This document shows, piece after piece, positions 1 through 64,000 of a stretch of DNA of 64,000 nucleotides. Position 1 is the first letter of the stretch, and every line of letters begins with the position of its first letter. A model generated the notes under the pieces. It worked only from the letters and a program-made list of their open reading frames with translations. It was not told the origin of the DNA and searched no databases. The stretch is from Octopus vulgaris (lineage: Eukaryota), in contig OX597815.1 of assembly GCA_951406725.2 (NCBI GenBank), positions 194,928,001 through 194,992,000 on the forward strand. Reading direction: 5' to 3'. Both the position numbers and the translations under genes were made by a program.

Positions 1-53
1 AATACAGCTATGCATTTCGCCCGGCGTGCTCGCGTTTCTATCGGTTCGCCGTC
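1..53 (-). mobile_element. 5' end of SINE family B, truncated by window edge
   Basis: Reverse complement matches the head of the copy at 16238 (GGCGGCGAGCTGGCAGAAACGTTAGC.CGCCGGGCGAAA). Confidence 0.75.
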
Positions 54-224
54 TTTCTAGAGCGGAAATATTCTGGAAAGAATGTTTTCGAGCAATTTTT
101 CTTTCTTTTTGAAGCCTAATATAAAAGTTAAATACAGCATCGTTATATGGCTTTTGGACATATTTTTATTATCAATTTCTGGATTTCTGCATATAGTATT
201 GTAGAATTATCTACTGTGTTTTCG

Positions 225-303
<79 letters not shown>

Positions 304-1745
304 CAACCTTTATTACATGTTGAGGAATGTAGTGTTGCAATATCTATGTCGAAAATGCATGGAAAAGAGCGAGGTATGCGTTGCTTTTATGAAGAATGTA
401 GCTATTTTATTAACGGAATTTATAGTTCCTTATTTGCGCTGGAATTGTATATTACTTCGGTAGTGCGCTCACTTTTCCATTGTTTTTTGTTTGCTTTTGA
501 TTTTGAACAATGTAATACTTTTGTGTTGAAGAGAAAGTGTTTCTTTCTGGCTCTTTAATAATAAGCTCAAATATTGACTTTACGTTTACTTTTCATATTT
601 GTATCGATTCCGAATTTTATCAATATCTTTAACAAGATGAGACTTAGAGAGCCAGTATGTTAATACCTATTAATAAAAGTCTTAAAATATGCATATTTTG
701 GAGTCACGTATGTATGCATATATATATATATATATATATACACACGCGAACATATATATATGTGACAGGATTTCTGCTAGTGGCCGTGATTATTACAATG
801 GAGATTTCTTCATAATCTTTGTTTGGCAGGATTAGAAATTAAAAGAAATTATAAGACGGCAAAATGCTAAAAGTTAAAAAAAGTCAGACGTAAAAACATA
901 TACCTTCAAGCTGTAAGATGCTTCAAAAGTTGAAACTGTTTCTTTTATTTCATTGAGCTGTCGGTTTTAATCATTACATTTTTTTGTAATGGAATCACAA
1001 ATAATTTTTACTCGGCCATATCATCATCATCCGAAAGTGATGATTAAGAATAACTACAAGAGATGGATTTGTGATTCGAACTAGAGAGTGATAATTCCTT
1101 ATTTCAAATAATGTTTTATGCCTAATAGTGTGTGGTTTCTGCCCTTTTCTGTCAAAATAAACTCATCATTCTCTAATTAGTTGGTATGAAATAATAAGCT
1201 ATAATAATGTATAAAACTTAAGATCCCAGGCAAAAAATGTTAAACGTTGCCATATTCCACGGTACATCTTTAAAATACAATTTCACCAGTTTTCAATAAA
1301 TCATATGTACATGTGTTTCCCTTATTCATAAAAATGTATTCCTAGACATTGAAAAAAATACTTTAAATATTGGTTCCTATACATTGGCACAATATTTGTT
1401 CCTATACATTGAAAAACTACTTACAGTGAAAATAAACATTACTGATGGAAAGATGCTAGTCATATGAAATCACCTAGGCTAGGAGAGTGCTACGAGACGA
1501 AAATAATTCCATCAGTATTATCAGAGATTGCCCAAATAATACTAATGAAAAATAATTTTTATTCACTTCAGACATATTAATTGCAGTCATTATCATTCGA
1601 AGGTAAAGAGACAAAGGTTGCTAATTCTTATTTGACAAAATGTCACTTATGGAAATGGAATCTGATTCTTATTTTCTGTCCGACTAATTTGGTTTGATTT
1701 GTTTTCCAGCCGTGTTTGCCTCTTCTGATATCAATATCGATATTA

Positions 1746-2250
<505 letters not shown>

Positions 2251-2420
2251 TTTTGTTTTTTTTCATACATACATTTTTGTCTACTTAATCTATATAAGTG
2301 TGCTACCAAAACGATTATTTCGTGACATTAATATAAGGAACGAACACAAAATCTTATTGGTCTGAAGCGGTTTGAATGGTACACACACACACACACAGAC
2401 ACACACACACACAGACACAG

Positions 2421-2452
<32 letters not shown>

Positions 2453-2469
2453 GCACACACACTCACTTG

Positions 2470-2770
2470 CTTAGTAAGATGTTTACTCCCATTAGGGGAT
2501 ACCTTGGTAAGCCGTCTTCTACTCTAACTTCGGACAGAGCAACACAGGGAGTCGATTTGTTAGACGCAAAATGAAATATGTGCGTATAGGAATATATACA
2601 TGTGTGTGTGTGTGTATGTGTGCGCGCGTGTGTTGAGTTTGCATGAGTGCGCGCTGTGTTGGTGTGTTTAGGTGTTCGTTTTATAGAGGGTTCGGAAAAA
2701 GAGAACGATAGAATAAGTTACAGATTTTAAAAACAAGTCCTGCTATCGATTTATTCGACTAACAGTTCTG
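2470..2770 (+). mobile_element. Degenerate SINE family A copy
   Basis: Residual matches (gtcttctact, gatttgttagacg, gttcgg..aaagagaacgatagaataag) to the copy at 21965. Confidence 0.55.
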
Positions 2771-2778
2771 CAAACACA

Positions 2779-2882
<104 letters not shown>

Positions 2883-2984
2883 TACTTACATATTTATAGA
2901 CACCATTCTCACATACACATACACACGCGCAAATCCAATTGGGATCACCAGCACTTTATTATCTCCCTGTCTTTCAAACTTCTT

Positions 2985-3179
2985 TTCCAATCATTCGCCA
3001 TGCTGGTCAGCTGAAATCAGCACGTTGTTCTTTTTCATACTCTTTGTTCCTTTTCTCTTATTTCCTATTTCTGTTGAAGAGCGTAGGCTCGAAATGTAAA
3101 AGACTTTTCCATTTTTCCGATCGTCAAACTGATATACTTGCATGCTCTTCCTACACCCGTCTTCGTCTTTTGCTTTTCT

Positions 3180-3187
<8 letters not shown>
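2985..3187 (+). mobile_element. Non-autonomous Penelope-derived repeat with variant hammerhead motif
   Basis: Homologous to 24807-24960 and 51711-51923. Contains CTGTTGAAGAGCGTAGGCTCGAAATGTAAAAG and ends at (TA)n. Confidence 0.65.
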
Positions 3188-3239
<52 letters not shown>

Positions 3240-3322
3240 GGTCCCGGGTTGATTTGGGGTTAACCACAGTAAATAAGGTACTCAATACATAGCAGAGTAA
3301 AATTAATTTATTATATAGAAGG

Positions 3323-3373
3323 AGCTTCTACAGGACTAGAACTGTTTCATTCAAGAGAAATCTTCAGGAAGCT
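3323..3373 (-). ncRNA. Type I hammerhead ribozyme motif
   Basis: Exact reverse complement of 5569-5619. Confidence 0.8.
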
Positions 3374-4143
3374 AGTTAACAAGAATTGTATTGGCATTTA
3401 TACATTTAGGCAGGTTTAAAGGGGTGTTGGTGGGGGACTTTTTGGGGGTAGGCATAGTGCAAAATATCATACTTGGGGGAGTGGTCAAGGAGTCAGTGTT
3501 AAATTAGATAGAAGAATAAAAAAAAAAAAAAAAAAAAAAAAAATATATATATATAATACGGAGTAAACACATAAAAAAAAAAAAAAGTATAAATACCAGT
3601 GGTAGAGTAATTGCTTATTTTAGCAGCAGAAAATTCAACAAAATCGTACTGATATGAATTCTAGCAAAAACTGTCTGATATATATAAATAAATATATATA
3701 TATATATATATAAAAAAAGGGGGAATAGAGTTTTAGGTAAATAAGGAGATTCTCACTTATACCTATGCACATATGTATACATATATACACACACATACAA
3801 ACATATATACATATACATACACACATACATACACACACATATATATATACATATATATACACTTACACATACATATACATATCTACACATACACATATAT
3901 GTATACATACACACACTCACATGCATACACGTATACACACATGTATATATACACACACACGACCACACATACCTATACACACAGAAAAATATATATACAC
4001 ATACACACACATACTCACATACACGCATACACACACAAATCCACACACACACATGCACACACAGCACACTAGTCCCTATATACACATATATACACATACA
4101 CACATATATACACACACATACACATACATACACATACATACAC

Positions 4144-4186
<43 letters not shown>

Positions 4187-4608
4187 TGTATACATATGTG
4201 TACCTATGCATACCTACACATACACACACATATATATATATACACATACAAATACAGACCCATCCCCTAATTTTAATTTTATTATCTTCGTTTATTACTT
4301 TTGTTATCTTTGGCCGCTTGGTCACAAACATCTTGGCTATGACAGCCAGTCCATTTATCTGTCTACTGGAAAACAAGCACTCATTCACTCACGCACACTC
4401 TTTAGCACGTACACTCACTCATTCGTACACTCATACACATACACTCACGCACGCGTTATATTCATACATACATACATCTACATACATTCACATATATACA
4501 CATACGTACGCGTACCTACAGATTCATGTCTACACTCTTAGAAGGCTAGTCTATACATATACACCAATAAATATAAATACACACACATACACGTACACCT
4601 ACATACAA

Positions 4609-4653
<45 letters not shown>

Positions 4654-5338
4654 TATACATATATATTCACATATATATACACATATATACATACACATAC
4701 ATACATACACACATATACACATATACACACATATATACACATATATACACACATACACATACATACATATACACACATACACATACATACGTATACATAC
4801 ATACATACATCCATACATCCATACATACATACATTTATACACATACACACACCCACATACATACATATATATACGCGCATATATATATCCATATATATAT
4901 ATATATATATATACATACATATACATATATACATATATACATATATATTCATACACACACATACATATACATACATACATATACAAATATACGCACACAC
5001 ATACATACATACTCATATACTCATACACGCACATACACATGTACATGCGTACCCATACACACACACACACATGCGCGCGTCCATATATACACATAAGTAC
5101 ACCCATGCGTAAAAGTATACATATATCTAAGCTTACACATACACACACACACACGCGCGCCTCCTTATATTCATACTTACATGCATACTCAAAAAATAAG
5201 TAAATAGTAAAATATATATATACATATACGCGCAGTTATTCATACATGCATACTCAAAAAATAAATAATAAATAATAAATATTAAGTATATGTACGTGCA
5301 GTTACCTATTATATAGACGGATACATACATATAAACTT

Positions 5339-5399
<61 letters not shown>

Positions 5400-5568
5400 C
5401 ATATATACACACATATATACACACACATATACATATATATACATACTGACTCCTTGACCACTCCCCCAAGTATGATATTTTGCACTATGCCTACCCCCAA
5501 AAAGTCCCCCACCAACACCCCTTTAAACCTGCCTAAATGTATAAATGCCAATACAATTCTTGTTAACT

Positions 5569-5619
5569 AGCTTCCTGAAGATTTCTCTTGAATGAAACAG
5601 TTCTAGTCCTGTAGAAGCT
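5569..5619 (+). ncRNA. Type I hammerhead ribozyme motif
   Basis: AGCTTC-CTGAAGA-tTTCtcttGAAt-GAA-ACAG-ttctagtc-CTGT-A-GAAGCT: perfect 6-bp stem I, canonical core, 4-bp stem III, GUA cleavage triplet (cut after 5613). Confidence 0.8.
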
Positions 5620-5635
5620 CCTTCTATATATAATA

Positions 5636-5682
<47 letters not shown>

Positions 5683-5700
5683 CATGCATACATATATATA

Positions 5701-5924
5701 TACTCTTTTAGTATTTACTTGTTTCAGTCATTTGATCGTGTCCATGGTGGGGCACCGCCTTTAGTCAAGCAAATCGACCCCAGGACATATTCTTTGTAAG
5801 CCTAGTACTTATTCTATCGGTTTCTTTTGCCGAACCGCTAAGTTACGGGGACATAAACACACCAGCATATGTTGACAAGCGATGTTGGAGGGACAAATAC
5901 AGATACAAAAACTTATACACACAT

Positions 5925-6002
<78 letters not shown>

Positions 6003-6157
6003 GATGGGATTCTTTCAGTTTCCGTCTACCAAATCCACTCACAAGGCTTTGGTCACCCCGAGTAGAAGGCACTTGCCCAAGGTGCCACGCAGTGGAACTG
6101 AACCTGGAACCATGTGGTTCGTAAGCAAGCTCCTTACCACAGAGCCACTACTACGCC
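5701..6157 (-). mobile_element. tRNA-derived SINE family A, full length
   Basis: A/B-box-like head (GTGGCT.TGTGGTAAG...GGTTCAGTTCC), internal (AT)n(GT)n, AAAAG-type tail; multiple copies in window. Confidence 0.9.
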
Positions 6158-6164
6158 ACCTTTT

Positions 6165-6308
6165 TCTTTTGGACTTTCCTATGTTTCCTGTTTCCAAAGA
6201 AGCACTTTCCTCGAAAGGTAACACTACCACTCACTCTTTCCTTCTCTGAGCGTGTTATTAATACTTTACAGTACCACGTTGACTTTTTCTCCGTTTTTTA
6301 TTAACTAT
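6165..6308 (+). mobile_element. Degenerate Penelope-derived repeat with decayed hammerhead-like motif
   Basis: gtttccaaagaagcactttcctcgaaaggtaacac resembles the 3068-3101 motif; ends at TA-rich repeat. Confidence 0.4.
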
Positions 6309-6627
6309 GTATATATATATATATGTATACACACACATACATACATATATATATATATATACAAACAATAGGCATATCGTTCAATAACATAGAATACCCG
6401 GGATGGCTTAATATGTATATGTGAAGAGTTTATGTGTGTTAATACAGATGAAATAGTTCAGCTAATAATCTGTTATTGACAGTTTCACCAATAAAGGATA
6501 TGGGATGACATAAGTGGATCCTTTTATGCCGGGATTGAAAAAAAATATATGCGGAATATTGTCATGTGCAGAAACATGAAAGGAGATATTTCTTGGGTAA
6601 TTTGAAATGATAGCCTTTGACACATAA

Positions 6628-6666
<39 letters not shown>

Positions 6667-6792
6667 CATACATAAATCTCTCTCTCTCTATCTCTGTATA
6701 TATATATATATATATTTATGAATGTTATAAAGTAAGAGTGATGAACTTTATTTCAGAAATCACCACTATTAAAAAGAAACCTAGAATATATG

Positions 6793-6869
<77 letters not shown>

Positions 6870-6959
6870 TCTCACGTATAATAATATTACGATTGGAAGG
6901 AGAGATCTGGACGGAAAATGATGACACTTTATAATACGGTTTATGAAATAAAGGGAACA

Positions 6960-7500
6960 AAATGATATATTAATAATTCAAAATAGTTACATGGGATTTA
7001 ACCAACGATGACCTCGTATGCACTATCTCTAATGTGGAACTTTCCACGATCGCTTCCAGCTTTCCAAGGACTTCAGCCAGAGGGTCCACGACTGAAATTT
7101 CCCACTTTGCGTGAAAGTATACCATGCATACATAAATGCCAAGTGCCGAAATTTGATAGAAGTTGAAGAAATTATTTATAGAAATGTCGTTGAGAAACAC
7201 TTTTACTACTTGCTCCTGTCAAATTTTGGAAGTCTTTATAGAGTGCTCTATTACGCAGAGATATTCCAAATACACTCCGTTGGTATTTGGCTTACTTTTA
7301 TTTATCCTACACATAAATGTATCACCAGTTCAAAATTTTACTTCAGTTGCTAAATGTTTTCCGATAAAGCTATTGTTAAATCTTCTCTATATTCTAAAGC
7401 TAGTTGTTAACATTAATATAACTTTGTTTGAATCTACCCTCAGTCATTCCGATGTTGTTTTGATTTCATCTATGGTGTGCTTCTACTTGGTGCAGTGAGA
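6960..7500 (-). mobile_element. Penelope-like element remnant (GIY-YIG endonuclease plus 3' region)
   Basis: Minus-strand translation gives IGMTEGRFKQSY and TIALSENI*QLK, matching the YIGxTExxFKxRY and TxLSxxIWxLK pattern; many stops and frameshifts. Confidence 0.65.
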
Positions 7501-7649
7501 TTAATCAACATTAATGCATATTTATTCATGCAAATATACTTATCGAAAATTGGTATACGTACTAATATTCTAAGTGATATAATATACTTTATATAACTTA
7601 AGAATGTTCTAGTAAACATGATGTTATAGCGGTAGCTGTAGCATGGAAT

Positions 7650-7796
7650 ATTGTGACAAATTAAATTTAAATGTTGAAGTGAATCTAACGTTTTTTGTGT
7701 TTTTTCTTAGATGGCTTATAAACACCTTCCACGCTGCAATTGTTTTCGTTCCAGCACACGATCAGGTCACTTGCTATGCAAGTACATCTCCGTAAT
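7650..7796 (+). mobile_element. Partial copy of the repeat family at 63176-63390
   Basis: Clear reverse-complement similarity (tgacaaattaaa...aagtacatctccgtaat). Confidence 0.8.
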
Positions 7797-7968
7797 GTAT
7801 ATATATGTTAAGCAAGATATAAGTTAGAGTGTATGTAACCATATAAAGGATAGACTTATCCGTAGGCACTCCTGGTGTAATACTTCACTATGTATAGTCC
7901 TAGTTTTAATGTATATGGTATTAGGTAATTTAAAGGTAAAACCGAGGTTTAATATATATCGACTTATC

Positions 7969-7999
<31 letters not shown>

Positions 8000-8011
8000 T
8001 ATATATATCGT

Positions 8012-8065
8012 TATCATCATCATCAGCGTTTAAAGTCCGTTTTCCATGCTGGCATGGGTTGGACG
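8012..8065 (-). mobile_element. RTE-type LINE/SINE 3' tail fragment
   Basis: CGTCCAACCCATGCCAGCATGGAAAACGGAC followed by a (TGA)n tail. Confidence 0.6.
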
Positions 8066-9350
8066 ATATATATATATATTGTATATATGTGAGTGTGTGT
8101 GAGTGTGTATACATATATGCAAATACAGTGAAAAGAAAACCATATATATATAAGTAATCGCGTTTAATACATAAGAGCCAACCGGCGAGTATATTTCTCC
8201 GAGGAAAAATTTCTTTAAAATAATTAATAAGTAAGAAAGTGAAGTTATGAACACGACTTGGACTCCTGAAAGAAAGTACATCTACCAATCACAGAAGAGT
8301 AAGTATATTCTTTATATTGCGGGATCTGAATTATAACTGTATGGACACAATGTCGATTTTTATGCTTTTGCATTGCCTTTAAATGGGAAAAACATATCAG
8401 AGTTGTCATTTTCGCTTTAAAACTATATTTAAGTTGACTCACTTACTTTATTCTACGCGCGCGTGTATGTAAATATATGCGTATGTATATTCTACGCTGA
8501 AGTGGAAGATAGTGTTGATGAGGAATATAATGTTGATGCTGTAAACATCCGTGAATATAGAGCTTTGTATTTTATCCTCGAATAGAAAGACCTAAATTAC
8601 ATCATTTTTATGTGGGCTCATCTTTCTATCACGGCCAAGAATGCCGTTGAACATTGATCGGTTACTTGGAAACCTGCAACTAAAAAGGCACTACTTTTTT
8701 TCTGTTTTTCCTAATTTCGATACCCATTCAAAATCAGACTCCCAAGATATCATGCTTTAATCAATATTCGCATCACATAACTTATTCGTATTAACATATA
8801 ATCAATAATATCGTGTTTAGTTCTCTATTTTTTTTTTTAAATTTCATAATCAACGGGCAGTCACTCCTCCTCTCATGAATATTTACAAATTTTTCCATGT
8901 TATGAAATCACGAAATTCATGAATTAAAGAAAACTTCTCAAGGAAATTCACTGTTTTTGTAATTCATAAAACTGTGAAATATTCGCTTTGGCAATCAATG
9001 AATTCTTGCACCGATGTTACTTTAGCTTCAAAATTAGTATTCTAACGCATCACCCGTCCTTAAATAATGAAACCCAAAGTGATGTCTGCGACTAAACGTT
9101 CCACATTAAATCTATCTACAAAGGGCTACACACGACAGTGGAATTACCTTTCGTCTCTCAATGTACAGAATTCAAAGCGCATCGATTTTGGCGAATGTTT
9201 ATAAGTTTCAGAGAAAAATATCAACTATACGAATATCGCATATGGATAAGTTGTTTTGCATAAAATTTCGGTACTTATTAATATTGCATTGTAAAAACAG
9301 AAGAAACAAAAAAATTTGTAGATCTGTTCCGGTGTATTTAATTTAATCTT

Positions 9351-9409
<59 letters not shown>

Positions 9410-9482
9410 CATACATTCATACATATATGTATATATATATATATACATACATACATACATACACACATATATATATATATAT

Positions 9483-10095
9483 AGTCAATATTAATAAGGG
9501 TAAAATTAATTAATTAGTAATTAATAATTTTACCAAGCAGTGTTCAGTATGTAAAAGGACCATTTATGGTAAATTTAAACATTACTTTATATAATAAGGG
9601 TTCAGTAAAAAAATTTACTTTACCACACACCGAACTTTTAGAAATAGCAGCCAAAGAATTTAGCTATATCCCCTACTATAAACAATGTTTCCTGGACAAT
9701 GTATACTCAAAAACAATTCATATAGGCATAGAGGCAAAAATAACGAAAGATCACTCGAAAATCGATTACTTGAGAACGCGTTTCTGGGTTAGTTAGATAT
9801 AGAGATGCTAGAAATACATACCTATTCCAACATTCCTATCATCAGCCCAAGATTTCGTTAAATTTAAATTTGAGAGCACTAAAAATCGAACATACCCGTC
9901 TGATTTGAGTAACCTCAGACGAGTGATCTTTCGTTATTTTTCCCTCTATGCCTACATGAATTGTTTTTGAGTATACATTGTCTGGGAACTTTTTTTTATA
10001 GTAGGGGATATAACTAAATTCTTTGGCTGCTATTTCTAAAAGTTCGGTGTGTGGTAAAGTAAATTTTTTACTGAACCCTTATTATATAAAGTAAT
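9483..10095. mobile_element. Penelope-derived foldback element, arms 9581-9757 / 9920-10095
   Basis: About 175 bp inverted repeat between TA/CA microsatellites with a hammerhead in the spacer; diverged relative at 42520-42715. Confidence 0.75.
9769..9851 (-). ncRNA. Type I hammerhead ribozyme motif with long stem II
   Basis: CTTGGG-CTGATGA-[about 54 nt stem-loop]-GAA-ACGCGT-T-CTCAAG; palindromic stem III. Confidence 0.75.
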
Positions 10096-10143
10096 ACACA
10101 CACACACACACGCACACACACACATATATATATATATATACAC

Positions 10144-10230
<87 letters not shown>

Positions 10231-10250
10231 TATATACATATATATATATT

Positions 10251-10298
<48 letters not shown>

Positions 10299-10422
10299 TA
10301 TTTCTAAAGGAGACTACAGCAGCGGTACTGGATATTTATTGGATAGTACTGGATAGTTATTGCCAAACTGGCATGGTGATCCAGGAAAATAGGACGAATG
10401 CTGCCCGTTGATTAGCTCCAAG

Positions 10423-10567
10423 AGGTCATCGCCTCTAGCTAGCTATGTGACACACGAACCTGTATCCATTATAACCTTCGAACAGGGAAAGCGGCTGACC
10501 TCCCCTGTTCGAAGGTTATAGTGAACACAGGTTCGTGTGTCACATTGCTAGCTAGAGGCAATGGCCT
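10423..10567. repeat. Long imperfect hairpin (about 65 bp arms, about 15 nt loop)
   Basis: aggtcatcgcctctagctagc...ttcgaacaggg pairs with ccctgttcgaa...gctagctagaggcaatggcct. Confidence 0.9.
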
Positions 10568-10609
10568 TGTCCTAAATGACAAATGAGAGTTTCGTAAAAT
10601 AAAGCACTG

Positions 10610-11000
10610 GTAACGTTCTATAGACATGAATGTGTATCTTGAGGCCTGCTGGTGCCTTGCAAACCTTTTGGCAAAAAGGACTGAGTTTGCTTGAGTGCTT
10701 ATGTGTTTTCTTGAGTGGACGGCTAGGCCTGCTTTGCTTCGTGCCACAAAACCACAATGATAGGAAGTATTTTGCTAGTGTGTCTTCACGCTTGCACGAA
10801 ACTGGTCCCAGTGCTGGAGTAGATTTTGCTCAATTTTTTTAACTGGAAAGCAGGACTCGTACCAGGTCCTGCGTTCTCATGCTTTGTTTTTTTCAAGAAG
10901 AAACAGTAAAGTTGCATCGTTTCATATTATCTTTTAGTTTGCCATTGAAACACAAGAGAGACCTTCCACTTGATCTTCCGGTTTGGACTTGGTCAAAGAG
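10610..11000 (-). mobile_element. RTE-clade LINE 3' fragment with C2H2-like fingers
   Basis: LFDQVQTGRSSGRSLLCFNGKLKDNMKRCN, then CGFVARSKAGLAVHSRKH and FCQKVCKAPAGLKIH in shifted frames. Confidence 0.7.
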
Positions 11001-11596
11001 AATGTGTGTGTGTGTATTTGTGTGTGTGTTTGTGTATGTGTGTGTGTGTAAATTCATCTGTCTCTCCTTGTTCAGATAAGAACAGATTAAACAAAAAATA
11101 TTAAAGTGAAATAAATTATCCATTCCTATATTTTATATTTCAATATAAAAAAGAAATATGATCATTTTAAATTAATCTCATGGCGTCCTTATCACGCGTA
11201 ATATGCGTTAGAACATAGAGAGATCGTAAAGCATATTTATATACCTGAGTTTTAATTGTTTTGAAATCTCATGATACGTGACAAATTGACGTATGTTATC
11301 TGTATGATTGCTACTTATTTATTTAAGAAAACATAAGTATCAGTGAAAACTAAGCGTCCAACAATTTAATTAGATATAATTTATGTCATATTCACAAATT
11401 TATAGTTTAAATTAATAATCATTGAATCTAATTCCACGCCCACCCTTGTATCCGGTTCGCTGAATTTTATATGACTAAATGAACATAATTCAAGGTATTT
11501 CTCAGGAGAATTTTGATATCACAATCTAAATAATATGGACGGCGTAATTAAATGTTCTAACATTTGCTAAAATACACTTTATTCCATTAATACATG

Positions 11597-11958
11597 CTTC
11601 CCGACACACGGTTCGAGGTTCAGCAGCACCGCATCACACATTGGGCGAGTGTCTTCTACTATAGCCACGGGCTAACCAAAGCCTTGTGATGGATTTGCTA
11701 GACAGAAACTGATAGAAGCCTGTTGTATATATATATACATATATATATATATGAGTGTGTCTACTTGTACTCACAAAAACTTATCTAAAACGTGCTGGTG
11801 TGTTTACGTCCCTGTAGCCCAGCAGTTCGACCAAAGACGGATAAAATAACTACGATCCTCATAAAAATAGATAAGTACTAGAGTCGATAGATTCGAATAA
11901 AAATTCTCCCAGGCGGTACCACAGCATAGCTGCAGTCTAATACTTGAAACAGGTAAAA
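11597..11958 (+). mobile_element. SINE family A, diverged
   Basis: Colinear similarity to 21965-22397. Confidence 0.8.
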
Positions 11959-12024
11959 GGTAGGAGGTAAATGATAATATATATCTATGTCCTCGTGTGA
12001 AAATATACTTGCCATTATTTACAG

Positions 12025-12185
12025 GGATCCTTTACGTTCTGGGTTCAAATTCCGTCGAGATCGACTTTTTGCCTTTCTTCCTTTCGGGGTCGATATATTA
12101 TGTACCAGTAGCCGATTGGGGTCGCTCTAATCGACTGTCCTCCTCCCCCAAAATTTCGGGCCTTGTGCCTAGAGTACAAAAGATT
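12025..12185 (+). mobile_element. SINE family B fragment
   Basis: ggttcaaattccgtcgagatcgactttttgcctttcttcctttcggggtcgata central domain. Confidence 0.8.
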
Positions 12186-12382
12186 ATTTACAGGAATCGT
12201 TATACTTAAACAACAATCTTCCAAAGGTATAAACGTCTATATACATTGACATCACTTAGACATTATGAAGTTTTATGTCAAGGCGGCCTGCATATCATTG
12301 TCTTTTAATATGCAACTGTTATGAGTTTTCGTTTATTGGCAGGATTTATTTTATTGAAACAGAATCGATGTATTACCGAGTA

Positions 12383-12721
<339 letters not shown>

Positions 12722-12805
12722 CATTTAAATACCGTCAGGCGGTAATTAAAATTGTCCCCCAAAAGTAGGATTGGGTTACAGATTTATTTGTAACTATTAC
12801 GATTG

Positions 12806-13012
12806 GGATCTTTACCTTTTGATTGGTTGAAATTACCGAAATAATTTTACAAAAATATTTAACAAGAAATAACTTACAAAATACAGAATTTCCTCAACAA
12901 CGCCAAGAGTAAAAGATGTTTTATGTGACACATTCTACAAGTATACGGAGTTTGAAAGTGTTTAGTTACAAAAAATTATTTTTTAAATCTGCCGGTCAAA
13001 AGGTAAAGATCC
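12806..13012. mobile_element. MITE with 8-bp TSD (Merlin-like)
   Basis: TIR GGATCTTTACCTTTTGA / TCAAAAGGTAAAGATCC; perfect TSD TACGATTG. Confidence 0.85.
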
Positions 13013-13754
13013 TACGATTGTTATGAGAAAATCTGTAAACGACTGTCGCTTTCACAGATATATTCCATTAACATAATAGAGTAAAAAAAAAAAAATATCG
13101 ATTTAGTTCTTTGTAGAGATACTTTTTAAAATGGCAAATCATATGTAGTAGACATAACTGTCAATCAAATATTTCGTAAATATTAATGGAAAAATATATA
13201 ACGGAAAAATATATCTGCACAAAACAGAAAAATTAACAAATGCATTTTTTCACCAATTACGAGTAAAATTGAACCAAGCTTAATGCGAATAATTAATTAG
13301 TCTCTCTGGGAAACATTTGTAAAATGAATATTAGTGATATTACATAGAGGTGTAATTAGATCGCCTAAAATCAAAGTAATTACCAGAAAATCGTTTATTT
13401 GTCTTCTTATGAGTCTTGACAAATATATAAAAAAAACAAGAATAGAAAGACAACCTAGCTTTAAGATAAATGACAAATATTAATTGGTCTAATTATTATA
13501 TCTCTTTAGGATGCATCTTCTTTACGTCATTAAAATCACCATTGAACTTCACTGATATTATTAGCTTACGAACACAATTCTTAACGCTTCACCGGGTTGT
13601 AAAATAATAGATTTGGCGAAGTCAATCATATGTCTGTGTATATCTTGTTTGGAAAACTGTTGTAATAGACTTTCGCTATTACCACATCAATGGAGTCATA
13701 TCTCTGTCCATCTGCTTCTCTGCTTGTCTTTCATGCCATTTATACATCTGCCTC

Positions 13755-13909
13755 GCTCTCTCTCTCTCTCTCTCTCTCACTTTCTTTCTTTCTAACTATT
13801 TATACATGTATGTATGTATCTACCCATGTGTCCGTCCGTCTGTCTGTTTGACTATCTATCGGTCATTATGCTCATCCTTTTGTCAATCTGTCGGTCTGTC
13901 TCTCTTCAA

Positions 13910-13946
<37 letters not shown>

Positions 13947-13964
13947 AATCTATCTATCTGTATG

Positions 13965-14026
<62 letters not shown>

Positions 14027-14226
14027 GATCTATCTATCTATTTGTCTGTTTATCTGTCTATCTATATGTATCTCTGTCTATCTATCTATCTATTTATCTA
14101 TCTATCGTTCTATCTATCTCTATCTGCCTCTCTATATCTCTCTCTGTCTATATATCTCTCTCTGTCTATCTCCCTCTCTGTGTCTATCTATTTGTGTCTG
14201 TCTGTCTATCTATCTCTCTGTCTATT

Positions 14227-14263
<37 letters not shown>

Positions 14264-14286
14264 GTGTCTATCTCTCTCTCTGCCTG

Positions 14287-14345
<59 letters not shown>

Positions 14346-14440
14346 CTGTCTATCTCTGTCTGTTTGTCTGTCTATCCATCTCTCTATCTCTCTGTCTATT
14401 TCGCTCTCTCTCTCTCTCCATCTATCTATCTATCTATATC
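13755..14440. repeat. (TATC)n/(TC)n/(TGTC)n compound microsatellite
   Basis: Directly visible; gives the LSIY pseudo-ORFs. Confidence 0.95.
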
Positions 14441-15318
14441 TTCACACGCATATACACATGTGAGTGTCGTGTTCCAGCCAAATAATAAAAATAATACCGT
14501 TTCATATTTTTTTTTATTAGCTCTGTGGAACTATAACTGTCCAATCTCCATTAACGTTTCAAGCACTTCACTCTCACATCTTCCTAATGACATCATGATA
14601 ACAAAATTCCTACTGCCCGTTTGAAGTAAGTAGTAAAGCGATCCTGCGGATGAATAATAAAATTGCTATCAATCAATTTGATGTTACTTAACATATAACT
14701 CCTGGTGGCTTCATATTCTATTTTACGTTTGCTCTTTGCTACTGATGCTAAATTTTCAATTTTGGTTCGTATTAATATGGCTTCAATACCAAATCAGCTT
14801 ATATGCTTTGAAAATTTCAACTGGATGATAAATTTTTATATGTATTTTTTTTTCTCCACAGCCTGTATTAGAACCCTTTGTAATGAATACAAGTTGCAAA
14901 TAGAAATTTAACTGACAAAGAATTTTGCTTACTTTCATGTCCATTAGAAAATTTTGATTCTAGAATTTTGAAATTTAGATGTATTCATGAAATACGTTTG
15001 ACGTAAAGTATGTTGTGTAGATTCCGTGATTGCGTTTTTTTTTGGTACCCGTCTACGCTATATCTGGGGAAGCAACTTACAGAGGCGAAACGAAGAAGGT
15101 ACCATCTGCGTCAGTGTTACTAAAAACACAGGCAGTACCACAAGAACTAAAACTCTTGACCTTACCCTCGTCTCTAGCACCTAAAACGTGGTAGTAGCAG
15201 AAACGGCAACAATTAAGAAAGTTATGCGATGAACACGTATGCATGGGAAACTGTTCCCAGTATTTATGTACTGAGAGCAATATGCACGAGCATATTTTCC
15301 TTAGAAAGCGTAAAAATG

Positions 15319-15884
15319 TTGGGTTGTCCGGAAAGTTCGTGCCGATTGTTAAAGTAAAGAAAAAGGCCAATAAATATTTGCCATTATATTTTTAATCAAC
15401 CAGATATGAACCATTTTGTTGCACAATACGTCTCCATCTTTCCTTTAACATAAAAATACCCTCTTCCCAGAATTGAGGTGGTTTCATGACAAAGAATTCA
15501 TCAAGGTACCTTTTTACGTCATCCAAGGAATTGAAATTTTTATCATTAAGACTATTCTGCAGAGACCTGAATAAGTGAAAATCCGAAGGAGCAATATCTG
15601 GTGAATATGGTGGGTGGGGTAACACATCCCAGCCGAGCTGCAGCAATTTTTGTCTGGTTCCCAAAACATTAAGTGCCGAAAATGAACTTTCCTATCTTCC
15701 ATTTTAAAGGGTTACAGAATTAACACATGTTATAGGAGCATAAAACGTCTTCCACGAAAAGATAGCTTACACTGTGCTCTAAATGGAGGTGTAGTCAAAT
15801 CCTATTTTATGGACTCAACCATCTTCTAAAATGAGTCGAAAGGTAAGCTACTATAAATCGGCACGAACATTCCGGACAACCCAA
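15319..15884 (-). mobile_element. Internally deleted mariner transposon
   Basis: TIR TTGGGTTGTCCGGAAAGTTCGTGCCGATT at both ends, TA on the right flank. Confidence 0.92.
15392..15702 (-). pseudogene. Mariner transposase remnant
   Basis: N-terminus MEDRKVHFRHLM joined out of frame to C-terminal WDVLPHPPYSPDIAPSDFHLFRSLQN. Confidence 0.9.
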
Positions 15885-16237
15885 TACTTCTTAGTAATCA
15901 AATATTTATTGGAAGCAAGAAATTGTGAAATTCTCGTGTCACATTACAAGCTAATTAATTATCAGTTTTCCCTTCTGGTTTCAATTAAACAGATTTTCAC
16001 ATAAAACATGACTTTGACAAATGCCCCATATCTAAGCTCATCATTCCAAGACCTTTGTAAATTCTATGAACTCAAATAAGGGTTGCACATCGAAACTAAC
16101 TATTCCAAGTATTCGTCCGATATGTCTTTAGTACTACACAGAACATCTTCCTTATTTATCCCTCTTCTACCGCTTGCAAGCAAACCGGGGTTATATCAGC
16201 CATCGCTTATAATTCAAGTGACAAGATATAACAATAC

Positions 16238-16471
16238 GGCGGCGAGCTGGCAGAAACGTTAGCCCGCCGGGCGAAACGCTTAACAGTATTTCGTCTGTCG
16301 CTATGTTCTAAGTTCAAATTCCGCCGAGGTCGACTTCGCCTTTCATCCTTCCGGAGTCGATTAAATAAGTACCAGTTACGCACTGGGGTCGATATAATCG
16401 ACTTAATCCGTTTGTTTGTCCTTGTTTGTCCCCTCTGTGTGTAGCCCCTTGTGGGCATTAAAGAAATAAGA
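16238..16471 (+). mobile_element. SINE family B, full length (Nin/Deu-like central domain)
   Basis: tRNA-like head, GTTCAAATTCC B box, GCCTTTCATCCTTCCGGAGTCGATTAAATAAGTACCAG core. Confidence 0.88.
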
Positions 16472-17796
16472 TAGAACAATGATTATATAACAATAATATA
16501 GCATCAAATTTCTTGAAGTGTTCAACTTTTGCTGCTCACTCTTTTAGTGATATCTTTCTTTCAGATCATTTAGTCAAGAGACTAATCAAATACATCTCTG
16601 ACTTATATCTCTTTTTCTCATCGGAATCTGAATGGGACCCTCTTCATGCAATTTAGATGAAACCACCCAAAATATACTTTCATTTCCATGTGCCTAATCA
16701 GAAGTCCGAACTTCCCGAAGTGATTTTTTATTTCCTGCTTGGTGTGAATCTTATCATAATACACAATGTATTGGCATGTCTGTATATGGGCAATAGCGTG
16801 TCCATGTTTGAGTGTAACGCATCTCAGTGTATCCACTATCCTTATGTCTGAAATGCGAAAATGCGCAGAAGCAGAGAGAGGATGAATATTTAATAAGTCT
16901 AGAAAGTGATGTCACTCAACCGATAAATGACAATCGACTCTGGGCCCCAAATATAGATGCTACTGTATCATTCAAGGAGCAAGGTTTCAAAGCATATGCT
17001 AAAACTGATCTCACTCCAAATAAACGTTCTCAAACATCTAAACAGATTTAACGCAAGCCAGAATGCTCTGTGCACAATAATATCCAGATTAGATTAAATT
17101 TTCTCCACGATTTATCCTTTAAGAAGAGATTGCATTAGACAATTTTACAGTTTTGTCATAAATGTCTACCTTCTTCCAACAATATCACATTCAGTTTCAC
17201 CTTTTTGCAGTTTTAAGTAAAAGTTTCACCTTGAAGGGAGAACTTCCAAGCATGGTTCGTAGCCTGGCTAACAGGGTCAGTGATTATCATATGTGCAGTT
17301 CTCTATTCGTATTCTGAATAAACTCCAGGCGTATGTATTTCGTATGTAAATAATGATGTTCAAAATTTCCGAAAGCAGTTGCTATAATAGAAGCGAACAG
17401 AGAGATTCGGTCCTTGCCTTTAAATCAACACACATATTTCATATAGCTTTGTACCGTAAATTCAGAATTTATTTAAAGCAAAATCAAACTCAGTATGATC
17501 TGAGATTTAAAATGAGAAACTTAACTATATTCTGTATTGCATTTAATTAACCACATCGATTATTTATGTAACTTTCAAAGTAATAAATATGTCATTGACA
17601 ATATTAGTCATGATTGGAGAGGTTTTGGATGAGGAAATTTATTGCATTACATAGAGTCGCCAAAAAAAGGCCTGATAATAGCAATAGTGCTAAGACATTG
17701 ACAAGGAGAGTACAATGTAGGCGTATTTTGTATTCAGTTTTATCAATAATTATATGAAATCTTCATTTCTAGTTCAGTACGAAAATATATGGCACC

Positions 17797-17836
<40 letters not shown>

Positions 17837-17844
<8 letters not shown>

Positions 17845-18121
17845 ACCGACCAGGCTATCGGATGTTGCTACACATCGCTTGTCACAATGCGCTTCGCATT
17901 GTTTAGCCTTCAAATGACGCCACCCCGCTGGCGGCTAAGCGAGCAGTCAAAGAGAAAAAAGAGTGGGAGAAAGTTGCGGCGAAAGACTACAGCAGGGACC
18001 GCCACCACCCCGTGACGGAGTCTCGTGGAGCTTTAGGTGTTTTCGCTCAATAAACACTCACAACGCCCGGTCTGTGAATGGAAACCGCGATCCTACGACC
18101 GCGAGTCCTCTGCCCTAACCA
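17837..18121 (-). mobile_element. SINE family C1
   Basis: Reverse complement of 23173-23483. Confidence 0.88.
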
Positions 18122-18600
18122 CATATACACACACACACACGTGTGTGTGTGTATGTGTGTGTGTGTGTGTGTGTATGTTTGTGTGTGTGTGTAAAGTATT
18201 TCTAGATGTAAAGAAAAGTTTGTTTTATTTCAATTGTAAGTTGAGACCGGATACATCGTAAAGGAAAGTGAACGAATTTCAAATGATTAACATTGTGCAA
18301 CACAAAGGAATTTACTCAATAGTGATAAATGATAATACATATGGCTAAAAGCAATATACGTCGCTTTAATATAGGAAATGAATGCTGTAGCGATAGTGTA
18401 ACACGAATAACTGTTTCAGCGTGTTCTGAAACTGCAACACAAACGGATCTAAAAACGATGCAAGACAAGCTTAAATGTGAATGTGCGCAAATTTATAATA
18501 TTCGATGAAATCATTGAAACAGAATCACACAAATGATACCAAATATATAAAATGTAGAAAATAATTAGTCAAACCTACAAAATGCAAGCCACCTTAGGAA

Positions 18601-19354
18601 GCCACATGAAGTATCACCCTGAAACGATATAAAACCCCTCAATAATATAATCGTATTCTGTAAATCTGTAAAAGAGCCCTCCAAACCCTAACTAAAATAT
18701 CACAAGAAATCCCCTGAAACGAACAGGTAATAAATTAAGGCATCACATGATATAAACTCCAGGCGTATGGTAAAGTACGGTATTGAAATAAGCTGACGTT
18801 TGTAGATTTAATATGTGTTCGTGGAAACTACAAATGAAATAAACAGCTTTACTAAAAATGGGTCTTTCGTCTCTAACTGAAAATATACAAAACCAAAATG
18901 AAATGCTTACCCGAAGGGAATATCTCAAACGATAATTCAGTATAACTAAGTGAGGATTAATATAACCGATAATGAAATCAATAAATGTGATTTAAGGGAA
19001 GAACTTGCGTGATTTAAGATTATTGAAACTCCTCCATGAAGTAATGTCTAAAACAAACCAAGCCTACTACGAAATGCTTTCCACAGAATCAAATCTTTTA
19101 GCTGATATGGTCTCGAAATTAATCATGTTTGATTCTCGTAGCATAAAACCTTCTTCAGTTAAACATAATGAAAACCATTTAAGTCTGAATGTCTAAAAAC
19201 AAATCTGATACACATATTTGAATCTAATATAAGAGGCCACATGAAGTATCACCCTGAAACGACATAAAACCCCACAATAATATTATCGTATTCTGTAAAT
19301 CTGAAAAAGAGCCCTCCAAACCATAACTAAAATACCAAAAGAAATCCCCTGAAA
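18601..19354 (+). repeat. About 119 bp direct repeat pair (18601-18719, 19236-19354)
   Basis: gccacatgaagtatcaccctgaaacga...gaaatcccctgaaa occurs twice with few mismatches. Confidence 0.9.
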
Positions 19355-19762
19355 AATAATAAAGAATATGAAGTAGAGTAAAAACAAAGTTAAAAAAATA
19401 TCATAGAGTTAAACTTGAAGACTAACAGAAATGAAAGCAGGGTAAATAATCTTGACAAAGATTCTTGGAAGGCCGTGACAGTTTTTCATAATAAAGGTAT
19501 TTGAAAAAATTATGATAAAAATCCCTCAAATACATGATTAATGCCACAAACACATCATCAGAAATTTAGGCATATTTGAAGAGAATATGTCATCAAGGTA
19601 AGTCAGTATAGTCAATACATATGTTGGATGAGATACTGTTGAAAATCTTCAACAACAATGCGACCAATCACTCCCATAATTAGAGGATAATTAATGAATA
19701 CTACAATTACACAAACAACCTTAATTCATTGAACTGATACTCTTACATCTCTGGCTAAAGTA

Positions 19763-19835
19763 CTAAGTTACAAGGACGTAAACACATCAGCATCGGTTGT
19801 CAAGTGATGTTGGGGGGAGAAACACAGACACACAA

Positions 19836-19907
<72 letters not shown>

Positions 19908-20067
19908 CGGGCTTCTTTCAATTTCCGTCTATGAAATCCACTTATAAGGCTTTGATTAGCCCGATGTCATAGTAGAAGACACTTACCCAAGGAGCCACGC
20001 AGTGGGACTGAATCCAGAACCATGTGGTTCGGAAGCAAGCTACTTACCACACAGCCATTCCTTCGCC
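19763..20067 (-). mobile_element. SINE family A, 3' truncated
   Basis: Matches other family A copies. Confidence 0.88.
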
Positions 20068-20332
20068 TATTGATAAAAACCAATGCAAATTAACCAATCT
20101 TATGTTTTTCCGCAAAAAGTAGGTGACATCAAATTGCGAACTTTTCACGTATTGTGGAATTGGATATAAAACTAAGCATAGCAATATATGTTCATGTCAC
20201 CTTCACCAGAGCAGATCTCACAGACATAAATATTTTTAAGAAACATAGTGATAGATGAAATATGTGCACTGCGGAAAGGTATAAGGTAACTGTAAGCAAA
20301 GATTTAGGAAAATTATATAAATAAAAATAAAT

Positions 20333-20582
20333 ACGCCCTTTTAAACCCTAGCCAGGCTCATGGGCCCGGTTTCCCGGTTTCTATGGCGTATGTGTTCCCC
20401 TCAGCTGGACGGGATGCCAGTCCATCGCAGCGTTACTCATTTTTGCCAGCTGAGTGGACTGGAGCAACGTGAAATGAAGTGTTTTGCTCAAGAACACAAC
20501 GCGTCGCCCGGTCCAGGAATCGAAACCACAATATTACGATCATAGTGCTGACACCCTAATCACTAAGCCACGCCCCTCCACT
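20333..20582 (-). mobile_element. SINE family C2
   Basis: tRNA-like head (GTGGCTTAGTG.TTAG...GTTTCGATTCC); near copy at 54388-54627. Confidence 0.88.
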
Positions 20583-21819
20583 TAGAAAAAATATAGTTAG
20601 TATGATTGGAAGAAGAACAAGAGAAGGTTATTAAAAGCCCATTTTATTTATAGGAAAGGGTTTTGTGAACGCTAAGATCGTGAAAGTATTTACCAACTCT
20701 TCATGTATTGAGAAAAAAGAAATTATATTTAACTAAATATCAGATGATTAAATGTGATTACACAGGAAAAATAAATACAATTACGGCAGTAATTTTATAG
20801 AATATATTACACAAGAATGAGTAGACAAATACATGTTTCAGGAGCCTAGACAAATAAAATAACATTAAATATATTCATTCATACAATTTTATTCAGAACG
20901 CATCAATGGTAGAGATTAAATGACAGATGACGTAAACTTATCACAAATAAAAAAAAAGTATTTGATTTTTCAGTTTCTATAGCAGACCGTATTTCAACTT
21001 ACTTCATATAATTCTCCTCCTTCAGTCTCTACTCCATCACATGTCTGAATTTGCAATGCATAAAAATTCGTGTAAAGGAAACCGTACGTTAAATTACGAA
21101 TAATGCAAGTATTTTAAATACATTGTATTGCATAAATTTAATAAAATCTTGTTATATTCAAAATTAAATTCCTATTTAAAATTCGATTAAACCTGTCAGA
21201 GTGTTTTGATCAAAATCGCGCCTCTCTTCATTTTATGACACGTTTGTTTCTCTTATGCATATAATGAATGATTTCATTGTTTATCGATATGATTAAATAT
21301 TATTAAAACAGAAATAATTCTTTTTATATCAGTACAGCAATTAATTTCTTACAAGTATGTTACATTAGTTTTGACTATTGCTTAACAAACATTTTCAAAC
21401 ATTTATTAAAACGCATTTACCCGGGCATTCTAATTTTATGTGGCTTTATGACAGTTATATCAAATTAGCAATACATGTAAGTGGTAATTTGGAGAAACGC
21501 TATAATAATAAATTACATAATTTGTAGTATTTAGTTAAGTCAAATTCCAACGTTAGAGATTATTAAGGTTGTCATCGCGCTCAATGTTTAGTGAATTTTA
21601 CGGTATTGATAAAAATAATACTAGAGAAGTGCAGTAGTTGATTTTATTACTCTGTTTTACAATTCTGAGAATGATACGTGTCCTATGATTAATACATAGC
21701 CCACCTATATCCAGACGGACAAGTGGATATTATCATGTGATATTACATCCTGTAATAGGCACAAGAAAAGGATTCAAAGATATTATAACTATCTATCTAT
21801 CTATCTATCTATCTCTCTA

Positions 21820-21916
<97 letters not shown>

Positions 21917-21964
21917 GTCTGTCTGTCTGTCTGTCTATTTTTTCATGTCATTTATGTGAATATT

Positions 21965-22130
21965 GGCGCAGGAGTGGCTGTGTGGTAAGTAGCTTGCTTA
22001 CCAGCCACATGGTCATGGGTTCAGTCCAACTGCGTGGCACCTTGGGCAAGTGTCTACTATATCCTCGGGCCAACCAAAGCCTTGTGAGTGGATTTAGTAG
22101 ACGGAAACTGAAAGAAGCCCGTCGTATATA

Positions 22131-22197
<67 letters not shown>

Positions 22198-22397
22198 ATG
22201 TGTGTGTGTATGTTTGTGTGTCCGTGTTTGTCTCCCCGACATCGCTTGACAGCCGATGGTCGTGTAATTACGTCCCCGTGACAAAATACACCGATAGAAT
22301 AAGTCCTAGGCTTACCCAGAATAAGCTCTGGGGTCGACTAAAGGCAGTGCTCCAGTATGGCCGCAGTCAAATGACTGAAACAAGTAAAAGATATAAA
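21965..22397 (+). mobile_element. SINE family A, full length
   Basis: GGCGCAGGAGTGGCTGTGTGGTAAG head, internal microsatellite, TAAAAGA-type tail. Confidence 0.9.
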
Positions 22398-23172
22398 AAA
22401 AGATAAAAGATAAAAGAATTTTATCCCTTTTCTACTGAACAAGTTCCATAAAAAGTACACGCATTATAAGATAGGTATAACGTACTCTATAATTGCTATG
22501 GCTTTTATCTATGCAAAAATCTTATACTTATACTTTCTAAAACCACTTTCTATGTTCCCTGAATGCAGGTTGTTTAACTTTGCAAACATACGGATATGGC
22601 TTGTTACACGCCGTGTATATTTAACTAAGCTTGAATCATGATAGCTTTTGGTGATAAAAATTGTCGTTTAAGCCATTACTCTGCTGACGACATGAATTCT
22701 GAAGCTAAGAAACATTTTCGTGAAATGTGGAAGGATTCATGGACCCGTCAGCGCTGGTCACTGAATTATCAAAAAACTCATGCCAAATATTTAATCATCC
22801 AATTCTAACTTATACTCCATAAATGCCTGTTGCATATCAGTATGAATATCAGTAATAATGTATACGGGGCTCTGTGCCTATAACGAATTGTAATGCTCTT
22901 TAATAACACGCGAAGAAATCATTGTTTCGGCGTGTATGTTCAGAATTGCTTTACATCTGTACTAATCATATGGCCGTTGTTTGGTCTGTAACAATATTTC
23001 TTATCAATATTCACGTTTCTCTTTCGATAATAAATTCATAGATCTTCAGAGATTTATATTACTATGTTAAATATTACAATTTTGTCTTCAATTTCGTTGC
23101 TGTATTAGTTGGTTGAAAATGAAAGGCATGAATTTGTTTCATTGTTCTATTTTAGCTTATATTCCGATGCAT

Positions 23173-23483
23173 GTGGAGGCGCAATGGCCCAGTGGTTAGG
23201 GCAGTGGAGTCGCGGTCGTAGGATCGCGGTTTCGATTCCCAGACCGAGCACTGTGAGTGTTTATTAAGCGAAAACACCTAAAGCTCCACGATGCTCCGGC
23301 AGGAGGTGGTGGCGATCCCTGCTGTACTCTTTCGCCACAACTTTCTCTCACTCTTTCTTCTGTTGGCCTGCTCGCTTAGCCAGGGGGTGGCGTCGTTTCA
23401 AGGCTAAAACAATGCGAAACGCATTGACACCAGCGATATGCAGCAACATCTGATAGCCTGGTCGGTCACGGTAATCAGGGTGA
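23173..23483 (+). mobile_element. SINE family C1, full length
   Basis: TGGCCCAGTGGTTAG A box and GGTTTCGATTCC B box. Confidence 0.88.
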
Positions 23484-24404
23484 TTCCTATACTTTGTCAA
23501 GCTAGTTAAATGAATAAAATTTCCGTAAATAGGGTGACGAGTAGAATGATATAGTCAATTAAACATAGCTAATTATAAGTATCTAGTTCCATTTACGAGA
23601 TAACTAATAGAGAAACACTCCTGATTATTGCCAAGAAAAACATATTCTATCTAATAATTAAGAAGTATTGCAGGTATATTCATAATTGAATATTTAATTA
23701 GAAATGTAATATTTCTGTACTTATATCCAAACTAATTTCATTTTGAATATTTTAGCTTCTTCGTTTAGGGAAGATATATTCATAATTGTCAGAAAATTTC
23801 ATCCTATATTGTGCATGACTACTACATACGAACATATTCAGATTCCTTATACAATCAGAGCCTGTTGAGTTTTATAAAAATATTTTTTTCTCGAGACTCC
23901 TCAACATTAACTAATGCACACATGCATGCATACATACACACTTGTCTTTATTGTGGTTTAGAAAAGGCTCATTGCCAACACAACAGCCCTGCGATCAACA
24001 ATATTTAATCCATAGCTTTCCCACTCTTGATTTTCAAATATAATATATCTAAAATTAGCTAACTTCCACTACTAATGGATGTTCCCACTGTTTAATATAT
24101 ATATTTTTTTTGTTCAAGAAGGTAGATTTGTGATATGGAGTGAATTCCAACAGGTCCAGTGGCGACGTAAACTACATTGTTGGTTCTTTCTTATACAAGC
24201 ATAAATGTATGCATACATAAATACTTACATAAACACACACATATAAGCCCGCATCGTAGACATACATACATGCATATATATATATATATATGTGTGTTTT
24301 ACTCTTTATCTTTTATTAAAGTTTTAATACTTTTGATATTTATATATAAAAGAATATAAGAAAAATAAAGATTAATAAATAAATAAATTAATTAATACAA
24401 AATA

Positions 24405-24476
<72 letters not shown>

Positions 24477-24534
24477 GTATGTTTATATATATATATATAT
24501 AAATTAATATATATGTTTTTCACTGTGATTTGTA

Positions 24535-24578
<44 letters not shown>

Positions 24579-24727
24579 GTATATATGTGTATATATATAT
24601 ATGTATATATGTATGTATGTATGTATATGTACGTATGTACTTATGTATGTATGTATTGTTAAATACAGATATTAATATATATGGTTTCTGTATTTTATGT
24701 ATATATCTATCTGTATATATATATATA

Positions 24728-24777
<50 letters not shown>

Positions 24778-24806
24778 CGTATGTATATATATTTATATAT
24801 ATATAT

Positions 24807-24960
24807 AGTTGAAATTTATAGAAAAACAAAAGACGAAGACTGGTGTATAAAAAACAAACAGGTGTATTAGTTTAACGCTCGGGAAGGTGAGAAAGTCTTT
24901 CACGTTTCGAGCCTATGCTCGTCAACAGGTTGGAACACGATGAAATAAAGAGAAAGAGCA
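24807..24960 (-). mobile_element. Penelope-derived repeat with variant hammerhead motif
   Basis: Minus strand CTGTTGACGAGCATAGGCTCGAAACGTGAAAG at 24897-24928; adjacent to (TA)n. Confidence 0.65.
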
Positions 24961-25335
24961 TAAAAAAAATTGGAGCTATAATACAGAGGATAAAACTTTT
25001 TTAAAAAACATTTTATTAGTTGCTGACATATAAAATGAAACCATTTAAGGTGAAAATTATAATAAGGTCTGAGAAACATTTTCCTACTTATTGCTGAGAA
25101 ATAGACGCTAACTCGTCACAAAAACACGTGTTGAATTCGACGCAACAACCTAACGAAAATTTTTAATAAAATAGTTCTGTATTAGGCTAATTTCTAGGTT
25201 TGCCTAAAGGATCTCCCGTCTTCAGTGTTTGTTACTTCTTTGAGAGAGGAGACGATCTAGCGTCTGATTTTCAGCATGTGTGCCCAAAAAATTTTTATAA
25301 GTCCTTATTATATATATATATATATATGGGCGCCG

Positions 25336-25371
<36 letters not shown>

Positions 25372-25374
<3 letters not shown>

Positions 25375-25460
25375 ACCAAAAAATACAAACTGGAACAAGA
25401 ACGCAAAGACGATACAAAAAACACGGACGGGACATTCGAAGCCTTCAATCTTGTGTTTTT

Positions 25461-25516
<56 letters not shown>

Positions 25517-26220
25517 CATATATATATATAGCGGCGCCCGTACCCCTTTGATCTTTTATGTAAGTACATATTTCTTTAAACTTGGTACAACTCTATAACA
25601 CTGTCTCTCTCTCCCCGCTCTCCTACATTTCTCTGCATTTCACACTTTGCACTGCACTTTGATCTGTCTCTTTCTCGCTCTCTCTCTCTCTCTCTCTTTC
25701 TTCTCCCCCTCCTTTGTTCCTTGTTCCCCTTTTTTCTCTGTCCCTCTTTTCCTCTCTCTTCTCCTCACACGTGACTGACTGACCGATTGCCGGCTTTTCG
25801 TGCTTAGCAGTCGTCGCGGCAAGACACATTTTTTTCTCTCTCTGCCCTAAGGCATTTTTCTAACACGCCAGCTCAAAGTTTACTCGTCCTGTCGAAAGAC
25901 GCCTGTCTGTGACGTCCTGTTTTTGTTATTATTATTATCATTATTGTTTTTACGTATTTTTGTATTCTTATTCGTGTAACATCGTCCGTTTTTCCGTCCT
26001 TGTTTTGTATACATTCGAGGCTTTCTTCCAAGGAATCTAATGCGCTTGGCTTAGATTTTCCTTTGGGGCTGGCCAGATCGGAGCAATCTCAAGATTAATC
26101 AGCCGAAATTGCGAGGATGATCCAGTTCTTGACTGAAGATCGAAGGCTTCGAATGTCCCGTCCGTGTTTTTTGTATCGTCTTCTAAATGCTTTGCGCTCT
26201 TGTCCCAGCTTGTATTTTTT

Positions 26221-26223
<3 letters not shown>
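25372..26223. mobile_element. Microsatellite-embedded element with inverted termini (25377-25452 / 26136-26221), probably Penelope-derived
   Basis: caaaaaatacaa.ctgg...gacattcgaagccttc inverted pair; flanked by (TA)n and (CA)n. Confidence 0.6.
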
Positions 26224-26319
<96 letters not shown>

Positions 26320-27476
26320 TCGTGTGCGTGTATAAGTTAGATTGTATTGGAACGTTGTAATGTGTATAAAACATATTAATTGGCGTAAATCTTTCTATTA
26401 TTGTTGAAATTACTCAATTCCTGTTTTGCGTGCTTCTGTTCCTTTAAGAAATGGAATGAATCCATACTTCTTTATAAATTGTGAAAAAAATCTTTAACGA
26501 GTCGAAACGTATTGAAAGTCCTTAACTAAACATTTCTGCTATACGTTTTGAGATTATATATGTTTAAAATTCTTGTTTAGCTTGTGTTGATTTAATGCAC
26601 ATTCAACTATTCATACGTAATAAAAGGTTGCTCATACACTACTTACAAATATCACAAAGTAGGGAGACGTTAAAGAAGTACTGTGAACCTATTGTGAGAC
26701 TCTCAAAGATAAATGCGTTTTCTTTAAATTCCACTACTTCACCATAGAATAATGTTTATTTTCTTTTATTGCATTGCAATAATTAAAAGGAAAAGACATG
26801 TGAAGAATAAAATACTGCAAGTAGTGTTCTCGAAACGAAAGCATTTTAATGAACGTAGTGTTGTAATTCCACTTCAGAATCTCATAAAATATCAAGGAAA
26901 AACATGAACTGTATCAAAGGAAAAATAAAGAAAACAGAAAAACGTCAACACTCTGGGATTAATTCAATTGAATTTGAAAATCTTTGTTTTATGTGATCCA
27001 AGCTCACATTATAAAGAGCTTGACATTGTGAGGAATTTTACTGAAATTTTAACAGCTTTTATCTGAGAATGCTTCACGGATCTAAGATGGATTGAAATAT
27101 GCCAATTATTTTTGAATTACACTTAAAGCAAAAATATAATCTCTTTCAAACATGACGACGAGAAAAAGATTATTTAACGACGTCGTATCCAAATTAATGT
27201 CAGAACCAAATCTTTATTAGGAGCAACATGTGACTACCTATTATTTTAAGACCATGACAAAATGTTTTAATTCCTCGGCATGAAATATCAGTGTGCCTTA
27301 AAATCGATTAATTTTTAACATTCTTTGTAATTGCAAAATATATGAATGCACGTATCACATTAATTAATTCTCGCAGATATTATTTAAAATGTTTCTATTA
27401 TAAATCAGTCAGTGGTTATATATGATATATGTGTGTGTTTGTCAGTTAAAGTAATGAGAAACTGGTCATGATATAT

Positions 27477-28010
27477 TTATTGAATGACAGATGTCTTCAG
27501 AGTTGCATATGCTGACAGACAGAGTAACACTTCTTTCAAGCAAAGGAATGACTTTATAATTTTTTCATCTCAAGCAACACATCTGCACCATTTTGTAACC
27601 CAATTCCCGAATCCTGAAAGAAATCCAGCCGTGCACTGTTGTACCCATTTCTTGAGAGCCCCTGTCAAGTCGTCTATGGCATCAATTGGTTGTCCAGGAA
27701 GATGAGCCTTGATTGGAAAGTTTAAGCGTATGTAAAAGAATGGGTACATCCAGACTATACGTTGGATGAAGAACCTTTGACCCACTCAACCAACTGAATA
27801 CCGGATTAATTGCCAAATATGTGTGTTGATTTGTGGTAGTGCATTGCCTGGTGCCCTTATTCAAATACCGTTTCTAAGCTTTTTCAGTTTCTCAATACTC
27901 TGCTCAATGACCGCAGTATTGTGAGTTTCCAGAATATCAACGACAGCAACACGCTTGTTATCTCCTAAAACATTCACTATATCTGTGCCAATAGCTGGTC
28001 CTTGAACTTC
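27477..28010 (-). pseudogene. Candidate exon of an unidentified gene; frame interrupted by three TGA codons
   Basis: Acceptor ttttcctatgtctag; EVQGPAIGTDIVNVLGDNKRVAVVDILETHNTAVIEQSIEKLKKLRNGI*; the same frame continues to TAA at 27477-27479. Confidence 0.45.
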
Positions 28011-28085
28011 CTAGACATAGGAAAAGAGATCAAATGTCATTCCGTAAGACGAGTCTTTGGTTGCGGATAATGAAGATTTTCCTAT

Positions 28086-28193
28086 ACTTTTATCTTTTAC
28101 TTTTTCAGTCATTTGACTGCGTCCATGCTGTCGCACCGCCTTTAGTCGAACAAATCGCCCCCAGGATTTATTCTTTTGTAATCCTTGTACTTA
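28086..28193 (-). mobile_element. SINE family A 3' fragment
   Basis: ttttcagtcatttgactgcgtccatgctg tail sequence. Confidence 0.8.
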
Positions 28194-28329
28194 CACTCTC
28201 TTTGGACACAAGAATAAAATCCTACAAAAAATTGTTCTTCAATTTGACTATATCTCTAAGATAAAAGGTAACGAGGGTGCTATCCAAAGGAGAGATTGAT
28301 ATGTACCGAAAATAAGAAGTATGAGTTAC

Positions 28330-28499
28330 CTTCCCGAAAAGAAATCCGGCACTCTTGTCTGTGAACATCAGTAAATTATTACCTAATGTATTGGGCACAT
28401 TGTCCAAATTCGTGTAGACTATTGATATTATCCTATTCGGCAGTGCTTGTGGATGAGAGCAAGAGCGCACACCGGGAGTATGTGGACGTAGTCCATAGG
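28330..28499 (-). pseudogene. Candidate exon (may extend to an ATG at 28566 through a TAA)
   Basis: Donor AAG|gtaact gives a phase-0 join to the exon at 28010; AYGLRPHTPGVRS...SAGFLFGK. Confidence 0.4.
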
Positions 28500-29156
28500 C
28501 TTAAACAGGTATATTACTCTCATGTATCTTCTCAGATTGTTCCAACGGATTAACAGATAGTGTCATGATTTTTCAAATGTGCCAACACAGATTTCGCGAA
28601 ACCACAGCAAATTAGCAAGATCTTATGTAGAGGGTTCATATATAATTACATTCGGTCTACCTTATCATGCACGTGTAGAAACGAGCAAGAGAAAATACGT
28701 TACTACGTAATCCAGAATAATTAATCATAGTCTGACGGTTTAATTGGACGCAATAAATTTTATACAGGATGTAGTGTCTTCCGTTGTATTCACGTAGATA
28801 GCTGAACATTAATTCACCGAAATGACATTATTTTTAATTCCTTAAAGTTAAAATTTTGATACTTATATCTTACGTAGATTTAAAATACGGCAAACAGTTT
28901 TTGATGCATAAATATAATTCAAGATGAGTTTAGAGGAGGATGTCATTCTCTCCATATTCACTTGCTAAATTATCTGTTCTGATATTGCCTTCATTAAAGC
29001 TAATTTCATAGACAGCGTCGACTAATTGGCATTACTAGACTAATTGTTTAATGATGCTGCAAAGGCTATTAACACACGCTGGTGATTCATTAGATTTCAT
29101 TACATTATAAAGCGCATGCATATCATTCGCATTTCACACCCAAATTGCTACCATAT

Positions 29157-29230
<74 letters not shown>

Positions 29231-29957
29231 ATGTATACATGTATGTATTTATGTATGTAAGCATATATGTATGTATAATTTGCTACTGATATATGCAGAT
29301 TCGGCCATCATATTGGAATGAGCATAAATGCATATTATATAGGTTTATGATAATAATTCCTTAACAAAGGAAACCTATCGACTGTCATGTGCAGAAGAAT
29401 CATGCATTCGCTTTTTGATAGTTGTTAGATTCATGGCATTTCACCAAATTGTAATGATTTGAGCTATTTCAGAAGTCACAGCGATAGCGTTGGTTCTAAA
29501 AATCGTCTAATTTGCTTTGATATTATCGCTTTTGCTCTATAATTGACTCAATTATGATGGAACATAACGACTGGATTTGCAGAGACTGATATATAGAATA
29601 GTAAGATATAACAAATATAGTGCAAAAAGGAAAATCAGACTAATAAATTCATAAATTCTTCTCTTCTGTATTCCATATACATTTTCTATATTTTTATCTC
29701 TTATTTTTTCTATTTTTTTTTTCGTGAATGATAAATCGGAAAACGGAAAATGTTTTGACGTATTTAGTTGTTTGTTTTTGCATTCCGAGTTCAAATCTGC
29801 TTTTAAATTTCCTCGTCACTAATATAGAAAATGCGAAGTGTACTGGTATCAAATAGAAACTGGTATACGTCCAGTTATTTGTATGACTAACGTCCGTCAG
29901 CTCCGACTGTTTGGCTAATTTTTACATGTTAGATTTTCCGAGTTAGTCCCTGCTTAC

Positions 29958-30119
29958 CGTGTTCTCTTCAGTGATGTTCCGCCTGGGATGATGTTTTGTG
30001 TTGGTCTACAACATGCCACATGATCACGGCAAATGAGAGGGTATCTCGCAGAGATGGAGATTGACTAGAAACCTCTTTCTTCAAGATATCGGTGATGGCA
30101 CGCTGCATCTGCTTAAAAC
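29958..30119 (-). pseudogene. Candidate 162-nt symmetric (phase 1-1) exon with one TGA
   Basis: Acceptor cttttcttttag, donor G|gtaagc; FKQMQRAITDILKKEVSSQSPSLRDTLSFAVIMWHVVDQ... Confidence 0.4.
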
Positions 30120-31059
30120 CTAAAAGAAAAGTTGCTAAGCAGGAAGAGTTATGAGACCAACCTGTGCAATTTCGATGGATTATGTCAATACAAAAAAATA
30201 ACATATTAACATTTGCTATTTTTAGGAGAACCCCAGAATATCCAAGAAATGGTAAATATGGCAACTCCCTGCAACAGTGCACGCCCCATCATCTGACCCA
30301 ACCTGCTAACATAAATAGCAATAAAATTTGGATTCGAAGAAATCTCGCTGCACATTTGGAGCCAATCTCGACCTCTTCAAAAGCCATCTTTATTTCTCAT
30401 GATATAAAACAATCTTTGAAGAAAATTCGTCTTTAAACTTCTGCATCAAACTCCCAAACAGTGGCCCTTTTAAAGAAGGTCCTTACAGTGATATACAAAT
30501 CATACTTCGTGGTATTGAATGGCGTTGCATGAAGATAGCCACTTCAAAATTGGCAGAGACAATCAAAACATCTATGAGACAACTAGCGTAACTATGCATA
30601 TCATTATAAAATTACCAGACAGAATATGAAACCCTTTCAATCAAACCTGTAGAATATGATACATAAAGAGAAAGGTCATCGCGAAAGAAAAATGTTAATT
30701 TAAATCTATAAAACAGGAAATAAATAAAAATATAAGTGGGAGAACAGCGCCAATATTTTAGTATTTGCCAATGAAGTTTGAAGGGAGGTGTTTGATTTGA
30801 ACCTTTCTCGAAGAAAATGATAATGTTGATCTATGTGTATAATAAAGAACAAACTGTTGTTGGCAGTGAATATTTCAAAGTTCCAGAAGAGCATGAAAAT
30901 ATGCGAAATACTCTGTATGTAAATCGAAAGGTAAGTTTTTCAATATTCACTTGAAGGTGAGTTAAAAGTTATAGCTAACTGGAGTCGGTGGGTGGAATGA
31001 AGTGAGCTCAATCAACCGCAGCAGAGCATGCGTTTCTTTTTTCTTTTTAAGACAGTAAG

Positions 31060-31627
31060 ACATGATACCAAAGATGTACATATCGTGAACCATTAACGGA
31101 TATGCTCAAATGGTTAAGTTCAGACAACTGACAAACAAATCTGTTGTATTGAGCAGAGTATTTGCTATAGCGCATCTTTAACACCAACACAAAACATGTA
31201 CATGACGGCTCTTCCAATCAGTTAAGATCGGACGCCCTGAGAAACACTGTTTAAAATAGCATCAAGTAATTATTATCAATATCTATAAATCTGAAATGCG
31301 AAAAGTCTGTTTGTCTGGTTTTGGCATTGGAACGGGTTAAAGGGCACTAGATCCCGTTGGATTGACTCCAAAATTTACAGAGATATGTAAAATGAGGTGA
31401 CAATGTCAGTGACCTAGCTTAGAAATTCCGATCCTCAACATATGGCAATGATGCTCCCCACTACCTCTACTCGTGAATCAGGGATGCACATATCGTCAGC
31501 TACTAAGGGACATGCACTAATATTTGTTGTTGCACATCTTTTATACCAAGACAAAACACAATGTACATGTTAGCACTTCCAATCTGTTAACATCAGAATC
31601 CGGGAGAGCCGCTGCTTGATACTGCAT
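31060..31627. mobile_element. Two partial copies of the repeat family at 61672-62210
   Basis: gatgcacatatcgtcagc...caactgacaa.caaatctgt.gtattgagcaga shared. Confidence 0.75.
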
Positions 31628-31990
<363 letters not shown>

Positions 31991-32795
31991 GTGGTGCAAC
32001 AACATCAAGTAACAATATCATGTGTATGGCGGCGTATCAAATATTTTCAGTTATTTTTGCTTTCCTTCCTACGTTACCATAAAATTCACATGTCACCATA
32101 TGTAATGGCTGAATGCTATCACATAAATAATCATTCAATATATTTTGGTATTAATCAATATTTACACTACAAACATCTGTCTTTTAAAAGCCAGACATCT
32201 CCCATATATCTAATCGCACCCAGAAATACCTCAATCTCACTTATCGTTTCTGCTTATGAAACATACGCGAGTATTTAGTCCTGAAATCAATAATGACCAC
32301 TACTCAATAATAAATTATTAAGAATATAGCAGCAACCTTACGGTACAGCAATTTCGATAGCATAAATATTCGATCTAATATGTACGAAACACATTGAAAT
32401 TTTGATCTTCGGCGTATGTCGAAACTCAGAGCTATATAAACTTCAGCTGTAGTCTAGGATGCCTTTTCATGTTTCATGTTGCAAGTTATTAGTTCTGTAC
32501 ACTACAAAAATTAGGTACACTAAAAATATTCCTTAGACTTCATTATTGTGCATTTAGTTAGTTTCCTTTTATTCACAAACGGATCATCCCTGATTAAGTA
32601 CACTTTGTGAGCGCTATATAAAATGCACTGAACGCGATAATCTCACAATTATATATATATTTCTTTCCTTATTTTCCCCTAAAATGATAAAATGTGGTTT
32701 GTGATACACACCCCTAGTATTTTTTGTGTTTCGTGTTAGAACGTTGGTGAAGCTCACACATACATACATACATACATACATACATACATACATAC

Positions 32796-32937
32796 ATTTG
32801 ACTGCGGCCATGCTGGGGCACTTTGTAAGCCCAGTACTTATTCTATCGGTCTCTTTTACCGAACCGCTAAGTAACGGGGACATAAACACAACGGCATCGG
32901 TTGTCAAGCAATGCTAGGGGGACAAACACAGACACAC

Positions 32938-33013
<76 letters not shown>

Positions 33014-33191
33014 TATATACATATATACGACAGGCTTCTTTTCGGTTTCCGTCTACCAAATCCACTCACAAGGCTTTGGTCGGCCCGAGGCTATAGTAGA
33101 AGACACTTGCCCAAGGTTTCACGCAGTGGGACTGAACCCGGAACCATATGGTTGGTAAACAAGCTACTTACCACACAGCCACTCCTGCGCC
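32796..33191 (-). mobile_element. SINE family A
   Basis: Matches other family A copies. Confidence 0.9.
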
Positions 33192-34614
33192 TATACATAC
33201 ATACATACATACATGCAAACATATATACATACACACATACATGCAAACAGATATACGCAAGCGTACGCGAGCATACATACACACAGATAGATAATAGTTG
33301 AGTGAACATAGAAAAGGTGGCAGCACTGAGCACATTTGTTTGGTGTTATGTGACTAATAGCAATTTGATTATGTGACGTTAGCTCCATATTTTAAGCTGC
33401 TTCCTGCGGTCAGTGTGCCACCAGCTTCCTACGAAGAACCTTTCCGAACACGTGGACATAAACTTAAATCTCATTTAACCAATAGAGCCCTAAGCAGTTA
33501 GAAGCCATCTGGGATTTGCTTCCATCCTTGAACCCTGCAGCCGAACATTTGATGAGATGGATGTTTCTTACACGCCAACCGGAAGTTTATTCGTACACAT
33601 ACGCATAGACCACGATCTTCTCCAAATTTCTATCTGCCAAAAATCCACATGCATCTTTTCAAGATGAAGAAATATGAGACCGAACCTCGGAATTGTTTCT
33701 TTAACTTATGAATTTCTAATGCATCCAATGATTGATTTCCTAATAGGGGATGCCTGAAATGTCTAACTGAATTTATGTGTCATCCAAAACAACATTCATT
33801 TCAAAATAGAAATATGTGCAAAAAAAGAGAAAAAAAAACGTAAAAAAAAAGAAAGGAAAAAAGACGTACGGAGACAAACTTTATCGTCTGCATGGATAGC
33901 AATTTTATCGTCTGCCAATAAATCTAAATTCAAGTCTCACACTGACTTTCAGACTTTCAAATGTCTTCTCTTTAGTCTGGAATGTATTCAGCTTCAGGCA
34001 TTTTTTTCCAGTTTTTTCTATAATCATTATAATCTGACTATACTGATCAACTAAAATAAATAAATAAATAGATAAATAAATTTATAATATAAGATAGTTT
34101 ATATGTAAGATACTGTAATTTAAATTGCGTTTTACTGCAGAACTATGATCATTTCGTCTTATATAATATTTCCACCGCCAAAGTATTGGACCATCAAAAA
34201 ACATAGATTATAGCGCACCAATTCGTTACCTATAATAAATTATTATAAACTGCATTGCGTAATACTCAATGCAAGAAAAGTAATGCCAGGTACTCAGATG
34301 ACACTTTGAATATACTCATGCCTCGTCTGATTACAAGTTTCATTCAACCAAATGTAAGTTATATACAATTTACAAAGTCTTCAAATTCAAAGGTCCTGAA
34401 TAAATTAGTATTCATTTTATTAACATGAACTCCTCTAAGGCGAGATTTCAAGGTGGTGGTTTTGTCTAAAGATCCGGTGAGTGTTACGCGTATGACTAGA
34501 ACTGGTTTCTGAAAACAGTAAGAAGAAATACCAAAACATTCTCTGAGAACATTCTGGATTTTTTTTCGTTACAACACAATGAACACTGCTGAACGTATAC
34601 ACGGGTCCCTTCCT

Positions 34615-34908
34615 TCTCGAGCCTTGCCTGGCTCATAAGGGCCGGTTTCCCGGTTTCGCTGACGTATAGATTCCCCACCATGACGGAACGCCTGTCCGTC
34701 GCAGGTGAACTGCAAGGTGCAGGCGGAAAGAGTGAGAGAAAGTTGTGGCGAAAGAGTCAGCAGAACTTTCGCCGTTACCTTCTGTCGGAGCCGCTTGGAG
34801 CTTAGGTGTTTTCGCTCATAAGCACACACATCGCCCCGTCTGAGATTCGACCCCGCGATCTCTCAACCGCGAGTCCGCTGCTCTAACCACTGGGCCATGT
34901 GCTTTCAC
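34615..34908 (-). mobile_element. SINE with C1-type head and C2-type tail
   Basis: Head matches 23173; tail (ccggtttcccggtttc, gcctggctcat) matches 20333 and 54388. Confidence 0.8.
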
Positions 34909-34976
34909 ATACACGGGTCATGTGCTCATGTTAAGCCGGGTGAGAAATTCCATCTATAGTCGAAGAACAATGAACA

Positions 34977-35076
34977 NNNNNNNNNNNNNNNNNNNNNNNN
35001 NNNNNNNNNNNNNNNNNNNNNNNNNNNNNNNNNNNNNNNNNNNNNNNNNNNNNNNNNNNNNNNNNNNNNNNNNNNN
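34977..35076. other. Assembly gap (100 N)
   Basis: Run of N. Confidence 1.
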
Positions 35077-36211
35077 TGGATTAAATTATGTTTAATGAAA
35101 ATATGGTAGGTGGTGTACGTGAGCACTGATACTGTGAATTTGATAGTTCAAAATTCAGAAGTATTCTCGCTAAAATCAAAAAAACTAACGTTCTGGTCAG
35201 CATAGACTGGCACAACATACAGAACCGAAAGAGATATTAGCGATGTACACATGGTACATAAACATACACACATACTGAAAAAATTACACACACAAACATA
35301 CACAATGAAGTGTGTCCATGAAAGCGTAACATAATTCAATACTTTAGATGATTGCCTCGATACGGTTACTGATTTCAGTCTAGTATTTACTAAATGTATT
35401 CATGTATATTTTCGGATCTGTTATTCAACACTTTTTACATTGATTGGACATTCAGCCTAAGATACGCTGTCTGAAGTAACGACAGTTTTAGCATGAACGG
35501 AGATGCGGTGACTGATAGGAAAACAGTTTTATATTGTTTTCATTTCTTGTTCTTTTGTTCTAGATGTCTTTACCAAAATAGTTCAGGTTATGTTGTCATA
35601 TATGTTCAGGTATTTAAGCTTGGTTGGAGTTGGGAATATTGCAGTAAATATTATTGCTATAGAAAAGATAAGGAAATTGTAATAACTTGTTGGAAATTAA
35701 CTGTAAAAATAATTGACAACATATTTATTTTAGAGATAGTTTTGATATTGGGATATGATATTGTTGTTACGTTGTTGCTTTTAGAAAGTGTTAGACTGGG
35801 AACAGACAAGACGAAAGAATATTTTGTTGTTTTATTATTTTTCTTATGTGTCTGTTTATATTTATTTTCGCATCCTGCAGTATCTAATTTTGTTCTTTGA
35901 AGTCCCATCTCGTCTTCATGTTTATCCTCGTTACGATATGATTCAGTGGCTTTTAGCTAAATTTCAAGAATTCAATATAGAGCCTCATTTTTAAGCTTGC
36001 TGCTTGTATAATAATTGATATTGTCAGTAAAATTCATTAACGGTTAGTGTTTGTTTTGTTCATTAAAGCGAACGTGCTGCTTGAATTAGAGGTCGCTAAT
36101 TGCGACTGGCTGTGTGCATATGTGTATATTTGCACGTTTTTTCCTGTATATGGAGAATACATATATATAATTATATCTCTATGCACACATACATATGCAC
36201 ATTTATGCATA

Positions 36212-36257
<46 letters not shown>

Positions 36258-36259
36258 TA

Positions 36260-38402
36260 GTAAGGTTTACTACGAAGTGGCATATCACTGCCTTTAATTC
36301 TTTAATTTATATAGTGTCTTACGTGACCACCACATATTTGAGTTACACCAATTAGTAACCGTTGCAATTGTAAACCTAATCTAAAATCAGCGCAGTCCAT
36401 TCATGGTCTTTACTTCGTATCCTTCGATTTAGGCGTTTAAAGATTTTCTTTTATCAACTCTGCGTTGTATAAAGTAGAGCTCTCCGTTAAGTTAGATGCG
36501 AACAGAATCCATTTTAAGTTTTCATTGCATAATTATGTTTAGTCCATTATTCATTTATACTTGGCAAACGTGATTTTCCCCATGTGTCTAGAATTTACTA
36601 TATTACGCTTGGATGTGAAAATCCATTCAAATTCTTCTAAACATACGTTACATCTATTGCTTTGTATGGCCTTGCAGTACAAATTAATTCCCATTTAATA
36701 GTATAGTCTTCGTTGCCGTCCTTAAACAACTAGATTAGTTTGCTGAGACTCGTTTAGAACCTTTTAAGTTTGTCGTTAAACGAACTCAAAGGCTTTGACA
36801 GTCTCCTCCAGAAAATTAATGATGTCCCACCGAGGTAAAGGAATTCCTTACACTCAGATGTAACTTTACATCTATACATTACATTTTTAAACTTACACTT
36901 ATTTTCCAAATTCCAGGATTCCCGTTTAGAACAATTGCAAAGATAATCTCATGTATTTCTCTCAGATTTAGTTTTAATTTTATCATTCATTAAAGAATTA
37001 AATTCATTTTGACCAAGTTCTTTATTACTATTTACTCCTTTAGATAATTTTATCTTGGTTCTAATTCTAGCTGAACTTTTATTCGATTTAAAGTTATTAA
37101 CTATGTTAAATCGGGTTGTTTAATTTTCTACGGCAGCTAAATTCCTAGCGTTCCTTTCTCTTTACTCTTTTCTCTTTTACTCTTTTACTTGTTACAGTCA
37201 TGTGACTGTGGTCATTCTGGAGCACTGCCTTTAGTCGAGCAAATCGACCACAGGACTTATTCTTTGTAATCCCAGTACTTATCTATCAGTCTCTTTTGCC
37301 GAACCGCTAAGTTACGGGGACATAAACACGCCAGCATCGGTTTCAAGCGATGTTGGGGGAACAAGCACACACACACAAACGCACACATACACACACACGC
37401 CTTGGTCGGCCCGAGGTTATAGTAGAAGACACTTGCCCAAGGTGCCACGCAGTGGGACTGAACCCGGTACCATGTGGTTTGTAAGCAAGCTTCTTACAAA
37501 ACAGCCACTTCTGCGCCTATATTTGATTATTTTTTAATTCGGTTGTACGTTATCATGCTTATTATTTACTACGCTATTCTGATTATAATCGCTTTTTTGA
37601 AATTTCGATATAATTTTAGCATTATATGTTGCTATAACTTGTGACAAAAAGCCATTCTAATCTTATGTCTATTACAAATTTTGTAATAATCGTGATTGAC
37701 TGGAAAATAATTTTGAATTGCTATATTAAACGATGTGAAAACTTGTAATTTACCTGTTACCAAGTACAATAATTAAACATCAAGTATTCTTCGAGTTAAG
37801 ACCATAACCGTGATGCTTATACCAGTTTCTCAAAGTAGTAAGGATTCTCTGATTTCGATCATTATTAAAGTTGGTGTTTATTTTACTTTTACCCTTATAT
37901 CTTTCAGTTGCTCTTTTATGGACTTCTATATTTGATTGTAAGTCCCCATTTCTACTTTTCTCTTATTAGTAGATTAGTTTATAGTACTAGGTTTTAGATC
38001 TGCATTATAAAAATTACTATTTAAATCAGATTCGTTATTTGACATTTAAACTCAATTTTATCCTTATATCCCGCTTTCCTAAGTACCAATTTATAGTCGT
38101 CTTCATTAAGGTTAAAAATATTTTCATTTGCTGATTATTTAGTTATTCTAGACGAAATATTCTTCATTAGTGAGCTTGTTACTTATTTGTGATGATTACT
38201 TCCAATACTTTTCTATTTTATGTTTCCATTAGGTTTATGAAAGGTTTAATAAATTCCCTTCTAATCTCCAAGGTAATATCTAAGAAATTAACAGAGTCAT
38301 GTTCATCTTCTATCATTACAGAGAAACCTACATTTTTAAAGAGTCTAAAAAATATCTTTCTATGTTTTTCTAAGATTCTACTAGATGTATTTACAATTGT
38401 AA
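36260..38402 (-). mobile_element. Penelope-like retroelement remnant: RT C-terminal half plus C-terminal GIY-YIG endonuclease (resembles Hydra clade)
   Basis: RLFKNVGFSVMIE..DSVNFLDITLE; YKLVLRKAGYKDKIEF; LCNCSKRESWNLENKCKFKNVMYRCKVT..FLYLGGT..SSF..TSLSKLI*..IKWELI..ARPY. Flanked by (TA)n and interrupted by a SINE. Confidence 0.8.
37155..37517 (-). mobile_element. SINE family A (internal deletion) nested in the Penelope-like element
   Basis: Matches family A but lacks the (AT)n-adjacent segment. Confidence 0.88.
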
Positions 38403-38417
38403 ATATATATGTGTGTG

Positions 38418-38453
<36 letters not shown>

Positions 38454-39898
38454 ACCATCCTGAAAATTCACATCGTTTGCAAATGTCACGATATCTTTAA
38501 GAATTTTATGAAGACTCTGCGTGAGGAAATCTTATAAATCTCAGATGCCCTATGCCCGCCGAACTTTGTTTCCAAGCACCATTCAAATTTGAGTATTTCG
38601 TTTCATCCTATATCTGAGCTCTCCTAACTACGGTGACCCTGGTATTGAGCGTCCTCCAAAAGACTCCTACTATTGCTTTATTTCTTCAAACGGCATAATG
38701 TTTGAAAGATCTCATCGAACATCCCTCGAAATCACCTATCAGATCATTAACTAGACCAATGGAACAATAAGTTTAGTAATCAATTCTACTTTCAGGTTAC
38801 TAGGAAACTCATTTGAGAACATTAGATAGGCTTCGTGTATTATGAAAAGAAGTAATGTTTTGCTAAAAATATGTCTGTCGCAGTATTTTTCTAGATCAAG
38901 ATAAAAGAGTTAGATATACACATCTGTCTAATTGTATTGATTTTACTGTTTACTCTCAAGCCGATCCTCCATGTTGTAAGACCGAAGATGGTTTCACCTT
39001 GGCTTATATTTGATACTGATTTGTTTATTTCCTTCGTTATTTTGCCATCGTGTTTTGGTAATGCAGCGATAATGTATTGGCAATGGTGGTGTGCAGTGGT
39101 TGCATTAGTTTTCAGTGCACAGCAGATATTAGTGGTGGTAAAGTTTGATTTATATCTATCTATACTTCTACTTGTCTTTATGTCTGTCCTGATATAAATT
39201 GTGTATTCCTCTCTCCCAATACATACATACATCCACAATCACCCACACAAAACAAACACACGGGAGGCTTCAGAAGTAAGTATACAGTTATGAATAAAAA
39301 ACAATGTGTTCAATACTCAAATTAAAATAAAAGTATTATGATAGCCATGATAAATATGTTATTGTGATTAATGACACTGAAAATATCAAAAATGAAGCTA
39401 ACTTATAATTGCATTAATTCAAATAAATACTTGTGTATTGTACGTGTATTTTTTTTCATAACTGTATACCAAATTTTACAAATATATATATATATATTAT
39501 ATGTATACCAAATATATATATACGTATACATAAGGTTTGACGCATTGGTGTAAATATTCTTTATCGCCAACTACTTTCAGCTCCAGGATACATTTTCACT
39601 ATTTGAAACATTCTTTGATGTGTGGCATTTGATGAATGAGGGAATTCGATGTTGCCGCTCTCATCTGCATCTCCTAATCTAGGAAATGTTCTGATCGGAT
39701 TAATTTTGTTAATTTTTCCTTTTATCCTTTGGATTGATGTGTTTTGGTACTTTACTTAAACACTTGCTCTTTCAAATATGTGTACACGTTCTGCGAATTT
39801 TCGGAGTTGAATCTTTACTTGATAGTGGATACGAGGATTATTATTCGTCATTCATAAATGTAAGAATACCCCTCTCCCACATCATACACACACGAAAT

Positions 39899-39941
<43 letters not shown>

Positions 39942-39986
39942 ATGCGTGTGTATATATGTAAATATATATATATTAGTGTGTGTGTA

Positions 39987-40029
<43 letters not shown>

Positions 40030-40078
40030 GTGTATACATACGTATATATTTTGTTTATTTTCATAAAGCTTCCCGTTT

Positions 40079-40109
<31 letters not shown>

Positions 40110-40180
40110 TTGTGTGTGCGTATATATATATATATACAAATATACATACATACATATATATATACACAAATATACATACA

Positions 40181-40267
<87 letters not shown>

Positions 40268-40708
40268 ATATGTATATATGTATGTATGTATTTACACCAA
40301 AAACAAATTAGTTATATGGCGCCTATTATGTCTGTTGTGTACTACATTCTCAAATGCGAAGAACCCCGTCTCTAATGTGTATATATGTATTATGTTTGGA
40401 AGTCTTGAAGCACAACACAACACAATTATAAGTTGTTTTATGATGCATCGTAAATTCTGAAACCAATGAAAATTCCGAGATGGAAATTGTCGATACTGTT
40501 GATAGAATTAGGTTGAAATTTGTGCAGATGCATTCGTTATAGCATCTTGCATGCCGCATCTCGTATTTATCTGTTGTATGGGTCAGGAGTTTGGACTGGT
40601 TGGCAAGAACAAGCAACTTATTACTGACAAACTCGTAACGAATGCACAAAATGTGTACGCTCTAAAAGAATGAGATGCAGCGTAGATAGGTAATTAAATA
40701 TGTATGCA

Positions 40709-40739
<31 letters not shown>

Positions 40740-41239
40740 GGTGAAACATTATGTGGAATTGTCAATATTGCAACAGGGAGCCATATCTCAATTTGATATT
40801 AGAAAGGGAAGAAATGAAACCTATGAAGTAGCAGGATCTGTATATGCAGGCTTGAAATATGCATTCAATTAGGTTGATATATTGCCAGTGGTGTGAGGAT
40901 TTCTAGGTCGGACAAATTAGATTAGTGTAAAATATAGCTTAGATTGGAAATTTGAAGGAATATGTCATTCAATCATCAACAGTTGGAATGGTTTGCATAC
41001 TGCAAAAAGAATGTGGTCTTTAAACTGAATGGAAAGTACCAAAAAAAAAAAAAGAAAAACAAACCACAAAAATACTAAGAAGTAGGTTGTACATAGGGCG
41101 ATATGGTAAACCTTTCTGCATACTAAAGTTATTAATTTCTGTTATATTTTCTTAAAACTATGAAGAGAAATATTACGTTACAATAGGAATTCATAATTCT
41201 ACAACTATTGGTGCTGCTTTCACTACTACTTACTACCAG

Positions 41240-41300
<61 letters not shown>

Positions 41301-41311
41301 GCTGATGCTGT

Positions 41312-41352
<41 letters not shown>

Positions 41353-41384
41353 TTTTACCTTCGACGGGATAATTGTTTTGACAA

Positions 41385-42430
41385 AAAGAACGGAAGTTTC
41401 ATAAATATAATGAAGAAACATGAAGAAATAACAATCTTCTATATAGACAAGGAAGTGATAAAATACAAAACAGAATAAGATGACACTGAAACGATAAAAT
41501 TAGAAAACATAAATTCAACAAACATTGTTAATGTGACAGAAACAATATCAAAAGGAAATTACAAATCATATTCGAGATGAAACAGAGCTAAAACCCATTC
41601 CATGGTCAATAACCTTTACATCTCGATAGACTAGAAGTAAATGAACTTAAATAATAAATGGTTAAAGAAACACGAATGGAGGACTGATTCCTGGTGCACA
41701 ATACAAATAAATATAAGAAAAGTATCATGAAATCAGACAACAAAATGAAATTCGGAATATACAACCCGCACAATGAGACATTATATTCGGTCGTTCAGTC
41801 CTTGCCAACTCTGAATATGCACTCGGGAAGTATCGATGTGAAAATGAATGAATGATACAAGCATGTAAAAAACGACGATCACCTGGTATCGATTATATGA
41901 GAAATGCTGCACCAAACATACCAAGAGATCAATTCTACTAATACAAACATACTAATAAATGCCTGTTTAAAAAAAAAAAAAGTATGTAAACTGATAGATA
42001 TTTCAATCATTTCTGATGAAATATTTACCAAAGGATTTGGTTTGCAAGATTCGTTATATGAGTTGGTGTGTTGAAACATATTCTGTTGTGTCTGGGGATT
42101 GTCACTTTCTTTTTGTGCCTTATAATGTAATAGTCAAGACTATTGAAAAGGTTGCAAGACGCAACGAAAATTTTAGGGAACTAAAAATAAGAAATAAGTG
42201 GAAATTTTACCGGTGAGTGTGTTACATTCGAAGACACAAAAAAAAAAAAATTTCTTTCCCCAGACACAACAGAATTTACCAAAGGGAAATGGATAAATTA
42301 TCCAAATAAAAAGATCTTGAAACTGAAATAATTAAAATATTGGACACAAAGATGAAAGCAATAAAACTAAATGTTGGTACATTAGGTATGATTAAAAGTA
42401 CAGAGAAACCAAAGCACTCAAAAGCAACTT
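41385..42430 (+). mobile_element. Degenerate R4/Dong-clade LINE fragment, locally rearranged
   Basis: Residual KP.HGQ, EGLIPGAQ, IKILDTKMKAIKLNVGTLGMIK motifs; follows a (TAC)n tract. Confidence 0.55.
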
Positions 42431-42519
42431 AATATAGAATGATTTTCGTCATTTTTCCCCTTCTACCTGCGTGGTTTGCTTTCGAGTGCTTTGGTTTCTC
42501 TGGGATCTCCCTTTAAAGT

Positions 42520-42712
42520 AGAAAGAATAGCCAAGATTTTGACCGCTATTTCTAAACTTCAGAATGTGGTGAGGCAAATCGTAACTGAACCCTAATTATT
42601 TAGTATTACTTAACTTACCATGAATTGGACTTTTACATGCCGAATTCTACTTGGTAAAATTACTGATTACTTCGTAACTAAATTAATTTCACCCTTTGTT
42701 ATATATTATTAT

Positions 42713-42715
<3 letters not shown>
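42520..42715 (-). mobile_element. Diverged relative of the 9483-9660 repeat
   Basis: gctatttctaaa, actgaaccct, cttggtaaaatta, aattaattt.accctt shared; ends at (TA)n. Confidence 0.6.
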
Positions 42716-42767
<52 letters not shown>

Positions 42768-43074
42768 CCTAATAATGTAAAACAAAAAAAGACACTGACA
42801 CAACATATCCTATACAAAATGAAGACTCAATAAAATAAGACAACCTACATTGCACATAGCACACTGCAGTGAACACTGTCTTAACAAAGTAATAAAAAAG
42901 AAACAATAGACTACGCATCATATCATAACGAACAGATTCCGTCCACCCCAATTAGGTTAAGTGCAAAATGCAGCAGAAGACTTAGGTGTACGGATGTGTG
43001 ACAGGTGGTGGAGTAGCAGCTTGCGTGAAACTAATTTGAAATATAATAAAATAATCATAATAAAGAAACGCTTC

Positions 43075-43332
<258 letters not shown>

Positions 43333-43390
43333 GTACGTTTATATATTTGTTGTGCAAGATTTTTTATGTGAAGTCGTGTGTTGAAACAGA

Positions 43391-44552
43391 TATTGTTATA
43401 TTTTGGAATGGTCATTTTGCCAGTTTAGCCAAAAAAAAAAGAATAGGGAAGGCCAACCCTTGGTATGATAGCCATAAATACCAGAGTGTCATGTTCGTTG
43501 ATACCACCCCTGGAGGTGAACTGGCGTACCGCTTTAGAAGGACCCCAGACAAACTTAAGCTAAAGATTAAGGTTGTTGAAAAGCCAGGCAACCCTATCAA
43601 ATCGATAATTGGTAAAACCTATACTTTTAGTAGAACCCCCTGTACGGATAAGTACTGTACTGCATGTAGTTTAGCCCACAAACAAACTGTAAAGCCAGAA
43701 ATGTAGTCTATAGTATAAGATGTATAGAGGGACGATGCAGTAACAAGACAACGACATACGTAGGGGAAACGGCAAGAAGCATAGGAGAGCGGGTAAATGA
43801 ACATAGGAGACAACTCAAGGAAGGTTAAAACTCATCGATTCTGTACCAACATGCCGAACAGGAACACGGGGGATCAATCAACAACATAGAAATTAAAATA
43901 TTGTCCATACAGATGCAACAATCAGACAAATTACAGAAGCTACACACATAAAAGAAAATAAACCTAGTCTGAATAGAAAACTAGAATGGAACACTAGCAC
44001 ACACCACAACATATGATGGTAGAGGACCCCGAAAACATAATAAATACACAGATAAATAAACAAATAGAAATAAATAACTATATATATATATATTTTTTGA
44101 ATTATTATTATTATTACTAGTATTGTTGTTATACATACATACATACAAGCATATGTAGTGATAATAATAAGTGGATGTAAACACATGAACAAAATAAGAA
44201 TAAACAAAAACAACAACAAAAACAAATTACATGAACGTATATAAACAGAAGATACAAATAATACAGGCATCCCCCCACACACGCTAAATAAACATAGACG
44301 CACATAGAGATATAAGCATGCGCAAATGAAGACATACAATAGAAATACAAAATGGCTGACGGTTAGTAAGGAGAGACACAAATAAGAAAGAAGAAAACAA
44401 AGGAGCACTGATGCGGTCACAGGAGTGTGACGAAATAAGATTAAGATTAATGTAAAAAATAAATAACACTGGAGCAAAGTAACACCAAATATATAGTGCG
44501 TGTGTTTTTATTGGCTAAACTGGCAAAAAGACCATTCCGAAATATAACAATA
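43391..44552 (+). mobile_element. 5'-truncated Penelope-like element: linker plus CCHH-type GIY-YIG endonuclease, with inverted termini
   Basis: SVMFVDTTPGGEL..IKVVEKPG..C..C..C; VYSIRC..YVGETARSIGERVNEH..LYQHAEQEH..EATHIKENKPSLNRKLEW. Inverted repeat 43391-43432 / 44511-44552. Confidence 0.85.
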
Positions 44553-44586
44553 ATAGCGATACCTATAAAAACATAAGAACAGCATC

Positions 44587-44629
<43 letters not shown>

Positions 44630-44677
44630 GTAATAGTAATAATAATAATAATAATAATTATTATAATAATAATAATA

Positions 44678-44726
<49 letters not shown>

Positions 44727-44744
44727 TAACAAAATTAATAATAA

Positions 44745-45753
44745 GGAGCTCTTTGCAAGGCCTTTTTAGAATCAACAATATAGAGTTGAGTAAATCTTCT
44801 AGGTTGATTGTTTTCAGGATGTAAGTTGCTTGCATGATGATAGACTTGTCCTTGCAAGCGGAAACAGCCGGGGCCATGGCCAGGGTGTGATGTAACAGTG
44901 GCTCCAAATGAGGCGAATGAACACATTGAATTATAGTTTTTGATGTCCTGTCTTAAGTTCTTTCCTTTAATGTTGGTATTTTCCAAAATTTGTTTTAACT
45001 GGTCAGGATATTCTTGTAGATTCGGCAAGGAAACTTTACCACTATGGCAACAATTAAGTGCTTCCTGCGGAAATCTACGTGCATGGCAGGGTGGGCATAC
45101 TACGTTCATCTCACCAATCGTAAATTGAGAATTTTATTGTTATTTTATTATATTCCGTCTTCCTATTTGAGTACTGTCTGTCATAAGATAATTCTGTGTT
45201 TTAGTTTCTTCCGTATCTTTCCTTCTACCTTGAATTCTGTTTCTCATATCTTGAAGGTAATTCTGCCTTTCATCTTCGTCCATATTTTTCCTTCTTTGTT
45301 GAAATCTGCTTCCCATATGTTCAAAGTACAGCTACCTTTGCTCTTAACTCATATTTTCTCTCTGCTCTATAGATCTCTATCTCTCTTGTTTTGAAAACTC
45401 ACTTCTCTTTGGTTATTTCTTCTATCCTTTGCTGATTAATTTCCTTCCTATCACGTAGGATGCGCCCCCTTTCCTCTTGACTTATTTCGTCTCTTCATTG
45501 TCTTATCCTTATTTCCTCCTGCTGGACCTAGAGCAATCGTTCTCTCCTACGCTGACACCCACGTACTACGTCTCTCATGCAATTATCTATAACTTAAAAC
45601 TTGCTATTAAAACAATAAATCGCCAGAATGATTTACAGTGTTTCAACTGAAAAACATATACAAATGTATTAGACAGCGTTTATTTCCACCACGCGACACT
45701 TATCTCAAACATATTCTGACTAACCTAAACCATACACACACAAAAATACTTTG

Positions 45754-45823
<70 letters not shown>

Positions 45824-46284
45824 ACATGTCTGTGTTTCCTTTAGTTTTTGTTTACTTACATACATCAACAAATGAGCCAGAAATCCTAACTTAAAAAATA
45901 CAGAAAGAAAAAAGACATTGTTGTGTTCCGAAGCCAAAAGATGATTTTTAGCTGAAGTACAATTTCATAATAAAAACAAATTCAATCTTTAAATTTTGGA
46001 GCAAAACACTCACCATTTTCTCTGGTGTATGTCCGCCGTTGAAATGGATTAAAACAAATGTATGTGTGTGGTTGGGCCTTTAATAGCAGTTTACCTTCAG
46101 TCGCGGAAAGGAATTCAAAATGGCAACACGCACACATACACAAACACATACATAGAGAGAGGCAGCCAGAGAGACAGAAAGTGTTAGTCCACAACGAAGT
46201 TTTAAACACTCTCTCTCTCTACCCGTCATTTTGCCACTGACTGGAATTCTTTTAGTTGTGTCTTCAAGTTCTTTCTCATACATA

Positions 46285-46337
<53 letters not shown>

Positions 46338-47480
46338 AGTTTTTCTCTTGCTATTAAAACAATAAATGTCCAAAATGATTCAGTGTTTCAATTGAAAAAC
46401 ATATACGAAAGTATAAGACAGTTTTTGCTTAGGATACGTTATCCAATATTTGCTGTGGTTGAAAACACAAAAGAAACACCACCTTCCTTTGAGTCACCAC
46501 TCACTCCCCTCTCTCTCTTTCTCTCGCTCTCTCTCTCACTCCCTCTCAGTCCCTCCAATATCAGTAGTTAATGATTAAAAAAATAAAGGACGTCGTTTTA
46601 CTTATATGCTTGTACATAATTAGGAGTGCAAATGTGCAAATTGAAATGCAAAAGAACGAAATAATAAATGGATTTATGAATGAAAGTTTGGTAATTGCGT
46701 TTATTTCTACCACGCGACACTTATTTTTGCAAACATGTTTAACTAACCTAAACTATACACACACACACAAATACAGTCATATATATATGTCTGGAGTTGT
46801 AGCTGTAATTCAAAGGGGCCAGCCTTGTCATATTCTGTGTGAGGCTGAATCTCCCTCAGAACTACATTAATGTTATGTATGCCTGTGGAGTACTCAGCTA
46901 TTTGTGAGTTAATTTTATTCTCGTGTGGTAATGAAAAGTGAAATTGACATCCAATATTTGCTGTGACTATGTATATATGTATGAACGTTTCTTTGGATTT
47001 ATGTATTTACTGTCTCTCTCACTTTCTCTCTCTCTCTCTCTCCTTTACTTCCTTTGTGTCCATTTTCTTTCCCGCTTTTGATATAACAATGTATTTACTT
47101 CTCTTGCGATGTAATAAACATTTTAAAACACTGCACGAACGCCGTACCCACTTACTGTCTCTTTCACTCCCTCTCTTTGTCTCTCACTTTTCTCACTGTT
47201 TTCGGCTCGTACGTCCTCTCTGAAACATTTAAAAATACGAAACGAATGCGTCACCACTCACTGTCTCTTTCCCTCCCTCTCTCTCTTACTTCCTCTCTGA
47301 AACATGTAAAGACACAAAACGAACGCAGTCACCATTCACTATCGCTTTCACTCTCACTCTCTTTCTCTCTTACTTCCTCTCAGTCCTCTTCTCTCTCGCT
47401 TTCCCACTCCTTTGATGTAAGTGTGATATACACACATCAAGTACGTACACAAACGAAAGTAAGCGTATTTATATTATTGA
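44745..47480 (-). mobile_element. Helitron 5' remnant including N-terminal RepHel fragment (44745-45120)
   Basis: CPPCHA..CCHSGKVSL..YNSMCSFASFG..GP.CFRLQGQVYH..QLYIVD; probable 5' end A|TCAATAATATAAATACG at 47480; internal duplications (45601 / 46348). The full extent is inferred. Confidence 0.75.
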
Positions 47481-47509
47481 TAATAATAATAATTAAAATT
47501 GGCACTACG

Positions 47510-48100
47510 CGAATACAATAGATGCCATGACAATGTGGCAAGAATGATTCATTGGGAACACTGTGGAAATCACCGCCTACAAAGCGCAAATACGTGGTAA
47601 CAGCAAATCTCAAAAATGTGTCACCGAAAACGAGAATTGCAAAATTCTGTGAGATGCAAAATCCAGTGCGATCCCCTAAGCAGACATCAGAAGCCGGACA
47701 TTGCTGTTGTGAATAAAAATGAAAGAACAGGTACGATAATCAACATAGCATGCCCTGGTGACAACAGGATCAATGTAAAAGAAGAAGAGAAAATAAATAA
47801 CTATTACAATTTAAAGTGGGAAAAAAGAAGGTTGTCGTCAATGAAGAGAGTACACATGATACCAGTAATAACTGGTGCACTTGGAATATCAGCACTCAAC
47901 TACCAACATTGATGAAAAAGATAGGTGCGAGTGTGAAGGTAGAACAGCTACAAAAATAAGCATCGCTTGGAACTGCAAGAATTTCTTTCGCAGGGTTCTT
48001 GAAGCAATGACCAGTAAACATGTGTCACCTAAGTTTGACGGCTGTGGACAGCTGACACATTCCATCATACGTAGCAATATAAGCTGTGAGATTTATTACA
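47510..48100 (+). mobile_element. R4/Dong LINE 3' fragment (restriction-like endonuclease)
   Basis: CHDNVARMIHWE..KPDIAVV..INIACPGDNRINVKEEEKI..IPVITGALG; flanked by (AAT)n. Confidence 0.85.
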
Positions 48101-48189
48101 CCACCGCCACCAGCACAATCACCACCAACAACAATAATAACAACAAAAACAACAACAGCAACAACAACAATAAAAAAATAATAATAATG

Positions 48190-48559
48190 ACAACGTGTCT
48201 CTAAAAGAAATGGAGAAACTTTAAAAATACAAAGACCTGGAAATAGAGGTAACGCGAATGTAGAATCTAAAAACAGAAACAATTCCTATCGTAGTAGTAG
48301 CATTAGGTATGTTAAAAAGATATTCAGACAAATACATAACAAAACACCAGGACTTACAAATATATAATAACATACACAAAATTGCACTACTGGGCACTGT
48401 ACACATCCTACGCAAAACATTTTCAATACAGTAACCATCAGAGCATCATAACAAATCACAGCACATAGAGCTGCACCCGGCAGTGAAGTGAAAGCACGTA
48501 ATAAAAATAAAACTACAGAATAATAATAAAACTACAGAATAATAATAAAACTACAGAAC

Positions 48560-48560
<1 letters not shown>
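48190..48560 (+). mobile_element. R4/Dong LINE 3' end, second family
   Basis: KYKDLEIEVTRM..IPIVV.ALG..KIALLGTVHILRKT; tail unit aataaaactacagaat x3, then (AAT)n. Confidence 0.85.
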
Positions 48561-48615
<55 letters not shown>

Positions 48616-48819
48616 GTTTTTTTTTTTTTTTTGTATTTTAATTTAACTTAAAAAAAAAAAAAAGAAAAATGAACGAACTACTGAGTTTGGTTTAATGGCC
48701 TACCAATATACACTATGAGTTTCTTTGCCCTAGGAGTCGGGAAGACACTCGGCAAGAAATGGAAGAAAATTTGAAAGAAGAAAAAAAAAAGTAATAATAA
48801 TAATAATAATAATTATAAT

Positions 48820-49020
48820 CATCTTGAGAATTACATGGAACAAATAGGGGCTGCAACAAGGGTGGAGCACTTGCAGAAAACAGCACTATTTGGAACTGTT
48901 CAAATACTTCGGATGGTACTCAAAAACAAGGGGCGTTACATTAGTTCACTGGTAGTGAACAGCTGACATCATAGTACATCTCCAGCGTTATAAGCTGTGC
49001 AAAGACAATAAAATAATGAT
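48820..49020 (+). mobile_element. R4/Dong LINE short 3' end
   Basis: LENYMEQIGAATRVEHLQKTALFGTVQILRMVL between (AAT)n tracts. Confidence 0.75.
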
Positions 49021-49029
49021 AATAATCAT

Positions 49030-49190
49030 TTCTAATAAACGCACAAGGCCTGAAATTTTGGAGAGGGATACTTAATTTACCAACTCCGAAAGGATGGAAG
49101 GCAAAGTCGACCTCGGGGCAATTTGTACTCAGAACACAGCGGCAGACGAAAAACCGCTACGGATTTCACCCGGCGTGTTAACGATTCTGC
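49030..49190 (-). mobile_element. SINE family B, degenerate
   Basis: ccgaaaggatggaaggcaaagtcgacctcgg core. Confidence 0.8.
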
Positions 49191-49202
49191 CAATAATAAT
49201 AA

Positions 49203-49303
<101 letters not shown>

Positions 49304-49399
49304 GTAGTAGTAGTAATAATAATAATGCCGCGCTAACTATGGTTCCTCTGGTAATCTTCACACCACTGTAGAAATTAGAAGATAAATAAAATATGACCA

Positions 49400-50490
49400 G
49401 TGTGTGTAGTAATTCGTCAACTTTGCTCTCGTATAGCTACTTAAATATCTACATCACAAAATGATAAGAAACCACTCGAGTAGTAATATTACCAGCATAC
49501 ATAGATAGGACAAACACGTAGCAGCCTTGGTGGAAACTCAAAAGAAATGTTCTCTAGAAATTTCAAAAACTATAGGAAAATAGCTAAAGAAAGTTTACTA
49601 ATAGACGAAAGAAACAGAAGTAGAACTATACAGAAATGTTGTGGGAAGAAAAAAACAAGCTAGAAGTATACTACCGATTGTCACGATAACAAACGGAAAT
49701 CATACGAAGAGGTTTACGTATCTAATCAACTACAACATCATTTGGAAGTTTCGAAGATAGGAAATTTCGTTACTGCATACATTAAGAGCAAAAGCTGGTT
49801 ATAGTAACATCGAAGAATATATTCCATATATGATTCTACACTTCGGAGTCAGAGATCAAATAGAATACGGAATATATTTAAAAAGAGCAAAGCAACCTTT
49901 ATATGCAGAACTGGAGTGCGTTACAAATCTTTACTTATGAAGGTTTATTTTACTTGTAATTTTACTCAATGCATAGAAGTTAATATAGAGCTCTCGATGA
50001 TGCAGTCAGTACCAGAGTGCACCAAACATTGCTACAAAAACGGACAATGAATATGCTACTGCGAGGTGCTAAAGGAACTGAGGATCTACTCTCCAGAGAG
50101 AAGATATGAAACATATGCGTATGGAAGATCCTAGAAACTTTAGCTCCCATCATTGGAACTGAAAGCTGTACCACTGCTTAGAACCAAAAACCTTATCTTA
50201 TACATGTAAAATAAGGACCCGTTGCTGTCACAGTTTAGTTTTCAAGGGTCCGCATCTGATCAACTTTATGCGAGACAGCCTCTGAGATTAGGGAGTCGTA
50301 GATACTGAGGTTTTCGATTAATACATGGACAGCGTTTTATCTGAGTTATCAGATAGACGTGCGTCGCAGCAGGAAGATAAAAGAAAGACAATTCCATCCA
50401 ACACTCTACCTAAACCGAAACTTTAAAGGAAAGAAACCTAGTGATGCTTACAGCCTGCGCCCCACCATTTCCTCACGCTCTATTAGAGAA
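49400..50490 (+). mobile_element. Possible highly decayed Gypsy gag-protease region
   Basis: Weak gag-like pattern (IGNFVTA..AGYSNIEEY..GVRD); many stops. Confidence 0.3.
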
Positions 50491-50509
50491 AAAAATAATA
50501 CACACACAC

Positions 50510-50552
<43 letters not shown>

Positions 50553-50571
50553 TATGTATATATATACATAG

Positions 50572-50675
<104 letters not shown>

Positions 50676-51635
50676 ATACACACGCATAGGTGTGTATATC
50701 GTTTCTACTCCTTTTGGGAATATATTCTTGTTTGCATTATCTCCCGTGTTATATTGGTATTTAGAAGACACGATAAAAATCTACATAATATTAAAAAATG
50801 TTGATACATCCATGAAAGAAATTGCACATTATTTTCTAAATACCATAGCAATTACAAAAAAAAAAAAAAACACAACAAATTTATTAATATACCCTTAAAC
50901 ATTAACCTAATTTAAAACTGCAGTTTATTTAGAGGCTAATCTGAAAGTCGATTATTAACGGAAAGGTATTCTGAGTCTTATTTATCTTTATCAGAAAAGT
51001 GCAAATAGCTTTCTGTGTATGATAATCATTCCTGCGAGAAAGCTAATATCATTCAATTGGCTCCCAGCACACTTACCACACCACTTTTGCAGCTTACGCC
51101 TACTTCAATGCTAATATATGATAATACTACCAGTAGTTGCAAAGGTTATGCACAGATCATTAAGAATAATTTAGTCTTTGATGACGAAATGTTCTTTGAT
51201 CTAAAAATGTCAAAATTCATTCCTGAGAATTCAATGCACTTCACTATTAGCAAGAATTTATTTTCATAAAAAAGCGGTAAGAAACAATCAGTGATAAGAC
51301 GAAAATGTCTCCACACCCTTGAACTAGCTATGCACATAGTAATATTGATGCATATAGATTTCAATATCTCAATGTGAACATGTATATGTATATTCTGTAA
51401 CTGATATTCATATTCAATGTATATTCTATTGTAAACACCTACACATGTAGATACGAATGCAAAAAACAATGCGCACACTTGTTTCAACTCCATAAGTGCA
51501 CACACACACATATACACGATTACACATACACACAATTATAAACAAATATGTGTGCGTGTACATGAATGTATAGAGAAAGAGAAAGAGGCAATCGTGCGGA
51601 TAAAGGAATAAATTATAACAAGTTGGGCCTGATAT

Positions 51636-51710
<75 letters not shown>

Positions 51711-51712
<2 letters not shown>

Positions 51713-51921
51713 CGGGAAGCTTTATGAAAATCAACAAATGACGAAGGCAGGTGGTGGAGTACAAACAAAGAAGCGTATTAGTATGGCGCTCAGGAATATG
51801 AATAAAATAAGTCTTTTACGTTTGGAGCCTACGCTCTTCAACAGAAAGGTACACAGAAAAGAAACACGGAGAGAAACAAGGAGAGAAAAAAATGCGTGCA
51901 GAAGCTAGCGATTCAACATGG

Positions 51922-51923
<2 letters not shown>
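51711..51923 (-). mobile_element. Penelope-derived repeat with variant hammerhead motif
   Basis: Minus strand CTTT-CTGTTGA-A-GAGCgtagGCTC-cAAACGTA-AAAG at 51813-51848; (TA)n on both sides; terminal stub also at 40051-40077. Confidence 0.7.
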
Positions 51924-51982
<59 letters not shown>

Positions 51983-51991
51983 CACACCAAG

Positions 51992-52189
51992 TCTTCTTAC
52001 TCTTTTACTTGTTTCAGTCATTAGCCTGTGGCCATACTAGAGCATCACCTTTAGTCGGGCAAGTCGACCCCAGAACCTATTCTTTGTAAGCCTAGTACTT
52101 ATTCTATCGGTATCTTTTGCTGAACCGCTAAGTTACGGGGACGTAAACACATCACCATCGTCAAGACATGTTGGGGGGGACAAACACAA

Positions 52190-52258
<69 letters not shown>

Positions 52259-52407
52259 TTCGACGGGCTTCTTTCAGTTTCCGTCTACCAAATCCACTCA
52301 CAAGAATTTGGTCGGCCCGAGGCTATAGTAGAGTACACTTGCCCAAATCGCCACGGAACCATATGGTTTGTAGCCAAGTATTTTACCACAGAGCCACTCC
52401 TACGCCT
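51992..52407 (-). mobile_element. SINE family A
   Basis: Matches other family A copies. Confidence 0.88.
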
Positions 52408-52424
52408 AAATATATATAAGTATA

Positions 52425-53000
52425 TATCCTTAAATCCTTAAAAATGTCTTAGCCCGAAGGCCGCGGCCATGCTGGGGCACCACCGCTGAATGAGCTACAC
52501 TGATATGTGAATCCACCTCTGATACGTGGCACTTGATCAACAAGGGAGTTCGATGCTGTCGTGAGGTAGGGTCATCTGGGACTCCCGACAAGAAGAGATC
52601 CAGTTTAGTTTTAAAGGAACCCACATCCACACCATGTAAGTCTCTCAGGCATTTAGGGAGGATGTTAAAGAGCTGTGGTCCTTTGAAACCCAAGCTGTTG
52701 CAGTATCTGGTCCTGTATTTTGATGGTGATGGAATCTTTGGCACCATGCAGTGGCGCTTCGTTCTGCGGTTGGGGTAACTTTGAATGTCAAAGTTTGGGA
52801 GAAGACCCTCCAGGATTTTCCAGATGTATATCACCGCATATCTCTTTCGCCTCCGCTCTAGGGAGAAGAGTTTTAATATCTTCAGTCTTTCCCAGTAGCT
52901 GATATTTTGCATTGAGACGATCTTCTTTTTGTAGCTTCTCTGAATTGCTTCGAGTTCTGCTGTTAGTTTTATATTGTGTGGTGACTATAGTTGGGAGCAG
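52425..53000 (-). mobile_element. CR1/L2-group LINE 3' fragment
   Basis: SYWERLKILKLFSLERRR.RY..IWKI..GPQLFNILP..SFKTKLDLFL; TTTAAGGA repeat tail. Confidence 0.88.
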
Positions 53001-54102
53001 TATATATATTCAAAGTTGGGAGCAGAATATATATTCAAAGACATCAATACTCATGAGAGGTAATAATGTTAGTGACTTCAAGCTAAAGCTGTTTCGGCAA
53101 AATCAAATTTGAAATGTATAAAAAAAAACGAATTACATATAAAAAGTGATATTTTTTAGAAAACACCAGCTTTGGTACAAATAGGAGTCGAAACACTCTG
53201 AAGCCACAAAAATGAAAGCTATATTTGCACAGGTATGGTTGAGACAAAAAGAATTGAAATAAGGATTAATTCTTAGCTTGGTAACATTGCAAGAAGGAAT
53301 GTCAGTTATACATGATATGATTGCGAATTTAACGCAAAAACATGCTTGATTCATCTCAATCAAATTGGAAACCATGATATCATCTTAAGTGACATTCATT
53401 CTTGCAGATTTGCAGAGGTAAGGCTCAATACTTATTTTTTTATCAAACATATTTGAAAATATACTATGTATATATGTATGTATGTATTATACATGCAAAC
53501 AGAAAGAAAACACCCCCGCACACACACAGAGGCACACACACACATACACACACACCACAGAGGCATGTATACATGTGTCTGTATGTGTGTAAGGGTATGC
53601 ATTTATCAATTTCACGGGGTCAAAACTCACCTGCATTTTCAACATGATTTATTTCTTCTGTAGTACTTGCTTTGATTAATATATATATATACACTTACAC
53701 GTGTGTGTGTGTGTGCTTCTGTGTTTTTATATATACAGTATTCTCCTTTATATGTATGTATCAACTCTATCCCCCAGGGCACTTTGAATAATTTGTGGTG
53801 TTTTACCCAACCGGCAGCGTGAAGGAAGAAGACTCTAAAATGTGTAATTAACAAGTTACATAATAAAAATAGGAACAAGATTCAAACAATAATTTAACTT
53901 CTTTACTGATATCAGCCCAAGCCTACTATATAATATACGTAAGATATTTTTAGTATGAGTTCTATTTAGCACTAATTCCTCATGAGATTCGCAATAGACC
54001 TAACAGAAAAGGGAATTAACTTTATATCGCGATAATGCGATATTTAAAATTCTTGAAGTAGTTGACTACTTGAAATAATACGTTCAGAAACCCGGCAAAC
54101 AT

Positions 54103-54270
54103 GTTGTACATGCAGATTTTCATTCCACTGAAGTAGTGGCAACTTTATGCCAGAGAGGGCAGAGTAGAGAACAGGTCCCTGTCTTGACCTGGACTACCGT
54201 ATTTTAGTGGGTAGAAAAATGTAAGACAGTTTGACTGAAAAATATTATATTTTAATGTTTTAAAGAACCT
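54103..54270 (+). repeat. About 168 bp segment duplicated at 55926-56094
   Basis: gttgtacatgcagattttcattccactg...gttttaaagaacct occurs twice. Confidence 0.9.
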
Positions 54271-54387
54271 CGAAATGTTGTTCATGTCAAAGGATATAGA
54301 TAAATACGTATTAATATTAATTCCGTTAATAACCGACTATACGCGATATTTGTAACCGCTAATCTGCAAAAATAATAAATAAAGTAT

Positions 54388-54627
54388 ATGCGCCCTTTTA
54401 AAGCCTAGCCAGGCACATGGGCCCGGTTTCCCGGTTTCCTTGGCGTATATGTTCCCCAGCTGGACGGGACGCCAGTCCATCGCAGTGTTACTCATTTTTG
54501 ACAGCTGAGTGGACTGGAGAAACGTGAAATGAAGTGTCTTGCTCAAGAACACAACGCGTTGCCAGTCCAGGAATCGAAAACACAATCTTACGATCATGGT
54601 GCTAACCACTAAGCCACGCGCCTCCAC
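54388..54627 (-). mobile_element. SINE family C2
   Basis: Near copy of 20333-20582. Confidence 0.88.
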
Positions 54628-55080
54628 AATCTGCAAACATCCATAGTAGTAATTAACTATATGCTGAACAATTAACAACTACTTTGACATTTCTTACATA
54701 GAGATATTCAACCAGCTTCTGCTGCTGAGTGCTTGAACATTTTTATCCTTCCCACTACACGTGACCAATGTCAATTAATGACGCAGGAGAACTACAATAA
54801 TTTATTTGAATTCCAATTAATGGCGTTTGAACAAACACAGAAAAGAAGGAAACCCGGCGTAATTTAGTCATTAAACCCGAACGAATGAGTATTAGAACGT
54901 GGGACGCACAATGTATGAAAAACACAAGTGGCACAATAAATGAATATCGTTTCAGCTAATTGTTGTTTAAGCATATATAGTGAAGATTTTATGTAAATAC
55001 AGATCGACTGGACTTGTTTATCAAGAAGAAAGTTAGAAAACGCAGAAGAAGCACTCCTTTGCTACATTCTAAACGTATAG

Positions 55081-55513
55081 GGACGTTTTCGGCTTGAACG
55101 ACAGTTTTTAACATAATTTCTAGGTAACTAAAAAAATTTTAAACTTTGTATATTGGCAGAATGTGTTTATAAAACACATTTTTTTTTCTTGGCTCTATTG
55201 AGAAAAATCTATAGTTTGTAAGATATTTGTTGTTTTTTTTCTTCAATTTCTGCAATTTCAACCAATCAGTGATGTCTATTGAGGTAAAAAAATTCTGTGC
55301 CGTATGAATATGTCCCTCGTTTAAGAAACAGATTTGGTTTATTTACATTTGTGAAGAAAAAAAGATAGCCTTCCCCCCCCCTAACCCTAACCCTAACTAA
55401 CCCTAGCCCTAAAACAGATTGAAATGCAATAGATTGATACTAGGGTCATAATTATGGGTGACAATTTCATATGACACCGCTAGAAAAAACTGCCGTTCAA
55501 ACCGAAAGGATCC
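55081..55513. mobile_element. MITE with 8-bp TSD (Merlin-like) containing (TAACCC)n
   Basis: Imperfect TIR GGA..TTTCGG.TTGAACG.CAGTTTTT; perfect TSD ACGTATAG. Confidence 0.85.
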
Positions 55514-55660
55514 ACGTATAGCAACCTGAAAACTAATGTTGTATCTAATTGTAATATCATGTATTCTTTCATTGCATAAGCATAATGAACCAATTTCACG
55601 AAGGAATGTGTTAGAGTTTGGACGTTCTGTCTTTAGTACTGAATAGTGTGAAGATTAGGG

Positions 55661-56980
55661 CAGTGGTTCCCAAACTTGTTTTCTTCACGGGGCGCCTTAC
55701 AAGAAGTTAAAATCTTCTGGCGAACGTTGTACATAAATACTAAAACATACAAAATTGTTTTATAAATATTAGCATGGCATAAACTAAAAAATAATTAAAA
55801 ATACAGAAACATTGCATGTACGTTCTCTATTCAATATATGAAACAACATTATCAAAGAGGAACATGTGCTTGATGTTTTGTTGAATGAATTTTTTTCAAT
55901 ATTGTGTGTGTGTGTGTGTATACAAGTTGTACATGCAGATTTTCATTCCACTGCACTTAGTGGCAAATTTATGCTAGAGAGAGCAGAATACAGACCAGGT
56001 CCCTCTCTTGACCTGGACTACCGTATTTTAGTGAATAGAAAAATGTAAGACAATTTGACTGATAAATGTTATATTTTAATGTTTTAAAGAACCTGCTCCA
56101 GTTAATCCTGCTAGGCCCACCAATCTTCTATCTCGATCACGTAATTATGTATCTGCTCGCCGGTTTATCTAACCTTTCCGAGCTTGCTGTAGGTTTTAAA
56201 TGTCCCTTCTGTGTATGCGTCCTTCAGTCGCTCGTCAATGGTTTCCGCTTTCTCTTGGTCCACCTCATCCATTTGCAGGTAGAGATTTAATGCATTGCCC
56301 TCTAAATACAACGGCATAAGAATTGCCACATCTTTTATTCCCAGCAGCTTTGCCACTAATCTCACCTTCTTTATCCAGGCCCATACATCACATTCCCCAG
56401 TGTACGGTCTCAACACATCATTTCTGATTCTAATTTTTAGGGCTATTACAAATGAAGAACAAGAACAACAAAATTTATTTTTAAAAATCTACATCTCTGC
56501 GTCTCCTCACAGCTGGTAATAACGTGCCCAAATAGCTTGTGGTTTAAAGGCACGTAAATAAAATTATTCTTACCTCGACTGGCAATCAGGTACAGCCGGC
56601 AGATTGATCAATTCTTTACCCATGTTCTCACAACCTCTGTCTCTCACAATTGGCGTCCCAGGAAAGACAAAACACAAAAACGTTTCTTCTACCTTGCTGA
56701 CGTGGCGTCATCTCTTGTCGCTTGTAGTTTTTCCTTCCACAATTACACTGTTAAACCATAAGTAGCCTAATGAATTGAACGACGCAATCACCTTCCATTC
56801 TTAGTTTAGAACTTGGTATTTATTTTTTTTTTTGCCACTTTGACATTTATATATGAATTTTCTAGTGAATTTCTGTTTGTTTTTTTCATATTTTCAAATA
56901 TGATATTACTTTTTCGAGGCGCACCTAATTACAACTTGCGACGAACCAGTGCGCCAACACGCACGGTTTGGAAACCACTG
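55661..56980. mobile_element. Non-autonomous hAT (Charlie-like) element
   Basis: TIR CAGTGGTTCCCAAAC / GTTTGGAAACCACTG; degenerate 8-bp TSD gaTTAGGG / ttTTAGGG. Confidence 0.75.
56100..56450 (-). pseudogene. LTR-retrotransposon gag fragment
   Basis: PYTGECDVWAWIKKVRLVAKL..MPLYLEGNALNLY..RLKDAY..GEQI..Y. Confidence 0.7.
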
Positions 56981-57751
56981 TTTTAGGGTTTTAATTTTAT
57001 CGTCAACTACTGATGTTGACGAAGGCCTGGACCCTACGCATGCGTGATTTGTTTTGTTTTTTAGAACCCACTTCTTGTGCGTCTAGAAACATGACAGTGA
57101 TACAAGATTGGTATTCATTTATTGTATTTTGCTTTATCTGCTTTCAAATTTAATGCACAACCTAGAAATGCTATCAGTGCCATCTTTCATGCTAAGCCTG
57201 GTGTTTAAAATTTTTATAAATGTTTTTAACTGGCTGACTAATATTTAACGGACGAAACCATTTCAATGGAATAATCATGGAAATGTGACGAAGAAAACTA
57301 TTTTTCATGTGTCAACAAAGAATGAGCAATGAGAATGAAATTGAGAATTATTTGAAATGCTGACAGAGATTTTTAGCTGTTAAAGAAAATGGTCATTGGC
57401 ACATTTTTAACTGAATAGAAAATAGAAATTTGGTAAGTAATGCACTTTTTGTTGATACGTAAATAAATCTTTGAAAGAATATAAGAGAAATGTTAAAAGA
57501 TATACAATATAAATGACTGAATCGAACGTTTTCAATGAATCGTGTTTCCATAATACCTACGTGTCTGCGACTTAAAGAAATATATAAATTGTCACAAGAA
57601 ACATCTAGCTGCAAATGAATATCGTTTCTGAAAATTTGCAATTCGATATGGATATACAAGTTTGAATAAGAAATGTTATTGGCTACTGAAGCGTAAATGA
57701 CTAAACGTATATTGTAAGAACCATACATATATCGATAAACATATTTGTGTG

Positions 57752-57807
<56 letters not shown>

Positions 57808-57946
57808 TGTGTGAGTGTGTGTTTATGTGTGTGTGTTTGTGTGTGTTTGTGTGTATATATGTATGTATATATATATATATATATATATATCACTGGTGTA
57901 CGTTGCGAAGAGATATAGATATAGAAACATACAAACACATTTATTT

Positions 57947-57983
<37 letters not shown>

Positions 57984-58689
57984 AAATACATTGCTTAATG
58001 GTGTATCTCGAAGCAAAGGCAACTATAAGTGATAGCTTGCAATATGATGGTTTAAGACAAATTACATGTCGAAAAATAACACCGAATGTTATCGACGGAT
58101 CTCGAACCAGGAATCTTCTATAAGAATGACACGCCACTGATTGTGCCAAATTAAGCATCGATGTTAAATTAGATGTTTTCATCTCACTAATAAACTGCAT
58201 GACTCGAACTGTGCATCTTCCGGGATCATGACAGGCGTGCTAATAAATGAAATAAAGTGATTTTCGTGTTCTCTTCTCACAAATTAGATTCTTAAATAAG
58301 TAGTTGTTTGGCGCCGAGATACATCATTAGACTGCTCGTTTATTATTTCTTGATGTTTCTATATTTACAACCACAGACGCCCCACTTTGCGTTTCATCAT
58401 TTTTGTATCAATATAACATACCAATAAAGTGCGATGGGTTAGCGGAATAATTAGAGAAAAGTGCATAGTGCATTCTTGTGTCGAATATAACGGTTTGGTT
58501 TTTTAACAATGAGGCCTGCAATTGGGAGTTTCTCACTTTGGTAAATGTTGTTGTAGAATGGAGACTTGCATGCGCACGAAGCTGCTTGTTGTTCTAAATA
58601 CAGTGGCCAAGAGTACAAATACATGACCAAATTTAGGCCCAACATAAACCAGAGGAATCTTCCAACTTCCTCTTCTAAACACACACACA

Positions 58690-58738
<49 letters not shown>

Positions 58739-59494
58739 TATCGAATTAATTCAGAGCAAGACAATTTACAAATAAAAATGAGTTATATTTACCCTCAAAT
58801 ATGTAGAAATATATGTAGTAATTTTTCCTTGTCATTATTGAACCTGATGTGTCTAATGTAATCGTGACTAAATAATTACAGATGACTATTAATTTGATGC
58901 CAAGTTAAATGTTTAATGTCAATGTAGCTGCTAGGGTAACAAAGGTGAAATTTATGTTTTGTACGATGCTTAATTCAAAACCTAAAGTACTGTAAATATA
59001 TACGTTCACGTTGGATGTTGTATTGGCTTGGCAAATAAATTCATCAAAGATTACCTTTTGAAGGTTAACACGTCAGTATGTTGTAAGTAAACAAAATGTC
59101 GCTGAATACACTCACGTTTATTTCTTAATGTTATTAAATAGTGTGAAATGTTAAACTACTTTGATGCCCATCTAAGAGAGGCATTCACTGGCATATGACA
59201 AATGCATTCTTTGGAAATCTCTTGCCAGATTAAATGCATAAAGATGTTACATTTGTTAACTTCTCGTTTCCTTATTTACATTTCTCTTTAATCATGAAAG
59301 TGACTAATGATTTTTCTTTATAAGTTTGATATAAAAATTAATTATTTACAGATTTCCTCATCTGCCCGTTTGTGTATGTGTATCTTTACTTTGTTTTTGT
59401 ATGCTTACGATTCGCGTTGTTGCTTAGGGATTTAGTTTACTGTTGTCTTATTTTTATCCCCACCACTGACATTTCCAACAAACTATATGGTATA

Positions 59495-59886
59495 CTAGCA
59501 GTATCGCCCGGCATAGCTCGAGTTTGTTTCAACCCTTTAGAATTGGAATTTTTGAAAAGTAAAAATTTTGCATTATGTAGCTTGTTACTCTCTTTAAGTG
59601 AACATTTTTCTGGTTGAAATACACCGAAAAATGGTGACACAGCAGTCAAAATATCGTAGGAAATAGGGATTTTCATAGAAAAAAAGCACCTTTTTGATGT
59701 AAATAAGTTTTGGTGTTAACATGGTCCGATTTGAATTGGTTCTTCTACGGAAGGAAGAGTAAGCCTTCTTCTATCACACTTTCACTTTTGGTCAACTTGC
59801 GCCGCGGGGTCTCGGAGGAGATAGTGTTTGTTGAAGGCTACCAAACCTGCCACACACAGACAACTTCAGCTTTATATATATAGAGA
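59495..59886 (-). mobile_element. Non-autonomous Helitron
   Basis: Minus strand: A|TCTCTATATATATAAAG...CTCGAGCTATGCCGGGCG hairpin...CTAG|T; canonical TC/CTAG ends in an AT target. Confidence 0.85.
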
Positions 59887-60884
59887 TTTATTATAGCGTT
59901 TAATTATCATTAACTACGCTACCTATTAAATTAAGAAATTGGGGAAAAATCATCTGTAGCTGAATGAAACTAACCATTGACTAACATTCGAACGATATTT
60001 TGTGACACCCACTGTCGTAGAAACTTGAGGAATGCTCTTATCATTTTCTATTACGTCATACTATGTATCAATATAAAGGGGTAAGTGCAACAGATTTTGT
60101 GTATTTTTAAAAAGTTAAATTCCTTCTCTGTTATGTAATTGTTCAATAGCAATGGATATTTTTGGCTGAGTCTCTGCTCTTTCTGTTACTGACAAAAATG
60201 ATGCTATTATTGCATGTATGAGTTATTCTCTTTATTTTTTAAATGTTCGATTTGACTGAGATAAATGTGTTTCTATATGGAAATTGGAGGTATATGTAGT
60301 TAGAGTTTTTGTAAGTATCCACCCACAAGTGAAGCCTGATTAACAATATAAATAATCGAAAACTTTCCACACAAAATCAGCTTTTACCAACAATCTCGGT
60401 CTAGTTTAAAACAGGCATCTTTTCTCAAACTATGGAATCCTATTTCAGAGAAAATGTAATGTGGTTCAATCTAGACTGATTCATTTACTTGACTATACCG
60501 CGTACATGCTATCACTCCGTTCTGGAGATTTTAAATACATATTTATATTTCTATGGTCGAATAGGGAAGTAGTAAAGATTGATGCAATAATAAGATATAT
60601 CTGTGATGTAAGTGAATTTTCGTTATTCTGGTTTCAGTGAGTAGGTGATGCAGCCGTCTAGATTCTGTATGTGTCTCCTTCAGCGTGAGTACGTGGGCAT
60701 CGCATTACATTTCGTGATGTGCAAGAATTATAAAGTAGCTGATGTCTCAAAGATATATTTCGTGAAATTTATTATTGAAATTTATTTCGTGAAACATTAA
60801 CTGGGTGAATTTGGTGATTTTTAAAGAGGATGTTTGTACTGAAAATGATAATTTTAAATATCCATAAAGATTACAACAGTTTTG

Positions 60885-60921
<37 letters not shown>

Positions 60922-61616
60922 CATGTATGTATGTATATTCGGCGCTCGGAAAATCAATATTAGTCCAATAAAGAATATTTTCTTTTAAAGAATCCAGTCT
61001 AAGTCTACAATACGTAACTATATTAATCTCGTACTTACGACAACAGAATACAGCAGAACAGGATTATAACAGATGAAAACATAATGTCGATTGTCAATAT
61101 ACTACTTATTTGTGGTTGCAAATCATTTCATTCCTTCCTTCCTTTTCATCTTTCTTTCTTCCTTTCACACTCACACACTCATTGGCTTAAATTTTGTCTC
61201 GCTGTGTATCTCTAACTCTCTCTCTCCCTCTCTCTCCGAAGCTCTATTTCTCTCTCTTTCTCTCTCTGAAATGTATTTTTGCGACTTCTACAAAAGCGAA
61301 AATATCTGTAAACGAATTACAAAACTCAGTTTACTGCAGATAAATTTATTAACATAATCTATGTGATTAGAAACATAAGAATGAGAACTACGACTAATAT
61401 ACAACGTAACACACGCTGTAGTTTCGAGTAGAGTGAATGTGAAAGAGGAAAGAAAAGTACATAGGTGGAATGGTTATGGCTGGAAACACTTTGGTTATAA
61501 TTAAGATTCATCAAGTACATATTGATCAAAAAGGGAAGCTTCAGTTAGTTGTAGAAATAATAACAGTTCTATCATCATCATCATCATCATTATTATTATT
61601 ATCATTATTATTACTA

Positions 61617-61660
<44 letters not shown>

Positions 61661-61671
61661 GTTGTTGTTGA

Positions 61672-62210
61672 ATGTGAGAGCAGTGCATGCCATCAAAGTG
61701 ACACAGGTAAAATATACGAAGCCCAATATACACATCATGGCCACCCGTCTGATAAGGGTACACTAAGCACATGCATCAGAACCATATGTGCGCAACATGG
61801 TGATCTCATATCAAGATAAACAGCACATGACCTTGCAGGTGGGGCCCTATTAGAATTTTCTTCTAGTTGAGTAACCTATCCCACTCAAAAGGTCCCTGAA
61901 TACGGGTTGTTTAAGGATGTTGAAACACCCATGTTTCCAAAGGTGAATTATTCAAACCTGAAAGAATTCCTTTCAACACACGGCTATGGTGCTCCCCCAC
62001 TACCTCTGCTCGTGATCAGAGATGCACATATCGTCAGCCACTAAGGGACATTGTCAACTGGTTATGGTCAAACAACTGACAAGCAAATTTGTGGTATTGA
62101 GCAGAATATTTGCTGTAGCCCGTTTTTATACCAAGACAAAACGATATACATGATAAGACATGCAATTAAGTAAGATCAGAAACCACGAGAGTCACTGCCT
62201 GGTACTGCAT
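61672..62210. mobile_element. About 540 bp non-coding interspersed repeat inserted in a trinucleotide microsatellite
   Basis: Homologous to 31060-31627; flanked by (ATT)n and (CAT)n. Confidence 0.75.
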
Positions 62211-62242
62211 CATCATCATCATCATCATCATCATTATCATCA

Positions 62243-62283
<41 letters not shown>

Positions 62284-62374
62284 GTCATTATTATTTTTAT
62301 TATTAATATTATTACTATTATTATTAACATTATTATTATTGGTTGTGGTGGTAGTAGTAGTAGTAGTAGTAGTG

Positions 62375-62423
<49 letters not shown>

Positions 62424-62993
62424 ATGCAGCATTTGTCGTTGTTGTTGAAAGTAGTATTTTTTCTATAATTGTGAAAGATTCCGTTTTGTTGAGAACGTTT
62501 TGCTGCGGAACACTTTTACACGTTTCACAGATTTCTTTTGTCTCTTTTAATTTATTTGAGAATATAAATGTTTTTCGATGCGCACGGGAATTCAAAGAAC
62601 TACAGCGTAATAGGAAAAATAAAATAAATAAAGACAGATTATTCAACAAACCCATCATCAGCTTAAGACAATTCTTGATAAGATGATCTTTTGATGACTA
62701 CATTCAATACATGCGCGATTTTACTACGATTGTCACCGAATCGGTATATTTCTCTTAGATTTAATTGAATTCGTTTATTGCTTATATCAAATTATTTTCC
62801 AGCATGAAACAGATGTTGTAGACGTAAACATTAAAGAATCGGATTAACTGCATAAATCGGTTCGTTCTTATGGGAGACCAATTTGTAATTCATTCACATC
62901 GCTATACGAATGTGAAATCCCAAAAAGCAGCATGGTTACCGTTTTAGGTATCGTTTTATTTAGCACGTAATACATGTACATACACATACAAGA

Positions 62994-63042
<49 letters not shown>

Positions 63043-63057
63043 TATATATATGTAGAA

Positions 63058-63096
<39 letters not shown>

Positions 63097-63112
63097 AATA
63101 TATATATATATA

Positions 63113-63140
63113 TCCTTAAATCCTTAAATCCTTAAAAATG
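63113..63140 (-). mobile_element. Tail-only stub of the CR1-like LINE
   Basis: (tccttaaa)3 followed by aatgt, identical to the tail at 52427-52447. Confidence 0.7.
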
Positions 63141-63175
63141 TATATATATATGTAAATATATATATATATATATAT

Positions 63176-63390
63176 ATTACGGAGATGTACTCGCATAGCA
63201 AGTAATTTGATCTGAGATCGTGTGCTGAAACGAAAACAATTGCAGCGTGGAATGTGTTTATAAGCCATTTAAGAAACACACAAAAGCCGTTCGATTCACT
63301 TCAACATTTAAGTTTAATTTGTCGAAATATTTTCGTCGCTAAAATCCGCGACCTGTTCACTGACAAAGTCCGTGCTGCATCTAAGAAAGT
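63176..63390 (-). mobile_element. Penelope-derived repeat in (TA)n carrying a G3-C8 hammerhead motif
   Basis: Second copy at 7650-7796; (TA)n on both sides. Confidence 0.7.
63318..63367 (-). ncRNA. Hammerhead ribozyme-like motif, G3-C8 core variant
   Basis: TTTGTCa-GTGAACA-G-GTCGCggattttaGCGAC-GAA-AATATT-T-cGACAAA. Confidence 0.65.
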
Positions 63391-63523
63391 AAATATATAT
63401 ATATATATAAGAAGGTAAATATATATATATATATGTAAATATATATATATATATTCACACATATATATATATATATATATTAACACATATATATATATAT
63501 TAACATATATATATATATATATG

Positions 63524-63565
<42 letters not shown>

Positions 63566-63632
63566 AATATATATTCATTTACATATATATATATTGTGTA
63601 AATATATATATATGTATTTACATATATATATT

Positions 63633-63672
<40 letters not shown>

Positions 63673-63680
63673 TGTAAATG

Positions 63681-63731
<51 letters not shown>

Positions 63732-63822
63732 TTATATGTATGTGTGTGTATAATTGTTAAAGAGTACAACAAACATTAAGGCAAGGCAAACATCTCAATT
63801 CATATACAGTATTATTATTGGT

Positions 63823-63935
63823 AAAAGTTTATGGTGACGATGCACCATCATACGACATAGTCAAGGACTGTGATTTCCAGTTCAAATGTGGTCGGACATT
63901 GGTGGAAACTGCTCCTGTTCTTGAATGACTACATT
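63823..63935 (+). pseudogene. Mariner transposase N-terminal (HTH) fragment
   Basis: KVYGDDAPSYDIVKD..QFKCGRTLVETAP. Confidence 0.75.
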
Positions 63936-64000
63936 CCAGCTTCTGATTTATTTTGATGTGTTTCGGGTGTCATGAGTTAAAGAAGAGACATTGTTTCGAG

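What the first reader, a model, noticed from the sequence alone, without database searches (positions are those of the whole stretch)
63318..63367. Hammerhead motif with swapped G3-C8 catalytic core pair
Seen on the minus strand: stem I TTTGTC/GACAAA, core GUGAACA instead of CUGANGA, one extra G, perfect 5-bp stem II GTCGC/GCGAC, GAA, and palindromic stem III AATATT. Known: C3-G8 is a tertiary Watson-Crick pair, and the double swap to G3-C8 restores activity in mutagenesis; natural examples are uncommon and missed by canonical searches. A palindromic stem III is typical of dimer-cleaving PLE hammerheads. The copy at 7650 has TGACAAA, which would complete stem I. Inference: a natural core-swapped ribozyme family.
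Basis: partly seen in the sequence, partly recalled or inferred. Interest (0 to 1): 0.75.

Follow-up and report, generated by a model that had tools for sequence, protein, structure and literature searches.

The report
Core-swapped hammerhead in Penelope retroelement
A very common jumping gene in this animal genome carries a hammerhead RNA motif whose key inner base pair is flipped relative to its sister families; the flipped motif has been kept over a long time and likely still cuts slowly, but cutting is untested.

Summary
Real. 63318-63367 (-) is a minimal type I hammerhead in a 5'-truncated end piece (pLTR) of a Penelope-like element (RT + C-terminal GIY-YIG). G3-C8 is the family norm: 5,221 genomic matches; 0 of 41 non-G3 copies have C3+G8. 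Most copies have U1.1 and a 7-bp stem I; the window copy is a C1.1 mutant, and the 7650 copy lacks the core. Homologous sister families in the same genome carry C3-G8 or U3-A8 at the same place, with compensatory stem changes, so this is true covariation. An older G3-C8 family (72-78% identical flanks) keeps core and stems and has a 4-nt instead of 6-nt palindrome. Against strict catalytic need: mismatched G3-G8 and A3-C8 copies look over-represented, a young sister family has A9C, and most inserted copies come from uncut RNA. Best reading: a slow, dimer- or protein-assisted ribozyme; cleavage untested. I found no natural G3-C8 in the papers I could search, but Lunse 2017 was unavailable. The scan noted this family twice before in this genome and G3-C8 motifs in other genomes. 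New variant of a known kind.

The parts
63176..63392 (-). 5'-truncated pLTR copy of a Penelope-like element, set in (TA)n
63381..63392 (-). pyrimidine tract + AG, splice-acceptor-like; many copies begin just behind it (start site or acceptor, not resolved)
   Evidence: sequence; 5' ends 55-61 nt upstream of the cut site in 42 of 148 alignments of a biased set
63361..63367 (-). stem I, 5' strand (TTTGTCA)
63354..63360 (-). core G3 U4 G5 A6 A7 C8 A9 (swapped 3-8 pair)
63353..63353 (-). unpaired nucleotide between 9 and 10.1, usual in PLE minimal hammerheads
   Evidence: PMC4209133
63335..63352 (-). stem II (5 bp, G10.1-C11.1) with 8-nt loop; the loop varies between subfamilies
63332..63334 (-). 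G12 A13 A14
63326..63331 (-). palindromic stem III AATATT (A15.1-U16.1); AATT in the older G3-C8 family
63324..63325 (-). predicted scissile bond after U17; 1.1 is C in this copy, U in the family
63318..63324 (-). stem I, 3' strand
63176..63268 (-). start of the element's ORF (ATG 56 nt behind the cut site), forming the 3' tail of the pLTR
   Evidence: (L183 frame)
7647..7794 (+). older, shorter copy of the same pLTR, lacking the core

Best explanation
This is the end repeat of a Penelope-like retrotransposon carrying a minimal type I hammerhead whose 3-8 base pair is G-C where sister families have C-G, and it likely still cuts after U17, slowly and probably only as a dimer or with help from the element's protein. 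Shown: family identity, layout, covariation, long retention. Inferred: a transcript starting about 56 nt upstream of the cut site runs through pLTR-ORF-pLTR; two copies pair through the AATATT palindromes to build stem III; C8 stacks in the G8 position and supplies the 2'-OH general acid. Cutting would decap the mRNA 56 nt before the AUG or trim read-through RNA, while uncut RNA serves as the main template for insertion. U17 probably makes the swap tolerable, because C17 could trap G3 in a wrong Watson-Crick pair. The window copy is a passive insertion with a 1.1 mismatch and is probably weaker than the family form.
For: 5,221 matches, control 0; 0 of 41 non-G3 copies are C3+G8. Among 49 loci chosen without regard to position 3: with G8, C3 20 and U3 6 of 26, G3 0; with C8, G3 9 of 14; with A8, U3 5 of 7. 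Hand-picked 11-row alignment: 3-8 pair GC 6, CG 3, UA 1; stem II 100% paired with A-U/G-U/G-C at one pair. Metagenome relatives carry C3-G8 or U3-A8 hammerheads of the same layout behind the ORF (14 of 69 loci). Old versus young G3-C8 families: spacer 38/53 and ORF start 67/87 identical, but 31 of 31 core and paired positions identical, palindrome 4 versus 6 nt, U17 in both (the query pattern fixed about 20 of these positions). Found by downstream DNA alone, the old family still shows C8 (12 of 15 kept rows), stems and AATT. Stems I and II fold with probability 0.7-1.0 in the 217-nt context. In the Anolis PLE, C3G/G8C partly rescues cleavage, which needs protein (PMC11167929).
Against: No cleavage data; only contigs were available. 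Of 435 G3/non-C8 copies, the first 100 hold 35 G8 versus 17 A8 (by eye), scattered over the tree (21 changes versus 25.3 shuffled) and sometimes in both arms of an inverted insertion, so mismatched templates were copied. The old family has A3 in 6 of 15 rows against a 13% background (two of the 15 rows are probably inverted junk). A young sister family with intact ORFs has A9C. About three quarters of the first 100 of 8,907 copies retain the full core (by eye). 5' ends at the cut site are only weakly raised (7 of about 51 truncated loci against about 3 per position, by eye). G3-U17 extends stem I in the predicted fold (p 0.67), and the active dimer is 3.9 kcal/mol above the dimer minimum.
Confidence: 0.6

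Rival explanations
1. The hammerhead fold is kept for a non-catalytic job (binding site or folding switch for the RT-endonuclease near the start codon and RT initiation sites); cleavage is negligible.
For: Most inserts derive from uncut RNA; core variants A9C, G3-G8 and A3-C8 recur in this clade; in the Anolis element inactive mutants insert normally in vitro and no reads end at the cut site.
Against: The single-stranded catalytic residues (U4, G5, A6, G12, A13, A14, U16.1, H17) and a Watson-Crick 3-8 pair are kept across families whose flanks have diverged; a binding site need not keep the NUH rule.
Confidence: 0.2
2. A ribozyme released from selection: the two changes were fixed by drift in a successful element, and the motif is dead.
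For: Mismatched 3-8 states propagate; among young and mid-age subfamilies the lack of core changes is not significant at about 10% divergence; PLE clades without canonical hammerheads proliferate well (PMC8557442).
Against: After the swap, loop II, N7 and the spacer changed while stems, core and palindromic symmetry did not. For the 11 positions not fixed by my query, full retention at 72% background has p about 0.03; for all 31, about 4e-5 (own arithmetic).
Confidence: 0.15
3. An efficient, self-sufficient monomeric ribozyme that defines the RNA ends.
For: Strong stems I and II; the highest single count of 5' truncations lies at position 1.1.
Against: Stem III is one A-U pair; no clear pile-up of 5' ends at the site; PLE minimal hammerheads are inactive as monomers.
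Confidence: 0.05

Closest known systems
[quoted passage not shown]
   Same: Type I layout, extra nucleotide after 9, G10.1-C11.1, GAAA, palindromic 15-16, UH, position in pLTR, mostly truncated single copies.
   Different: G3-C8 instead of C3-G8 (the parts read report U3-A8 only); extra nucleotide is G where their consensus has H; 7-bp stem I.
Poseidon element PAc of Anolis carolinensis (Frangieh et al. 2024, PMC11167929; parts 1-2 of 4 read)
   Same: Hammerhead beside the ORF start; pLTR tail made of the ORF start with two 3' ends (here about +88 and +148); AT-rich targets; uncut RNA as template.
   Different: There G3-C8 is an engineered rescue, here it is natural; here the cut site lies 56 nt upstream of the AUG, there 26 nt downstream; this element has a CxxxCxxC linker of Neptune/Nematis type.
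Natural core variants of Perreault et al. 2011 (PMC3088659; passages seen)
   Same: Natural covariation of the 3-8 pair (U3-A8).
   Different: No G3-C8 in the passages seen or by string search.
PLE hammerhead variants of Lunse, Weinberg and Breaker 2017 (not held; nothing read beyond its citation in PMC6765202)
   Same: By title, PLE-associated small variants that cleave as dimers.
   Different: Unknown whether G3-C8 is among them.

Membership tests
PLE minimal type I hammerhead | Stem I closes the motif (type I) | tested here: met
   7 bp in the family form, p 0.7-0.99; window copy has a 1.1-2.1 mismatch
PLE minimal type I hammerhead | Literal CUGANGA core (C3, G8) | tested here: not met
   GUGAACA
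PLE minimal type I hammerhead | Watson-Crick pair between 3 and 8 | tested here: met
   G-C, covarying with C-G and U-A in sister families; minority mismatched copies exist
PLE minimal type I hammerhead | Extra nucleotide after 9, G10.1-C11.1, GAAA | tested here: met
PLE minimal type I hammerhead | Palindromic stem III and U16.1-H17 | tested here: met
   AATATT-U here, AATT-U in the older family
PLE minimal type I hammerhead | Located in the pLTR of a PLE | tested here: met
PLE minimal type I hammerhead | Self-cleavage as a dimer | not testable with these tools
   no raw reads; genomic 5'-end test inconclusive
Rfam hammerhead families | Covariance-model match | tested here: not met
   no hammerhead hit to E 10; canonical sisters also gave none at E 0.01, so the test is insensitive
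EN+ Penelope-like elements (Neptune/Nematis type) | One ORF with RT and C-terminal GIY-YIG | tested here: met
   RT and GIY-YIG motifs read in L038, L183; Pfam RVT_1 and GIY-YIG weakly in 4 of 31 aligned proteins each, not in the query itself
EN+ Penelope-like elements (Neptune/Nematis type) | CX2-5CxxC linker, (TA)n targets, tandem and inverted pLTRs | tested here: met
   CQSNCAVC linker; inversions; direct pLTRs 4,261 bp apart; definitions from PMC8557442
EN+ Penelope-like elements (Neptune/Nematis type) | Clade placement by RT tree | not tested
   no reference PLE sequences at hand

The most novel reading that the evidence does not exclude
One clade of retroelements records the whole walk of a ribozyme active-site pair: C-G, U-A and G-C states joined by mismatched templates that still transposed, plus A9C. 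The G3-C8 state is viable only on a U17 background. These hammerheads are selected to be slow, protein-gated switches between mRNA and template rather than efficient cutters, and a whole class of swapped-core hammerheads is hidden from standard searches.
Probability: 0.3. Interest if true: 0.65.

Novelty: new variant of a known kind. Interest (0 to 1): 0.45.

Why it matters
It gives natural covariation evidence for the third Watson-Crick state of the hammerhead 3-8 tertiary pair, which in the papers I could search appears only as an engineered rescue. It shows that CUGANGA descriptors miss thousands of motifs in one genome. It also supplies a natural allelic series (C3-G8, U3-A8, G3-C8, A9C, mismatched forms) in closely related, recently active elements, which makes the open question of what PLE hammerheads do directly testable.

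Tried and rejected
Rfam scans: only microsatellite-driven noise among the 150 of 257 rows shown, no hammerhead. RNA evidence: no RNA holder listed; contigs only. Hypothesis that element 5' ends mark the cut site: not supported as the main pattern, weak at best. Hypothesis that G3-G8 copies are one basal intermediate clade: not supported, they are scattered on a short-alignment tree. Search for unrelated G3-C8 families with another stem II: counts equal to control and none evident in the first 100 of 4,231. A spliced first exon upstream of the AG: no shared upstream sequence seen. One search used a mis-registered structure and is superseded. PDB search gave only weak RT hits. Literature: paper searches and passages of PMC3088659, PMC11014351, PMC6155905, PMC6765202 and PMC8495972 showed no natural G3-C8. 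Lunse 2017 and Hammann 2012 were not held, so novelty in print is not settled.

Full report
Observation. The motif is present as described on the minus strand: stem I 5' strand 63367-63361, core GUGAACA 63360-63354, one extra G, a 5-bp stem II with G10.1-C11.1, GAA, the palindrome AATATT, U17, and the 3' strand of stem I. A relaxed descriptor allowing any Watson-Crick 3-8 pair finds only this site in the window and 1 hit in 300 resampled windows. Stem II folds as drawn. The window copy has C at 1.1 opposite A2.1, whereas the family has U. The copy at 7647 starts at stem III and lacks the core.

What it belongs to. The 217-nt stretch is a high-copy repeat: 1,580 candidates, 40 scored, the top ones 98-99% identical. 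[quoted passage not shown] Pfam supports RT and GIY-YIG only weakly, in 4 of 31 aligned proteins each. Copies end in (TA)n, are often 5'-inverted, and occur as direct pLTR-ORF-pLTR units 4,261 bp apart. This is an EN+ Penelope-like element of Neptune/Nematis type by the criteria in PMC8557442 (passages); I built no RT tree. A protein labelled Octopus vulgaris matches this genome at 100%. The ORF starts 56 nt behind the predicted cut site (window 63268). Copies end at two places, about +88 and +148, like the two RT start sites of Anolis PAc.

Is G3-C8 the norm? Yes. The pattern with G3, C8 and both stems has 5,221 matches, control 0, over several loop-II subfamilies. In the 8-nt-loop set, 41 copies have another base at 3 (20 A, 10 T, 11 C) and none is C3+G8. 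In contigs of four runs under four organism labels no variant at 3 or 8 reaches 5%, though depth there is low. Of the first 100 of 8,907 copies found by a downstream anchor, about 77 reach position 3 and about 74 of them are G3-C8 (by eye).

Is it covariation? The sister family (57% amino-acid identity) has, at the same place before a homologous ORF start, C3-G8 with stem II GTCAC/GTGAC. Other sisters have a G-U at that stem pair and stem I GTCA/TGAC like ours, and a third family has U3-A8. In 49 loci chosen without regard to position 3 (the first 30 of 363, plus 19 picked by position 8): G8 goes with C3 20 and U3 6 of 26; C8 with G3 9, A3 3, U3 1, C3 1 of 14; A8 with U3 5 of 7. A hand-picked 11-row alignment gives 5 pairs with changes on both sides, including 3-8 (one row misaligned, rows related). 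Of 69 metagenome loci, 14 carry the same layout with C3-G8 or U3-A8 and none G3-C8 under the strict descriptor. C3-G8 is therefore most likely ancestral, and the swap arose in this lineage (inference).

Was it kept after the swap? An older G3-C8 family exists. Its majority sequence differs from the young family in N7, loop II and the spacer (38/53 identical; ORF start 67/87), but not at 31 core and paired positions. Its stem III is the 4-nt palindrome AATT rather than AATATT, and both have U17. My pattern fixed about 20 of those positions. A search with downstream DNA only recovered the same family: of 29 rows, 15 retained a homologous 5' half, with C8 in 12.

Results against strict need for catalysis. 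In those 15 rows position 3 is G in 8 and A in 6, above the 13% background (p 0.009; two rows are probably inverted junk). Among 435 G3/non-C8 copies the first 100 have 48 T, 35 G and 17 A at position 8 (by eye). G3-G8 copies are scattered on the tree of 89 rows (21 changes versus 25.3 shuffled, 32 of 1000 shuffles as low) and sometimes fill both arms of an inverted insertion, so mismatched templates were copied. The youngest sister family has A9C. Most inserts contain the intact motif. 5' ends cluster 55-61 nt upstream of the cut site (42 of 148 in a set biased toward ribozyme-bearing copies, 7 from local tandems). A targeted list gave 7 of about 51 truncated loci ending at 1.1, against about 3 per position, two of them explicable by stem-I microhomology (by eye, first 100 of 725). 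That is no clear cleavage footprint.

Mechanism. By established hammerhead chemistry G12 is the base and the 2'-OH of residue 8 the acid, held in place by the 3-8 pair. G8C costs about 10^5-fold and C3G partly restores it (PMC8495972, passages). In the Anolis PLE the double mutant partly restores cleavage, cleavage needs the protein, and uncut RNA is the main template (PMC11167929). Minimal PLE hammerheads are inactive alone and weak as dimers (PMC4209133). Kalweit et al. note, as data not shown, that G3-C8 is less active with C17 than with G17 (PMC3884650, discussion read), which fits its occurring here with U17. In folding, stems I and II are stable; G3-U17 competes (p 0.67), and the active dimer lies at -28.8 against a minimum of -32.7 kcal/mol. 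I conclude it is most likely a slow, dimer- or protein-assisted cutter (0.6), with a non-catalytic fold (0.2), a dead relic (0.15) and an efficient monomer (0.05) as rivals.

Novelty. The layout, extra nucleotide and palindrome are known PLE features. U3-A8 is a reported natural covariation. I found no natural G3-C8 in paper searches or in the passages read. Lunse 2017, the likeliest place, and Hammann 2012 could not be read, and one supplement file of PMC4209133 was not searchable. The bioRxiv paper 10.64898/2026.07.22.740005 (part 1 of 5 read) gave context only. Earlier scan notes report this family twice in this genome and G3-C8 motifs in three notes from other genomes; I did not check the latter. 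Verdict: new variant of a known kind, interest 0.45.

Noticed in passing
window 43333-44552 (+), core at 44408: Fragment of the sister PLE family (endonuclease end + pLTR) with a C3-G8 core, A9C, and stem III / stem I 3' strand deleted.
   Followed up: partly
window 42143-42180 (+): U3-A8 hammerhead of a third related PLE family, also in L251, L272 and L275. All three pair states occur in this one window.
   Followed up: partly
L170 (G000:C19:14371000-14380900), L071-L100: Very young sister family (99% identical copies, open ORFs up to about 1,310 aa, 4,587-bp tandem unit) with A9C, while older copies have A9. Metagenome locus L101 has U3-A8 with C9.
   Followed up: partly
G000:C1, 8 of the first 100 rows: A recurring truncated form that stops inside the core and continues with one fixed junction sequence, apparently a propagated palindromic non-autonomous derivative.
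   Followed up: no
L188 and L205: Inverted insertions whose two arms differ in the core (one G8, the other C8 with U9), possibly from two different templates.
   Followed up: no
window 63381-63392 and family upstream: Branch-point-like ACTAAC, pyrimidine tract and YAG directly before the main cluster of 5' ends, reminiscent of the intron ending at helix I in Drosophila virilis Penelope.
   Followed up: partly
window 55381-55412; L057 upstream of the pLTR: Short telomere-like TAACCC runs.
   Followed up: no
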